From the NCBI GenBank assembly GCA_902784285.1, contig CACZUL010000002.1:1-37821 (forward strand): 37,821 nucleotides of DNA, in the 5' to 3' direction. Position numbers and translations under genes: made by a program. The notes beneath the pieces were generated by a model, which saw nothing but the letters and a program-made list of their open reading frames with translations, had not been told where the DNA came from and ran no database searches. This DNA comes from an uncultured Pseudomonadota bacterium. GTDB lineage: Bacteria > Pseudomonadota > Alphaproteobacteria > Rs-D84. This document shows positions 1 to 37,821 of this stretch, one piece after another (position 1 is the stretch's first letter; the number at the start of each line of letters is the position of its first letter).

Positions 1-579
1 GCGCGTGCGCATGCGGATGGGTATCGGGCGCGGGCTGCATATAAACTGATTGAAATAAATGATAAATATAAATTTTTGAAAAACGGGCAAACTGTTGTTG
101 ATTTGGGTGCGGCGCCGGGGTCGTGGTCGCAGTTTATTGCGCGAAACTATCCAAAGACAAAAATCTTTGCGATGGATTTGTTGGAAATAACACCGATAAA
201 TGGCGTGGAATTTTATCAGGGCGATTTCACCACTGACGAGGCATTGAATTGGTTGACCGAAAAATTAAAACTGGATGAAAACGCGGATGGCGTGGTTGAT
301 GTTGTTGTATCTGATATGGCACCGAATACCGTTGGACATCAGAAGACTGATCATCTGCGGCAAATGGTGTTGTTGGAATATGCGTTTGATTTCGCGTGTC
401 GCGCATTAAAACCGGGCGGGGTGTTTGTGGCAAAGTCTTTTACCGGCGGCACGACAAATGAATTGTTAAAGCAAATAAAAGAAAAATTTGAAACGGTTCA
501 TCATGTAAAACCAAATGCTTCACGCAAAGATTCTGTTGAAATGTTTATTGTTGCGTTGGGGTATAAAAATAAGTTATAA
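1..579 (+). CDS. rlmE: 23S rRNA (uridine-2'-O)-methyltransferase RlmE/FtsJ, 5' end cut by window edge
   Basis: Frame 1 is open from base 1 (YRARAAYKLIEINDKYKFL). It has the SAM-binding motif VVDLGAAPGSWSQ plus DVVVSDMAPN and KPGGVFVAKSF, typical of RlmE. Confidence 0.93.
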   Translation, partial: ARAHADGYRARAAYKLIEINDKYKFLKNGQTVVDLGAAPGSWSQFIARNYPKTKIFAMDLLEITPINGVEFYQGDFTTDEALNWLTEKLKLDENADGVVDVVVSDMAPNTVGHQKTDHLRQMVLLEYAFDFACRALKPGGVFVAKSFTGGTTNELLKQIKEKFETVHHVKPNASRKDSVEMFIVALGYKNKL

Positions 580-612
580 TATGAACATATAATAAAACCA
601 AAGGGGAAAAAT

Positions 613-1044
613 ATGGCAAATAAAAAAACATCATCTTCAATGGTCGGCTTTGGCACGGCGGTTACAAATTTTTGGACGGGGTACTTTGATTTTATGGGTC
701 GCGCATCGCGGTCTGAATTCTGGTATGGAATTTTGTTTGTGTTTATAGTGAATTGGTTGTTTATGGTAATATTCGGCGGAATCGTCGCAACAATTGCAAG
801 TGCGGTTTTGTTTATTCCGACTGTGTCTTTGTCAACACGTCGTTTCCGTGATGCAGGTATTTCAATTTGGTTATATATTATTCCGATGTTGATTATATAT
901 GTTGTGCCAATTTTCCGTGGCGCGATATGGTATCAGATGATGTCGATAAATTCTGTAACTTCTGGAATGTTGGGATATTCATTGTTTTTTATCGTGTTCA
1001 TGATATTCTGGATCGTGGTTGGTTGTTTGCCAAGCAGAAGATAG
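613..1044 (+). CDS. DUF805-family inner membrane protein
   Basis: Multi-TM protein with a GRASRSEFWY motif characteristic of DUF805 (YhaH/YhaI-like). SD aagggga lies upstream of the ATG. Confidence 0.75.
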   Translation: MANKKTSSSMVGFGTAVTNFWTGYFDFMGRASRSEFWYGILFVFIVNWLFMVIFGGIVATIASAVLFIPTVSLSTRRFRDAGISIWLYIIPMLIIYVVPIFRGAIWYQMMSINSVTSGMLGYSLFFIVFMIFWIVVGCLPSRR

Positions 1045-1068
1045 TGATTAGTGGCTAGTATTAGGTGT

Positions 1069-1096
1069 GGGCGCATTTTTTGCGCCCGTTTTTTTT
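1069..1096 (+). terminator. Rho-independent terminator after DUF805 gene
   Basis: Stem gggcgca/tgcgccc with a T5 loop, followed by a run of 8 T. Confidence 0.75.
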
Positions 1097-1106
1097 ATAT
1101 AAAAAC

Positions 1107-1182
1107 CGTCATCCCGGCGCAGGCCGGGATCTTTTTGGTTCATAATAATACTGACAAGATCCCGTTTTATAACGGGATGACG
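1107..1182. repeat. 76-bp palindromic element made of two inverted hairpin modules (cgtcatCCCGGCgcagGCCGGGatc ... gatCCCGTTttatAACGGGatgacg)
   Basis: 9-bp terminal inverted repeats cgtcatccc/gggatgacg, and each module is itself a hairpin. A related module occurs at 17481-17502. Confidence 0.7.
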
Positions 1183-1236
1183 ATGCTAACTACTGTTCCA
1201 CCGAATCGGGGAAGGGCGTTCTTTTAACACTAATTG

Positions 1237-1665
1237 CTATTTCAATTTTTCGGCGGCGGTGCGCGCTAATTCATCACACATTTCGTTGAATTCTTCGCCG
1301 TTGTGGCCACGAACCCAAACCCAATGAATTTTTGTATTGTTTGCCAATTCATCCAATTTTTGCCACAGGTCTTGATTTTTTACCGGTTTTTTGTCCGCAG
1401 TGCGCCAATTATTTTTGCGCCAATTTTTTATCCATGTTTGCATACCGTTTTTTACATATTGGCTGTCGGTGTGAATTTCAACCTCACTGTGCCGATGCGC
1501 CGCCGTTAACGCACGAATTACCGCCATCAATTCCATACGATTGTTTGTCGTGCTTGCTTCGCCACCACTGCGATGCGCAATGTTTTTTCCGTCGGTCGCA
1601 ACAAATGCCCAACCACCCGGGCCGGGATTGCCTAAACAACTGCCGTCTGTCCATATTTTTAACAT
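1237..1665 (-). CDS. rnhA: Ribonuclease HI
   Basis: IWTDGSCLGNPGPGGWAFV, TNNRMEL, HTDSQYV and WVRGHNGEEFNEMCDELA match RNase H1. Start set at the MLKIW ATG (1665), which has SAD aaggtga upstream, rather than at the ORF-track start 1698. Confidence 0.92.
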   Translation of the reverse strand: MLKIWTDGSCLGNPGPGGWAFVATDGKNIAHRSGGEASTTNNRMELMAVIRALTAAHRHSEVEIHTDSQYVKNGMQTWIKNWRKNNWRTADKKPVKNQDLWQKLDELANNTKIHWVWVRGHNGEEFNEMCDELARTAAEKLK

Positions 1666-1684
1666 TTTATTTATCACCTTTTTA

Positions 1685-1693
1685 TGATATAAT
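1685..1693 (+). promoter_or_regulatory. Extended -10 element TGATATAAT upstream of tkt
   Basis: TGnTATAAT is read directly and ends 8 nt before the tkt ATG. The same 9-mer recurs at 7339-7347 and upstream of 24957. Confidence 0.4.
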
Positions 1694-1701
1694 ATCACAA
1701 A

Positions 1702-3483
1702 ATGGTAATAGATTCCAAGAATTTACATGAAATGTCCAATGCGGTGCGGGCAACGGCTTTGCGCGCGTTGCGTCATGCGAAAAGTGGACATGTCGGAATT
1801 GCACTTGGCGCGGCCGATATTATCACTATGATTTACGCCGTGTTTTTAAATCCGTCGCGCGACCGATTCGTTTTGTCGGCGGGGCATGGTTCGGCGTTGC
1901 TGTATGCCACATTAAAATTGGCGGGTTACAGGATCGGCGATTTGGATTCACTGCGGCGGTTGAACGGTTTGCCGGGACACCCGGAATTTGGAATTGACGG
2001 TGTTAGTGCTACCACTGGGCCACTGGGTCAAGGTGTGGCGAACGCGGTCGGAATGGCAATTGCAGAAAAACATTTAGAACGGGATGGAAAAATATACTGC
2101 CTTTGCAGTGATGGTGATTTGATGGAAGGCGTCGCCCAAGAAGCAATTTCTTTCGCCGGTCGGTATGAATTAAACAACTTGGTTTTATTGTGGGATAATA
2201 ATGGCGTGTCCATAGATGGTGCGGCACAAACAGATGTTAATGTCGCAATGCGTATGCGCGCGGCGGGTTGGAATGTGCGCATTGCCAATGGTCATGATTT
2301 TGATGAAATCTATGATGCAATTTCAGAACCGGCGGATGGACCAATTTTTGTTCAATGTAATACTGTGTTGGGATTGGGGTCCAGTGTCGCCGGAACGCAT
2401 CGCGCACACGGGTTTGAAATTTCTGATGCGGAAATCGCATTGTTGATAGAAGATTTGGATTCCGCACGCGGACGCGAATTGTGGGGAATGATTGCTCGTT
2501 CGCACTGTGGATTGCCAAAGCCAAAGTATTCAACCGCCCCAAATCCGTTGTTGCCGGATGTGCCACACTTTATTTCTACGCGGGAAATGTCGGGTTTATA
2601 TCTTGGAAAAATTATTGCGCGCGCAAAAAACATCATTTGTGGTAGCGCAGATTTGGGCCAAAGTACCAATGTTCATGTTCCGGGCATGGTTGATATTACG
2701 GCGGACGATTTTTCAGGAAACTATATAAATTACGGTGTGCGCGAACATGCAATGGCGGCAATTATGAACGGTATGGCGTATTCGGGTCTGCGTGCGGTTG
2801 GTTCTACGTTTTTGGTGTTCAGCGATTATATGCGTGGCGCGATGCGGCTTTCCGCGTTGTCGGGTTTACCGGTGGTATATGTTTTAACCCATGATAGTAT
2901 CGCGGTCGGCCCAGATGGCCCAACACATCAACCGGTGGAACAATTGGCGGGATTGCGTCTGATTCCAAATATGAATGTCTTTCGTCCGTGTAATATGACC
3001 GAGGTCGCATGGGCATGGCGCACGGCATTGTCTGAAACAGACCGGCCATCGTGTATCGTTCTTTCACGGCAAAAGATATTACGGACCGGGTTGCCAGTAT
3101 TGGGATATGTCGATGCAGGTGGGTATGTGATATACAAACCAAAAATGGGGCGCATCCGTCTGACACTTGTTGCAACCGGGTCCGAGGTTCCTTTGGCGGT
3201 TGCCGTTGCGCGGCGTATATCCGGGGCCCAGGTGGTAAGTATGCCTTCGGTTTCGCATTTCCGCGAAATGGACAATGAATATAAAAATTCTATCTTGCGC
3301 GGGCGTGTAATTGCTATCGAGGCGGGCGCAACTGCATCATGGTTCGAATTTGCCGATGATGTTATCGGTATAGATGATTTTGGCTTGTCAGGGGCGGGTG
3401 ATATGGTGTATCGTGAGTGTGGATTTGATGCCGATGCAATTGCCACGGCAATACGGGCCAAGATAAAAAATGTCAGAATTTGA
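1702..3483 (+). CDS. tkt: Transketolase (compact, 593 aa)
   Basis: HAKSGHVG, GHPE, TTGPLGQG, SDGDLMEG, DNNGVSIDG, HDSIAVGPDGPTHQPVEQ and ATGSEV align along the length of TktA. Confidence 0.93.
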   Translation: MVIDSKNLHEMSNAVRATALRALRHAKSGHVGIALGAADIITMIYAVFLNPSRDRFVLSAGHGSALLYATLKLAGYRIGDLDSLRRLNGLPGHPEFGIDGVSATTGPLGQGVANAVGMAIAEKHLERDGKIYCLCSDGDLMEGVAQEAISFAGRYELNNLVLLWDNNGVSIDGAAQTDVNVAMRMRAAGWNVRIANGHDFDEIYDAISEPADGPIFVQCNTVLGLGSSVAGTHRAHGFEISDAEIALLIEDLDSARGRELWGMIARSHCGLPKPKYSTAPNPLLPDVPHFISTREMSGLYLGKIIARAKNIICGSADLGQSTNVHVPGMVDITADDFSGNYINYGVREHAMAAIMNGMAYSGLRAVGSTFLVFSDYMRGAMRLSALSGLPVVYVLTHDSIAVGPDGPTHQPVEQLAGLRLIPNMNVFRPCNMTEVAWAWRTALSETDRPSCIVLSRQKILRTGLPVLGYVDAGGYVIYKPKMGRIRLTLVATGSEVPLAVAVARRISGAQVVSMPSVSHFREMDNEYKNSILRGRVIAIEAGATASWFEFADDVIGIDDFGLSGAGDMVYRECGFDADAIATAIRAKIKNVRI

Positions 3484-4177
3484 ATTTGTAACTTCCAAGG
3501 GTGAAAAGATACCAATCGTGATAACTGTACGGCGGGGGCTGCGCAATATAACTTTGCGACCGCGGTGTGGCGATGTGCGGCGTATTGATATATCGCGCCC
3601 GTGGATTGCGTCTAATGCGGCGGCGATGAAGTTCGTGGAACAAAAGCGCCGGTGGTTGGAACGGTTCTTTGAAAATGCGCCGTGCCGGGTTCATATAAAA
3701 TCAGACGATTGGTTTGAATTTCTTGATATGCGGGTCCATGTTATTTATGATGCAAATATTCGCGCAAATAAATTCGTCCATAATGACGATGGAACATATA
3801 CTCTGTTCGTTGGGGGCGATGAAAAAATGATTGAAAGTCGCGTGCGTATGTTCGTAAAAAGTGAATTGTTAAAGCATATCAAAGATTTAATACGCCGAAC
3901 TCCGCGTGAATTTTGGCCAAAACGTATTTGTTTGCGGGATACTTCTTCGCGGTGGGGGTCGCGTTCAACAACTGGGACTATTTCTTTTTCTTGGCGATTG
4001 GGTTTGGCACCGTATGATGTTATGCGGTATGTAGTAATGCATGAATTGGCACACACGAAACACATGGACCATTCGCCGGCGTTTTGGGCAACGGTTCGTG
4101 AATTGTATGGGTTCGGTGTGGAACGTGCAAAAAGGTGGTTGAACACCAACGGTGCGCAGTTGCATCAAATTCTTTAA
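3470..4177 (+). CDS. YgjP-like / DUF45 (M48-type) zinc metallohydrolase
   Basis: C-terminal HELAHTKHMDHSPAFW (HExxH plus H) and WGSRSTTGTISFSWRL are typical of the YgjP/DUF45 family. It overlaps the tkt stop by 14 nt. Confidence 0.75.
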   Translation: MSEFEFVTSKGEKIPIVITVRRGLRNITLRPRCGDVRRIDISRPWIASNAAAMKFVEQKRRWLERFFENAPCRVHIKSDDWFEFLDMRVHVIYDANIRANKFVHNDDGTYTLFVGGDEKMIESRVRMFVKSELLKHIKDLIRRTPREFWPKRICLRDTSSRWGSRSTTGTISFSWRLGLAPYDVMRYVVMHELAHTKHMDHSPAFWATVRELYGFGVERAKRWLNTNGAQLHQIL

Positions 4178-4440
4178 CGTGAACGCGGCAAATATTTCAA
4201 GAACAATGTGTTTTGGGCCGTTGCGTTTGGTGCAATAGTATCATTTTGTTGATATTTTTGACGGTCGTGTTCAAGACGTATTTTTGACCGTTTGCATTCA
4301 TTAATGGCAATGCCTGCGATTGCCGACAGTATAATCAGTGTTAAACAACCATTAAGGGGAATCGAAAATATAGTCCGTGTTTGTTGATGGGAATTTGCCG
4401 ATTCATTATTTTCTGAATTATAGCCATTTTTCTTTGTCAT
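4174..4440 (-). CDS. Hypothetical small single-TM protein
   Basis: 88-aa ORF with one hydrophobic segment (CLTLIILSAIAGIAI). SD aagga lies 6 nt upstream of the ATG. No recognisable family. Confidence 0.45.
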   Translation of the reverse strand: MTKKNGYNSENNESANSHQQTRTIFSIPLNGCLTLIILSAIAGIAINECKRSKIRLEHDRQKYQQNDTIAPNATAQNTLFLKYLPRSR

Positions 4441-4593
4441 GTTTTATCCTTTATTCAATGTTAGTATAGCAATATTTTCCGGACTTTCAAGTGGGGTATA
4501 CGAAACCATACCTAAACCATTACAGGCGCGTGTGGGGTATAATATTGGTGTGTTCAAAGCACAAATTTCATTATTTAACCAAAGGAAAAAACA

Positions 4594-4971
4594 ATGAAGA
4601 AAATTTCAACAATGGCGGTGTTGGTGGCTATGACAACCGCGACCGCATTTGCAGGGTCGGGCAACATGGCAAACAACAATATGAATAACAATAATATGAA
4701 TAACAATATGACCGAGGTCGTTACCGTAGAGCAGGTGCGCGCCATGCCAGATGATTCACCGGTTATAATTCGTGGATACTTGTTGCGCCAAAATGGCGAA
4801 AATTCTTATGTTTTCCAAGATACCACCGGGACAATCAATCTTGAAATCGATGCCGAAGATTGGGGCGGATTGACCATTTCGCCGACAGATTTTATCGAGG
4901 TTTGGGGCGAAGTCGATAAAAACGGTATGTCAATGGTAGAAGTTGATGTTTCCGCAATTAAAAAACTGTAA
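4594..4971 (+). CDS. YgiW/YdeI-family periplasmic OB-fold (BOF) stress protein
   Basis: It has a signal peptide. TVEQVRAMPDDSPVIIRGYL...YVFQDTTGTINLEIDAEDWGG...IEVWGEVDK...VEVDVSAIKKL matches YgiW closely. Confidence 0.85.
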   Translation: MKKISTMAVLVAMTTATAFAGSGNMANNNMNNNNMNNNMTEVVTVEQVRAMPDDSPVIIRGYLLRQNGENSYVFQDTTGTINLEIDAEDWGGLTISPTDFIEVWGEVDKNGMSMVEVDVSAIKKL

Positions 4972-4974
4972 AGC

Positions 4975-4998
4975 AACGCCCAGTTGGGCGTTTTTTTA
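4975..4998 (+). terminator. Rho-independent terminator
   Basis: Stem acgccca/tgggcgt followed by T7. Confidence 0.75.
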
Positions 4999-5086
4999 TT
5001 TGTCTTGACGGGACTTGACATTATTGTTTTTTGTATTATATTTATGGGTGTGATGGGGTAAGAACAGAAACCAAAGGATCAAATAG

Positions 5087-5596
5087 ATGGCAGGCAATAA
5101 AAGAAATAGAGTATTGGGTATGGCTGTGGCATATGTGTTGCTTATGGTCGGATGTAAAAATATGCAAACACGTGATCAAAAACTTACGCGTGGATTTGCT
5201 GAATGGATGTTGAACAAGGCAAAAACCGAAGCATTGGCGGAATTTGATACAAATTATGTCTATAATGCTGCGGATGAAACTTGGTTGCTTAAAGCGAGAC
5301 ACGATTCTATTACATATCGTGCCGCATTGGAACGTGATGCTGATATCGTGTTGAAATATATTGACAAATGTGGCAATGCAAATTGTGTTTGGGATCAAAT
5401 TCAAAATACACCGTTATCGTATGATTATGGCCCGGGTAGTTTTATTAATGAAAATGGCGAATGGGAATATGGCGAACATGTTAATAATGGGGCATGCAAA
5501 GAAAACAGATGTGCGATAAATATGAGAGAATATGAACACGCTTTGAAACAAATTAATCGTATACGCTATGCTAAATCGAAAAGCAAGATTAAATAA
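5087..5596 (+). CDS. Hypothetical lipoprotein
   Basis: N-terminal signal with a lipobox-like LLMVGC. SD aaagga upstream. Cys-containing C-terminus with no family recognised. Confidence 0.55.
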   Translation: MAGNKRNRVLGMAVAYVLLMVGCKNMQTRDQKLTRGFAEWMLNKAKTEALAEFDTNYVYNAADETWLLKARHDSITYRAALERDADIVLKYIDKCGNANCVWDQIQNTPLSYDYGPGSFINENGEWEYGEHVNNGACKENRCAINMREYEHALKQINRIRYAKSKSKIK

Positions 5597-5598
5597 TT

Positions 5599-5627
5599 AA
5601 ACGGGGCAAATGCCCCGTTTCGTTTTA
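5599..5627 (+). terminator. Rho-independent terminator
   Basis: Stem acggggca/tgccccgt followed by a T-rich tail. Confidence 0.7.
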
Positions 5628-5690
5628 TGTAACCATGACAATATGCATAACCACTTGCGCCACAATTAACCACTTTGTATAATTCCAGTT

Positions 5691-6353
5691 ATGAAATTGG
5701 AATCGGTTGGAATTTTAATTGCTATGCGGCCGTTTGATGAGAAAAACGCAATTGCCCAGATATTTACCCGCGAATATGGTGTTATGTCGGGAATGTTGCG
5801 TGGCGCGGTTGTTGCACGGACCAACCGTCCACTGGTGGGCCAGGTTGGTTCTGTTTCGTGGAATGCGCGGTTGGATTCAGCATTGGGGGTGTTTCATTGG
5901 GATGCGGAAAAAAATTTGTCAGCACCGATTATGATGCGACCTGATTTATTGCCGTTTATGAATGCGATGTTTGACTTGATTTGTACAATGCTGCCAGAAC
6001 GCGAATCGTATGAACACCTGTATGATGAAACGATTAAATTACTAACCAATTTAGTAAACACCAATACGCCGGCGGATGAATACCTGGGTTGGGAAATAAC
6101 ATTGTTGGGCGAATTGGGATATGCGCTGGATTTGACACATTGTTCGGGATGTGGTGGAACGGAAAATCTTTGTTACCTTTCGCCCAAGACCGGGCGGGCG
6201 GTTTGTGATAAATGTGCCGCACCGTATATAAATAAACTTTATAAATTGCCGGTAACATTGAATACGACACTGCGTTTTCTAGAAAATATATGTATGACGG
6301 TTGGAACAAAATTGCCACAATTTCGCGTGATGTTAGGCAAGATAAAAATTTGA
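5691..6353 (+). CDS. recO: DNA repair protein RecO
   Basis: N-terminal OB-fold region (GILIAMRPFDEKNAIAQIFTREYGVMSGMLRG) and a C-terminal CSGCG...CDKC zinc motif, as in RecO. Confidence 0.85.
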   Translation: MKLESVGILIAMRPFDEKNAIAQIFTREYGVMSGMLRGAVVARTNRPLVGQVGSVSWNARLDSALGVFHWDAEKNLSAPIMMRPDLLPFMNAMFDLICTMLPERESYEHLYDETIKLLTNLVNTNTPADEYLGWEITLLGELGYALDLTHCSGCGGTENLCYLSPKTGRAVCDKCAAPYINKLYKLPVTLNTTLRFLENICMTVGTKLPQFRVMLGKIKI

Positions 6354-6430
6354 AAAATTATTTTATTTATTTGTTGCACTTTGCAAAAAAAGTTTCTAAG
6401 ATAACACCGTTCAACAAAAGGAGAAAAAAC

Positions 6431-7255
6431 ATGTTTTGGACAATAATCGTTCTGATTGTTGGCGTTGCGCTGTTTTTGTTTGGCGGCATGTTCGTTAAAC
6501 AGGATGGTAAGAAACCAACAACCGCTTCTATCATCGTTAAGAAAATAATCAAATTGATTGCCATCTTTTTGATTGCCGGTTGCGTGTGCCGTTTATACAC
6601 ACCAATTTACCTGACGCATACCAATCCTGGAATTTTGCAGGAAATGGTTACCGCGATGCAGGAACAACAAAATGCCGAAAAGAACAAGGCGATTCGTTCT
6701 TATGTTCGTTCCAATATTGGCGAAATGATGGCGGACGCACCTGTTTGGGGTTCGGAAGATGCGAAAAAGACTATCTTTTTGTGGTCTGATTACTCATGCC
6801 CATATTGCCGCCGTGTTCATGCTGAATTGGCGCGTGTGATGGAGGCCAGAGATGATGTTCGCGTCGTGTTAAAGAATTTCTCGATTCATGGCGATTTGTC
6901 TGATGCACCGGCCAAGGCGGTCATCGCGGCAAAAATCCAGAGCAATGACAAAGCGGCCGCTTTGGATAGAGCTTTGATGGATAAAGAATATTACAGCCAA
7001 GAAGACATGAAAGATCGTTCTAAATTGGGTGAAAAAGTTCTGAAAAATGTTTTAGCATTGGCCACCGAAGTTGGTTTGGATGCTGAACAATTGGAACGCG
7101 ATATGAAAGGACCAGTTGTCGCACGTGAATTAAAGAACGTTCGTGATTTGGCACAAATGTTCGAAATCAGCGGAACACCGTATTTGATTATCGGTGAAAA
7201 AGCGTTTCCTGGCGCAATTCCGTATGAACAAATCATGGAAGCGTTGGATAAATAA
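6431..7255 (+). CDS. DsbA-family thiol:disulfide oxidoreductase with N-terminal membrane anchor
   Basis: CPYC active site (WSDYSCPYCRRVH) and GTPYLIIG near the C-terminus. Start placed at the ATG at 6431 (SD aaaagga), not at the overlapping ORF-track start 6290. Confidence 0.8.
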   Translation: MFWTIIVLIVGVALFLFGGMFVKQDGKKPTTASIIVKKIIKLIAIFLIAGCVCRLYTPIYLTHTNPGILQEMVTAMQEQQNAEKNKAIRSYVRSNIGEMMADAPVWGSEDAKKTIFLWSDYSCPYCRRVHAELARVMEARDDVRVVLKNFSIHGDLSDAPAKAVIAAKIQSNDKAAALDRALMDKEYYSQEDMKDRSKLGEKVLKNVLALATEVGLDAEQLERDMKGPVVARELKNVRDLAQMFEISGTPYLIIGEKAFPGAIPYEQIMEALDK

Positions 7256-7269
7256 TTTATCACATGGTT

Positions 7270-7301
7270 AAAAAATCCCCGCCAATTGGTGGGGATTTTT
7301 T
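7270..7301 (+). terminator. Rho-independent terminator
   Basis: Stem aaaaatccccgcca/tggtggggattttt followed by a T run. Confidence 0.7.
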
Positions 7302-7318
7302 GTGCCGTAAAACGAGCA

Positions 7319-7347
7319 TTGACTTTTTTGCTTTTTTTTGATATAAT
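7319..7347 (+). promoter_or_regulatory. Near-consensus sigma70 promoter (TTGACT, 17-nt spacer, TG-extended TATAAT)
   Basis: Read directly: TTGACT at 7319-7324, a 17-nt spacer ending in tga, and TATAAT at 7342-7347. It lies about 100 nt upstream of the tail-fibre-like gene. Confidence 0.6.
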
Positions 7348-7449
7348 ACTTGACACAAATGACGGCATTATGTCGCCATTTTATTTTTGGTCGAACGCAG
7401 AACGCGGGCGACTTTTTTTAATTTAATATATTAAATCAAAAGGAAAAAA

Positions 7450-8283
7450 ATGAATAACAGTATTATATTTACGGGGGACGGACAAACAACCGTCTTTTAT
7501 TTTACTTTCCCGTTTTTTGGTGTGAATGATGTGCAGGTTACTGTTGATGGAATCATTCAGACAACAGATGTTTACACAATGACACCAACACCTGCACCAA
7601 ATGATGCGGATACAGAATACACTGGGGGTACAATAGAATTTAACAATGCCCCATCCGCAGGACAATCAATCAAGATTTATCGCGATATAGAATTGGTGCG
7701 ACATATTGACTATCAGCCAACATTGCAACCGCAATCGTATCAATTAAATCAGGATTTTAACCAATGTATCGGCGCATTACAGGGATTAAAAGCAAAAATA
7801 CAAAACGCAATCGGGATGGCGAATATTCCGACCGTGGCAGATTTGTTGACTGAATTGACGACTATCCGTACGGCTTTGCCAAATTTACTGGACCAAGATG
7901 ATTTGGATACTTTGAACGATACAATTGACGATATTCAAGATGCGTTAACCGCACTAAACGGATATGATTATGTTGTGGAATCTCAATTACCAACCGCCGA
8001 TAATAATTATACATGGTACCGCAAATACAAAAGTGGCTGGGTCGAGCAGGGCGGACGCATAACGTTAAATGGTCAGATTTCTGCGAGCAACAAGCGAATA
8101 ACATTTCCAATAAAGATGTCGGATACAAAATATACGGCATGTGCACATTTAAACGCTAATGCCGGGATGCAGGCAGTGTATGTCGGGTGGGAAGGCACGG
8201 CGGGTATGTCCGTTGGCACCGCCAGCGCGTCAAGTACCGGGCAAACAACGTGGTATGTCTGTGGCACGGCATCCAACGAATAA
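7450..8283 (+). CDS. Phage tail-fibre-like protein (T7-type tail-fibre N-terminal domain, coiled-coil middle, gp53-like C-terminal domain)
   Basis: The N-terminus FTGDGQTTVFYFTFPFF..DVQVTVDG...GQSIKIYRDIE..R.IDYQ......YQLNQDFNQ follows the pattern of podovirus tail-fibre N-domains. The C-terminus has GWVEQGG...ITFPIKMSDTKYTA...WYVCG. SD aaaagga upstream. Confidence 0.6.
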   Translation: MNNSIIFTGDGQTTVFYFTFPFFGVNDVQVTVDGIIQTTDVYTMTPTPAPNDADTEYTGGTIEFNNAPSAGQSIKIYRDIELVRHIDYQPTLQPQSYQLNQDFNQCIGALQGLKAKIQNAIGMANIPTVADLLTELTTIRTALPNLLDQDDLDTLNDTIDDIQDALTALNGYDYVVESQLPTADNNYTWYRKYKSGWVEQGGRITLNGQISASNKRITFPIKMSDTKYTACAHLNANAGMQAVYVGWEGTAGMSVGTASASSTGQTTWYVCGTASNE

Positions 8284-8312
8284 AAAATCGGGACGAGTGT
8301 CCCGATTTTTTT
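8284..8312. terminator. Bidirectional terminator between convergent genes
   Basis: Stem atcgggac/gtcccgat flanked by an A run upstream and a T run downstream. Confidence 0.7.
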
Positions 8313-9309
8313 ATTTCCGAACCGCAAAACCGTTTTCGTCACGTGGGGGCATTTTATATAATTTACCAAGTTCTTTTTGAACAGTGTCATTATCGGGGGC
8401 AAATGTTATAAGTCCCGCATTTGGCGAAAATGTCAATTCGCCGAATATCAGTTCACCCGATTTGGTTTCATAAAAATCCACACGTACCAAATCAAAAGGT
8501 TTTGATAATTTTTCGGCGATTTCTAACATTTCTTTAAAGTGCCCTGGGCGTGTTTGCTCGTTCAGTACCCATCTATTGGCGTCCGCCCTGAAAAACGGCA
8601 AGCGTTTCCAATTTTTATCATAATAACATGTGCCAACACTATTATGGCCTTTGATATATGATACCAATTGAATAAATTCCACATGCCCATTAAAGCAATA
8701 TAATTTATATTCTATATCCTCACGTATATCGACCATTTCGCGTGCTATGATGATTGGCTTAATATAGTAGTATTGCATTTCACAAGCAAAATCAGAATGA
8801 TTATATAACATCCACTTTCTGATAAGGTGTTTGATTTCTGACTCCTTTACCCGTGATTTATCGTAAACAACCAAGTTTTGTCCTGATCCGGCATTAAAAC
8901 TTAAAACGAACGATTGGGGCAATTTATCCAAATTGAATTCATCGGCATTTTTATATACCGCATATAATTTAGGTAAATATTTTTTGCCAATTGTTTTTTC
9001 AACATAATCGCGAACCAAATATTTATCAGCACATTGAATTTTTAATGGGGTCACATCAAACATAGATGCCCAAATAATTTTTTCGTTTAAAGTTTCTAAT
9101 TTTTCGGTGGGCAATTTGCCAGTGTATTCAAAAAATTTATCACGTAAGAAAATATGCAACCGATCAGCTGATATGTACTTCAAAGGTACTTCATTATTTA
9201 CAACAATCTTTGTTTGTCTGTCGCATCTTTTATAACTGGCCACCTTGATTCCACATAAGTAAATATGTATACGTCCATTGGGGCAATGTTCCTTCCTAAA
9301 TATTTTCAT
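8311..9309 (-). CDS. TupA-like ATP-grasp protein (glycan/teichuronopeptide-type modification)
   Basis: ADKYLVRDYV, LPKLYAVY, FVLSFNAGSGQN, DIEYKLYCFNGHVEFIQ and YYDKNWKRLPF follow the ATPgrasp_TupA pattern commonly found in capsule/LPS clusters. Confidence 0.7.
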   Translation of the reverse strand: MKIFRKEHCPNGRIHIYLCGIKVASYKRCDRQTKIVVNNEVPLKYISADRLHIFLRDKFFEYTGKLPTEKLETLNEKIIWASMFDVTPLKIQCADKYLVRDYVEKTIGKKYLPKLYAVYKNADEFNLDKLPQSFVLSFNAGSGQNLVVYDKSRVKESEIKHLIRKWMLYNHSDFACEMQYYYIKPIIIAREMVDIREDIEYKLYCFNGHVEFIQLVSYIKGHNSVGTCYYDKNWKRLPFFRADANRWVLNEQTRPGHFKEMLEIAEKLSKPFDLVRVDFYETKSGELIFGELTFSPNAGLITFAPDNDTVQKELGKLYKMPPRDENGFAVRK

Positions 9310-9321
9310 ATTAAAAACCTC

Positions 9322-10242
9322 TTAAAATTTCATATGACGCAAATGCCACCAAAAACTACGATGTTTCCTTTTGTTATTTCGTGATCGATTTGGAATAGAT
9401 GCAATAATCATTTTGTGTAAAAACATTTCATAAAAAGCTGTTTGTCGCGCATATTTCCACCAATATTCCGAACAACGCTGGCGACCGGTTGCGTCCAACC
9501 ACGGTTTATGTGAATAAAATCCCGTGAAATGCATAATCTTGATTTCTTCACAAGTCATTTCAGGGAATAATTGCGGGAAAATATTGTATCTTTTATCAAC
9601 CAGCATCAATCGGTCTGGATGCGCCTTTGTAAAATATTGATACAATAAATTTTGGTCACAGAATCGTTTGTCCTGCACGGTTTTCCCAAATTCCAGTAAT
9701 GTATTTATTGTATTTTCTTTGCGCCATTGGTTCAGGTTTAACATAACAAACCCAGAATTAGAAACATCGTCACCCATTTCTTCAAATCCGCGGGGTGCGC
9801 CCATGGCAAGTAATTTGTCACCCATTTTCATATCAAACACTTCCGACAAATCGCAGTTCACAATTATATCCGTGTCCAGATAAATTGCGCGTGATATATT
9901 TTTCGGCAATACAATTGGCGCCAACAGGTAAAAATAGTGCGTCAATGATACGTTGCGTCCCCACATACCAATATTCTGGCCGTCCAACATAGGCATCAGC
10001 TCGGTAATATCATAAAAGAATATTTTTGCGCCCACGCCAGCCAGTGTGTTTTTTGCACGATCAAAATACGATTGGCGTTCGGTATCCGATATTGGTTTTA
10101 CAATATCGGCATACATAAAGTGCACATTTACCGGGCGACCCATTGCCATTTCAATCGCGGACATGGCGGTTACAATCGCATAAGGCAAATAATCAGATGT
10201 TGCCGCGAATAATATATCTATTGGTTTTTTATTTTTTTGCAT
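9322..10242 (-). CDS. Glycosyltransferase family 8
   Basis: YLDTDIIVNCDLSEVF (DxD), NSGFVMLNL, DQNLLY and HFTG..KPW are GT8 (LPS galactosyl/glucosyltransferase-like) hallmarks. Confidence 0.85.
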   Translation of the reverse strand: MQKNKKPIDILFAATSDYLPYAIVTAMSAIEMAMGRPVNVHFMYADIVKPISDTERQSYFDRAKNTLAGVGAKIFFYDITELMPMLDGQNIGMWGRNVSLTHYFYLLAPIVLPKNISRAIYLDTDIIVNCDLSEVFDMKMGDKLLAMGAPRGFEEMGDDVSNSGFVMLNLNQWRKENTINTLLEFGKTVQDKRFCDQNLLYQYFTKAHPDRLMLVDKRYNIFPQLFPEMTCEEIKIMHFTGFYSHKPWLDATGRQRCSEYWWKYARQTAFYEMFLHKMIIASIPNRSRNNKRKHRSFWWHLRHMKF

Positions 10243-10308
10243 ATGGAAACCCTTGGCTATACGAATACCGCCTCTAATGGGAAACCTATCATATTTTTTT
10301 ATGCAATG

Positions 10309-11451
10309 CTACATTTTTATTCTAATAAATGCCGGCAGATAATAATCCAAATGCGAGCCAATCTGAATTCCAAATATTTGAACGCGCCAACCCACAAAAT
10401 AATCCGCTGATGGCGTACGAATCGATATCAAAAAGCGGCGAATATTTGCCAAGGTCAATGGATATCTGTATCGTGTTGCACCCACCATATCGTTTGCCAT
10501 AATGCACGCGCAGAATAGTTGATCGGTGCGTGAAAAATATTTCCATTTAAACGAATAGTCTTTCTGTAATGGGGCAAACACCTTGTATAACTCATCAAAA
10601 TACTGAGATTTATATTGCCACATTATTACCCGAAAGAACCAAAAGTTTGCCAGATATACGTGATAGTAGATTTCTTCTTTGACTAAATCCAGAACGCCAT
10701 TTTTGCGCAATACATCAATTGCGGCAATACATTGCGAAGCCATTACTATCAGTCGGGCATCGCGGCGGATTGTGGACGAACCTTGGCCTTCTTCCATTCG
10801 ATAATGGACCAAATAATCTTTTTCAACCGATATGCGCTTCGCACGGGACATAACTTCGCACATAAACGGGAAATCTTGATAAGATGCGGATTTTGTTTCA
10901 CCCATTTTGATATCTTTGATAAAATCAGCGCGGTATAATGCCGCCCAAACGGATGCATGGAAAGCAACAATTTGTGGAAAATCCGCCAATGTAAATGCGC
11001 CATCAGGTGCATTAAACAGGTTCATATAGTGTAATTTCCATTTTCGGTTGATGTTTTTTTCTTTTTGAGCCAGCGAATTATAGACATAAAAACTGCATTT
11101 AACAACATCGGAATTATTTTTGACGGCATTGTTATATAATTTTTCATACATTGTTGGTTCAATCCAGTCATCAGATTCGATAATGCCAACATATTCGCCG
11201 CGCGCCAGTTCAATACCATGATTTACCGCAACACCATAACCACCGTTCGGTTGATGAACTGCGACAACACGTTTATCACGCTTTGCATATTCATCGACAA
11301 TCTGTGGACATTTGTCCGGTGATCCATCATCGACCAATATAATCTCGATGTCTGTCAATGTTTGCGCCAATATAGAATCAACACATTGATTTAAATATTT
11401 TTCCACGCCATAAATAGGAACAACTATCGATACTTTTGGTTGCTTTGTCAT
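10309..11451 (-). CDS. Glycosyltransferase family 2
   Basis: VSIVVPIYGVEKYLNQCVDSILAQTLTDIEIILVDDGSPD and IESDDW match GT2. Start placed at the ATG at 11451, which has aggaaggtg upstream. Confidence 0.88.
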   Translation of the reverse strand: MTKQPKVSIVVPIYGVEKYLNQCVDSILAQTLTDIEIILVDDGSPDKCPQIVDEYAKRDKRVVAVHQPNGGYGVAVNHGIELARGEYVGIIESDDWIEPTMYEKLYNNAVKNNSDVVKCSFYVYNSLAQKEKNINRKWKLHYMNLFNAPDGAFTLADFPQIVAFHASVWAALYRADFIKDIKMGETKSASYQDFPFMCEVMSRAKRISVEKDYLVHYRMEEGQGSSTIRRDARLIVMASQCIAAIDVLRKNGVLDLVKEEIYYHVYLANFWFFRVIMWQYKSQYFDELYKVFAPLQKDYSFKWKYFSRTDQLFCACIMANDMVGATRYRYPLTLANIRRFLISIRTPSADYFVGWRVQIFGIQIGSHLDYYLPAFIRIKM

Positions 11452-11465
11452 AACAAACACCTTCC

Positions 11466-12563
11466 TTATAATTTAATCTTGCGTATAACAATTTTGTTAA
11501 ACAAATAATGCGCTTTGTACCCGCCACGAATGCGGGATTTGTAAATTGGTGATATAATGGTGATAAATGCGCGCGTAATCGGGTATATTGGGTTATGTGG
11601 GTGTATAACGCACAACAATTTTAACCATTGTTTATTGTCAAAATAGTTTTTGTTTAATGTACCGTTGGCGTAATAATTGCGATATTCCGATGTAAAACGT
11701 TTACGGAATTCGCGTTTCGGTTCACCAGAAAGCCGGCGCAAATTCCATACGTAATTTGAGAATCTGCATTGATTTGCTATGTTCGTATATTTTTCCAAAT
11801 CGGGCATATTTTCCGCCAACCATTTGTCTGTATCGTCATGTGCATCCGATACCGCAAATACCTTGCTGTTATTTTTATCAGAATTGTTAGCATGTTTACG
11901 ATAGTGTAATACAACCTTGGGCAAATAATAAAAACGTTTTGCCGCCATAAATGTTTTGGGTTTAAATCCCATGTCTTGGAATGCTGCACCTGGGGTTGGG
12001 ACAAACCTAATATTCTTTTCTTGAAGCATTTTATTACTGTATAAGCATGTCCATATACTTGGGTGACCGGTCCAAATGATTTCTGGATTTTGTTCCGTAG
12101 GACAAAACACCTTTTCTTTTAAATCATCGGCGATACCAATTGCCCAACAAGGTGTTTCTTCTCTTGTGTCGTTGTCAAAGAACACGAAGTCGGCCTTAAC
12201 CATATCTGCTTTATTTTTCTTTGCGGCATTATATAAAGTTTCAAAGGCATCTGGTTCAACCCAATCGTCACTTTCCACGATACCAACATATTCGCCTGTT
12301 GCCGCATCCAGACCGCGATTCATCGATTTGCCGTAGCCTTCATTTTCTTTGTCAATAATAACAATGCGTTTGTCGCGTTTTGCATAATCTTTGATTATAT
12401 CCAGAGTCGAATCCGTAGACCCATCATTGATACAGATAATTTCTATGTCATCTAACGTTTGTGCTATGATACTATTTAAACATTCGCCTAAATATTTTTC
12501 TACATTATAGCACGGAACAAGAATGGATACTTTAGGTTTTTTGGTGTTTTTTTCTTCTCTCAT
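11466..12563 (-). CDS. Glycosyltransferase family 2
   Basis: VSILVPCYNVEKYLGECLNSIIAQTLDDIEIICINDGSTD and VESDDW match GT2. The ATG at 12563 forms an ATGA overlap with the glf stop and has SD aagggg upstream. Confidence 0.88.
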   Translation of the reverse strand: MREEKNTKKPKVSILVPCYNVEKYLGECLNSIIAQTLDDIEIICINDGSTDSTLDIIKDYAKRDKRIVIIDKENEGYGKSMNRGLDAATGEYVGIVESDDWVEPDAFETLYNAAKKNKADMVKADFVFFDNDTREETPCWAIGIADDLKEKVFCPTEQNPEIIWTGHPSIWTCLYSNKMLQEKNIRFVPTPGAAFQDMGFKPKTFMAAKRFYYLPKVVLHYRKHANNSDKNNSKVFAVSDAHDDTDKWLAENMPDLEKYTNIANQCRFSNYVWNLRRLSGEPKREFRKRFTSEYRNYYANGTLNKNYFDNKQWLKLLCVIHPHNPIYPITRAFITIISPIYKSRIRGGYKAHYLFNKIVIRKIKL

Positions 12564-13654
12564 GATTTCAACCCCTTGATTATTTCGAAACAACGCGCGA
12601 TTGCCTTGTCCATATCATAATATTTGTAGTCACCCAATCTACCAAAAAAATAAACATTGGGTTTATTTTCCGCTAATTTTATATATTTTTGGTAAAGTTC
12701 TGCGTTTTTATCGTTGGCAATTGGATAATATCTTTCATTTTTACCTTCTTGAAACGCCTCGGGATATTCGTAAGATACTATCGTCTTATCCGATTTATCG
12801 TTCAAGAAATGTTTATATTCTCCGATTCTTGTCCAATCATAATTACATGGATAATTCACAACCGCAACATCTTGAAATTTATCATATGGATATGTGATAA
12901 AATCGAAACGCTCGCTGCGATATGGTAATGCACCATACTCATAATTGAAAAATTCATCTATACTGCCCGACCAAAACAACCTGTTGTATTCCATGTTATT
13001 ATCAAAAGGGGTTTTTAATTTAACAGTTATATTTTTATGCTTCAATATATTCTTAACCATAGCGGTATATCCACCGATCGGTATACCTTGGTATTTATCT
13101 TGAAAATATCTGTCATCACGGGAAATATATACCGGCACGCGTCCTGATACAGATGGATCAATTTCATCTGGCGTTTGTCCCCATTGTTTCAAAGTATATT
13201 CAAGAAAGACTTTTTCGTAAATGTATTGAGCCAAAAACTGCAAATCTTTGTCGTCTTTTTTGCGTAATTCCAAAATAGGCACTTTTACATTAAGCCCAAA
13301 ATTTTCCAATAATTTTTCTTCAATTTTGTTCGCCATACTTGTTGGAAATACCGCATGCAAAGTATTCAAATTAAATGGTATCGGCACAATCTGGCCATCA
13401 ATCAACCCCTTTACTTTATGTTGATATGGGTGCCATTTACAGAAACGACTTACAAAATCCCAAACAGTTTTGTTATTGGTATGAAAAATATGGGTTCCAT
13501 ATTTGTGTACGCATATACCATCTTCGTAATAGTCATAGATATTTCCAGCAATATGATCTTTGGAATCTATAATAACAACTTGTTCGCCAGATTCAGCCAA
13601 TAAACGTGCCAATGTTACCCCAGAAATTCCGCATCCAACTATAAGATTTTTCAT
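12560..13654 (-). CDS. glf: UDP-galactopyranose mutase
   Basis: FAD-binding VGCGISG, then IAGNIYDY and KYGTHIFHTNN, and full-length similarity to Glf. Start at the ATG at 13654 with SD gagga. Confidence 0.92.
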   Translation of the reverse strand: MKNLIVGCGISGVTLARLLAESGEQVVIIDSKDHIAGNIYDYYEDGICVHKYGTHIFHTNNKTVWDFVSRFCKWHPYQHKVKGLIDGQIVPIPFNLNTLHAVFPTSMANKIEEKLLENFGLNVKVPILELRKKDDKDLQFLAQYIYEKVFLEYTLKQWGQTPDEIDPSVSGRVPVYISRDDRYFQDKYQGIPIGGYTAMVKNILKHKNITVKLKTPFDNNMEYNRLFWSGSIDEFFNYEYGALPYRSERFDFITYPYDKFQDVAVVNYPCNYDWTRIGEYKHFLNDKSDKTIVSYEYPEAFQEGKNERYYPIANDKNAELYQKYIKLAENKPNVYFFGRLGDYKYYDMDKAIARCFEIIKGLKS

Positions 13655-13682
13655 AACAATTCCTCGTGTAAATATCAATTGA

Positions 13683-13710
13683 ATATTAATAAATATATTT
13701 TAAAAGTCAA
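13683..13710 (-). promoter_or_regulatory. Candidate sigma70 promoter of the glf operon (TTGACT, 16-nt spacer, TAATAT on the minus strand)
   Basis: Read directly on the reverse complement. It lies about 30 nt upstream of the glf ATG. Confidence 0.4.
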
Positions 13711-13722
13711 ATCACAAACGGT

Positions 13723-13754
13723 AAAAAAAAATTCCGCATTTCTGCGGAATTTTT
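13723..13754 (-). terminator. Rho-independent terminator after rplI
   Basis: Stem attccgca/tgcggaat, followed on the minus strand by 9 T. Confidence 0.8.
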
Positions 13755-13764
13755 GATTTCAAAA

Positions 13765-14358
13765 CTATTCAGATGCTTTTTCATCTGAAGTTTCTTCTTT
13801 TGCCGCTTCGGCCGGTTTTTCATCGGCGGGTTTTTCTTCTGCCGGTTCTTCTTCAACCTTTTTGGTTCCGAATGTCAAAACTTTACCCGCAACCAATGCC
13901 TCGATTTCATCATTGGTACGTGCAACATAGACCTTAATCGGAACGATAACATCTGGATGTAACGCGATTTTTGTATCAAATGCACCAACAGATTTAATTG
14001 GGGCACCCAACATAACCTGGGCCGAAGAAATATCTACACCTGCGATTTCTTTTAATGTACGTGCGATGTCGCGGCTGGACACAGAACCATAAAGTTGACC
14101 TGTATCACCGGCCTGGCGAATCATATACATTTTTGCGTTTTTGACCGCATCGACTTTGGCTTCGGCTGCCTTGCGTGCGTTTTCATGACGCGCCTGAAGT
14201 TCTGCCTTTTGTGCTTCGAACAGGGCGACATTTTCACGCGACCAACGCAATGCTTTGTTGTTTGGTAACAAGAAATTGCGGGCAAATCCAGTTTTGACTT
14301 CGACTGTATCGCCGATATTGCCCAAACGTGTAATTTTTTCTGTTAAAATAACTTTCAT
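13765..14358 (-). CDS. rplI: 50S ribosomal protein L9 with acidic C-terminal extension
   Basis: MKVILTEKITRLGNIGDTVEVKTGFARNFLLP is the canonical L9 N-terminus. The last ~35 aa are an EEEPAEEKPADEKPAEAAKEE tail. Confidence 0.95.
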   Translation of the reverse strand: MKVILTEKITRLGNIGDTVEVKTGFARNFLLPNNKALRWSRENVALFEAQKAELQARHENARKAAEAKVDAVKNAKMYMIRQAGDTGQLYGSVSSRDIARTLKEIAGVDISSAQVMLGAPIKSVGAFDTKIALHPDVIVPIKVYVARTNDEIEALVAGKVLTFGTKKVEEEPAEEKPADEKPAEAAKEETSDEKASE

Positions 14359-14412
14359 TTTATCTGTCCTTATTTTGTTAAGTTAGGGATGTTTTTCATC
14401 CCAAATATTTTA

Positions 14413-14640
14413 TTAACCAATGTTGTTCCGTACGAACGGCAACAGTCCCAAATGACGTGCGCGTTTGATTGCGCGTGTCAACAAACGTTGATCTTTTTGG
14501 GAAACACCGCTAATACGACTTGGGACGATTTTACCGCGTTCGGTAATATAGTGCCCCAACATCTTAACATCTTTGTAATCAATAACCTTGCCCTTTAAAG
14601 GGTTAGATTTTTTACGATATATTGCTGCACGAACTGCCAT
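14413..14640 (-). CDS. rpsR: 30S ribosomal protein S18
   Basis: [43 protein letters not shown] matches S18. It has a TAATG overlap with rpsF. Confidence 0.95.
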
Positions 14641-14978
14641 TATTCTGCCTCCTCGGTATTCTTTTTCATCATGATAGACGGGCCATCGGCCAATTTTTCA
14701 ACACGCACATTCAGATAGCGAATAACATCTTCATCGATACGGCAACGACGTTCCAATTCAGCAACGGCGGTACCCGGCAATTCAATGTTCATCATAACAT
14801 AGTGTGCCTTGCGATTTTTACGAATTATATAGGCCAAATTTTTCAATCCCCAAAATTCTGTGGATTTCACATTGCCCTTTAATTCTTTGATAATACCTGC
14901 ATATTTTTCCGCTTTTTCTTTGACCTGCGGTTCGGTCAAGTCCTGGCGAAATACCAGAACACTTTCATAGTAAGCCAT
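14640..14978 (-). CDS. rpsF: 30S ribosomal protein S6
   Basis: [14 protein letters not shown]...[19 protein letters not shown] matches S6, in the conserved rpsF-rpsR-rplI order. Confidence 0.95.
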
Positions 14979-15106
14979 TTTATTTCCTTTGGTTTATGTC
15001 AGCCGTTACCACCATTAGTAACAGCAGGAACAGACGCAATTATTACAATTTTTTACAAAAAATCAAGTACTTTATATTTTTTTCCATTTATAACAAATAA
15101 TACCCG

Positions 15107-15136
15107 TTGACACAGGGTTCAGAATTTTTCTATGAT
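15107..15136 (+). promoter_or_regulatory. Sigma70-type promoter (TTGACA, 18-nt spacer, TATGAT)
   Basis: Read directly. The TTG that the ORF track uses as a start codon (15107) is the first base of the -35 hexamer. Confidence 0.5.
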
Positions 15137-15160
15137 ACAAGTGTAACGAGAGAAAATATC

Positions 15161-15928
15161 ATGAATAATTTTCACAGAAACCTTAATAGAATGGCGTTTT
15201 TTACGGCGTTTGTGCTGTGTGGTTTGATACTGTTTTACCGGACATTTTTTGCGATTGCAATTGCAAATATATACCTTAATGGGATTATTATTGGAACAAC
15301 AATTTTTGGTGTAATCCTTTGTTTTATCAAGGTTTTTCAACTATTGCCGGAATATCGTTGGTTAAATGCGTATACGCGTGGGGCGCGTGGTGCGAAAATG
15401 CCACCGCGGTTGTTGCGTTCGGTTGCAATTATGTTGCGGACACGCCCGCAAAAGTTGACCGAGGGCGGCTTGCGTGGAATTTTAGATACTATTTTGGTGC
15501 GGTTGGAAGACGATAGGGAATCATTGCGGTATGTAACAAATACATTGGTGTTTTTGGGATTGCTTGGAACATTTTGGGGGCTGATACTGACAATAGGCGG
15601 GTTCGCGGAACTGATTGGAAATTTGAATTTTAATGATGAAACGGTTTTAGAAACGATGCAGGTTGGTTTGTCGCGACCGTTGGGCGGTATGGCAACCGCG
15701 TTTACAAGTTCTTTATTCGGCCTTGGGGGCAGTTTGATTGTCGGGTTTTTGTCGCTTCAGGTGCAATTGGCCCAAGGTGCGGTTTTTCATAAACTGGAAG
15801 ATTTCTTGGCGGCGCGCACAAATGTGTCGCATGTTGATATGGGGGCATGGCCTAAAATAGAATCCAGTTTGGACAAGATTACCAGTGCTGTGCGCAGTAT
15901 CGACCGTAAAACCGCAACGCAACAATAA
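15161..15928 (+). CDS. MotA/TolQ/ExbB-family proton-channel protein (orphan stator-like subunit)
   Basis: Two N-terminal TM helices, a cytoplasmic loop, then LVFLGLLGTFWGL and GGMATAFTSSLFGLGGSLIVGF, the signature TM3/TM4 of the MotA/ExbB family. Confidence 0.8.
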   Translation: MNNFHRNLNRMAFFTAFVLCGLILFYRTFFAIAIANIYLNGIIIGTTIFGVILCFIKVFQLLPEYRWLNAYTRGARGAKMPPRLLRSVAIMLRTRPQKLTEGGLRGILDTILVRLEDDRESLRYVTNTLVFLGLLGTFWGLILTIGGFAELIGNLNFNDETVLETMQVGLSRPLGGMATAFTSSLFGLGGSLIVGFLSLQVQLAQGAVFHKLEDFLAARTNVSHVDMGAWPKIESSLDKITSAVRSIDRKTATQQ

Positions 15929-15949
15929 ATATAATGAAAGAGAGAGAAA

Positions 15950-17056
15950 ATGCTGAACAGAATATTTAATAATAACAGAACTAATACATGGCCGGCGTTC
16001 GTAGATTTGTTTTCAAACCTGGTTATCATATTGATATTCTTGTTGATTGTGTTTGTGTTCCTTTGGACCACGACCAGTGTGTTTAACAAAAGAACCGGTG
16101 TTCAAACTATTGCAGAGTTGAAACAGACCAATGCAGAACAGAGTGAAAAAATCCGCCAGATGCAAAATGATGAAAATGAGGCAAAACGTTTGTTGATTTT
16201 GGCACGCGCAAATTTGGAAAACGCACAGAGTAGTTTGGATGCCCAAGATTTATCCATGATTGACCTTGTTACTGCGTACGAGACCCAGGTTAATAAGTTG
16301 CAGGCCCAAGATGAAGAAACACAAAAGCAAATCATCGAACTGCGCGCCCAATTGACCGAGGCTTTGGTTGCCAAAGAACAATTGGCAGAATTGGAACAGC
16401 AACGGCGCGATTTGCAAAAACAAATGTCGGAACAGATGGCAAATAAGACCGCCGAATATCAAGAAGAATTGAAAAAATTAAATGATGCGCTGGCGGCCGC
16501 CGAAGAATCCGCGCGGGAACAAGAAGTTAAATATGTTGAAATGTCAACCCGGTTGAACAGGGCATTGGCGGACAAAGTTGCCGAATTGAACGAGATGAAA
16601 CAATATCAATCTGAATTCTATCGCTCAATTAAAACCGCGTTGGGCGATCGCACCACGGTCCAGGCTGATGGCGATCGGTTCATTGTTCCAAGTGATATTT
16701 TATTCTCGACCGGGTCATATAAGTTGTCGGCCGAAGGCAAGAACCAATTGCGCCTTATATCCAATGTTATCAAAGATTTTGAAAACAAGATTCCGTCTGA
16801 TATTAATTGGATTATACGCGTTGACGGTCATACCGATAAAGCCGCGGTTGTTCCGGGTAACAGAGCGTATCGCGATAACATGCAATTATCTTTATTGCGT
16901 GCAACGGCGGTGGCAAATGAACTGGTGGCGGCGGGCGTTTCACCACGGCGTTTGGTCCCCAGTGGTTTTGGCGATTTACATCCGACAGAACTGGGGTCAG
17001 ATAAAGAAAGCATGCAACGAAACCGCCGTATAGAATTGCAATTGACCAATAAATAA
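15950..17056 (+). CDS. MotB-like membrane anchor + long coiled coil + OmpA-type peptidoglycan-binding domain
   Basis: The N-terminal TM carries a conserved Asp (WPAFVDLFSNLVIILIF). About 180 aa are Q/E/K/L-rich coiled coil. The C-terminus has DILFSTGSYKLS...NMQLSLLRATAV...NRRIELQL, an OmpA/MotB C-domain. Confidence 0.8.
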   Translation: MLNRIFNNNRTNTWPAFVDLFSNLVIILIFLLIVFVFLWTTTSVFNKRTGVQTIAELKQTNAEQSEKIRQMQNDENEAKRLLILARANLENAQSSLDAQDLSMIDLVTAYETQVNKLQAQDEETQKQIIELRAQLTEALVAKEQLAELEQQRRDLQKQMSEQMANKTAEYQEELKKLNDALAAAEESAREQEVKYVEMSTRLNRALADKVAELNEMKQYQSEFYRSIKTALGDRTTVQADGDRFIVPSDILFSTGSYKLSAEGKNQLRLISNVIKDFENKIPSDINWIIRVDGHTDKAAVVPGNRAYRDNMQLSLLRATAVANELVAAGVSPRRLVPSGFGDLHPTELGSDKESMQRNRRIELQLTNK

Positions 17057-17086
17057 AAAAAGCGGGGCAAATACCCCGTTTTTTTA
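17055..17086. terminator. Bidirectional terminator
   Basis: Stem cgggg/ccccg with an A run before and T7 after. It sits between convergent genes. Confidence 0.7.
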
Positions 17087-17389
17087 ATATGCTAGGTGAC
17101 TTAACCCATACCACAGTAATAAGTCCCATATGATACACAACAATATTGCGGCACATCCCATTGTAATTTTATATTTTGGTGCGATAAATTTTGCCACAAA
17201 AAACATCGCGATAGCGGGCAATATTGTAAAATAAATAATCAAAGGCCACATTAATAATTCTGATGACAATAATTTCTCTATAGATACGCAAATAATTGGT
17301 ATAATCCACCACACCAAGAATACGGACGGTAAAAGCGCGACCCAACGAAGAATGTTTAACCATTTTTTATTTTCATCTGATTTTGTCAT
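17084..17389 (-). CDS. Hypothetical small multi-TM membrane protein
   Basis: 101 aa with 3-4 hydrophobic segments. Strong SD aaaggag 6 nt upstream. AT-rich, with no family recognised. Confidence 0.5.
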   Translation of the reverse strand: MTKSDENKKWLNILRWVALLPSVFLVWWIIPIICVSIEKLLSSELLMWPLIIYFTILPAIAMFFVAKFIAPKYKITMGCAAILLCIIWDLLLWYGLSHLAY

Positions 17390-17427
17390 GATATTCTCCT
17401 TTGTACGGATTATATCATAAAATGTGT

Positions 17428-17479
17428 CAAAAATAAAAACCGGTCAAAACCGGTTTTAATTTTTGGTGGCCCTGGTCGG
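17428..17479 (-). repeat. Duplicated copy of the tRNA-Leu 3' end (16 nt) plus its downstream terminator region
   Basis: 17454-17479 is identical over 26 nt to 17591-17616. The flanking caaaaataaaaa plus hairpin plus T run is also parallel to 17565-17590, but with a different stem sequence (ccgg vs cacc/ggtg). Confidence 0.8.
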
Positions 17480-17480
17480 T

Positions 17481-17502
17481 TCCGGCCTGCGCCGGAATGA
17501 CG
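17481..17502. repeat. Palindromic repeat module (reverse complement cgtcatTCCGGCgcagGCCGGA), same family as 1107-1131
   Basis: It differs from the 1107 copy by a compensatory pair (C to T with G to A) that preserves the hairpin. Confidence 0.7.
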
Positions 17503-17600
17503 ACAAATTGCGTTCGCAATTTATTTTTACTGCACTTCGTTTGTAAAAATCCGTCCGACACAGGCAAAAATAAAAAACACCAAAAGGTGTTTTTAATTTT

Positions 17601-17685
17601 TGGTGGCCCTGGTCGGACTTGAACCGACACTCCTTGCGGAACTTGATTTTGAGTCAAGCGCGTCTACCAATTCCACCACAGGGCC
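17601..17685 (-). tRNA. tRNA-Leu (anticodon CAA)
   Basis: The reverse complement folds as a cloverleaf. Acceptor GGCCCTG/CAGGGCC plus A-CCA, anticodon arm CTTGA-CTCAAAA-TCAAG, a long variable arm and T arm GTCGG-TTCAAGT-CCGAC. Confidence 0.9.
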
Positions 17686-17699
17686 ATGTCGCAAAGAAT

Positions 17700-18068
17700 T
17701 TATTTTGCTTTCTTTGCTTCAACTTTTTTTACCAAACGCGCACTGCGGTTTGCCTTGTGCGTTGGTTTTTTCGCCGGTTTTTCGGCCTTGCCATTTTTCT
17801 TTTCAATGGCTTTCTTTATTGCCGCCATTTCCGGTGTCAAACGTGATACAGGTTTCGCCGTAACATACGCATCTAAACCGCCATGCTTGGTCAAAGTGCG
17901 CAGACCAGCGGCCGAAAGGCGCAATGAAAAATCGCGACCCAAAATATCACTGTGAAACTTTAATACATGCAGATTCGGCAAGAATGTGCGCTTAGTATGG
18001 CGTTCCGAATGGGAAACATTCATACCGACTTCTGTTTTTTTACCTGTTACTTTACATACACGTGGCAT
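17700..18068 (-). CDS. rpmB: 50S ribosomal protein L28 with Lys-rich C-terminal tail
   Basis: MPRVCKVTGKKTEVGMNVSHSERHTKRTFLPNL matches the L28 N-terminus. A basic tail of ~30 aa follows (KKNGKAEKPAKKPTHKANR...KKVEAKKAK). Confidence 0.92.
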   Translation of the reverse strand: MPRVCKVTGKKTEVGMNVSHSERHTKRTFLPNLHVLKFHSDILGRDFSLRLSAAGLRTLTKHGGLDAYVTAKPVSRLTPEMAAIKKAIEKKNGKAEKPAKKPTHKANRSARLVKKVEAKKAK

Positions 18069-18178
18069 ATCATATCCTTTAATTACTGCGGCATAATCTA
18101 TAACAAAAATCCCAAAAAGTCAAGTAATGTTTTACTTTTTTCATATATTTGTTTTGGGGCGGGTTTTGTTCCCATGTC

Positions 18179-18208
18179 CTTGAATAATAAAAAAGCGCAC
18201 TATATATA
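18179..18208 (+). promoter_or_regulatory. Candidate heat-shock (sigma32-like) or sigma70 promoter of clpB
   Basis: cCTTGAA, a 13-nt spacer, then CACTATAT (compare CCCTTGAA-N13/14-CCCCATNT). It can also be read as TTGAAT-N17-TATATA. Confidence 0.3.
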
Positions 18209-18234
18209 TGCTTGATAAAAAAAGAGGTGTCTTT

Positions 18235-20292
18235 ATGAATCCAGAAGAAATGCAAGAAACACCGGCCAAGGCCATTGAAAAATATACTACCGATTTTACA
18301 AAATTGGCGGCCGATGGAAAATTAGACCCAGTCATTGGACGCGATGAAGAAATTCGTCGTGCTATCCAGGTTTTGTCCCGCCGTACCAAAAATAATCCGG
18401 TTCTTATTGGTAACCCCGGTGTGGGTAAAACTGCCATTGTCGAAGGTTTGGCGGAACGCATCGTTTCGCGCGATATTCCAGAAAATTTGCAAAATAAAAA
18501 ATTGCTGTCTTTGGATATGGGCGCGTTGATGGCGGGCGCAATGTTCCGCGGTCAATTCGAAGACCGGTTCAAAGCGATATTAAAGGCCGTAAAAGACGCA
18601 AATGGCGAAATCATTTTATTTATCGATGAATTACATACCTTGGTTGGTGCCGGCAAAGGCGAGGGCAGTATGGATGCCGGTAATCTTATTAAACCTATGT
18701 TGGCGCGTGGCGAATTGCACTGTTTGGGCGCAACAACATTGGATGAATATCGTCAGTATATTGAAAAAGACCCGGCGTTGGCGCGGCGTTTTCAACCAGT
18801 ATATGTCGATGAACCGACCGTTGATGATACAATTTCCATCCTGCGTGGGTTAAAGGAAAAGTACGAAGGGCATCATGGTGTTCGTATTTCAGATTCTGCG
18901 TTGGTGGCGGCGGTACGTTTGTCTAACCGTTATATAACAGACCGTTTCTTACCTGATAAAGCAATCGATTTGGTCGATGAAGCCGCGGCACGTGTTCGTA
19001 TCGAAGTCGCGTCTAAACCAGAAGCACTGGACGAAGTTGACCGCCATTTAATGCAATTGAAAATTGAACAACAGGCATTGAAAAAAGAAAAAGACGAAGA
19101 TTCCAAGAAACGTCTTGTCGATTTGGAAAAATTGATTAATGAAACTCAAGAAAAATCCGACAAATTGACCGCCGATTGGCGCGCAGAACAAGAAAAAATG
19201 CGCGGCCTTTCCGATGCGATGGCGGCATTAGATGCGGCCAAGGCCGAAGTCGCCAGTGCTATGCGTGCCGGCGATTATGAAAAAGCGTCTGCATTGCAAT
19301 ATGGTAAAATTCCGGCGTTGGAAGAAAAAATTAAAAAGATGAATTCCGAATCACGCGAATATAAAACAGTGTTGCCAGAACATATCGCGGCGGTGGTCAG
19401 TAAATGGACCGGTGTTCCGGCCGATAAATTAAATGCTGCGGAACAATCAAAATTGCTGAATATCGAAGATGAATTGCGCAAACGTGTTGTAGGTCAAGAT
19501 GCGGCGTTGGCGGTTGTCGCGCGCGCAATACGCCGTTCGCGTGCGGGGTTGTCTGATCCGCGCCGTCCATCGGGCAGTTTTATGTTCTTGGGACCCACCG
19601 GTGTCGGAAAAACTGAGGTTGCCAAAGCCTTGGCGGAATACTTGTTTAATGATGATACCGCAATGACCCGTATTGATATGAGTGAATATATGGAACCACA
19701 TTCGGTTGCGCGTTTAATTGGTGCGCCTCCGGGGTATGTTGGATATGATGCAGGTGGCGTTTTGACCGAATCGGTGCGTCGCCGTCCGTACCAGGTATTA
19801 TTGTTTGATGAAATTGAGAAAGCACATCCAGATGTATTCAATGTCTTTTTACAGATATTGGATGATGGCAGACTTACCGATGGCCAAGGGCATGTTGTGA
19901 ACTTTACGAACACAATTATAATCATGACCAGTAATTTGCCAGATATGGCCGCAGTTAAAAAACAATTCCGTCCGGAATTTATAAACCGTATCGATGAAAT
20001 TGTTTTCTTTAATCAATTAGGCAAAGATGTTATGGCCGGTATCGTAGAAATTCAATTGCGGAATTTGCGTGGCCGTTTGGCCGCACGGCGCATAGAATTA
20101 AATGTTACCGACAAGGCGATAACATGGTTGGGTGAACACGGATTTGACCCAGTGTTTGGTGCGCGCCCGTTAAAGCGACTTATTACATCGGCGGTGGAAG
20201 ATAAAATTGCGGATTTGATTTTGTCTGATACCGTTGGGGAAGGTTCGACCGTATATGTCGATGTCCAAGGTAAGAATTTGGTTGTGAAATAA
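18235..20292 (+). CDS. clpB: ClpB disaggregase lacking the N-terminal domain (685 aa)
   Basis: There are two AAA+ modules ([15 protein letters not shown] and [15 protein letters not shown]) and a coiled-coil middle domain. It begins at the equivalent of E. coli residue ~150 ([27 protein letters not shown]). SD agaggtg precedes the ATG at 18235, and an in-frame TGA lies at 18181. Confidence 0.93.
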
Positions 20293-20307
20293 TCAAAAAA
20301 ACAAGCG

Positions 20308-20338
20308 AAAAACTCCCGGCCTTGGTCGGGAGTTTTTT
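20308..20338 (+). terminator. Rho-independent terminator after clpB
   Basis: Stem aactcccg/cgggagtt followed by T6. Confidence 0.8.
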
Positions 20339-20354
20339 ATATTTATGAATACTT

Positions 20355-21116
20355 TTATCTTAGCCGCGGATCTCGTATCGGCATATTTCTAAAAGTGCCT
20401 GGATTATCGTATTGTTGTTTGTGTTCGAATTGGACGGTGCCGGGCTGCCACTGTAACGAAGCGTCTTGGAATAAAGTTTTTTGATGCGCCTTTATGGCAT
20501 CTTCCAATTGTGATACAATACTCATTGTTTGGTCCGAAAATTTTTCAATTGGGCAACGTAAAAGTGTAATCTGGATGCCATTTTCTTTAATTTCTTTGCT
20601 CTCAACTGGAATATCAAACTGGCTTAATAATTTTTGTGCTTCTCTGATTTCAGATTTACTTTGGGGGACATAGAAACAGATATATTTCTTTTCGGTGCCA
20701 TCGGTCTTGTTTGTAAAGATTCCCCGTTCAATTTTAAGTATTTTACCTTTTAACTGTTCAAGTTTATTTTTTTGCGCGCGCTGAATAATACGCAAATCCA
20801 GATTATTTAAATTGCGCAATCTTTCGTAATCCGCCGTCATTTCCCACGCGGTTGTATCCAGTGTCGGATTTTGACCCAATTCAAAAATAATCTCGGTTAC
20901 AGATGTGTTACGGGTCATGGCATAGCCGCCGGGTTGGGTCATGTATTTAACTTTTTCAAAATCAGGCATTGAAAAAAATGCTTTAAGTATCTCGTAATCT
21001 TCTTCGCTGCGTGGTGTGATTGTACATTTGGCTGAACCAGCCACATGGTTATTAACAAAAACGCCTTCGCAGTGTCTGCGGAAAAAGTCGGCAATCATAG
21101 GATATGTATATTCCAT
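20355..21116 (-). CDS. Hypothetical protein (253 aa), no recognisable family
   Basis: Long ORF with a strong SD (aggaga) 6 nt upstream of the ATG. No TM segment, signal peptide or catalytic motif that I can name. Confidence 0.55.
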   Translation of the reverse strand: MEYTYPMIADFFRRHCEGVFVNNHVAGSAKCTITPRSEEDYEILKAFFSMPDFEKVKYMTQPGGYAMTRNTSVTEIIFELGQNPTLDTTAWEMTADYERLRNLNNLDLRIIQRAQKNKLEQLKGKILKIERGIFTNKTDGTEKKYICFYVPQSKSEIREAQKLLSQFDIPVESKEIKENGIQITLLRCPIEKFSDQTMSIVSQLEDAIKAHQKTLFQDASLQWQPGTVQFEHKQQYDNPGTFRNMPIRDPRLR

Positions 21117-21180
21117 AATTTTCTCCTGTTATCGTTTCGGTGCATTATATCATATTTTACGGGGGCTATCAAGTTCGGCA

Positions 21181-21209
21181 CTTGAAATTGACATTTTTCT
21201 TATTATATT
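21181..21209 (+). promoter_or_regulatory. Candidate promoter of groESL (CTTGAA -35; TTGAAA, 16-nt spacer, TATATT)
   Basis: Read directly. The -35 shares CTTGAA with the clpB upstream region. The sigma factor assignment is ambiguous. Confidence 0.3.
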
Positions 21210-21249
21210 TCCATCAACAGCATAGTATATGTATATAAAAGGAGTTATT

Positions 21250-21537
21250 ATGTTTAAACCATTGAATAACTATGTCTTAATCCAAAGAATTGAAGAAGAA
21301 AACAAAACCGCCGGCGGAATCATTATTCCAGACACCGCCAAAGAAAAACCAAGTCGTGGTCGCGTCATTGCGGTCGGCGATGGTGCGTTTGAACACGGCG
21401 CACACGTTCCTATGACGGTCAAGGTCGGAAATATTGTATTGTTCGCAAAATGGGCGGCATCCGCAAACGAAGTTAAAATTGATGGGGCGGATTATGTTCT
21501 TATCAAAGAATCTGATATTTTAGGCATTATTGAATAA
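21250..21537 (+). CDS. groES: Co-chaperonin GroES
   Basis: [43 protein letters not shown] matches GroES. SD aaaagga precedes the ATG at 21250. Confidence 0.95.
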
Positions 21538-21550
21538 AGAGGTATGAATT

Positions 21551-23170
21551 ATGGCAAAAGAAATTATTTTTGATACAGATAAATTGGCGGCCGGTGTTGA
21601 TAAATTGGCCAATGCGGTAAAAATTACTATGGGACCCAAGGGCCGCACGGTTGTTATAGATAAATCTTATGGCGCACCGGTTGCGACCAAAGATGGTGTT
21701 ACGGTTGCCAAGGCGGTATCACTGAAAGACCCAACCGAAAACATCGGTGCGCGTATGATTCAAGAAGTTGCAAAAAAAGCCGGTGATGATGCAGGCGATG
21801 GAACAACAACCGCCACTGTGTTGGCACAAAAAATTTTCCGTGAAGGTCGTCGTGTTATTGCCGCAGGTATGAATCCTATGGACATTAAACGTGGAATTGA
21901 CATTGCTTCGGCCGCTGTTGTTGCCGATATTGAATCGCATGCACGCCCAGTTAAAAATAGTTCCGAAATTGCCCAGGTGGCGACTATTTCTGCCAACGGG
22001 GATTCTGATATTGGTAAAAAGATTGCCGATGCAATGGAAAAGGTCGGCAAAGAAGGTGTTATTACTGTTGAAGAAGCCAAAGGTTTGGAAACAGAAATTG
22101 ATGTTGTCGAGGGTATGCAATTTGACCAAGGCTTCATGTCGCCTTATTTCGTAAGCAACAGCGAAAAAATGTTGGCGGAATTGGATAATGCGGCGGTCTT
22201 GGTTTCCGAAAAGAAAATCACAGGACTGCAGGCATTGTTGCCAATATTGGAACCAATCGCACAACAGGCGCGTCCTTTGTTGATTATTGCCGAAGATGTC
22301 GAATCTGAAGCATTGGCAACATTGGTTCTGAACCGGTTGCGTGGCGGATTAAAGGTGTGCGCGGTCAAAGCCCCAGGATTCGGCGACCGTCGCAAGGCAA
22401 TGTTACAAGATATCGCAATCGTAACCGGCGCAACCGTTATTTCCGATGATATGGGGATGACTTTTGATAATATTACGCCGGCGGTTTTGGGTTCGGCAAA
22501 GCGCATCGTTGTTGATAAATCGTCAACACTTATTGTTGGCGGTGCCGGCGATAAAGGAGCAATTTCTGCCCGCGCAGATGAAATTCGTAAACAAATCAAA
22601 GAAAGCACCAGCGATTATGACCGTGAAAAATTGGCGGAACGTTTGGCTAAATTGGTCGGCGGTGTCGCAGTTATTCATGTTGGCGGTATGACCGAGGTCG
22701 AAGTTAAAGAAAAGAAAGACCGGGTTGATGATGCACTGGCGGCAACGCGTGCCGCGGTTGCAGACGGCATTGTGGCCGGTGGTGGTGTCGCGCTGATTCG
22801 TGCGGTGTCGTCATTGGAAAAAATCAAAGGTGCAAATACAGACCAAAATGTCGGTATCGACATTGTGCGTCGCGCAATTGTCGCGCCGTGTGCGCAAATT
22901 GCCGAAAACGCCGGAACATCGGGCGAAATTGTCGTTGGCAAAGTCTCGGAATCCAAAGATTATAATTTTGGATATAATGCCCAAACAGGCGAATATGTCG
23001 ATATGATGAAGGCCGGAATTATTGACCCAGCCAAGGTTGTTAAAACCGCTATTATGGCGGCGGCATCGACTGCGGGCGTGTTGTTAACAACCGGTGCGGT
23101 GATGTCGGAAATTCCCGAAGAAAAATCATCGACTCCGCAAATGCCGGGCGGTATGCCGGGAATGATGTAA
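21551..23170 (+). CDS. groEL: Chaperonin GroEL
   Basis: Full-length match ([27 protein letters not shown]), with the C-terminus ending GGMPGMM. Confidence 0.97.
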
Positions 23171-23177
23171 AAATCAC

Positions 23178-23204
23178 AAAAACGCCCCAAACGGGGCGTT
23201 TTTA
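23178..23204. terminator. Bidirectional terminator after groEL
   Basis: Stem acgcccc/ggggcgt with flanking A and T runs. It overlaps the stop of the convergent gene. Confidence 0.8.
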
Positions 23205-23930
23205 ATTAAAATCTATGTCTAAATTTTCAAAATCGGTATGACCGGCGGCGGGGATTTCGCGAATCTGGTCGATGGGCAAGAATCTGCGGGATAATTCTGG
23301 CGGAACAACCCGGTCGCGTGCGCCAATATAATGAACCGCCGAAACGCGTGGCAATTTTTCTAAATCCAGCGAGTGGGTCAGGGGGCTGTCGCCAAAATAT
23401 TCTGTCCACGCGGTGTGATTTGGAACACCTGCGATGGTTACCCATTTTTTGACCGCAATTTCTGGATGGCGATTTATGATAAGCCCCGATACCAGTCCAC
23501 CACCAGAATAACCAATCAAAATAACCGGTTGTTTTCCGGCAATACTTTTGATAGCGGTTGCCATAGAATCCACAACACTGGCCGAAAATCTTCCATCGGT
23601 CCAATCAATCGTGTCGCAGGCGGGCGACATTATAAACTGGCATGGGCGCGCCATATAGACAACATTTGCCGCCGAATCCCGCATCGCCAAATCCCGAACC
23701 AGTGTTCCGCGTGGTGTCGGGTCGGATGTTGGGGCACCGTGGGCATTAAATGCATGACCATCGCCTTCGATATAAATATGTATTATGTTGTTTCTACTGG
23801 TTATTTTTTGAAATGTGGCAATTTTGTAATCGTTCGCTTGGATGTCTTGCCGGGTGAAATTATCTGGGGGTGTCCACGCGCCCGCGCATCCTGCCAATAA
23901 TAAAAGAATAAACAAGAACTTCATAAACAT
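23202..23930 (-). CDS. Alpha/beta-hydrolase-fold lipoprotein
   Basis: Lipobox LLLLAGC, nucleophile elbow GYSGGG and a C-terminal AAGHTDF. The start is uncertain (ATGs at 23930 and 23924; the ORF track begins at 23978). Confidence 0.6.
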   Translation of the reverse strand: MFMKFLFILLLLAGCAGAWTPPDNFTRQDIQANDYKIATFQKITSRNNIIHIYIEGDGHAFNAHGAPTSDPTPRGTLVRDLAMRDSAANVVYMARPCQFIMSPACDTIDWTDGRFSASVVDSMATAIKSIAGKQPVILIGYSGGGLVSGLIINRHPEIAVKKWVTIAGVPNHTAWTEYFGDSPLTHSLDLEKLPRVSAVHYIGARDRVVPPELSRRFLPIDQIREIPAAGHTDFENLDIDFN

Positions 23931-24026
23931 ATCATACACTAAATTTAAAATTAAAAAAATCATAAAAATATTTGACAAAAGTTTTTTTTAGACTATATTT
24001 AGGGTAAACAAACAAAAAGGTGAGAT

Positions 24027-24851
24027 ATGTTTGATAAATTAAAAATGAAATTTGCAGCACGTCGTATGCAACGTGAAAATGATTACGCAATGATTCAAAA
24101 GAATGTAATTGCGCGTGAACATCCGTTGATGACAATTATTTCGTGGCCTTTCCGTGTAATTGGTCGCGTGTTTCGTTGGATTGCCGATTTTGTAACGGCG
24201 ATTTTGTCTTGGATTTGGGATTTATTGGTTTGGTTATTGCGCACAATTTGGGCATGGATTTGTGGAATCAACCTTGTTGGTTTGATAAATCTTGCGCTTT
24301 TGATTGCTATTATTGTTTTGTGTTCTTTGTTGATTATAAGTCTTATGAACAACAGAAAATCTATATTCTTTAATAACGCAACCGCAACGGATGTGAATAA
24401 AGTTACAGTTGAAGCAGTCCAAAAAACTGAAGAATCTGATGCGGAAAAACTGGCATCTGAAAATAAAAATATTCCATTGCCAATTCGTCGTGATGCACGT
24501 GGTGATATGCAAAAGCCGATAAATGTTGTCTCGACAAAACCATGTAATAATCCGACATTACGTCCCCAGGGTGATGGGCGCATCTATGGCGATGTAATTA
24601 TTGAATCACGTGGCGAAAGAATTATGTTAAGAAACGGTGCTCGTATTCGTGGAAACTTGTATCTGCAACGCATGCGTAAATATGTTTTGCCTTGTAATGT
24701 CGTTGTCGAAGGCGATGTGTTTTTACGTGATGTAAATTTGTTGCAATTCTGTGGGCCTTTTACAATCACAGGAAATATTTATGTAAGTCCGCGTTCTTCG
24801 TTTGGTCCGATTCCATATAATTCTAAATTGGGCGGCCAGATAATTTTGTAA
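24027..24851 (+). CDS. Hypothetical membrane protein with C-terminal ~20-25-residue repeat (beta-helix-like)
   Basis: The N-terminal half is Trp-rich TM segments. The C-terminus repeats G-[DNQ]-[VLI]-x-[ILV]: YGDVII, RGNLYL, EGDVFL, TGNIYV, GGQIIL. SD aaggtga upstream. Confidence 0.55.
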   Translation: MFDKLKMKFAARRMQRENDYAMIQKNVIAREHPLMTIISWPFRVIGRVFRWIADFVTAILSWIWDLLVWLLRTIWAWICGINLVGLINLALLIAIIVLCSLLIISLMNNRKSIFFNNATATDVNKVTVEAVQKTEESDAEKLASENKNIPLPIRRDARGDMQKPINVVSTKPCNNPTLRPQGDGRIYGDVIIESRGERIMLRNGARIRGNLYLQRMRKYVLPCNVVVEGDVFLRDVNLLQFCGPFTITGNIYVSPRSSFGPIPYNSKLGGQIIL

Positions 24852-24872
24852 TTCATAAAAATGAATAAACTA

Positions 24873-24905
24873 AAAATCGCCACAATCGTGGCGATTTGTT
24901 TTTAC
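24873..24905 (+). terminator. Rho-independent terminator
   Basis: Stem atcgccac/gtggcgat followed by ttgttttt. Confidence 0.7.
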
Positions 24906-24956
24906 TTTTATAACAATTTGTGATATAATAGTCGCATAAAACAAAAGGAAGGAAAT

Positions 24957-25169
24957 ATGAAAACACTTGAAAAAATTTTAGCCGTATTGGTCAAGAATTT
25001 GGGATATACCGTTCTGTTGATATTGTCAATCATATTGTTTGCAATATTCTCGGATGGGTTAATCAGTGGTATTATTACCGCATTGTCCGCGCTGTTGGCA
25101 TACGCATGCATTATGGCATTGGTCGCGGAATTTAAAAAGCAACCCGGAAAATCGCCAAAAAAGAAATAA
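24957..25169 (+). CDS. Hypothetical small two-TM membrane protein
   Basis: 70 aa with two hydrophobic helices and a basic tail. Strong SD aaggaagga upstream. Confidence 0.5.
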   Translation: MKTLEKILAVLVKNLGYTVLLILSIILFAIFSDGLISGIITALSALLAYACIMALVAEFKKQPGKSPKKK

Positions 25170-25279
25170 GCGATATTGCCCCGATAATTTTGTCCATGCA
25201 TTGCGGGGCTGGGTAATTTTTAATTGAAAAAGTTTTAATATGTTTGTTAAAATCCCCTTGAAAACAAAAGGGGATTTTT

Positions 25280-25666
25280 ATGTATGACAAAGATAATGTG
25301 TTCGCAAAAATTATTCGTGGTGAAATTCCATCAAAACGCGTTGTGGAAAACGAATATGCGATTTCTTTCTATGATGTGAACCCAATGTGCAAAACTCATG
25401 TTTTGGTTGTGCCGCGTGGGGAATATGAAAATATTTTGGACTTTGCCCGCCGCGCCACACCGGCCGAGCAGGCGGGTTTTTGGGATTGCTTTGTTAAAAC
25501 CGCGGATAAATTGGGCGTAAAAGCAGAATTTAATGTCTTTGCCAATGCTGGATTGGCCGCGCCGATATTTAATCAAAGTGTGTTTCATTTTCATCTGCAC
25601 CTGATTGCCGGGGATAAAACGCCGGCGTGTAAAGATCTTATGCGGGAAATGCTATGCGAAAAATAA
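25280..25666 (+). CDS. HIT-family (histidine triad) nucleotide hydrolase
   Basis: FAKIIRGEIPS at the N-terminus and the histidine triad HFHLHLI. Confidence 0.88.
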   Translation: MYDKDNVFAKIIRGEIPSKRVVENEYAISFYDVNPMCKTHVLVVPRGEYENILDFARRATPAEQAGFWDCFVKTADKLGVKAEFNVFANAGLAAPIFNQSVFHFHLHLIAGDKTPACKDLMREMLCEK

Positions 25667-25878
25667 ACCTGCGTGTTATACCGCGTGCGCGGCAAAATAA
25701 AATTACCGTCCAAGATGATGAACATTTGCGTGTCCATATAACCGCTGCGCCGGTTGATGGCGCGGCAAATGCCGCGGTTATTAAAATCTTGGCCGAATAT
25801 TTTGATGTCCCGAAATCACAAATAAAAATCGTGCGCGGGGATGCCGCGCGCGATAAAGTTATAGAAATTCCAGAATAA
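25654..25878 (+). CDS. DUF167 (YggU-like) protein
   Basis: LRVIPRARQNKI...LRVHITAAPVDGAANAAVIKILAEYFDVPKSQIKIVRGDAARDKVIEI fits the YggU/DUF167 pattern. It overlaps the HIT gene by 13 nt. Confidence 0.8.
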   Translation: MRKINLRVIPRARQNKITVQDDEHLRVHITAAPVDGAANAAVIKILAEYFDVPKSQIKIVRGDAARDKVIEIPE

Positions 25879-25879
25879 T

Positions 25880-26434
25880 TTATTTTCCGTAATTTAATAT
25901 CTGTTTGAACAATTCATCTGGCGTGTCTGCGACATGAACATTATAATCGTGGACACTTTCGATAAATCCGCTGTCCTGCATAACCAAGAACATTTTTGAA
26001 AACGATTCCCAAAATTTTGCAGTGTTCATAAAAAATATTGGTTTAATGGATTCGCCAATTTGCTGCATCGTTAAAATATCGGTGAATTCGTTCAGTGTGC
26101 CGATGCCGCCCGGCAATATGATAAACCCGTCTGACATTTCGTACATGCGTTGTTTGCGTTCGTTTACACCGTCAACAACCTGGACCGAAATTTCTTCGTG
26201 TGCGGGTTCTTGTTTGGCAACCACATTATGTGTTGTAACACCCAAAACCACACCACCGTTATTTAATGCCGCCGTCGCCGTCGCACCCATAAGGCCGACA
26301 TTGCCACCACCAAAAATCATACGTATTTTATTTCGTGCCAACAATTCGCCAACACGTGCCGCATCACGTTCAAACTGTGGGTCTGTGCCAAAACTGTGGC
26401 CACAATAAACCGCCAAAGAATTTAATTTTTGCAT
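25880..26434 (-). CDS. LOG-family (TIGR00730) nucleotide 5'-monophosphate nucleosidase
   Basis: VYCGHS, GGGNVGLMG and PGGIGTLNEF motifs. Start at the ATG at 26434 with SD aaggaaa. Confidence 0.88.
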   Translation of the reverse strand: MQKLNSLAVYCGHSFGTDPQFERDAARVGELLARNKIRMIFGGGNVGLMGATATAALNNGGVVLGVTTHNVVAKQEPAHEEISVQVVDGVNERKQRMYEMSDGFIILPGGIGTLNEFTDILTMQQIGESIKPIFFMNTAKFWESFSKMFLVMQDSGFIESVHDYNVHVADTPDELFKQILNYGK

Positions 26435-26480
26435 ACTTTTTCCTTTATTTTCCGGAATTATAGCATAGAATATTACGGTT

Positions 26481-27467
26481 ATGAACAAAAATTTTTTAGA
26501 TTTTATGCGGAACTTTGTCGGTCAAAAAATGGCCGTCGGGGTCAGTGGCGGGGTCGATTCGGTCGCATTGTTGCATTGGTTGGTGGAAATCGGTGCGGAT
26601 GTGGTGTGTTTGCATGTGAATCACAATTTGCGCCCGTCCGCCGGGGTGGAAGCCCAATATGTCGCAGATTTATGTAAAAAATTGGGCGTTGAATGTCATA
26701 TCTTTTCGTGGGGCGGGGAAAAACCCGAAACCGGTTTGGAAGATGCCGCGCGTGTTGCACGTTATAAATTTATGACGGATTTTTGTCATAAAAATAAAAT
26801 CAAAATCATCCTTACCGCGCACCAGGCGGACGATCAAATTGAAACTTTTTGGATGAACCTTGGACGGGGCAGTGGGGTTTACGGTTTGGCCGCTATGCGC
26901 GATGTTGGCGAAATGGACGGTATTAAAATTGTGCGACCATTACTTGGGGTGTTTCGGCGCGAACTGCGTGATTATTGTGATACACGGGGCATTAAATACT
27001 TTGCAGATGAAATGAACGATGACCCACATTATACGCGTGTAAAGATTCGGCAAAATCGGCACTTGGTTGGGGATGCGCTTGGCATTTCCGATGAACGCAT
27101 ATTATTGGCAATTCAAAACATGGGGCGCGTGCGTGAAACACTGGAAAATTATGTCGATAAATTGGTCGCGCGTGTGATGTTGGATGGGCGTGCAATATTT
27201 TCTGAATCTTTTCTATTTGACCAAAGCCCCGATATTAGGTTAAAGTTTTTGGGAACCATTATTCAAATGGTCGGGGGGGACAGGTATCAGCCACGATTGA
27301 ATTCATTGGTGGGCGCGGTGGATAAATTGCATGACGATTGCAAATTTACCATCGGGCATTGTACAGTGCGTCGTTTTCGTGGTCGAATTTTAGTTGTCCG
27401 TGAAGGTAAAAAGACAAGTTTTAGAATCAGGAAAAGGTATCATGGAAAAAAATATATTAAAAAATAA
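26481..27467 (+). CDS. tilS: tRNA(Ile)-lysidine synthase (short form)
   Basis: PP-loop VGVSGGVDSVALLH, HVNHNLR and TAHQADDQIETF. It is syntenic with the downstream ftsH. Confidence 0.9.
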   Translation: MNKNFLDFMRNFVGQKMAVGVSGGVDSVALLHWLVEIGADVVCLHVNHNLRPSAGVEAQYVADLCKKLGVECHIFSWGGEKPETGLEDAARVARYKFMTDFCHKNKIKIILTAHQADDQIETFWMNLGRGSGVYGLAAMRDVGEMDGIKIVRPLLGVFRRELRDYCDTRGIKYFADEMNDDPHYTRVKIRQNRHLVGDALGISDERILLAIQNMGRVRETLENYVDKLVARVMLDGRAIFSESFLFDQSPDIRLKFLGTIIQMVGGDRYQPRLNSLVGAVDKLHDDCKFTIGHCTVRRFRGRILVVREGKKTSFRIRKRYHGKKYIKK

Positions 27468-29307
27468 GAAACGCAATAATTCCAATTTGTTCTTAATTCT
27501 GTTTGGAATAATGTTTGTTGTTCTGGTTGGCGGCGCGTTTATGTCGCGTGGCGGGTTGAATACGGCCGTGGATGTGGTATCGAACGAACCGGTGGAATTG
27601 ACTTTTTCTGATGTTCTGCGCCGGGCGGACGAAATTAAAACTATGAAGATTCGCGACAATGTTGCAACCGGTCAATTGCGGGATGGAACCAAATATAACG
27701 CGGTTATTACATATAATCCAGAACTGTTGGAAAAATTGTCCAATGGTGGCACGGTTGTTTCAATTGATACATCCAAGGGTTGGGTTGATTACCTTGGAAC
27801 ATGGGTGCCGATTTTGATGGGACTGTTCTTTATATGGTGGATTTTCCGCGGTATTCGCGGCGGCGCGGGTGGAATAAGTCGCACATTAATGGGGCAAAAC
27901 CCGACAAAAATTGTAACTGGAAAACCCAAGACTACATTTAAAGATGTTGCCGGAATCGATTCGGAAAAACAGGAATTGGCCGAGGTTGTAGATTTCCTGC
28001 GCGACAAATCAAAGTTTGCCGCCGTGGGCGCGCGTGTGCCACGTGGTGTGTTGTTGGCGGGTGAACCCGGAACTGGTAAGACACTGTTGGCGCGTGCCAT
28101 CGCGGGTGAGGCGAATGTCCCGTTCTTTGCCGCATCGGGCAGTGATTTTTCCGGTATCATTGTCGGTTTGGGTGTCGCAAAAATCAAAGAGATTTTCGAA
28201 ATGGCAAAACGCAATGCGCCATGTTTGTTATTCATCGATGAAATAGATGCAATCGGTCAACGCCGCAGCCAGAATTCTTTTAACGATCAAGACCGCGAAC
28301 AGACATTGAACCAATTACTGATTGAAATGGATGGTTTTTCAAACGAAACAGGCATCATTGTTATTGGTGCAACGAATCGGCCGGATATGTTGGACCCGGC
28401 GTTGTTGCGTCCCGGCCGTTTTGACCGCCAGGTGCATATTGATTTGCCCGATATGGCGGGCCGCAAAGCAATTCTGGAATTGCACGCGAAAAAAATCAAA
28501 ATGCATGAAGATGTGAACCTTGGCGATTTGGCGCGTGGGACAACGGGACTTTCGGGTGCGGATCTGGAAAACCTGTTGAACGAGGCCGCCTTGCACGCGG
28601 TGCGCAGTGGCCATAAAATGGTTGCCCCCGATGATATAGAAGAAGCCCGCGATAAATTGTTGATGGGACCACGCAAAATTCGCAAAATGCGCCCCGAAGA
28701 TATAAAACTGACCGCGTATCACGAAGCCGGACATGCCTTTGTCGCAACGCATTATGCGGATATCGCCGACCCGATTCACAAGGCAACAATTATTCCGCGT
28801 GGGCGTGCGCTGGGGATGGTGCAACATTTGCCAATTGACGACAAGGTTTCAATGTCCATTGCCGAAGTGCGCGCAAATTTGGCGATTTCTATGGCGGGTC
28901 GCGCAAGTGAAGCGGTATTCTTTGGCGCAGATAAAATTACCACCGGGGCCGAGGCCGATATTGCGATGGCGACGCGCCTTGCCCGGCGTTCGATTACCAC
29001 CGCCGGATTATCAAACAAAATTGGTTTGGTCGCGATTAACCAGGCGCAAACATTTGGTTCGCGTGTACCGTTGGAAAATGCTTCGGAAAAAACCGCAGAA
29101 ATTGTTGATGCGGAAATCAAAAATTGGACCGATGCCGCATATCGTGATGCCGTTAGTATTTTGACCAAGAATAAAGCGGTGGTTAAAAAACTGGCCGAAG
29201 AATTATTGAAGCGCGAAACATTGACCGGCGAAGAAATTATGAAAATTGTTGGTAAAAAGCCGGCAAAAAAGACGACGGTCAAAAAGGCGAAAGTTGCAAA
29301 AAAATAA
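27442..29307 (+). CDS. ftsH: ATP-dependent zinc metalloprotease FtsH
   Basis: Walker A GEPGTGKTLLARAIAGEA, a DEID Walker B, the second region of homology (SRH) and Zn motif HEAGHAF. The ATG at 27442 has SD aggaaaagg and overlaps tilS by 26 nt. Confidence 0.96.
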   Translation: MEKNILKNKKRNNSNLFLILFGIMFVVLVGGAFMSRGGLNTAVDVVSNEPVELTFSDVLRRADEIKTMKIRDNVATGQLRDGTKYNAVITYNPELLEKLSNGGTVVSIDTSKGWVDYLGTWVPILMGLFFIWWIFRGIRGGAGGISRTLMGQNPTKIVTGKPKTTFKDVAGIDSEKQELAEVVDFLRDKSKFAAVGARVPRGVLLAGEPGTGKTLLARAIAGEANVPFFAASGSDFSGIIVGLGVAKIKEIFEMAKRNAPCLLFIDEIDAIGQRRSQNSFNDQDREQTLNQLLIEMDGFSNETGIIVIGATNRPDMLDPALLRPGRFDRQVHIDLPDMAGRKAILELHAKKIKMHEDVNLGDLARGTTGLSGADLENLLNEAALHAVRSGHKMVAPDDIEEARDKLLMGPRKIRKMRPEDIKLTAYHEAGHAFVATHYADIADPIHKATIIPRGRALGMVQHLPIDDKVSMSIAEVRANLAISMAGRASEAVFFGADKITTGAEADIAMATRLARRSITTAGLSNKIGLVAINQAQTFGSRVPLENASEKTAEIVDAEIKNWTDAAYRDAVSILTKNKAVVKKLAEELLKRETLTGEEIMKIVGKKPAKKTTVKKAKVAKK

Positions 29308-29323
29308 ATTCGAAATTTTACAA

Positions 29324-29920
29324 ATGGCGCCCGAATTTACCAATTCGGTATTGGTGTCGGACGGTGTAAATTGTGTAATATTTGATGCCTGGGGTCGCGC
29401 GGATGATTGGATTAAATTGTTGGACACGCGCGGGGTGCGTCCGGTTGCAATTTATGCAACACATGGGCACAGCGACCATATTTCCGCCGCACCCGCACTG
29501 GCCGCACATTATAATATTCCCTGGTTTATGAACGCGGCGGATGTGCCGTTGATTTTGTGGGGAAACCAAATTCTGGATTTTTGGGAATTGCCGCGAATTC
29601 CGGATGATTTTGTACGCCCGCAAAATTTGACCGCGGGCCGGGTCAAAATTTTGAATGATGTAGAAATGGAAATAATTGCGTCGCCTGGTCATTCGTTGGG
29701 TGGTGTAATGTTTTACTTTCCGGAATATAAAATATTGCTGACTGGCGATACCATTTTCCGTGACGGGGTGGGGCGAACCGATTTACCGGGTGGTGATGAT
29801 AAAACTTTGCGTGAATCTATCGCGAATTTTGGGAAAATGAATTTACCCGACGACACATATATTGTTCACGGCCACGGCCCGGATTCTATGATGTGTGATA
29901 TTAAAAACCGATTACAATAA
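29324..29920 (+). CDS. MBL-fold hydrolase (YcbL/glyoxalase II-like)
   Basis: THGHSDH metal motif, SPGHSLGG and GDTIFRDGVGRTDLPGGD. Start placed at MAPEF (29324), because the upstream part of the ORF overlaps ftsH. Confidence 0.8.
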   Translation: MAPEFTNSVLVSDGVNCVIFDAWGRADDWIKLLDTRGVRPVAIYATHGHSDHISAAPALAAHYNIPWFMNAADVPLILWGNQILDFWELPRIPDDFVRPQNLTAGRVKILNDVEMEIIASPGHSLGGVMFYFPEYKILLTGDTIFRDGVGRTDLPGGDDKTLRESIANFGKMNLPDDTYIVHGHGPDSMMCDIKNRLQ

Positions 29921-29969
29921 TTTGACATTGCCGCAAATTGTGCTAACTTTATCGCGTATAAAGAAAAAA

Positions 29970-30716
29970 ATGTACAAGATGTCGGATGACGCAAAGAAAT
30001 TTTTGAAAGAATATGGACTGGATAATTTGCCACGGACCTTTAATTATCCGGCTTTTCGGGGCAAATATGTTTTTATGTTGCACGATTTTAATCAAAATTT
30101 TCAATATGGCCCAATTGTTGCAAAACGCATGAATGATTTTTATGAACTGTTGGATGCGGGTGCGCGTGTTGTGGACGGAATATTTTGGGACCAACCCAAA
30201 ACTATCGAGCCTGGGTTTATCGCACGTTGTGGCCAACCACAAAAAATAAATGAGAAATATGTTCTGTATAATGTGGGTACACTTAAACATGGCGAATGTG
30301 TCGAAGTGCCGCATATGTTTGTCAAAGACCCATATGACAAAAACTTTATGAAAGATATGCATGATGGCGATCGCGCAACATTGGAAAACATAATTGTAAA
30401 TGAAAAAGACGATACGGCATGGCTTGGGTGGGACCATATTGAACGCACAAAATGGTGCAATTATAAACTGTCAAAGAAAAAAAGCGAAGAATTGTTAGAT
30501 GGTTTTGATGCGTTTATTTGGGCAACGACTTTGTTGGATGTTGATAAAATTGCTGCGCTTAATCTTTTGCGTTATGCCCGTGAAATAATGCCATGTTTCC
30601 TGGATTCTGGTTTTGAACGTTATTATGATACCAACAGCCAACAACTCCCATATGTTCCAACCAGAATCAAGGTAACCATATGGAATGGTACTGAAATTGT
30701 AGACCAAAGTCGATAA
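29970..30716 (+). CDS. Hypothetical protein (248 aa), first gene of the ACP-fusion cassette
   Basis: Long ORF with no motif I recognise. The start is uncertain (ATG at 29970 or 29979; the ORF-track GTG at 29895 overlaps the MBL gene). Confidence 0.5.
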   Translation: MYKMSDDAKKFLKEYGLDNLPRTFNYPAFRGKYVFMLHDFNQNFQYGPIVAKRMNDFYELLDAGARVVDGIFWDQPKTIEPGFIARCGQPQKINEKYVLYNVGTLKHGECVEVPHMFVKDPYDKNFMKDMHDGDRATLENIIVNEKDDTAWLGWDHIERTKWCNYKLSKKKSEELLDGFDAFIWATTLLDVDKIAALNLLRYAREIMPCFLDSGFERYYDTNSQQLPYVPTRIKVTIWNGTEIVDQSR

Positions 30717-30738
30717 AAATGAAAAAAAGGACATGTGC

Positions 30739-31371
30739 ATGACATACAATGAAATATTGAAACAAATTCGGCCGATTATTGCAAAACAATTAGATGTTGA
30801 ACCGGTTGATGTTAAAATGTCTGCAAACCTGACTCACGATTTGGGTGCGGATTCATTGGATGCATTGGAATTGAGAATTGCGGTTGAACGGGAATTTAAT
30901 ATCAGAATTCCCGATGAAGACACAATGAATATTTTTACGGTTGGCGATGCGGTAAATTATATACATCAACGTATTTCACCGGACGATGCACCAAAAAATA
31001 AAAGGCCCAATACCAAAACACAAACCCGTGTATATTTTGGCGCACCCGGATATGACAGTTTGTTATGTGGATATTTGCCGAATGATAAAATATATGATTA
31101 TTTGAAAAACCTGAGCAAACAAAATTTAAGTCAACAGCATTGCGCACGTTATGGGTTTTCATTTACTGGTTGTCCGTATGATGGGCATTTAAAGCAAACT
31201 TTAATACTGGATGCCAGTATAGAAGATGGGGTTACCAGTGTATACGGACTGAATCCGTTATGTGGTGTGCGCACCGTCCATGGATGTTTTCGCAAATTAA
31301 AACGGGGAGAATGTAAAGACCCGTTTGTCGTTGAAAATGTCGGTAAAAACGGTGGACAAAAAAATATTTGA
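30739..31371 (+). CDS. Acyl-carrier-protein domain fused to an unknown Cys/His-rich C-terminal domain
   Basis: The first ~80 aa align with AcpP (IIAKQLDVEPVDV....LTHDLGADSLDALELRIAVEREFNIRIPDED...TVGDAVNYI). About 130 further aa carry 6 Cys. SD aaagga lies 8 nt before the ATG at 30739 (alternative start 30733). Confidence 0.7.
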   Translation: MTYNEILKQIRPIIAKQLDVEPVDVKMSANLTHDLGADSLDALELRIAVEREFNIRIPDEDTMNIFTVGDAVNYIHQRISPDDAPKNKRPNTKTQTRVYFGAPGYDSLLCGYLPNDKIYDYLKNLSKQNLSQQHCARYGFSFTGCPYDGHLKQTLILDASIEDGVTSVYGLNPLCGVRTVHGCFRKLKRGECKDPFVVENVGKNGGQKNI

Positions 31372-32002
31372 ACAAATAGCGCCATATATCGCTGACAAAT
31401 TGGGGGTTGACCAATGCGAGGTAACGAGAGATGCAGATTTACAAAATGATTTGGGTGCGGACTCTTTGGATATGGTTGAAATGATGTTGAAGTTTCAAAT
31501 GGAGTTTAAAGGTACTTTCCCTGACGAGGAACAAGAGCTAATTCGGACCGTTGGTGATGTGATAGATGTTATAAAAAGGACGAGTGCATTAGACTGGATA
31601 CGCGATGGTCAGGTACAGTCGACCGCAACGGTTGCGAAACCGGCCGCAGAACCGGAACAAAAACGTGTTGTTAAAAAAACATCGGCCAAGGAAACCACGG
31701 TAACTTTGACCAATGTGCCAAATGGTAAAGAAAAACCGACAGTTTTGAATTGTGGGACAATTACGGATGCCCAGAAACAAGATTTCTTGGCGGCGATTTC
31801 AGAACACAAACCAAGTGATGGCGATAATCATACATGTGGTTTCAATGTTTATCACGCGAAACAAAGTGCCATGCGCGTGGTTCCGTATAATGTGTCCACA
31901 AATTTCCAACCGACCAAACAAAAAATTGGCAAGAATGAATTGATTGTGGAAATGATACCGATGTCCAAAAAAGAATGCGGATCATGGGCAAACTATTGGT
32001 GA
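31337..32002 (+). CDS. Acyl-carrier-protein domain fused to an unknown C-terminal domain (paralog of the preceding gene)
   Basis: The N-terminus IADKLGVDQCEVTRDADLQNDLGADSLDMVEMMLKFQMEFKGTFPDEE...TVGDVIDVI is ACP-like. The C-terminal ~140 aa share CG..(x)..DFL..IS, H.CGF and KECG segments with the upstream gene. The two genes overlap by 35 nt, and the start is uncertain. Confidence 0.65.
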   Translation: MSVKTVDKKIFEQIAPYIADKLGVDQCEVTRDADLQNDLGADSLDMVEMMLKFQMEFKGTFPDEEQELIRTVGDVIDVIKRTSALDWIRDGQVQSTATVAKPAAEPEQKRVVKKTSAKETTVTLTNVPNGKEKPTVLNCGTITDAQKQDFLAAISEHKPSDGDNHTCGFNVYHAKQSAMRVVPYNVSTNFQPTKQKIGKNELIVEMIPMSKKECGSWANYW

Positions 32003-32075
32003 TTGCACATCGCCATTGGTTAAACGGACCGTTGGTGCACTGTTGTTCCCGGATAAATATGGCAAACAGCGTTAA

Positions 32076-32106
32076 AAACAAACCCCGAAGAAATTCGGGG
32101 TTTTTA
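32076..32106. terminator. Bidirectional terminator
   Basis: Stem ccccgaa/ttcgggg with a leading A-rich stretch and a trailing T5. It overlaps the prmC stop. Confidence 0.75.
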
Positions 32107-32868
32107 GATTGTAAATACTAATACCCGTGTTATGCCCGATAAATCGCGTTCGGCGCGCACGAATTTCCAACGGTTTGATTCAAATATTTTTTTTACCGCG
32201 TCGCCTGCGCCCGCGCCAATTTCAACATATATGCGCCCGGATTTCTTTAACCAATTTTTTGCGTTTTTTGCAATCTGTTCGTATGCCGCGTTGCCGCCAT
32301 GTGCGGCGTACAGTGCTAATTTAGGGTCGTGCTTTGCGCCCGCATCTACACGCGGGTCGCCGATTGCAATGTACGGCGGGTTGGAAACGATAATATCAAA
32401 TTTTTCGCGCACCGCGCGTGGCGCGCCAAAAGACGCGCGGGTAATTTTAATTTTGTTCGATAAATCAAAATTCTTTGTATTGCGACGTGCCACCCGAATT
32501 GCCCTGCGTGAAATATCAACGGCTGTGCCGGTTGCGCCATGAATATTTTTTACCAATGATATAATGATGCAACCTGTGCCGGTTCCCAAATCCAGTATTT
32601 TTGGATTTTGCGGGTTGTCCGCAATTACCGCCGCGACCAATGTTTCGGTATCGGGGCGTGGGTCCAGTGTGTATTTATTTGTATAAAACGGCAATCCATA
32701 AAACCATTTTTGATGAATTATCTTGGCCACCGGCACCCCGCGGCGCAGTGCGCGCGCCATAAACCACACCCGCAAATGCGATGGATTTTTAACATTGTCG
32801 GTGATAATTCGGGCGGCCCGAATCCCCCCGGCATCTTTTAAAATTTCAAAAACTTGATTTATTGTCAT
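32104..32868 (-). CDS. prmC: Release-factor glutamine N5-methyltransferase (PrmC/HemK family)
   Basis: SAM motif ILDLGTGTGCI and catalytic IIVSNPPYI. PrmB cannot be excluded from sequence alone. Confidence 0.8.
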   Translation of the reverse strand: MTINQVFEILKDAGGIRAARIITDNVKNPSHLRVWFMARALRRGVPVAKIIHQKWFYGLPFYTNKYTLDPRPDTETLVAAVIADNPQNPKILDLGTGTGCIIISLVKNIHGATGTAVDISRRAIRVARRNTKNFDLSNKIKITRASFGAPRAVREKFDIIVSNPPYIAIGDPRVDAGAKHDPKLALYAAHGGNAAYEQIAKNAKNWLKKSGRIYVEIGAGAGDAVKKIFESNRWKFVRAERDLSGITRVLVFTI

Positions 32869-32880
32869 AAAACCATTATA

Positions 32881-34155
32881 ATGGACGCCATGGAAAAAGC
32901 AAAAAATATTCTTACTTCACATGGATTTGTTCGCGCGGTTTTGTGGATTGCCGGTATTTTGGCCATCGCCGCGGTTGTAACATTGTTGGTGTTTGGTCGC
33001 CGTATGGATGGCACCGGTTCGTCTGCGCCTGCGCCAAATGAACCTATTATTGTTAGTGTCGCGGCCGGCGATACTTTGTCGAAATTGTTATCAGAGCAGG
33101 GCATCGGCCACAACGACATAAATGCGATTGCAAATGTTTTGAAAACTGATGCGGGTATAAGTGGCCTGCGCGCGGACCGTGATAAAATCGAATTTGTGCG
33201 CGATGGGGAAAATAATTCTGTGTCAAAAATTACCGTTGTTCCGGGGCCGTGGCGCCGCGTGGAACTAACATGCGATGCGGGTGGCAAATGGCAATGTAAT
33301 GCGATTGATATTGAACGCGATACGCGACTGGTCTATCGTCAAGGCGAAATCTTGGATGGCGACAGTTTCTATCTGGCCGGTATGCGCGCGGATATTCCTG
33401 CCGGCATTTTGGCCGAAGTTTATGATTTGTTGGCATTTGAAATGGACTTTGAACGCGATGTGCGCGCAGGCCAAAAATTCTCGGTCGTTTATGAAGAAAA
33501 CTATCGCGATGGGGAAAAGGTCGATAATGGTTCCGTTGTGGTCGTTTCTTTTGATGCGTTGCGTGGCAATGTTAAAATGTATCGATTCCGCAAATCTGAT
33601 AAAACCGTGGGATACTATGACCCGAACGGAAACGGCGCGATTAAATCGCTGAAACGCACGCCAATCAATAATGCCAAAGTAACCAGCAGTTTTTCAACCC
33701 GTCGTAAACACCCTGTGTTGGGATTTACCCGCGCACACAAAGGTGTTGATTTCCGCGCGCCAACCGGAACGCCGATTCCGTCCGCCGGTGCTGGGCGCGT
33801 TGTGGCCCGTGGCTATAACCGTGGACATGGAAACTTTGTAAGAATAAGACACAATGGTTCGTTTGAAACGCTTTATGCGCACATGTCTAAATTTGCGAAA
33901 AATGTAAAGGTTGGCACAACCGTAAAACAGGGACAAATTATCGGATATTCTGGTTCAACGGGACTTTCCACCGGACCACATTTACACTATGAAATTATCA
34001 AAGACGGCAAACATGTGAACCCGATGACGGTTAAGTTGCCGGCGATAAATAATCTGGATGCGGCGAACAAAAAGAAATTCTTGGAATATCGCGAGACACT
34101 GGACAAGGCCATAGAACAAATGGCGGACAAGCCGGGTTCGTTTATTCAGATGTAA
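32881..34155 (+). CDS. M23-family peptidoglycan endopeptidase with N-terminal anchor and LysM-like segment
   Basis: HKGVDFRAPTGTPI, LYAHMSKF and GSTGLSTGPHLHYEI are M23/LytM motifs. VAAGDTLSKLL resembles LysM. Start taken at MDAMEK. Confidence 0.88.
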   Translation: MDAMEKAKNILTSHGFVRAVLWIAGILAIAAVVTLLVFGRRMDGTGSSAPAPNEPIIVSVAAGDTLSKLLSEQGIGHNDINAIANVLKTDAGISGLRADRDKIEFVRDGENNSVSKITVVPGPWRRVELTCDAGGKWQCNAIDIERDTRLVYRQGEILDGDSFYLAGMRADIPAGILAEVYDLLAFEMDFERDVRAGQKFSVVYEENYRDGEKVDNGSVVVVSFDALRGNVKMYRFRKSDKTVGYYDPNGNGAIKSLKRTPINNAKVTSSFSTRRKHPVLGFTRAHKGVDFRAPTGTPIPSAGAGRVVARGYNRGHGNFVRIRHNGSFETLYAHMSKFAKNVKVGTTVKQGQIIGYSGSTGLSTGPHLHYEIIKDGKHVNPMTVKLPAINNLDAANKKKFLEYRETLDKAIEQMADKPGSFIQM

Positions 34156-34165
34156 TTGAATTTTT

Positions 34166-36934
34166 CTATTTCCCCCAAAACGGTGCGATTACATAGTCGG
34201 CGCGCAACGGCACAGATATTTTGGTGATGTTTTCCATAATGGATTTGATTTGTTCGGCAAATTTTGTCGCCAATTTTTCATCACATTCGAATACCATTTC
34301 ATCGTGAACCTGCATAATCAATTTGATTTTATCGCGATTCGGAACAACCACTTCGTCAAATGTTTTTATCATGGCAAGACGCATAAGGTCAGCCTCGTAT
34401 CCTTGGATCGGTGCGTTGATTGCGGCACGCATTGCGTATGCGCGCATACGGGGATTTTTCGCCTCGGGCAATTCTATGCGACGCCCCCACGGTGTGTAAA
34501 CGCACGCATTTTCGGTTGCAAATTTTTTGATGCCTTCGATATAGTCTTTGATTTCCGGCAATCCCGCCATGTATGAATTTATTATCTCTTGCGCCCGGGC
34601 GCGTGGCACGTTTAATTGTGCGGCCAATCCAAAAGATGATATGCCGTATATGATTGAAAAGTTTACAGTCTTGGCCGCGCGGCGCAAATCCCGTGGAACA
34701 ATGGTCGATTGGGGAATATTAAAGATTTTACGCGCGGTTTGTTCGTGGATGTCGGCACCCGCATTAAAAGTATCTTTGAATGTTTTTATGTCCGCAACAT
34801 CGGCCAGCAATCGCAATTGAATTTGTGAATAATCCGCCGCAATTAAAACACGGCCCGCGGGTGCGACAAAGCATTTGCGAATTTCTTCGCCCAGTTCTGT
34901 TTTAACCGGAATGTTTTGCAGGTTCGGATCGCGCGATGAAAGACGACCTGTATTCGTACTGGTCTGTAAATATGTTGTATGAATGCGACCATCATGCGCA
35001 ATTTGGTGGGGCAGTGCATCCGCGTATGTCCCCGCCAATTTTGCAATCGAACGCCAATTCAGAATCTTTTCAATAATCGGGTGGTGGTCGATTAAATCGT
35101 TCAGGCTATCTGCGTCTGTGGACCGGCGTTTGTTTTCCGGCATGTGCATTTCATCAAACAGAACGGTTGCCAACTGTTTAGGGCTGGCCACATTAAATTC
35201 GTGTCCGGCCAATTCAAAGATCTCGTTACTGATTTTAGTTAGCTGTTCGTGGAACACCCCCGAAAGTTTATTCAACTTTGCGCGGTCAACCAAGACCCCG
35301 TCGCGTTCCATAATTGTCAAAACCATAATCAGTGGTCGGTCGCAATTTTCATAAAGCCGTGCCAATTTATCGTTCGCATCCAATTCCGGTCGCATGTGTT
35401 TATACAGCGCCATTGTTACCGCGGCATCTTCGGCGGCATACGGGTATGCGGTATCAACTGGCAATGCATCAAAGTGCATATCGGCATCGCGTGTCTTTGG
35501 CGGAAACAGCGATGCAAATGTTATATTTTGATGATTCAAATATTTTACCGCCAATTCGTCCATGCTGTGCGAATGCAGTGTCCCGTGCAACGCGTATGAA
35601 ATCAGCATAGTGTCATCAATCGGCGAAATTTTTTCAATATTCCAACCTTCGTTTGCCATAATGTGCAAATCGAATTTGATGTTATGTCCAACCTTGGTAA
35701 TGTTTTTGTTGGTCAATATCGGCCAAATTCTTTTATATAAATCCGCAATAGAAATCTGATTCGGTGCAAGTTCTGCGCCCCCAAACAGGTCGCCACCCGT
35801 GGCGCGATGGCGCAGTGGAATATAAACACCGTGCGCTGCATCCACCGCCAAAGACATACCAACCATTTTATCAGTCATCTGATCCAGACCGGTTGTTTCC
35901 GTATCCAATGCGATAATGTCTTTAACGGTTGCCAAAAATTTTTCTAATTCTTTTATTGTTGTTATTTTTTCAAATTTCATTTCTGGTGCGGTGCGTGGAG
36001 TATCATCCATGGGCGTGGTGTCAACCGGACATGCCGAGCCTGGAAAACTAAACGCGGGTTCATTTGGTTCCGGCATATTTTCCGGGAAAGTGCGTGAAAT
36101 TTTTTCCACCAAAGAATTGCTTTCTAATTCGTTTCGCACAAAGCTCAATGCGCCGGCACGATTAAACCTGAAAGGCGAAAGTTTCAGTCCTGATAAATCT
36201 ACATCGCGTTTCAATGTTACCAAATCGCGCGATATATATGCCAATTCCCGCGACAGCAATAACATATTGCGTGTGCGTTCGTTTTTAATTTTGTCTATAT
36301 TTGCGTACAGGTTGTCCAACGACCCGAATTCGTTTATCAGTTCGGCGGCCTTTTTCGGACCGATGCCACGCACACCGGGAACATTGTCAGACGAATCGCC
36401 CATCAGTGATTGCACATCAACAACGCGTTCGGGTGGCACGCCGAATTTTTCGATTACTTCGTTGCGGCCAATCGTTTTTTGCTTCATACCGTCGTACAAG
36501 AATATGCAGTCCGACACCAATTGCATTAAGTCTTTGTCGCCGGTCATAATTCGGGTTTTGTCTGCAATCTGGCAATTTTGGGTGGCAAGTGTTGCAATAA
36601 CATCATCGGCCTCGACATTTGGAATACACAGAACCGGCACGCCCATTTCGCCCAAGCCACGCCGGACCATAACCGATTGAGTAATCAAATCGGCGGGTGT
36701 TTCATCGCGATTCGCTTTGTATTCAGGGTAAATGTCTTGGCGGAAAGTTTTGCGTGATGCATCAAACACACATACGAAAATATCGTCTGGACCTGCGGCG
36801 GCAAACACCGGTAACATCATATTTAAAAAAGCATACACTGCGCCGGTTGGTGTTCCATCGGTCCGCGTAAGGCGACTGTGCACGCCATAGTATGCGCGAA
36901 ATAAAATTGAATTTCCGTCAATCAGTGTAAGCAT
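34166..36934 (-). CDS. polA: DNA polymerase I
   Basis: 5' nuclease N-terminus (LIDGNSILFRAYY), a 3'-5' exonuclease region (ALDTETTGL) and polymerase motifs (ADYSQIQLRLLA, RRAAKTVNFSIIYG, MQVHDE). Confidence 0.97.
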   Translation of the reverse strand: MLTLIDGNSILFRAYYGVHSRLTRTDGTPTGAVYAFLNMMLPVFAAAGPDDIFVCVFDASRKTFRQDIYPEYKANRDETPADLITQSVMVRRGLGEMGVPVLCIPNVEADDVIATLATQNCQIADKTRIMTGDKDLMQLVSDCIFLYDGMKQKTIGRNEVIEKFGVPPERVVDVQSLMGDSSDNVPGVRGIGPKKAAELINEFGSLDNLYANIDKIKNERTRNMLLLSRELAYISRDLVTLKRDVDLSGLKLSPFRFNRAGALSFVRNELESNSLVEKISRTFPENMPEPNEPAFSFPGSACPVDTTPMDDTPRTAPEMKFEKITTIKELEKFLATVKDIIALDTETTGLDQMTDKMVGMSLAVDAAHGVYIPLRHRATGGDLFGGAELAPNQISIADLYKRIWPILTNKNITKVGHNIKFDLHIMANEGWNIEKISPIDDTMLISYALHGTLHSHSMDELAVKYLNHQNITFASLFPPKTRDADMHFDALPVDTAYPYAAEDAAVTMALYKHMRPELDANDKLARLYENCDRPLIMVLTIMERDGVLVDRAKLNKLSGVFHEQLTKISNEIFELAGHEFNVASPKQLATVLFDEMHMPENKRRSTDADSLNDLIDHHPIIEKILNWRSIAKLAGTYADALPHQIAHDGRIHTTYLQTSTNTGRLSSRDPNLQNIPVKTELGEEIRKCFVAPAGRVLIAADYSQIQLRLLADVADIKTFKDTFNAGADIHEQTARKIFNIPQSTIVPRDLRRAAKTVNFSIIYGISSFGLAAQLNVPRARAQEIINSYMAGLPEIKDYIEGIKKFATENACVYTPWGRRIELPEAKNPRMRAYAMRAAINAPIQGYEADLMRLAMIKTFDEVVVPNRDKIKLIMQVHDEMVFECDEKLATKFAEQIKSIMENITKISVPLRADYVIAPFWGK

Positions 36935-36981
36935 TTTGCCCCCATTAAATACTGCGGGGCGTTGCCGCCCCGTTCAATTCT

Positions 36982-37518
36982 TTAAAACAGATAGCGAAGT
37001 TTGATACGCGCATCATAGTGCAAAATATCGGGTTCTATATCGCCGACTTTATAAACATCGGGAATATAGATTGCGCGCGCTTCGATATCAAATTTGCATG
37101 GCAAACCCGGCACATCCAGTGTTACACCCAACATACCTTGGTATGCAGCGGACGGGTCTAAATCCGCGCTGTTTGCTTTGTCTTCGCCATCTATTAACAT
37201 ACCGACACCGACGCCCAGGTATGGTTTGATAACCGTGGAGGGCATTTTAAAATATGCGTTTACCAATGCCACATGCGAATGAACATCTTTGACATTAAGG
37301 TAATTATATTCGGTTTCGAAACGAAATGCAGGCAAATCTACACCAAATATTGCGCCAAAGGACTGAGCCGGATTGGTTGGATGTTCATCATCGGCAAATA
37401 TTGTCGCAGCACCGGCACCAACGGTTGCCCCGGCATATAAATCCCAAACCGGGTCGGCAAATGCAGGCGCAGCAGCCATTGCAGCAGCGCATAAAATAAT
37501 TGATGTTTTTAACTTCAT
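36982..37518 (-). CDS. Small outer-membrane beta-barrel protein (OmpA-like/Opa-type barrel family)
   Basis: Signal peptide ending PAFA, alternating beta-strand pattern and a C-terminal RIKLRYLF ending in Phe. Strong SD aaggag precedes the ATG at 37518. The ORF-track extension to 37629 overlaps pth. Confidence 0.75.
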   Translation of the reverse strand: MKLKTSIILCAAAMAAAPAFADPVWDLYAGATVGAGAATIFADDEHPTNPAQSFGAIFGVDLPAFRFETEYNYLNVKDVHSHVALVNAYFKMPSTVIKPYLGVGVGMLIDGEDKANSADLDPSAAYQGMLGVTLDVPGLPCKFDIEARAIYIPDVYKVGDIEPDILHYDARIKLRYLF

Positions 37519-37564
37519 CTTTTGCTCCTTTGTATGATAATATAATAAAAAAGAGTTTAAAGAT

Positions 37565-37821
37565 ATGCAAGAAAATAAACCCATTTTAATTGTTGGCCTG
37601 GGGAACCCGGGTGCGGAATATGAACGCACGCGTCATAATGTCGGATTTATGGCGGTGAAACACTTGGCGGGGCCGTCCGCAAAATGGCGCGGGGAATTGT
37701 TTGCGCGCACATTTGCGACAAATATTGACGGGCGGCGCGTGATATTTGCAATGCCACAAACATTTATGAACGACAGTGGCCGTGCGGTGCGTGCGATAAT
37801 GGATTTCTATAAGATTCCAAT
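37565..37821 (+). CDS. pth: Peptidyl-tRNA hydrolase, 3' end cut by window edge
   Basis: Not in the ORF track because it runs off the window. Translation from the ATG at 37565 gives [29 protein letters not shown]...[13 protein letters not shown], the Pth signature. Confidence 0.9.

What the first reader, a model, noticed from the sequence alone, without database searches (positions are those of the whole stretch)
29970..32002. Three-gene cassette ending in two tandem, paralogous ACP-domain fusion proteins with an unrecognised Cys/His C-terminal domain
Two adjacent genes overlap by 35 nt in different frames. Each encodes an N-terminal ~80-aa domain that aligns along its whole length with AcpP and keeps the phosphopantetheine attachment motif (DLGADSLDALEL and DLGADSLDMVEM). 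Each then continues for ~125-140 aa, which canonical ACPs lack. The two extensions look homologous to each other: CGYLPNDKIYDYLKNLSKQN vs CGTITDAQKQDFLAAISEHK, HCARYGF vs HTCGF, and RGECKDPF vs KKECGSW. This suggests a duplicated novel domain, possibly metal-binding. A 248-aa ORF with no motif I can name lies 22 nt upstream in the same orientation. A strong terminator follows the last gene, so the three genes look like one operon. No ketosynthase, acyltransferase, acyl-ACP synthetase, phosphopantetheinyl transferase (PPTase), condensation or thioesterase partner lies nearby. The only hydrolase is the upstream MBL-fold gene. The cassette is wedged between housekeeping genes (ftsH, prmC) and looks more AT-rich than they do. 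A carrier protein covalently tethered to an unknown domain, present in two copies, does not fit any pathway architecture I know.
Basis: partly seen in the sequence, partly recalled or inferred. Interest (0 to 1): 0.75.

Follow-up and report, generated by a model that had tools for sequence, protein, structure and literature searches.

The report
Decayed ACP-fusion cassettes in symbiont hot spot
The two carrier-protein fusion genes are real but deletion-damaged copies of a previously undescribed, fast-swapping family of small proteins that tiny-genome gut bacteria (Candidatus Enterousia) keep in cassette arrays at fixed chromosomal sites; what the family does is still unknown.

Summary
Both genes begin with a genuine AcpP-type domain that keeps the attachment serine. 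Both continue into a homologous Cys-rich extension that matches no Pfam, NCBIfam, PHROG, PADLOC or PDB entry.

The 35-nt overlap is a scar. Compared with the intact 214-aa and 252-aa gene pair in a related metagenome contig, the window has two deletions. A 62-nt deletion removes the first gene's tail and stop, and the second gene's ribosome-binding site and start. A 23-nt frameshifting deletion cuts off the second gene's conserved end, which is still readable out of frame.

The extension is a family of about 135 aa, with 162 representative clusters at 50% identity. Most members stand alone, have four near-invariant Cys and end in FPDKYGKQR. AlphaFold is confident (pLDDT 85.7), but Foldseek finds only faint beta-grasp resemblance.

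The window comes from a Ca. Enterousia (order Rs-D84) relative, a lineage with genomes under 1 Mb and reported to lack lipid synthesis. There, these genes sit in arrays of 2-12 cassettes between a conserved promoter and terminator. Array content differs between close strains.

In these arrays, 73% of products end in arginine, against 6% of other ORFs. The 248-aa gene is a diverged fragment of phosphoglycerate kinase.

Function is unproven. My best guess is partner-directed or exported accessory proteins rather than a biosynthetic pathway.

The parts
29922..29949 (+). Conserved promoter-like element just after the MBL-fold gene stop (29918-20): -35 TTGACA (29922-29927), 16-nt spacer, extended -10 TGcTAACTT (29941-29949). 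It appears to drive the cassette array.
   Evidence: TTGACA and AAATTGTGCTA are invariant in 8 genomes at the same site, whatever the first cassette is. Sequence read.
29970..30716 (+). Cassette 1 (ORF248). An orphan protein whose N-half is a diverged fragment of the phosphoglycerate kinase N-domain. It ends in ...EIVDQSR.
   Evidence: No Pfam, NCBIfam, PHROG, PADLOC or PDB hit. It is 59% identical to a gene inside another array (L015 13683-14648). BLASTP E 6e-12 to residues 4-108 of a bona fide PGK (PF00162, E 1e-116) in L020. Absent from this site in L001 and L024.
30739..31371 (+). Cassette 2 (type-A ACP fusion, truncated). AcpP-like domain (about nt 30748-30972, Ser in DLGADSLD), a charged linker, then a Cys-rich domain that lacks its last 11 residues. 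The final 8 codons (31348-31371) are read out of frame from the next gene.
   Evidence: PF00550 E 8.6e-12 and TIGR00517 82.3 bits. Intact orthologues are 214 aa and end ENVGKVFWPDKYGKQR. The domain HMM covers positions 4-125 of 139, scoring 64 bits against 86-93 bits for intact copies.
31346..31347 (+). Scar of a 62-nt deletion. It removed the 3' end and stop of cassette 2, the spacer with its Shine-Dalgarno site, and the ATG plus 2 codons of cassette 3.
   Evidence: Pairwise DNA alignment with L024, which carries the intact pair (columns 648-709).
31337..32002 (+). Cassette 3 (type-B ACP fusion, truncated). A substitute ATG without an evident SD, an AcpP-like domain (about nt 31358-31582), a Pro/Ala/Lys/Gln-rich linker, then a Cys-rich domain cut after its second conserved Cys.
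   Evidence: PF00550 E 9.4e-10 and TIGR00517 71.0 bits. It is 98% identical to the 252-aa P0033. The domain HMM covers positions 4-100 only, scoring 44.5 bits against about 105 bits for intact copies.
31996..31997 (+). Scar of a 23-nt deletion (CATTGTCCAATATGTTTGGCATC, encoding HCPICLAS). It shifts the frame and creates the TGA at 32000-32002.
   Evidence: columns 1360-1382. Sequence read.
31998..32075 (+). Orphaned, out-of-frame remnant of the conserved C-terminal tail of cassette 3 (GDCTSPLVKRTVGALLFPDKYGKQR*).
   Evidence: Motif scan of the six-frame translation. The domain HMM matches positions 112-136 in the other frame.
32080..32108 (.). Hairpin terminator (AAACCCCGAAGAAATTCGGGGTTT plus T run), shared with the convergent prmC gene and conserved at the end of the array in other genomes.
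   Evidence: The same sequence follows the last cassette in L001, L008, L009, L010, L013, L017, L019, L023 and L024.

Best explanation
SHOWN.
- The segment 29922-32108 is one instance of a recurrent 'expression site' in Ca. Enterousia / order Rs-D84. These are gut and rumen Alphaproteobacteria with genomes under 1 Mb.
- The site has a conserved promoter after the MBL-fold gene, a conserved terminator before prmC, and between them 1-4 tightly packed cassettes that differ from genome to genome. Each cassette has its own Shine-Dalgarno site.
- The window holds three cassettes.
- Cassettes 2 and 3 belong to a lineage-restricted modular family. The modules are: (optional) a recruited AcpP-like domain, a flexible linker, and a domain of about 120 aa not found in any library searched. 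That domain has a beta-beta-alpha-beta-beta-beta core, four (near-)invariant Cys and a conserved C-terminal helix ending FPDKYGKQR.
- In this window both are damaged by deletions of 62 nt and 23 nt. These remove invariant parts of the domain, so both are most likely inactive or decaying alleles.
- Cassette 1 is built on a degenerate PGK N-domain.
- Cassettes move independently of the genome backbone and evolve faster than their neighbours, yet remain under purifying selection.
- Across unrelated cassette families the product almost always ends in Arg. All Arg codon families are used, so the constraint acts on the protein.

INFERRED (mechanism).
- These are not parts of an acyl-chain assembly line.
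- They are accessory, partner-directed proteins of an obligately dependent bacterium.
- The Cys4 domain is probably a metal-stapled binding module.
- The basic, Arg-terminated C-terminus is probably a shared recognition tag for export, handover or protection.
- The ACP module is probably a borrowed, usually still modifiable swinging arm or docking surface that the family can do without.
For: Deletions: alignment with L024, HMM coverage, out-of-frame tail.

Family:
- 22 and about 60 full-length homologues.
- 162 representative clusters with E<=1e-3, mostly 120-150 aa stand-alone proteins.
- Type A and type B domains are homologous, E 1.8e-14.
- No Pfam family is shared among 94 members. No PDB sequence hit.
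- Confident AF2 model (pLDDT 85.7) with no Foldseek match below E 0.02 in PDB or BFVD.

Host: 16 genome loci, all Ca. Enterousia or uncultured rumen and gut Alphaproteobacteria. The lineage is reported to lack lipid, amino-acid and nucleotide synthesis and to be partner-dependent (PMC12306168).

Hot spot and turnover:
- Cassette content differs in 9 genomes at the same MBL|prmC site.
- Conserved promoter and terminator.
- The type-B cassette is 97.7% identical (dS 0.10) to L024, whose flanks have dS about 0.9. It is only 71.6% identical to L001, whose flanks have dS 0.05-0.16.

Selection: dN/dS is 0.2-0.5 in cassettes against 0.04-0.17 in most flanking genes. Tail codons vary synonymously.

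Arg terminus: 51 of 70 array products against 14 of 234 other ORFs end in Arg. Codons used are AGA 28, CGA 8, CGT 8, CGG 4, AGG 1.

ACP module is optional: most family members lack it. 8 of 77 intact fusions have lost the Ser. The same ACP module is joined to different C-domains.

PGK origin of ORF248.
Against: - No secretion or recognition machinery has been identified, and none lies in the window or the fetched flanks.
- No signal peptides are evident.
- AlphaFold packs the FPDKY helix onto the domain with high confidence. At least that part of the tail is structural rather than a free signal.
- 90% of fusions keep the Ser, and the ACP domains pass the AcpP equivalog cut-off. A real carrier role is therefore not excluded.
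- The two deletions are seen on one metagenomic contig only and were not checked against reads.
- The PGK similarity of ORF248 rests on one pairwise comparison. It is invisible to Pfam and to PDB profile searches.
Confidence: 0.55

Rival explanations
1. Working lipid-scavenging carriers. The ACP fusions are phosphopantetheinylated and loaded with host-derived fatty acids. The Cys-rich domain docks them onto membrane acyltransferases. The adjacent MBL-fold (glyoxalase-II-like) hydrolase acts as a thioesterase on the acyl-ACP.
For: - The ACP domains score above the AcpP equivalog cut-off and keep the DSL serine.
- 69 of 77 intact fusions keep the Ser.
- The Pro/Ala/Lys-rich linker resembles swinging-arm linkers (sequence; comparison from general knowledge).
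- The organism is reported to lack lipid synthesis and so must acquire lipids.
- The MBL gene is the constant left neighbour of this hot spot. It matches GloB-type thioester hydrolases weakly, at 65.6 bits against a cut-off of 200.8.
Against: - Most members of the domain family have no ACP at all.
- 8 intact fusions lack the Ser.
- Arrays with ACP fusions at other chromosomal sites have no MBL neighbour.
- Copy number and presence vary between close strains, and here both copies are broken, which is unlike an essential lipid route.
- No acyl-ACP synthetase or acyltransferase is seen near any array.
Confidence: 0.15
2. Nothing functional: the locus is a graveyard of duplicated, recombined and decaying gene fragments (acpP, pgk) in a degenerating genome, or the odd structure is an assembly artefact.
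For: - Both window genes are truncated by out-of-frame deletions.
- ORF248 is a degenerate PGK fragment without catalytic motifs.
- Chimeric or truncated family members exist in the databases, for example P0027, P0050, P0077 and P0079.
Against: - Intact homologues are numerous and under purifying selection: dN/dS 0.2-0.5, with synonymous variation at conserved tail codons.
- The family spans 162 clusters at 50% identity with conserved Cys and tail.
- The AF2 model is confident.
- Promoter, SD sites and terminator are conserved.
- The deletion junctions carry no long repeat of the kind that causes assembly collapse.
- The lineage is reported to have normal coding density and no pseudogene accumulation.
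Confidence: 0.12
3. A conflict system: the arrays are collections of anti-phage, immunity or anti-toxin genes, comparable to orphan immunity arrays. Diversity is driven by an arms race, and the proteins act inside the cell.
For: - Tightly packed co-directional arrays of small, diverse, fast-evolving genes at hot spots, exchanged between strains.
- HNH and pyrimidine-dimer excision genes lie beside one array.
- One array protein weakly matches a PADLOC methyltransferase model.
Against: - No significant PADLOC hit for the family.
- No toxin, recombinase or large delivery gene is nearby.
- No relatives in 2.9 million viral contigs.
- The shared Arg terminus has no counterpart in known immunity arrays (general knowledge).
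Confidence: 0.1

Closest known systems
Type II acyl carrier protein AcpP (PF00550 / TIGR00517)
   Same: The N-terminal ~80 residues align end to end with AcpP. They keep the DSL serine, score above NCBI's equivalog cut-off, and are 52% identical to a stand-alone AcpP-like protein recovered by the same homology search (taxon not established).
   Different: - Here the domain is fused through a 20-45 aa linker to an unrelated ~120 aa domain.
- It is multi-copy and strain-variable, and the Ser is lost in about 10% of intact members.
- No FAS, PKS or NRPS partner is present, and the host lineage is reported to lack lipid synthesis.
Integron gene-cassette arrays
   Same: One upstream promoter drives a row of promoter-less, co-directional, strain-variable cassettes at a fixed chromosomal site. 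Cassettes are exchanged independently of the backbone.
   Different: - No integrase gene lies in any fetched flank.
- There are no attC-like inverted repeats.
- Spacers are only 11-31 nt and consist of a Shine-Dalgarno region.
- The shared feature lies in the protein C-terminus, not in DNA.
Effector repertoires recognised by basic C-terminal signals or a shared C-terminal domain (e.g. VirB/D4 substrates of Alphaproteobacteria; Xanthomonas XVIPCD effectors) - comparison from general knowledge
   Same: Many unrelated, modular, fast-evolving proteins in a host-dependent bacterium share a positively charged C-terminus. A subset shares a whole conserved C-terminal domain.
   Different: No type IV (or other) secretion genes were found or searched for genome-wide. 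The terminal residue is specifically Arg. Translocation is untested.
Beta-grasp (ubiquitin-like / SSL / DIX / PB1) folds
   Same: The predicted beta-beta-alpha-beta-beta-beta core gives beta-grasp proteins as the only recurring Foldseek matches.
   Different: Matches are not significant (E >= 0.02, TM 0.2-0.35, rmsd about 9 A). The Cys-rich three-helix C-terminal half has no counterpart.
NuoG / [FeFe]-hydrogenase N-terminal module (2Fe-2S beta-grasp followed by the H-x3-C-x2-C-x5-C cluster motif, PF10588)
   Same: Some members carry (H)C-P-x-C-x5-C directly after a beta-grasp-like core. Two family members give sub-threshold hits to PF10588 or Fe_hyd_lg_C.
   Different: Hits are far below cut-off and occur in 1 of 94 members each. 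The middle Cys is absent from most of the family. Foldseek does not retrieve these proteins.

Membership tests
Acyl carrier protein (AcpP-type, PF00550/TIGR00517) | ~75-80 aa four-helix domain matching the PP-binding / AcpP profile | tested here: met
   PF00550 E 8.6e-12 and 9.4e-10. TIGR00517 82.3 and 71.0 bits (cut-off 70.45). PDB ACPs match residues ~3-82.
Acyl carrier protein (AcpP-type, PF00550/TIGR00517) | Conserved Ser of the D-S-L motif for 4'-phosphopantetheine attachment | tested here: met
   DLGADSLD is present in both window proteins. Family-wide, 69 of 77 fusions keep the Ser and 8 have lost it.
Acyl carrier protein (AcpP-type, PF00550/TIGR00517) | Actual phosphopantetheinylation by AcpS or another PPTase | not testable with these tools
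   No PPTase in the 37.8-kb window. The whole genome was not available.
Acyl carrier protein (AcpP-type, PF00550/TIGR00517) | Discrete ~78-aa protein working with FAS, PKS or lipid enzymes | tested here: not met
   The proteins are 212-252 aa fusions. No partner enzyme is present in the window or in array flanks. The lineage is reported to lack lipid synthesis.
Integron cassette array | Adjacent tyrosine-recombinase integrase (intI) and attI | tested here: not met
   No recombinase among called genes with Pfam annotation within +/-8-10 kb in L001, L004, L006 and L024.
Integron cassette array | attC recombination site (imperfect inverted repeat, ~60-140 nt) after each cassette | tested here: not met
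   Spacers are 11-31 nt, A-rich with an SD. There are no inter-cassette inverted repeats in the window.
Integron cassette array | Common upstream promoter driving promoter-less cassettes | tested here: met
   A TTGACA-16 nt-TGnTAACTT element is conserved in 8 genomes ahead of different first cassettes. The promoter is predicted, not measured.
Secretion substrates with basic C-terminal signal (T4SS-type) | Positively charged C-terminus shared by otherwise unrelated proteins | tested here: met
   Terminal Arg in 51 of 70 array products against 14 of 234 other ORFs. Mean net charge of the last 10 residues is +1.7 against +1.0.
Secretion substrates with basic C-terminal signal (T4SS-type) | Cognate secretion apparatus or coupling protein in the same genome | not tested
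No apparatus genes lie in the fetched flanks.
Secretion substrates with basic C-terminal signal (T4SS-type) | Demonstrated translocation | not testable with these tools
   Experimental.
Beta-grasp fold superfamily | Structural superposition with significant score | tested here: inconclusive
   The model is confident (pLDDT 85.7). The best PDB match has E 0.026, TM 0.24/0.35 and rmsd 9.2 A.
Phosphoglycerate kinase (PF00162) - for ORF248 | Match to the PGK profile over both domains with substrate-binding motifs | tested here: not met
   No PF00162 hit and no PDB hit even with a 2-sequence profile. Only residues 22-141 align to the N-domain of a related PGK at 33% identity, E 6e-12. It is a derived fragment, not a member.
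Known anti-phage defence / immunity proteins (PADLOC) | Match to a defence-system model | tested here: not met
   No hit for ORF248, P0001 or P0033.

The most novel reading that the evidence does not exclude
Rs-D84 symbionts run an integrase-free cassette system. Fixed promoter-terminator 'expression sites' hold small protein genes that are swapped between strains. These genes are assembled by fusing recruited housekeeping modules (AcpP, PGK N-domain, possibly BirA) or novel domains to a C-terminal module ending in arginine. The Arg terminus is the address label of a so far unknown export or hand-over route to the partner cell. If so, the label would let the whole effector repertoire of an uncultured, obligately dependent gut lineage be read from sequence. 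The Cys4 beta-grasp-like domain would be a new metal-binding fold.
Probability: 0.25. Interest if true: 0.8.

Novelty: categorically new. Interest (0 to 1): 0.6.

Why it matters
Ca. Enterousia and other Rs-D84 bacteria are widespread in ruminant, horse, chicken and human guts. Their genomes are under 1 Mb and they cannot make their own lipids, amino acids or nucleotides. How they live off other cells is unknown.

A genome that small still keeps several arrays of rapidly exchanged, selected small-protein genes. That points to the interface with the partner.

The shared Arg terminus and the conserved promoter and terminator frame give simple sequence handles. They can be used to catalogue these genes across metagenomes and to look for the machinery that reads the tag.

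The Cys-rich domain adds a family of at least 162 clusters with a confident predicted structure and no match in any library searched (AlphaFold DB was not available).

For annotation, these genes pass the AcpP equivalog threshold. They risk being called 'acyl carrier protein' and counted as evidence of lipid metabolism that the organism does not have.

Tried and rejected
- Library scans. Pfam, NCBIfam, PHROGs and PADLOC scans of all three products and of other array proteins found only the ACP domain.
- Fold searches. Foldseek of two AF2 models against PDB and BFVD gave nothing significant. AlphaFold DB was not available.
- PDB sequence and profile searches. The domain family (A5) and ORF248 (alone and as a 2-sequence profile) gave nothing.
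- Viral origin. A pattern scan of IMG/VR with the A4 alignment (types A-C) found no relative. The broader A5 alignment was too diverse for that tool.
- DNA-level junction element. I considered that the terminal ...KQR might reflect a conserved DNA element at cassette junctions. Rejected: Arg is encoded by five different codons from both codon families, and tail codons vary synonymously.
- Homing endonuclease or other enzyme. Rejected because the only family-wide invariant residues are Cys, Gly, Phe and Tyr.
- Programmed frameshift at 31996/7. Rejected: the site is a 23-nt deletion relative to a 98%-identical intact gene, and the first deletion also removes the start and SD.
- Assembly collapse on repeats. 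Unlikely, because there are no long repeats at the junctions.
- Fe-S module related to NuoG or hydrogenase. This remains only a lead from sub-threshold hits.
- Literature. Searches on Enterousia / Rs-D84 found genome descriptions but nothing on these genes. One multi-term search timed out, and the 2023 Enterousia paper is not held.
Full report
**1. What is in the window**

Searches show a co-directional run: tilS (26481-27467), ftsH (27394-29307), an MBL-fold hydrolase (ending at 29920), then three ORFs. These lie at 29970-30716, 30733-31371 and 31337-32002. The convergent prmC gene (32104-32868, minus strand) follows.

Both downstream ORFs begin with a bona fide AcpP-like domain.
- PF00550 gives E 8.6e-12 and 9.4e-10.
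- TIGR00517 gives 82.3 and 71.0 bits against a curated cut-off of 70.45.
- PDB matches are all acyl carrier proteins and are confined to residues ~1-82.
- Both keep the DLGADSLD serine.

The ~130-aa extensions and the 248-aa protein hit nothing in Pfam, NCBIfam, PHROGs or PADLOC. A hairpin terminator lies at 32080-32103. GC is 0.40 in the cassette against 0.43 for the window and 0.45-0.52 for the neighbours.

**2. The overlap is a scar, and both genes are truncated**

Full-length homologues of the first fusion are 214-215 aa and end ...ECKDPFVIENIGKVFWPDKYGKQR. The window protein ends ...ENVGKNGGQKNI. Homologues of the second fusion are ~245-255 aa and end ...HCPICLASGDCTSPFIRKHIGALLFPDKYGKQR. 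The window protein stops at ...ECGSWANYW.

A DNA alignment with locus L024 settles it. L024 carries an intact 214 + 252 aa pair at the same ftsH-MBL...prmC site. The window lacks two segments.
- **62 nt.** This covers the last 11 codons and stop of gene 2, the spacer with its Shine-Dalgarno site, and the ATG plus two codons of gene 3.
- **23 nt (CATTGTCCAATATGTTTGGCATC).** This lies inside gene 3. It shifts the frame and creates the stop at 32000-32002.

The conserved tail of gene 3 is still readable out of frame at 31998-32075.

An HMM of the domain family gives the following coverage:
- Window copy 1: profile positions 4-125 of 139.
- Window copy 2: positions 4-100, plus the orphan tail at 112-136.
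- Scores: 64 and 44.5 bits, against 86-105 bits for intact orthologues.

Residues C139, G146, C148 and Y166 are invariant across 94 diverse members. They are missing from gene 3. F162 (nearly invariant) and Y166 are missing from gene 2. Neither junction carries a long repeat, so assembly collapse is unlikely. I could not check reads.

**3. The extension is a real, previously undescribed domain**

The two extensions are homologous. With the ACP removed, a profile-profile comparison of type A against type B gives probability 98.3% and E 1.8e-14 over 117 columns.

RGECKDPF corresponds to SGDCTSPF, which is deleted from the window's second gene. KKECGSW corresponds to NPLCGVR.

A profile of natural stand-alone members was scored against 1.84 billion representative proteins.
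- It found 162 clusters at E<=1e-3.
- Nearly all are 120-150 aa with no other domain.
- 90% end in Lys or Arg.
- The core motif is C-x7-C-x2-(C)-x5-C-x-[DS]-x-F-[VI]-x3-[IV]-G-K-x-F-F-[AP]-D-K-Y.

No Pfam family is shared by the 94 members scanned, and there is no PDB sequence match. AlphaFold2 with the 94-sequence alignment gives a confident model: mean pLDDT 85.7 and pTM 0.74. The model has a beta-beta-alpha-beta-beta-beta core followed by three short helices. Foldseek finds nothing below E 0.02 in PDB or BFVD. The only recurring theme is faint similarity to beta-grasp folds, with TM 0.2-0.35.

Four invariant or near-invariant Cys suggest a structural metal site. This is inference.

**4. Whose genes are these?**

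The one genome-collection scan returned 16 loci. All come from rumen and gut MAGs named Ca. Enterousia or uncultured (Alpha)proteobacteria. Flanking housekeeping genes of the window are 98-99.7% identical to those of L001 (GCA_016281705.1).

Published genome analyses describe Enterousia / order Rs-D84 as follows (PMC12306168):
- Genomes are under 1 Mb.
- They lack pathways for amino acids, nucleotides and lipids.
- They probably depend on partner cells.

An ACP-centred biosynthetic pathway is therefore unlikely a priori.

**5. Cassette arrays at hot spots**

At the same MBL|prmC site the gene content differs in every genome examined:
- L024: A-B
- L001: A-D-B
- L008: A-87aa-B
- L009: A-79aa-D-B
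- L019: A-79aa-D
- L013: ACPx, ACP:D, ACP-only
- Window: ORF248-A(del)-B(del)

Here A, B and D are subtypes of the Cys-rich domain, with or without ACP.

The frame of the site is conserved.
- A promoter-like element is conserved in eight genomes directly after the MBL gene, whatever cassette follows. It reads TTGACA, 16 nt, TGcTAACTT (window 29922-29949).
- The same hairpin terminator closes the array in at least ten genomes.
- Spacers between cassettes are 11-31 nt and consist of an A-rich Shine-Dalgarno region.
- There are no attC-like repeats, and no recombinase lies nearby.

Elsewhere in these genomes the same gene types form arrays of 9-12 Pfam-less genes (L004 7424-12812; L006 1374-9646). 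More distant family members also occur as tandem pairs wedged between housekeeping genes. Examples are a pair between gatC and gatA in L030 and a pair next to gyrA in L028.

**6. Cassettes move and evolve on their own**

- Against L001, the closest genome (flank dS 0.05-0.16), the window's type-B gene is only 71.6% identical.
- Against L024 (flank dS ~0.9) it is 97.7% identical, with dS 0.10.
- Its tail (SPLVKRTVGALL) is of yet another type, seen in P0059 and P0080.
- Identical ACP modules are joined to different C-domains (P0045 against P0080).

Cassettes are therefore exchanged and recombined independently of the backbone. dN/dS is 0.2-0.5 for cassettes against 0.04-0.17 for most of the flanking genes. 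This is faster evolution, but still under purifying selection.

**7. A shared arginine terminus**

Of 70 non-redundant array products, 51 end in Arg, against 14 of 234 other ORFs from the same loci. This holds across unrelated cassette families...TEKVR...TNNR...TEISR...GKSR...NKGR...GHNR...ETCR and ...DQSR (the last is ORF248).

The terminal Arg is encoded by AGA (28), CGA (8), CGT (8), CGG (4) and AGG (1). Pro, Asp, Tyr and Gly codons in the FPDKYGKQR tail vary synonymously. The constraint is therefore on the protein, not on a DNA or RNA junction element.

I know of no described system that reads a C-terminal Arg in this way. The nearest concept is the basic C-terminal signal of alphaproteobacterial type IV secretion substrates (general knowledge), but no apparatus was identified here. 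AlphaFold packs the FPDKY helix onto the domain, so part of the tail is structural.

**8. Recruited housekeeping modules**

- The ACP modules are 52% identical to a stand-alone AcpP-like sequence (P0093) recovered by the same search, whose taxon I did not establish.
- ORF248 has a 59%-identical relative inside another array (L015). Its residues 22-141 align to the N-domain of a genuine PGK from a related genome (L020; PF00162, E 1e-116) at 33% identity and E 6e-12. Neither Pfam nor PDB profiles detect it, and the substrate-binding motifs are gone.
- A database protein (P0027) joins a BirA-like N-terminus to the type-A domain. It sits on a 1.3-kb contig and may be chimeric.
- ACP is optional for the family. 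Of 77 intact fusions, 8 have replaced the Ser by Ala, Pro or Phe while keeping the C-domain and tail.

**9. Interpretation**

Shown:
- The window holds a decayed instance of a lineage-restricted, modular, recombining cassette family.
- It sits at a conserved expression site.
- The ACP domains are genuine.
- The Cys-rich domain matches nothing in the libraries searched.

Inferred:
- These are accessory, partner-directed proteins rather than a biosynthetic pathway.
- The Cys4 domain is a metal-stapled binding module.
- The Arg-terminated tail is a shared recognition tag.
- The ACP is a borrowed swinging arm or docking surface.

Rivals:
- A real lipid-scavenging carrier with the MBL hydrolase as thioesterase. 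This is possible because 90% of fusions keep the Ser. It is weakened by ACP-less members, Ser-less members, arrays without an MBL neighbour, and strain-level dispensability.
- Junk or artefact. Purifying selection, family breadth and conserved expression signals argue against it.
- A defence or immunity array. No library supports it.

**10. Verdict**

The finding is real but mis-framed. It is not a fixed three-gene operon with an odd native overlap. It is a damaged sample of a larger and stranger phenomenon. The domain family and the Arg-terminated cassette arrays match no family or system in the libraries I could search. Function remains unknown. Interest: 0.6.

Noticed in passing
window 29970-30716; L015 13683-14648; L020 10399-11565: ORF248 is a degenerate derivative of the phosphoglycerate kinase N-domain (33% identity, E 6e-12 to a related genome's real PGK). 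In L020 the genuine pgk gene lies immediately after a cassette array, which suggests how the fragment was captured.
   Followed up: partly
L004 7424-12812; L006 1374-9646; L015 9010-14956; L020 7559-10384: Long arrays of 9-12 tightly packed Pfam-less genes. Several unrelated N-terminal domains share the same 25-40 aa C-terminal modules, for example ...NLNQIWPxxTxxxPxxLxxLLxxTTExxR and ...EKPEETMSACERIKRFFGKKxTEISR. All end in Arg.
   Followed up: partly
L024 4240-4632 (also L025-L027): A further stand-alone copy of the Cys-rich domain sits between ftsH and the MBL gene. The ftsH|MBL junction is therefore a second insertion point, and it is empty in the window.
   Followed up: no
L030 7570-8414: In a more distant genome, two tandem paralogues of the domain family lie between gatC and gatA, in the same orientation.
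   Followed up: no
protein P0027 (187 aa, 1.3-kb ENA contig): A BirA-like N-terminus (HTH, PF08279) is joined in frame to the type-A Cys-rich domain at a ...STNDYLK... microhomology. This is either another housekeeping-gene capture or a chimeric contig.
   Followed up: no
protein P0215 (274 aa): One polypeptide appears to contain two copies of the Cys-rich domain in tandem.
   Followed up: no
window 7450-8283 (+): A 277-aa protein whose N-terminus weakly resembles the phage T7 tail-fibre N-terminal domain (PF03906, E 0.0012, below cut-off). It sits alone among housekeeping genes.
   Followed up: no
window 8311-13678 (-): The lowest-GC stretch of the window (0.34-0.40). It encodes a TupA-like ATP-grasp protein (PF14305, E 4.5e-33), three ORFs that look like glycosyltransferases, and an ORF that looks like UDP-galactopyranose mutase. 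Only the ATP-grasp protein was scanned; the other assignments are from reading the translations. This is probably a surface-polysaccharide cluster.
   Followed up: no
window 20355-21116 (-): A 253-aa orphan protein without a Pfam hit, ending in ...RDPRLR. It lies upstream of the groEL region, and an ORF of similar size occupies the matching position in L001. It may be another Arg-terminated accessory gene outside an array.
   Followed up: no
proteins P0095, P0097, P0077, P0087; L006 4930-5424; L013 9238-9726 and 10569-10964: AcpP-like N-domains are also fused to other, unrelated short C-terminal modules. Nearly all of these also end in Lys/Arg-rich tails with a terminal Arg.
   Followed up: partly
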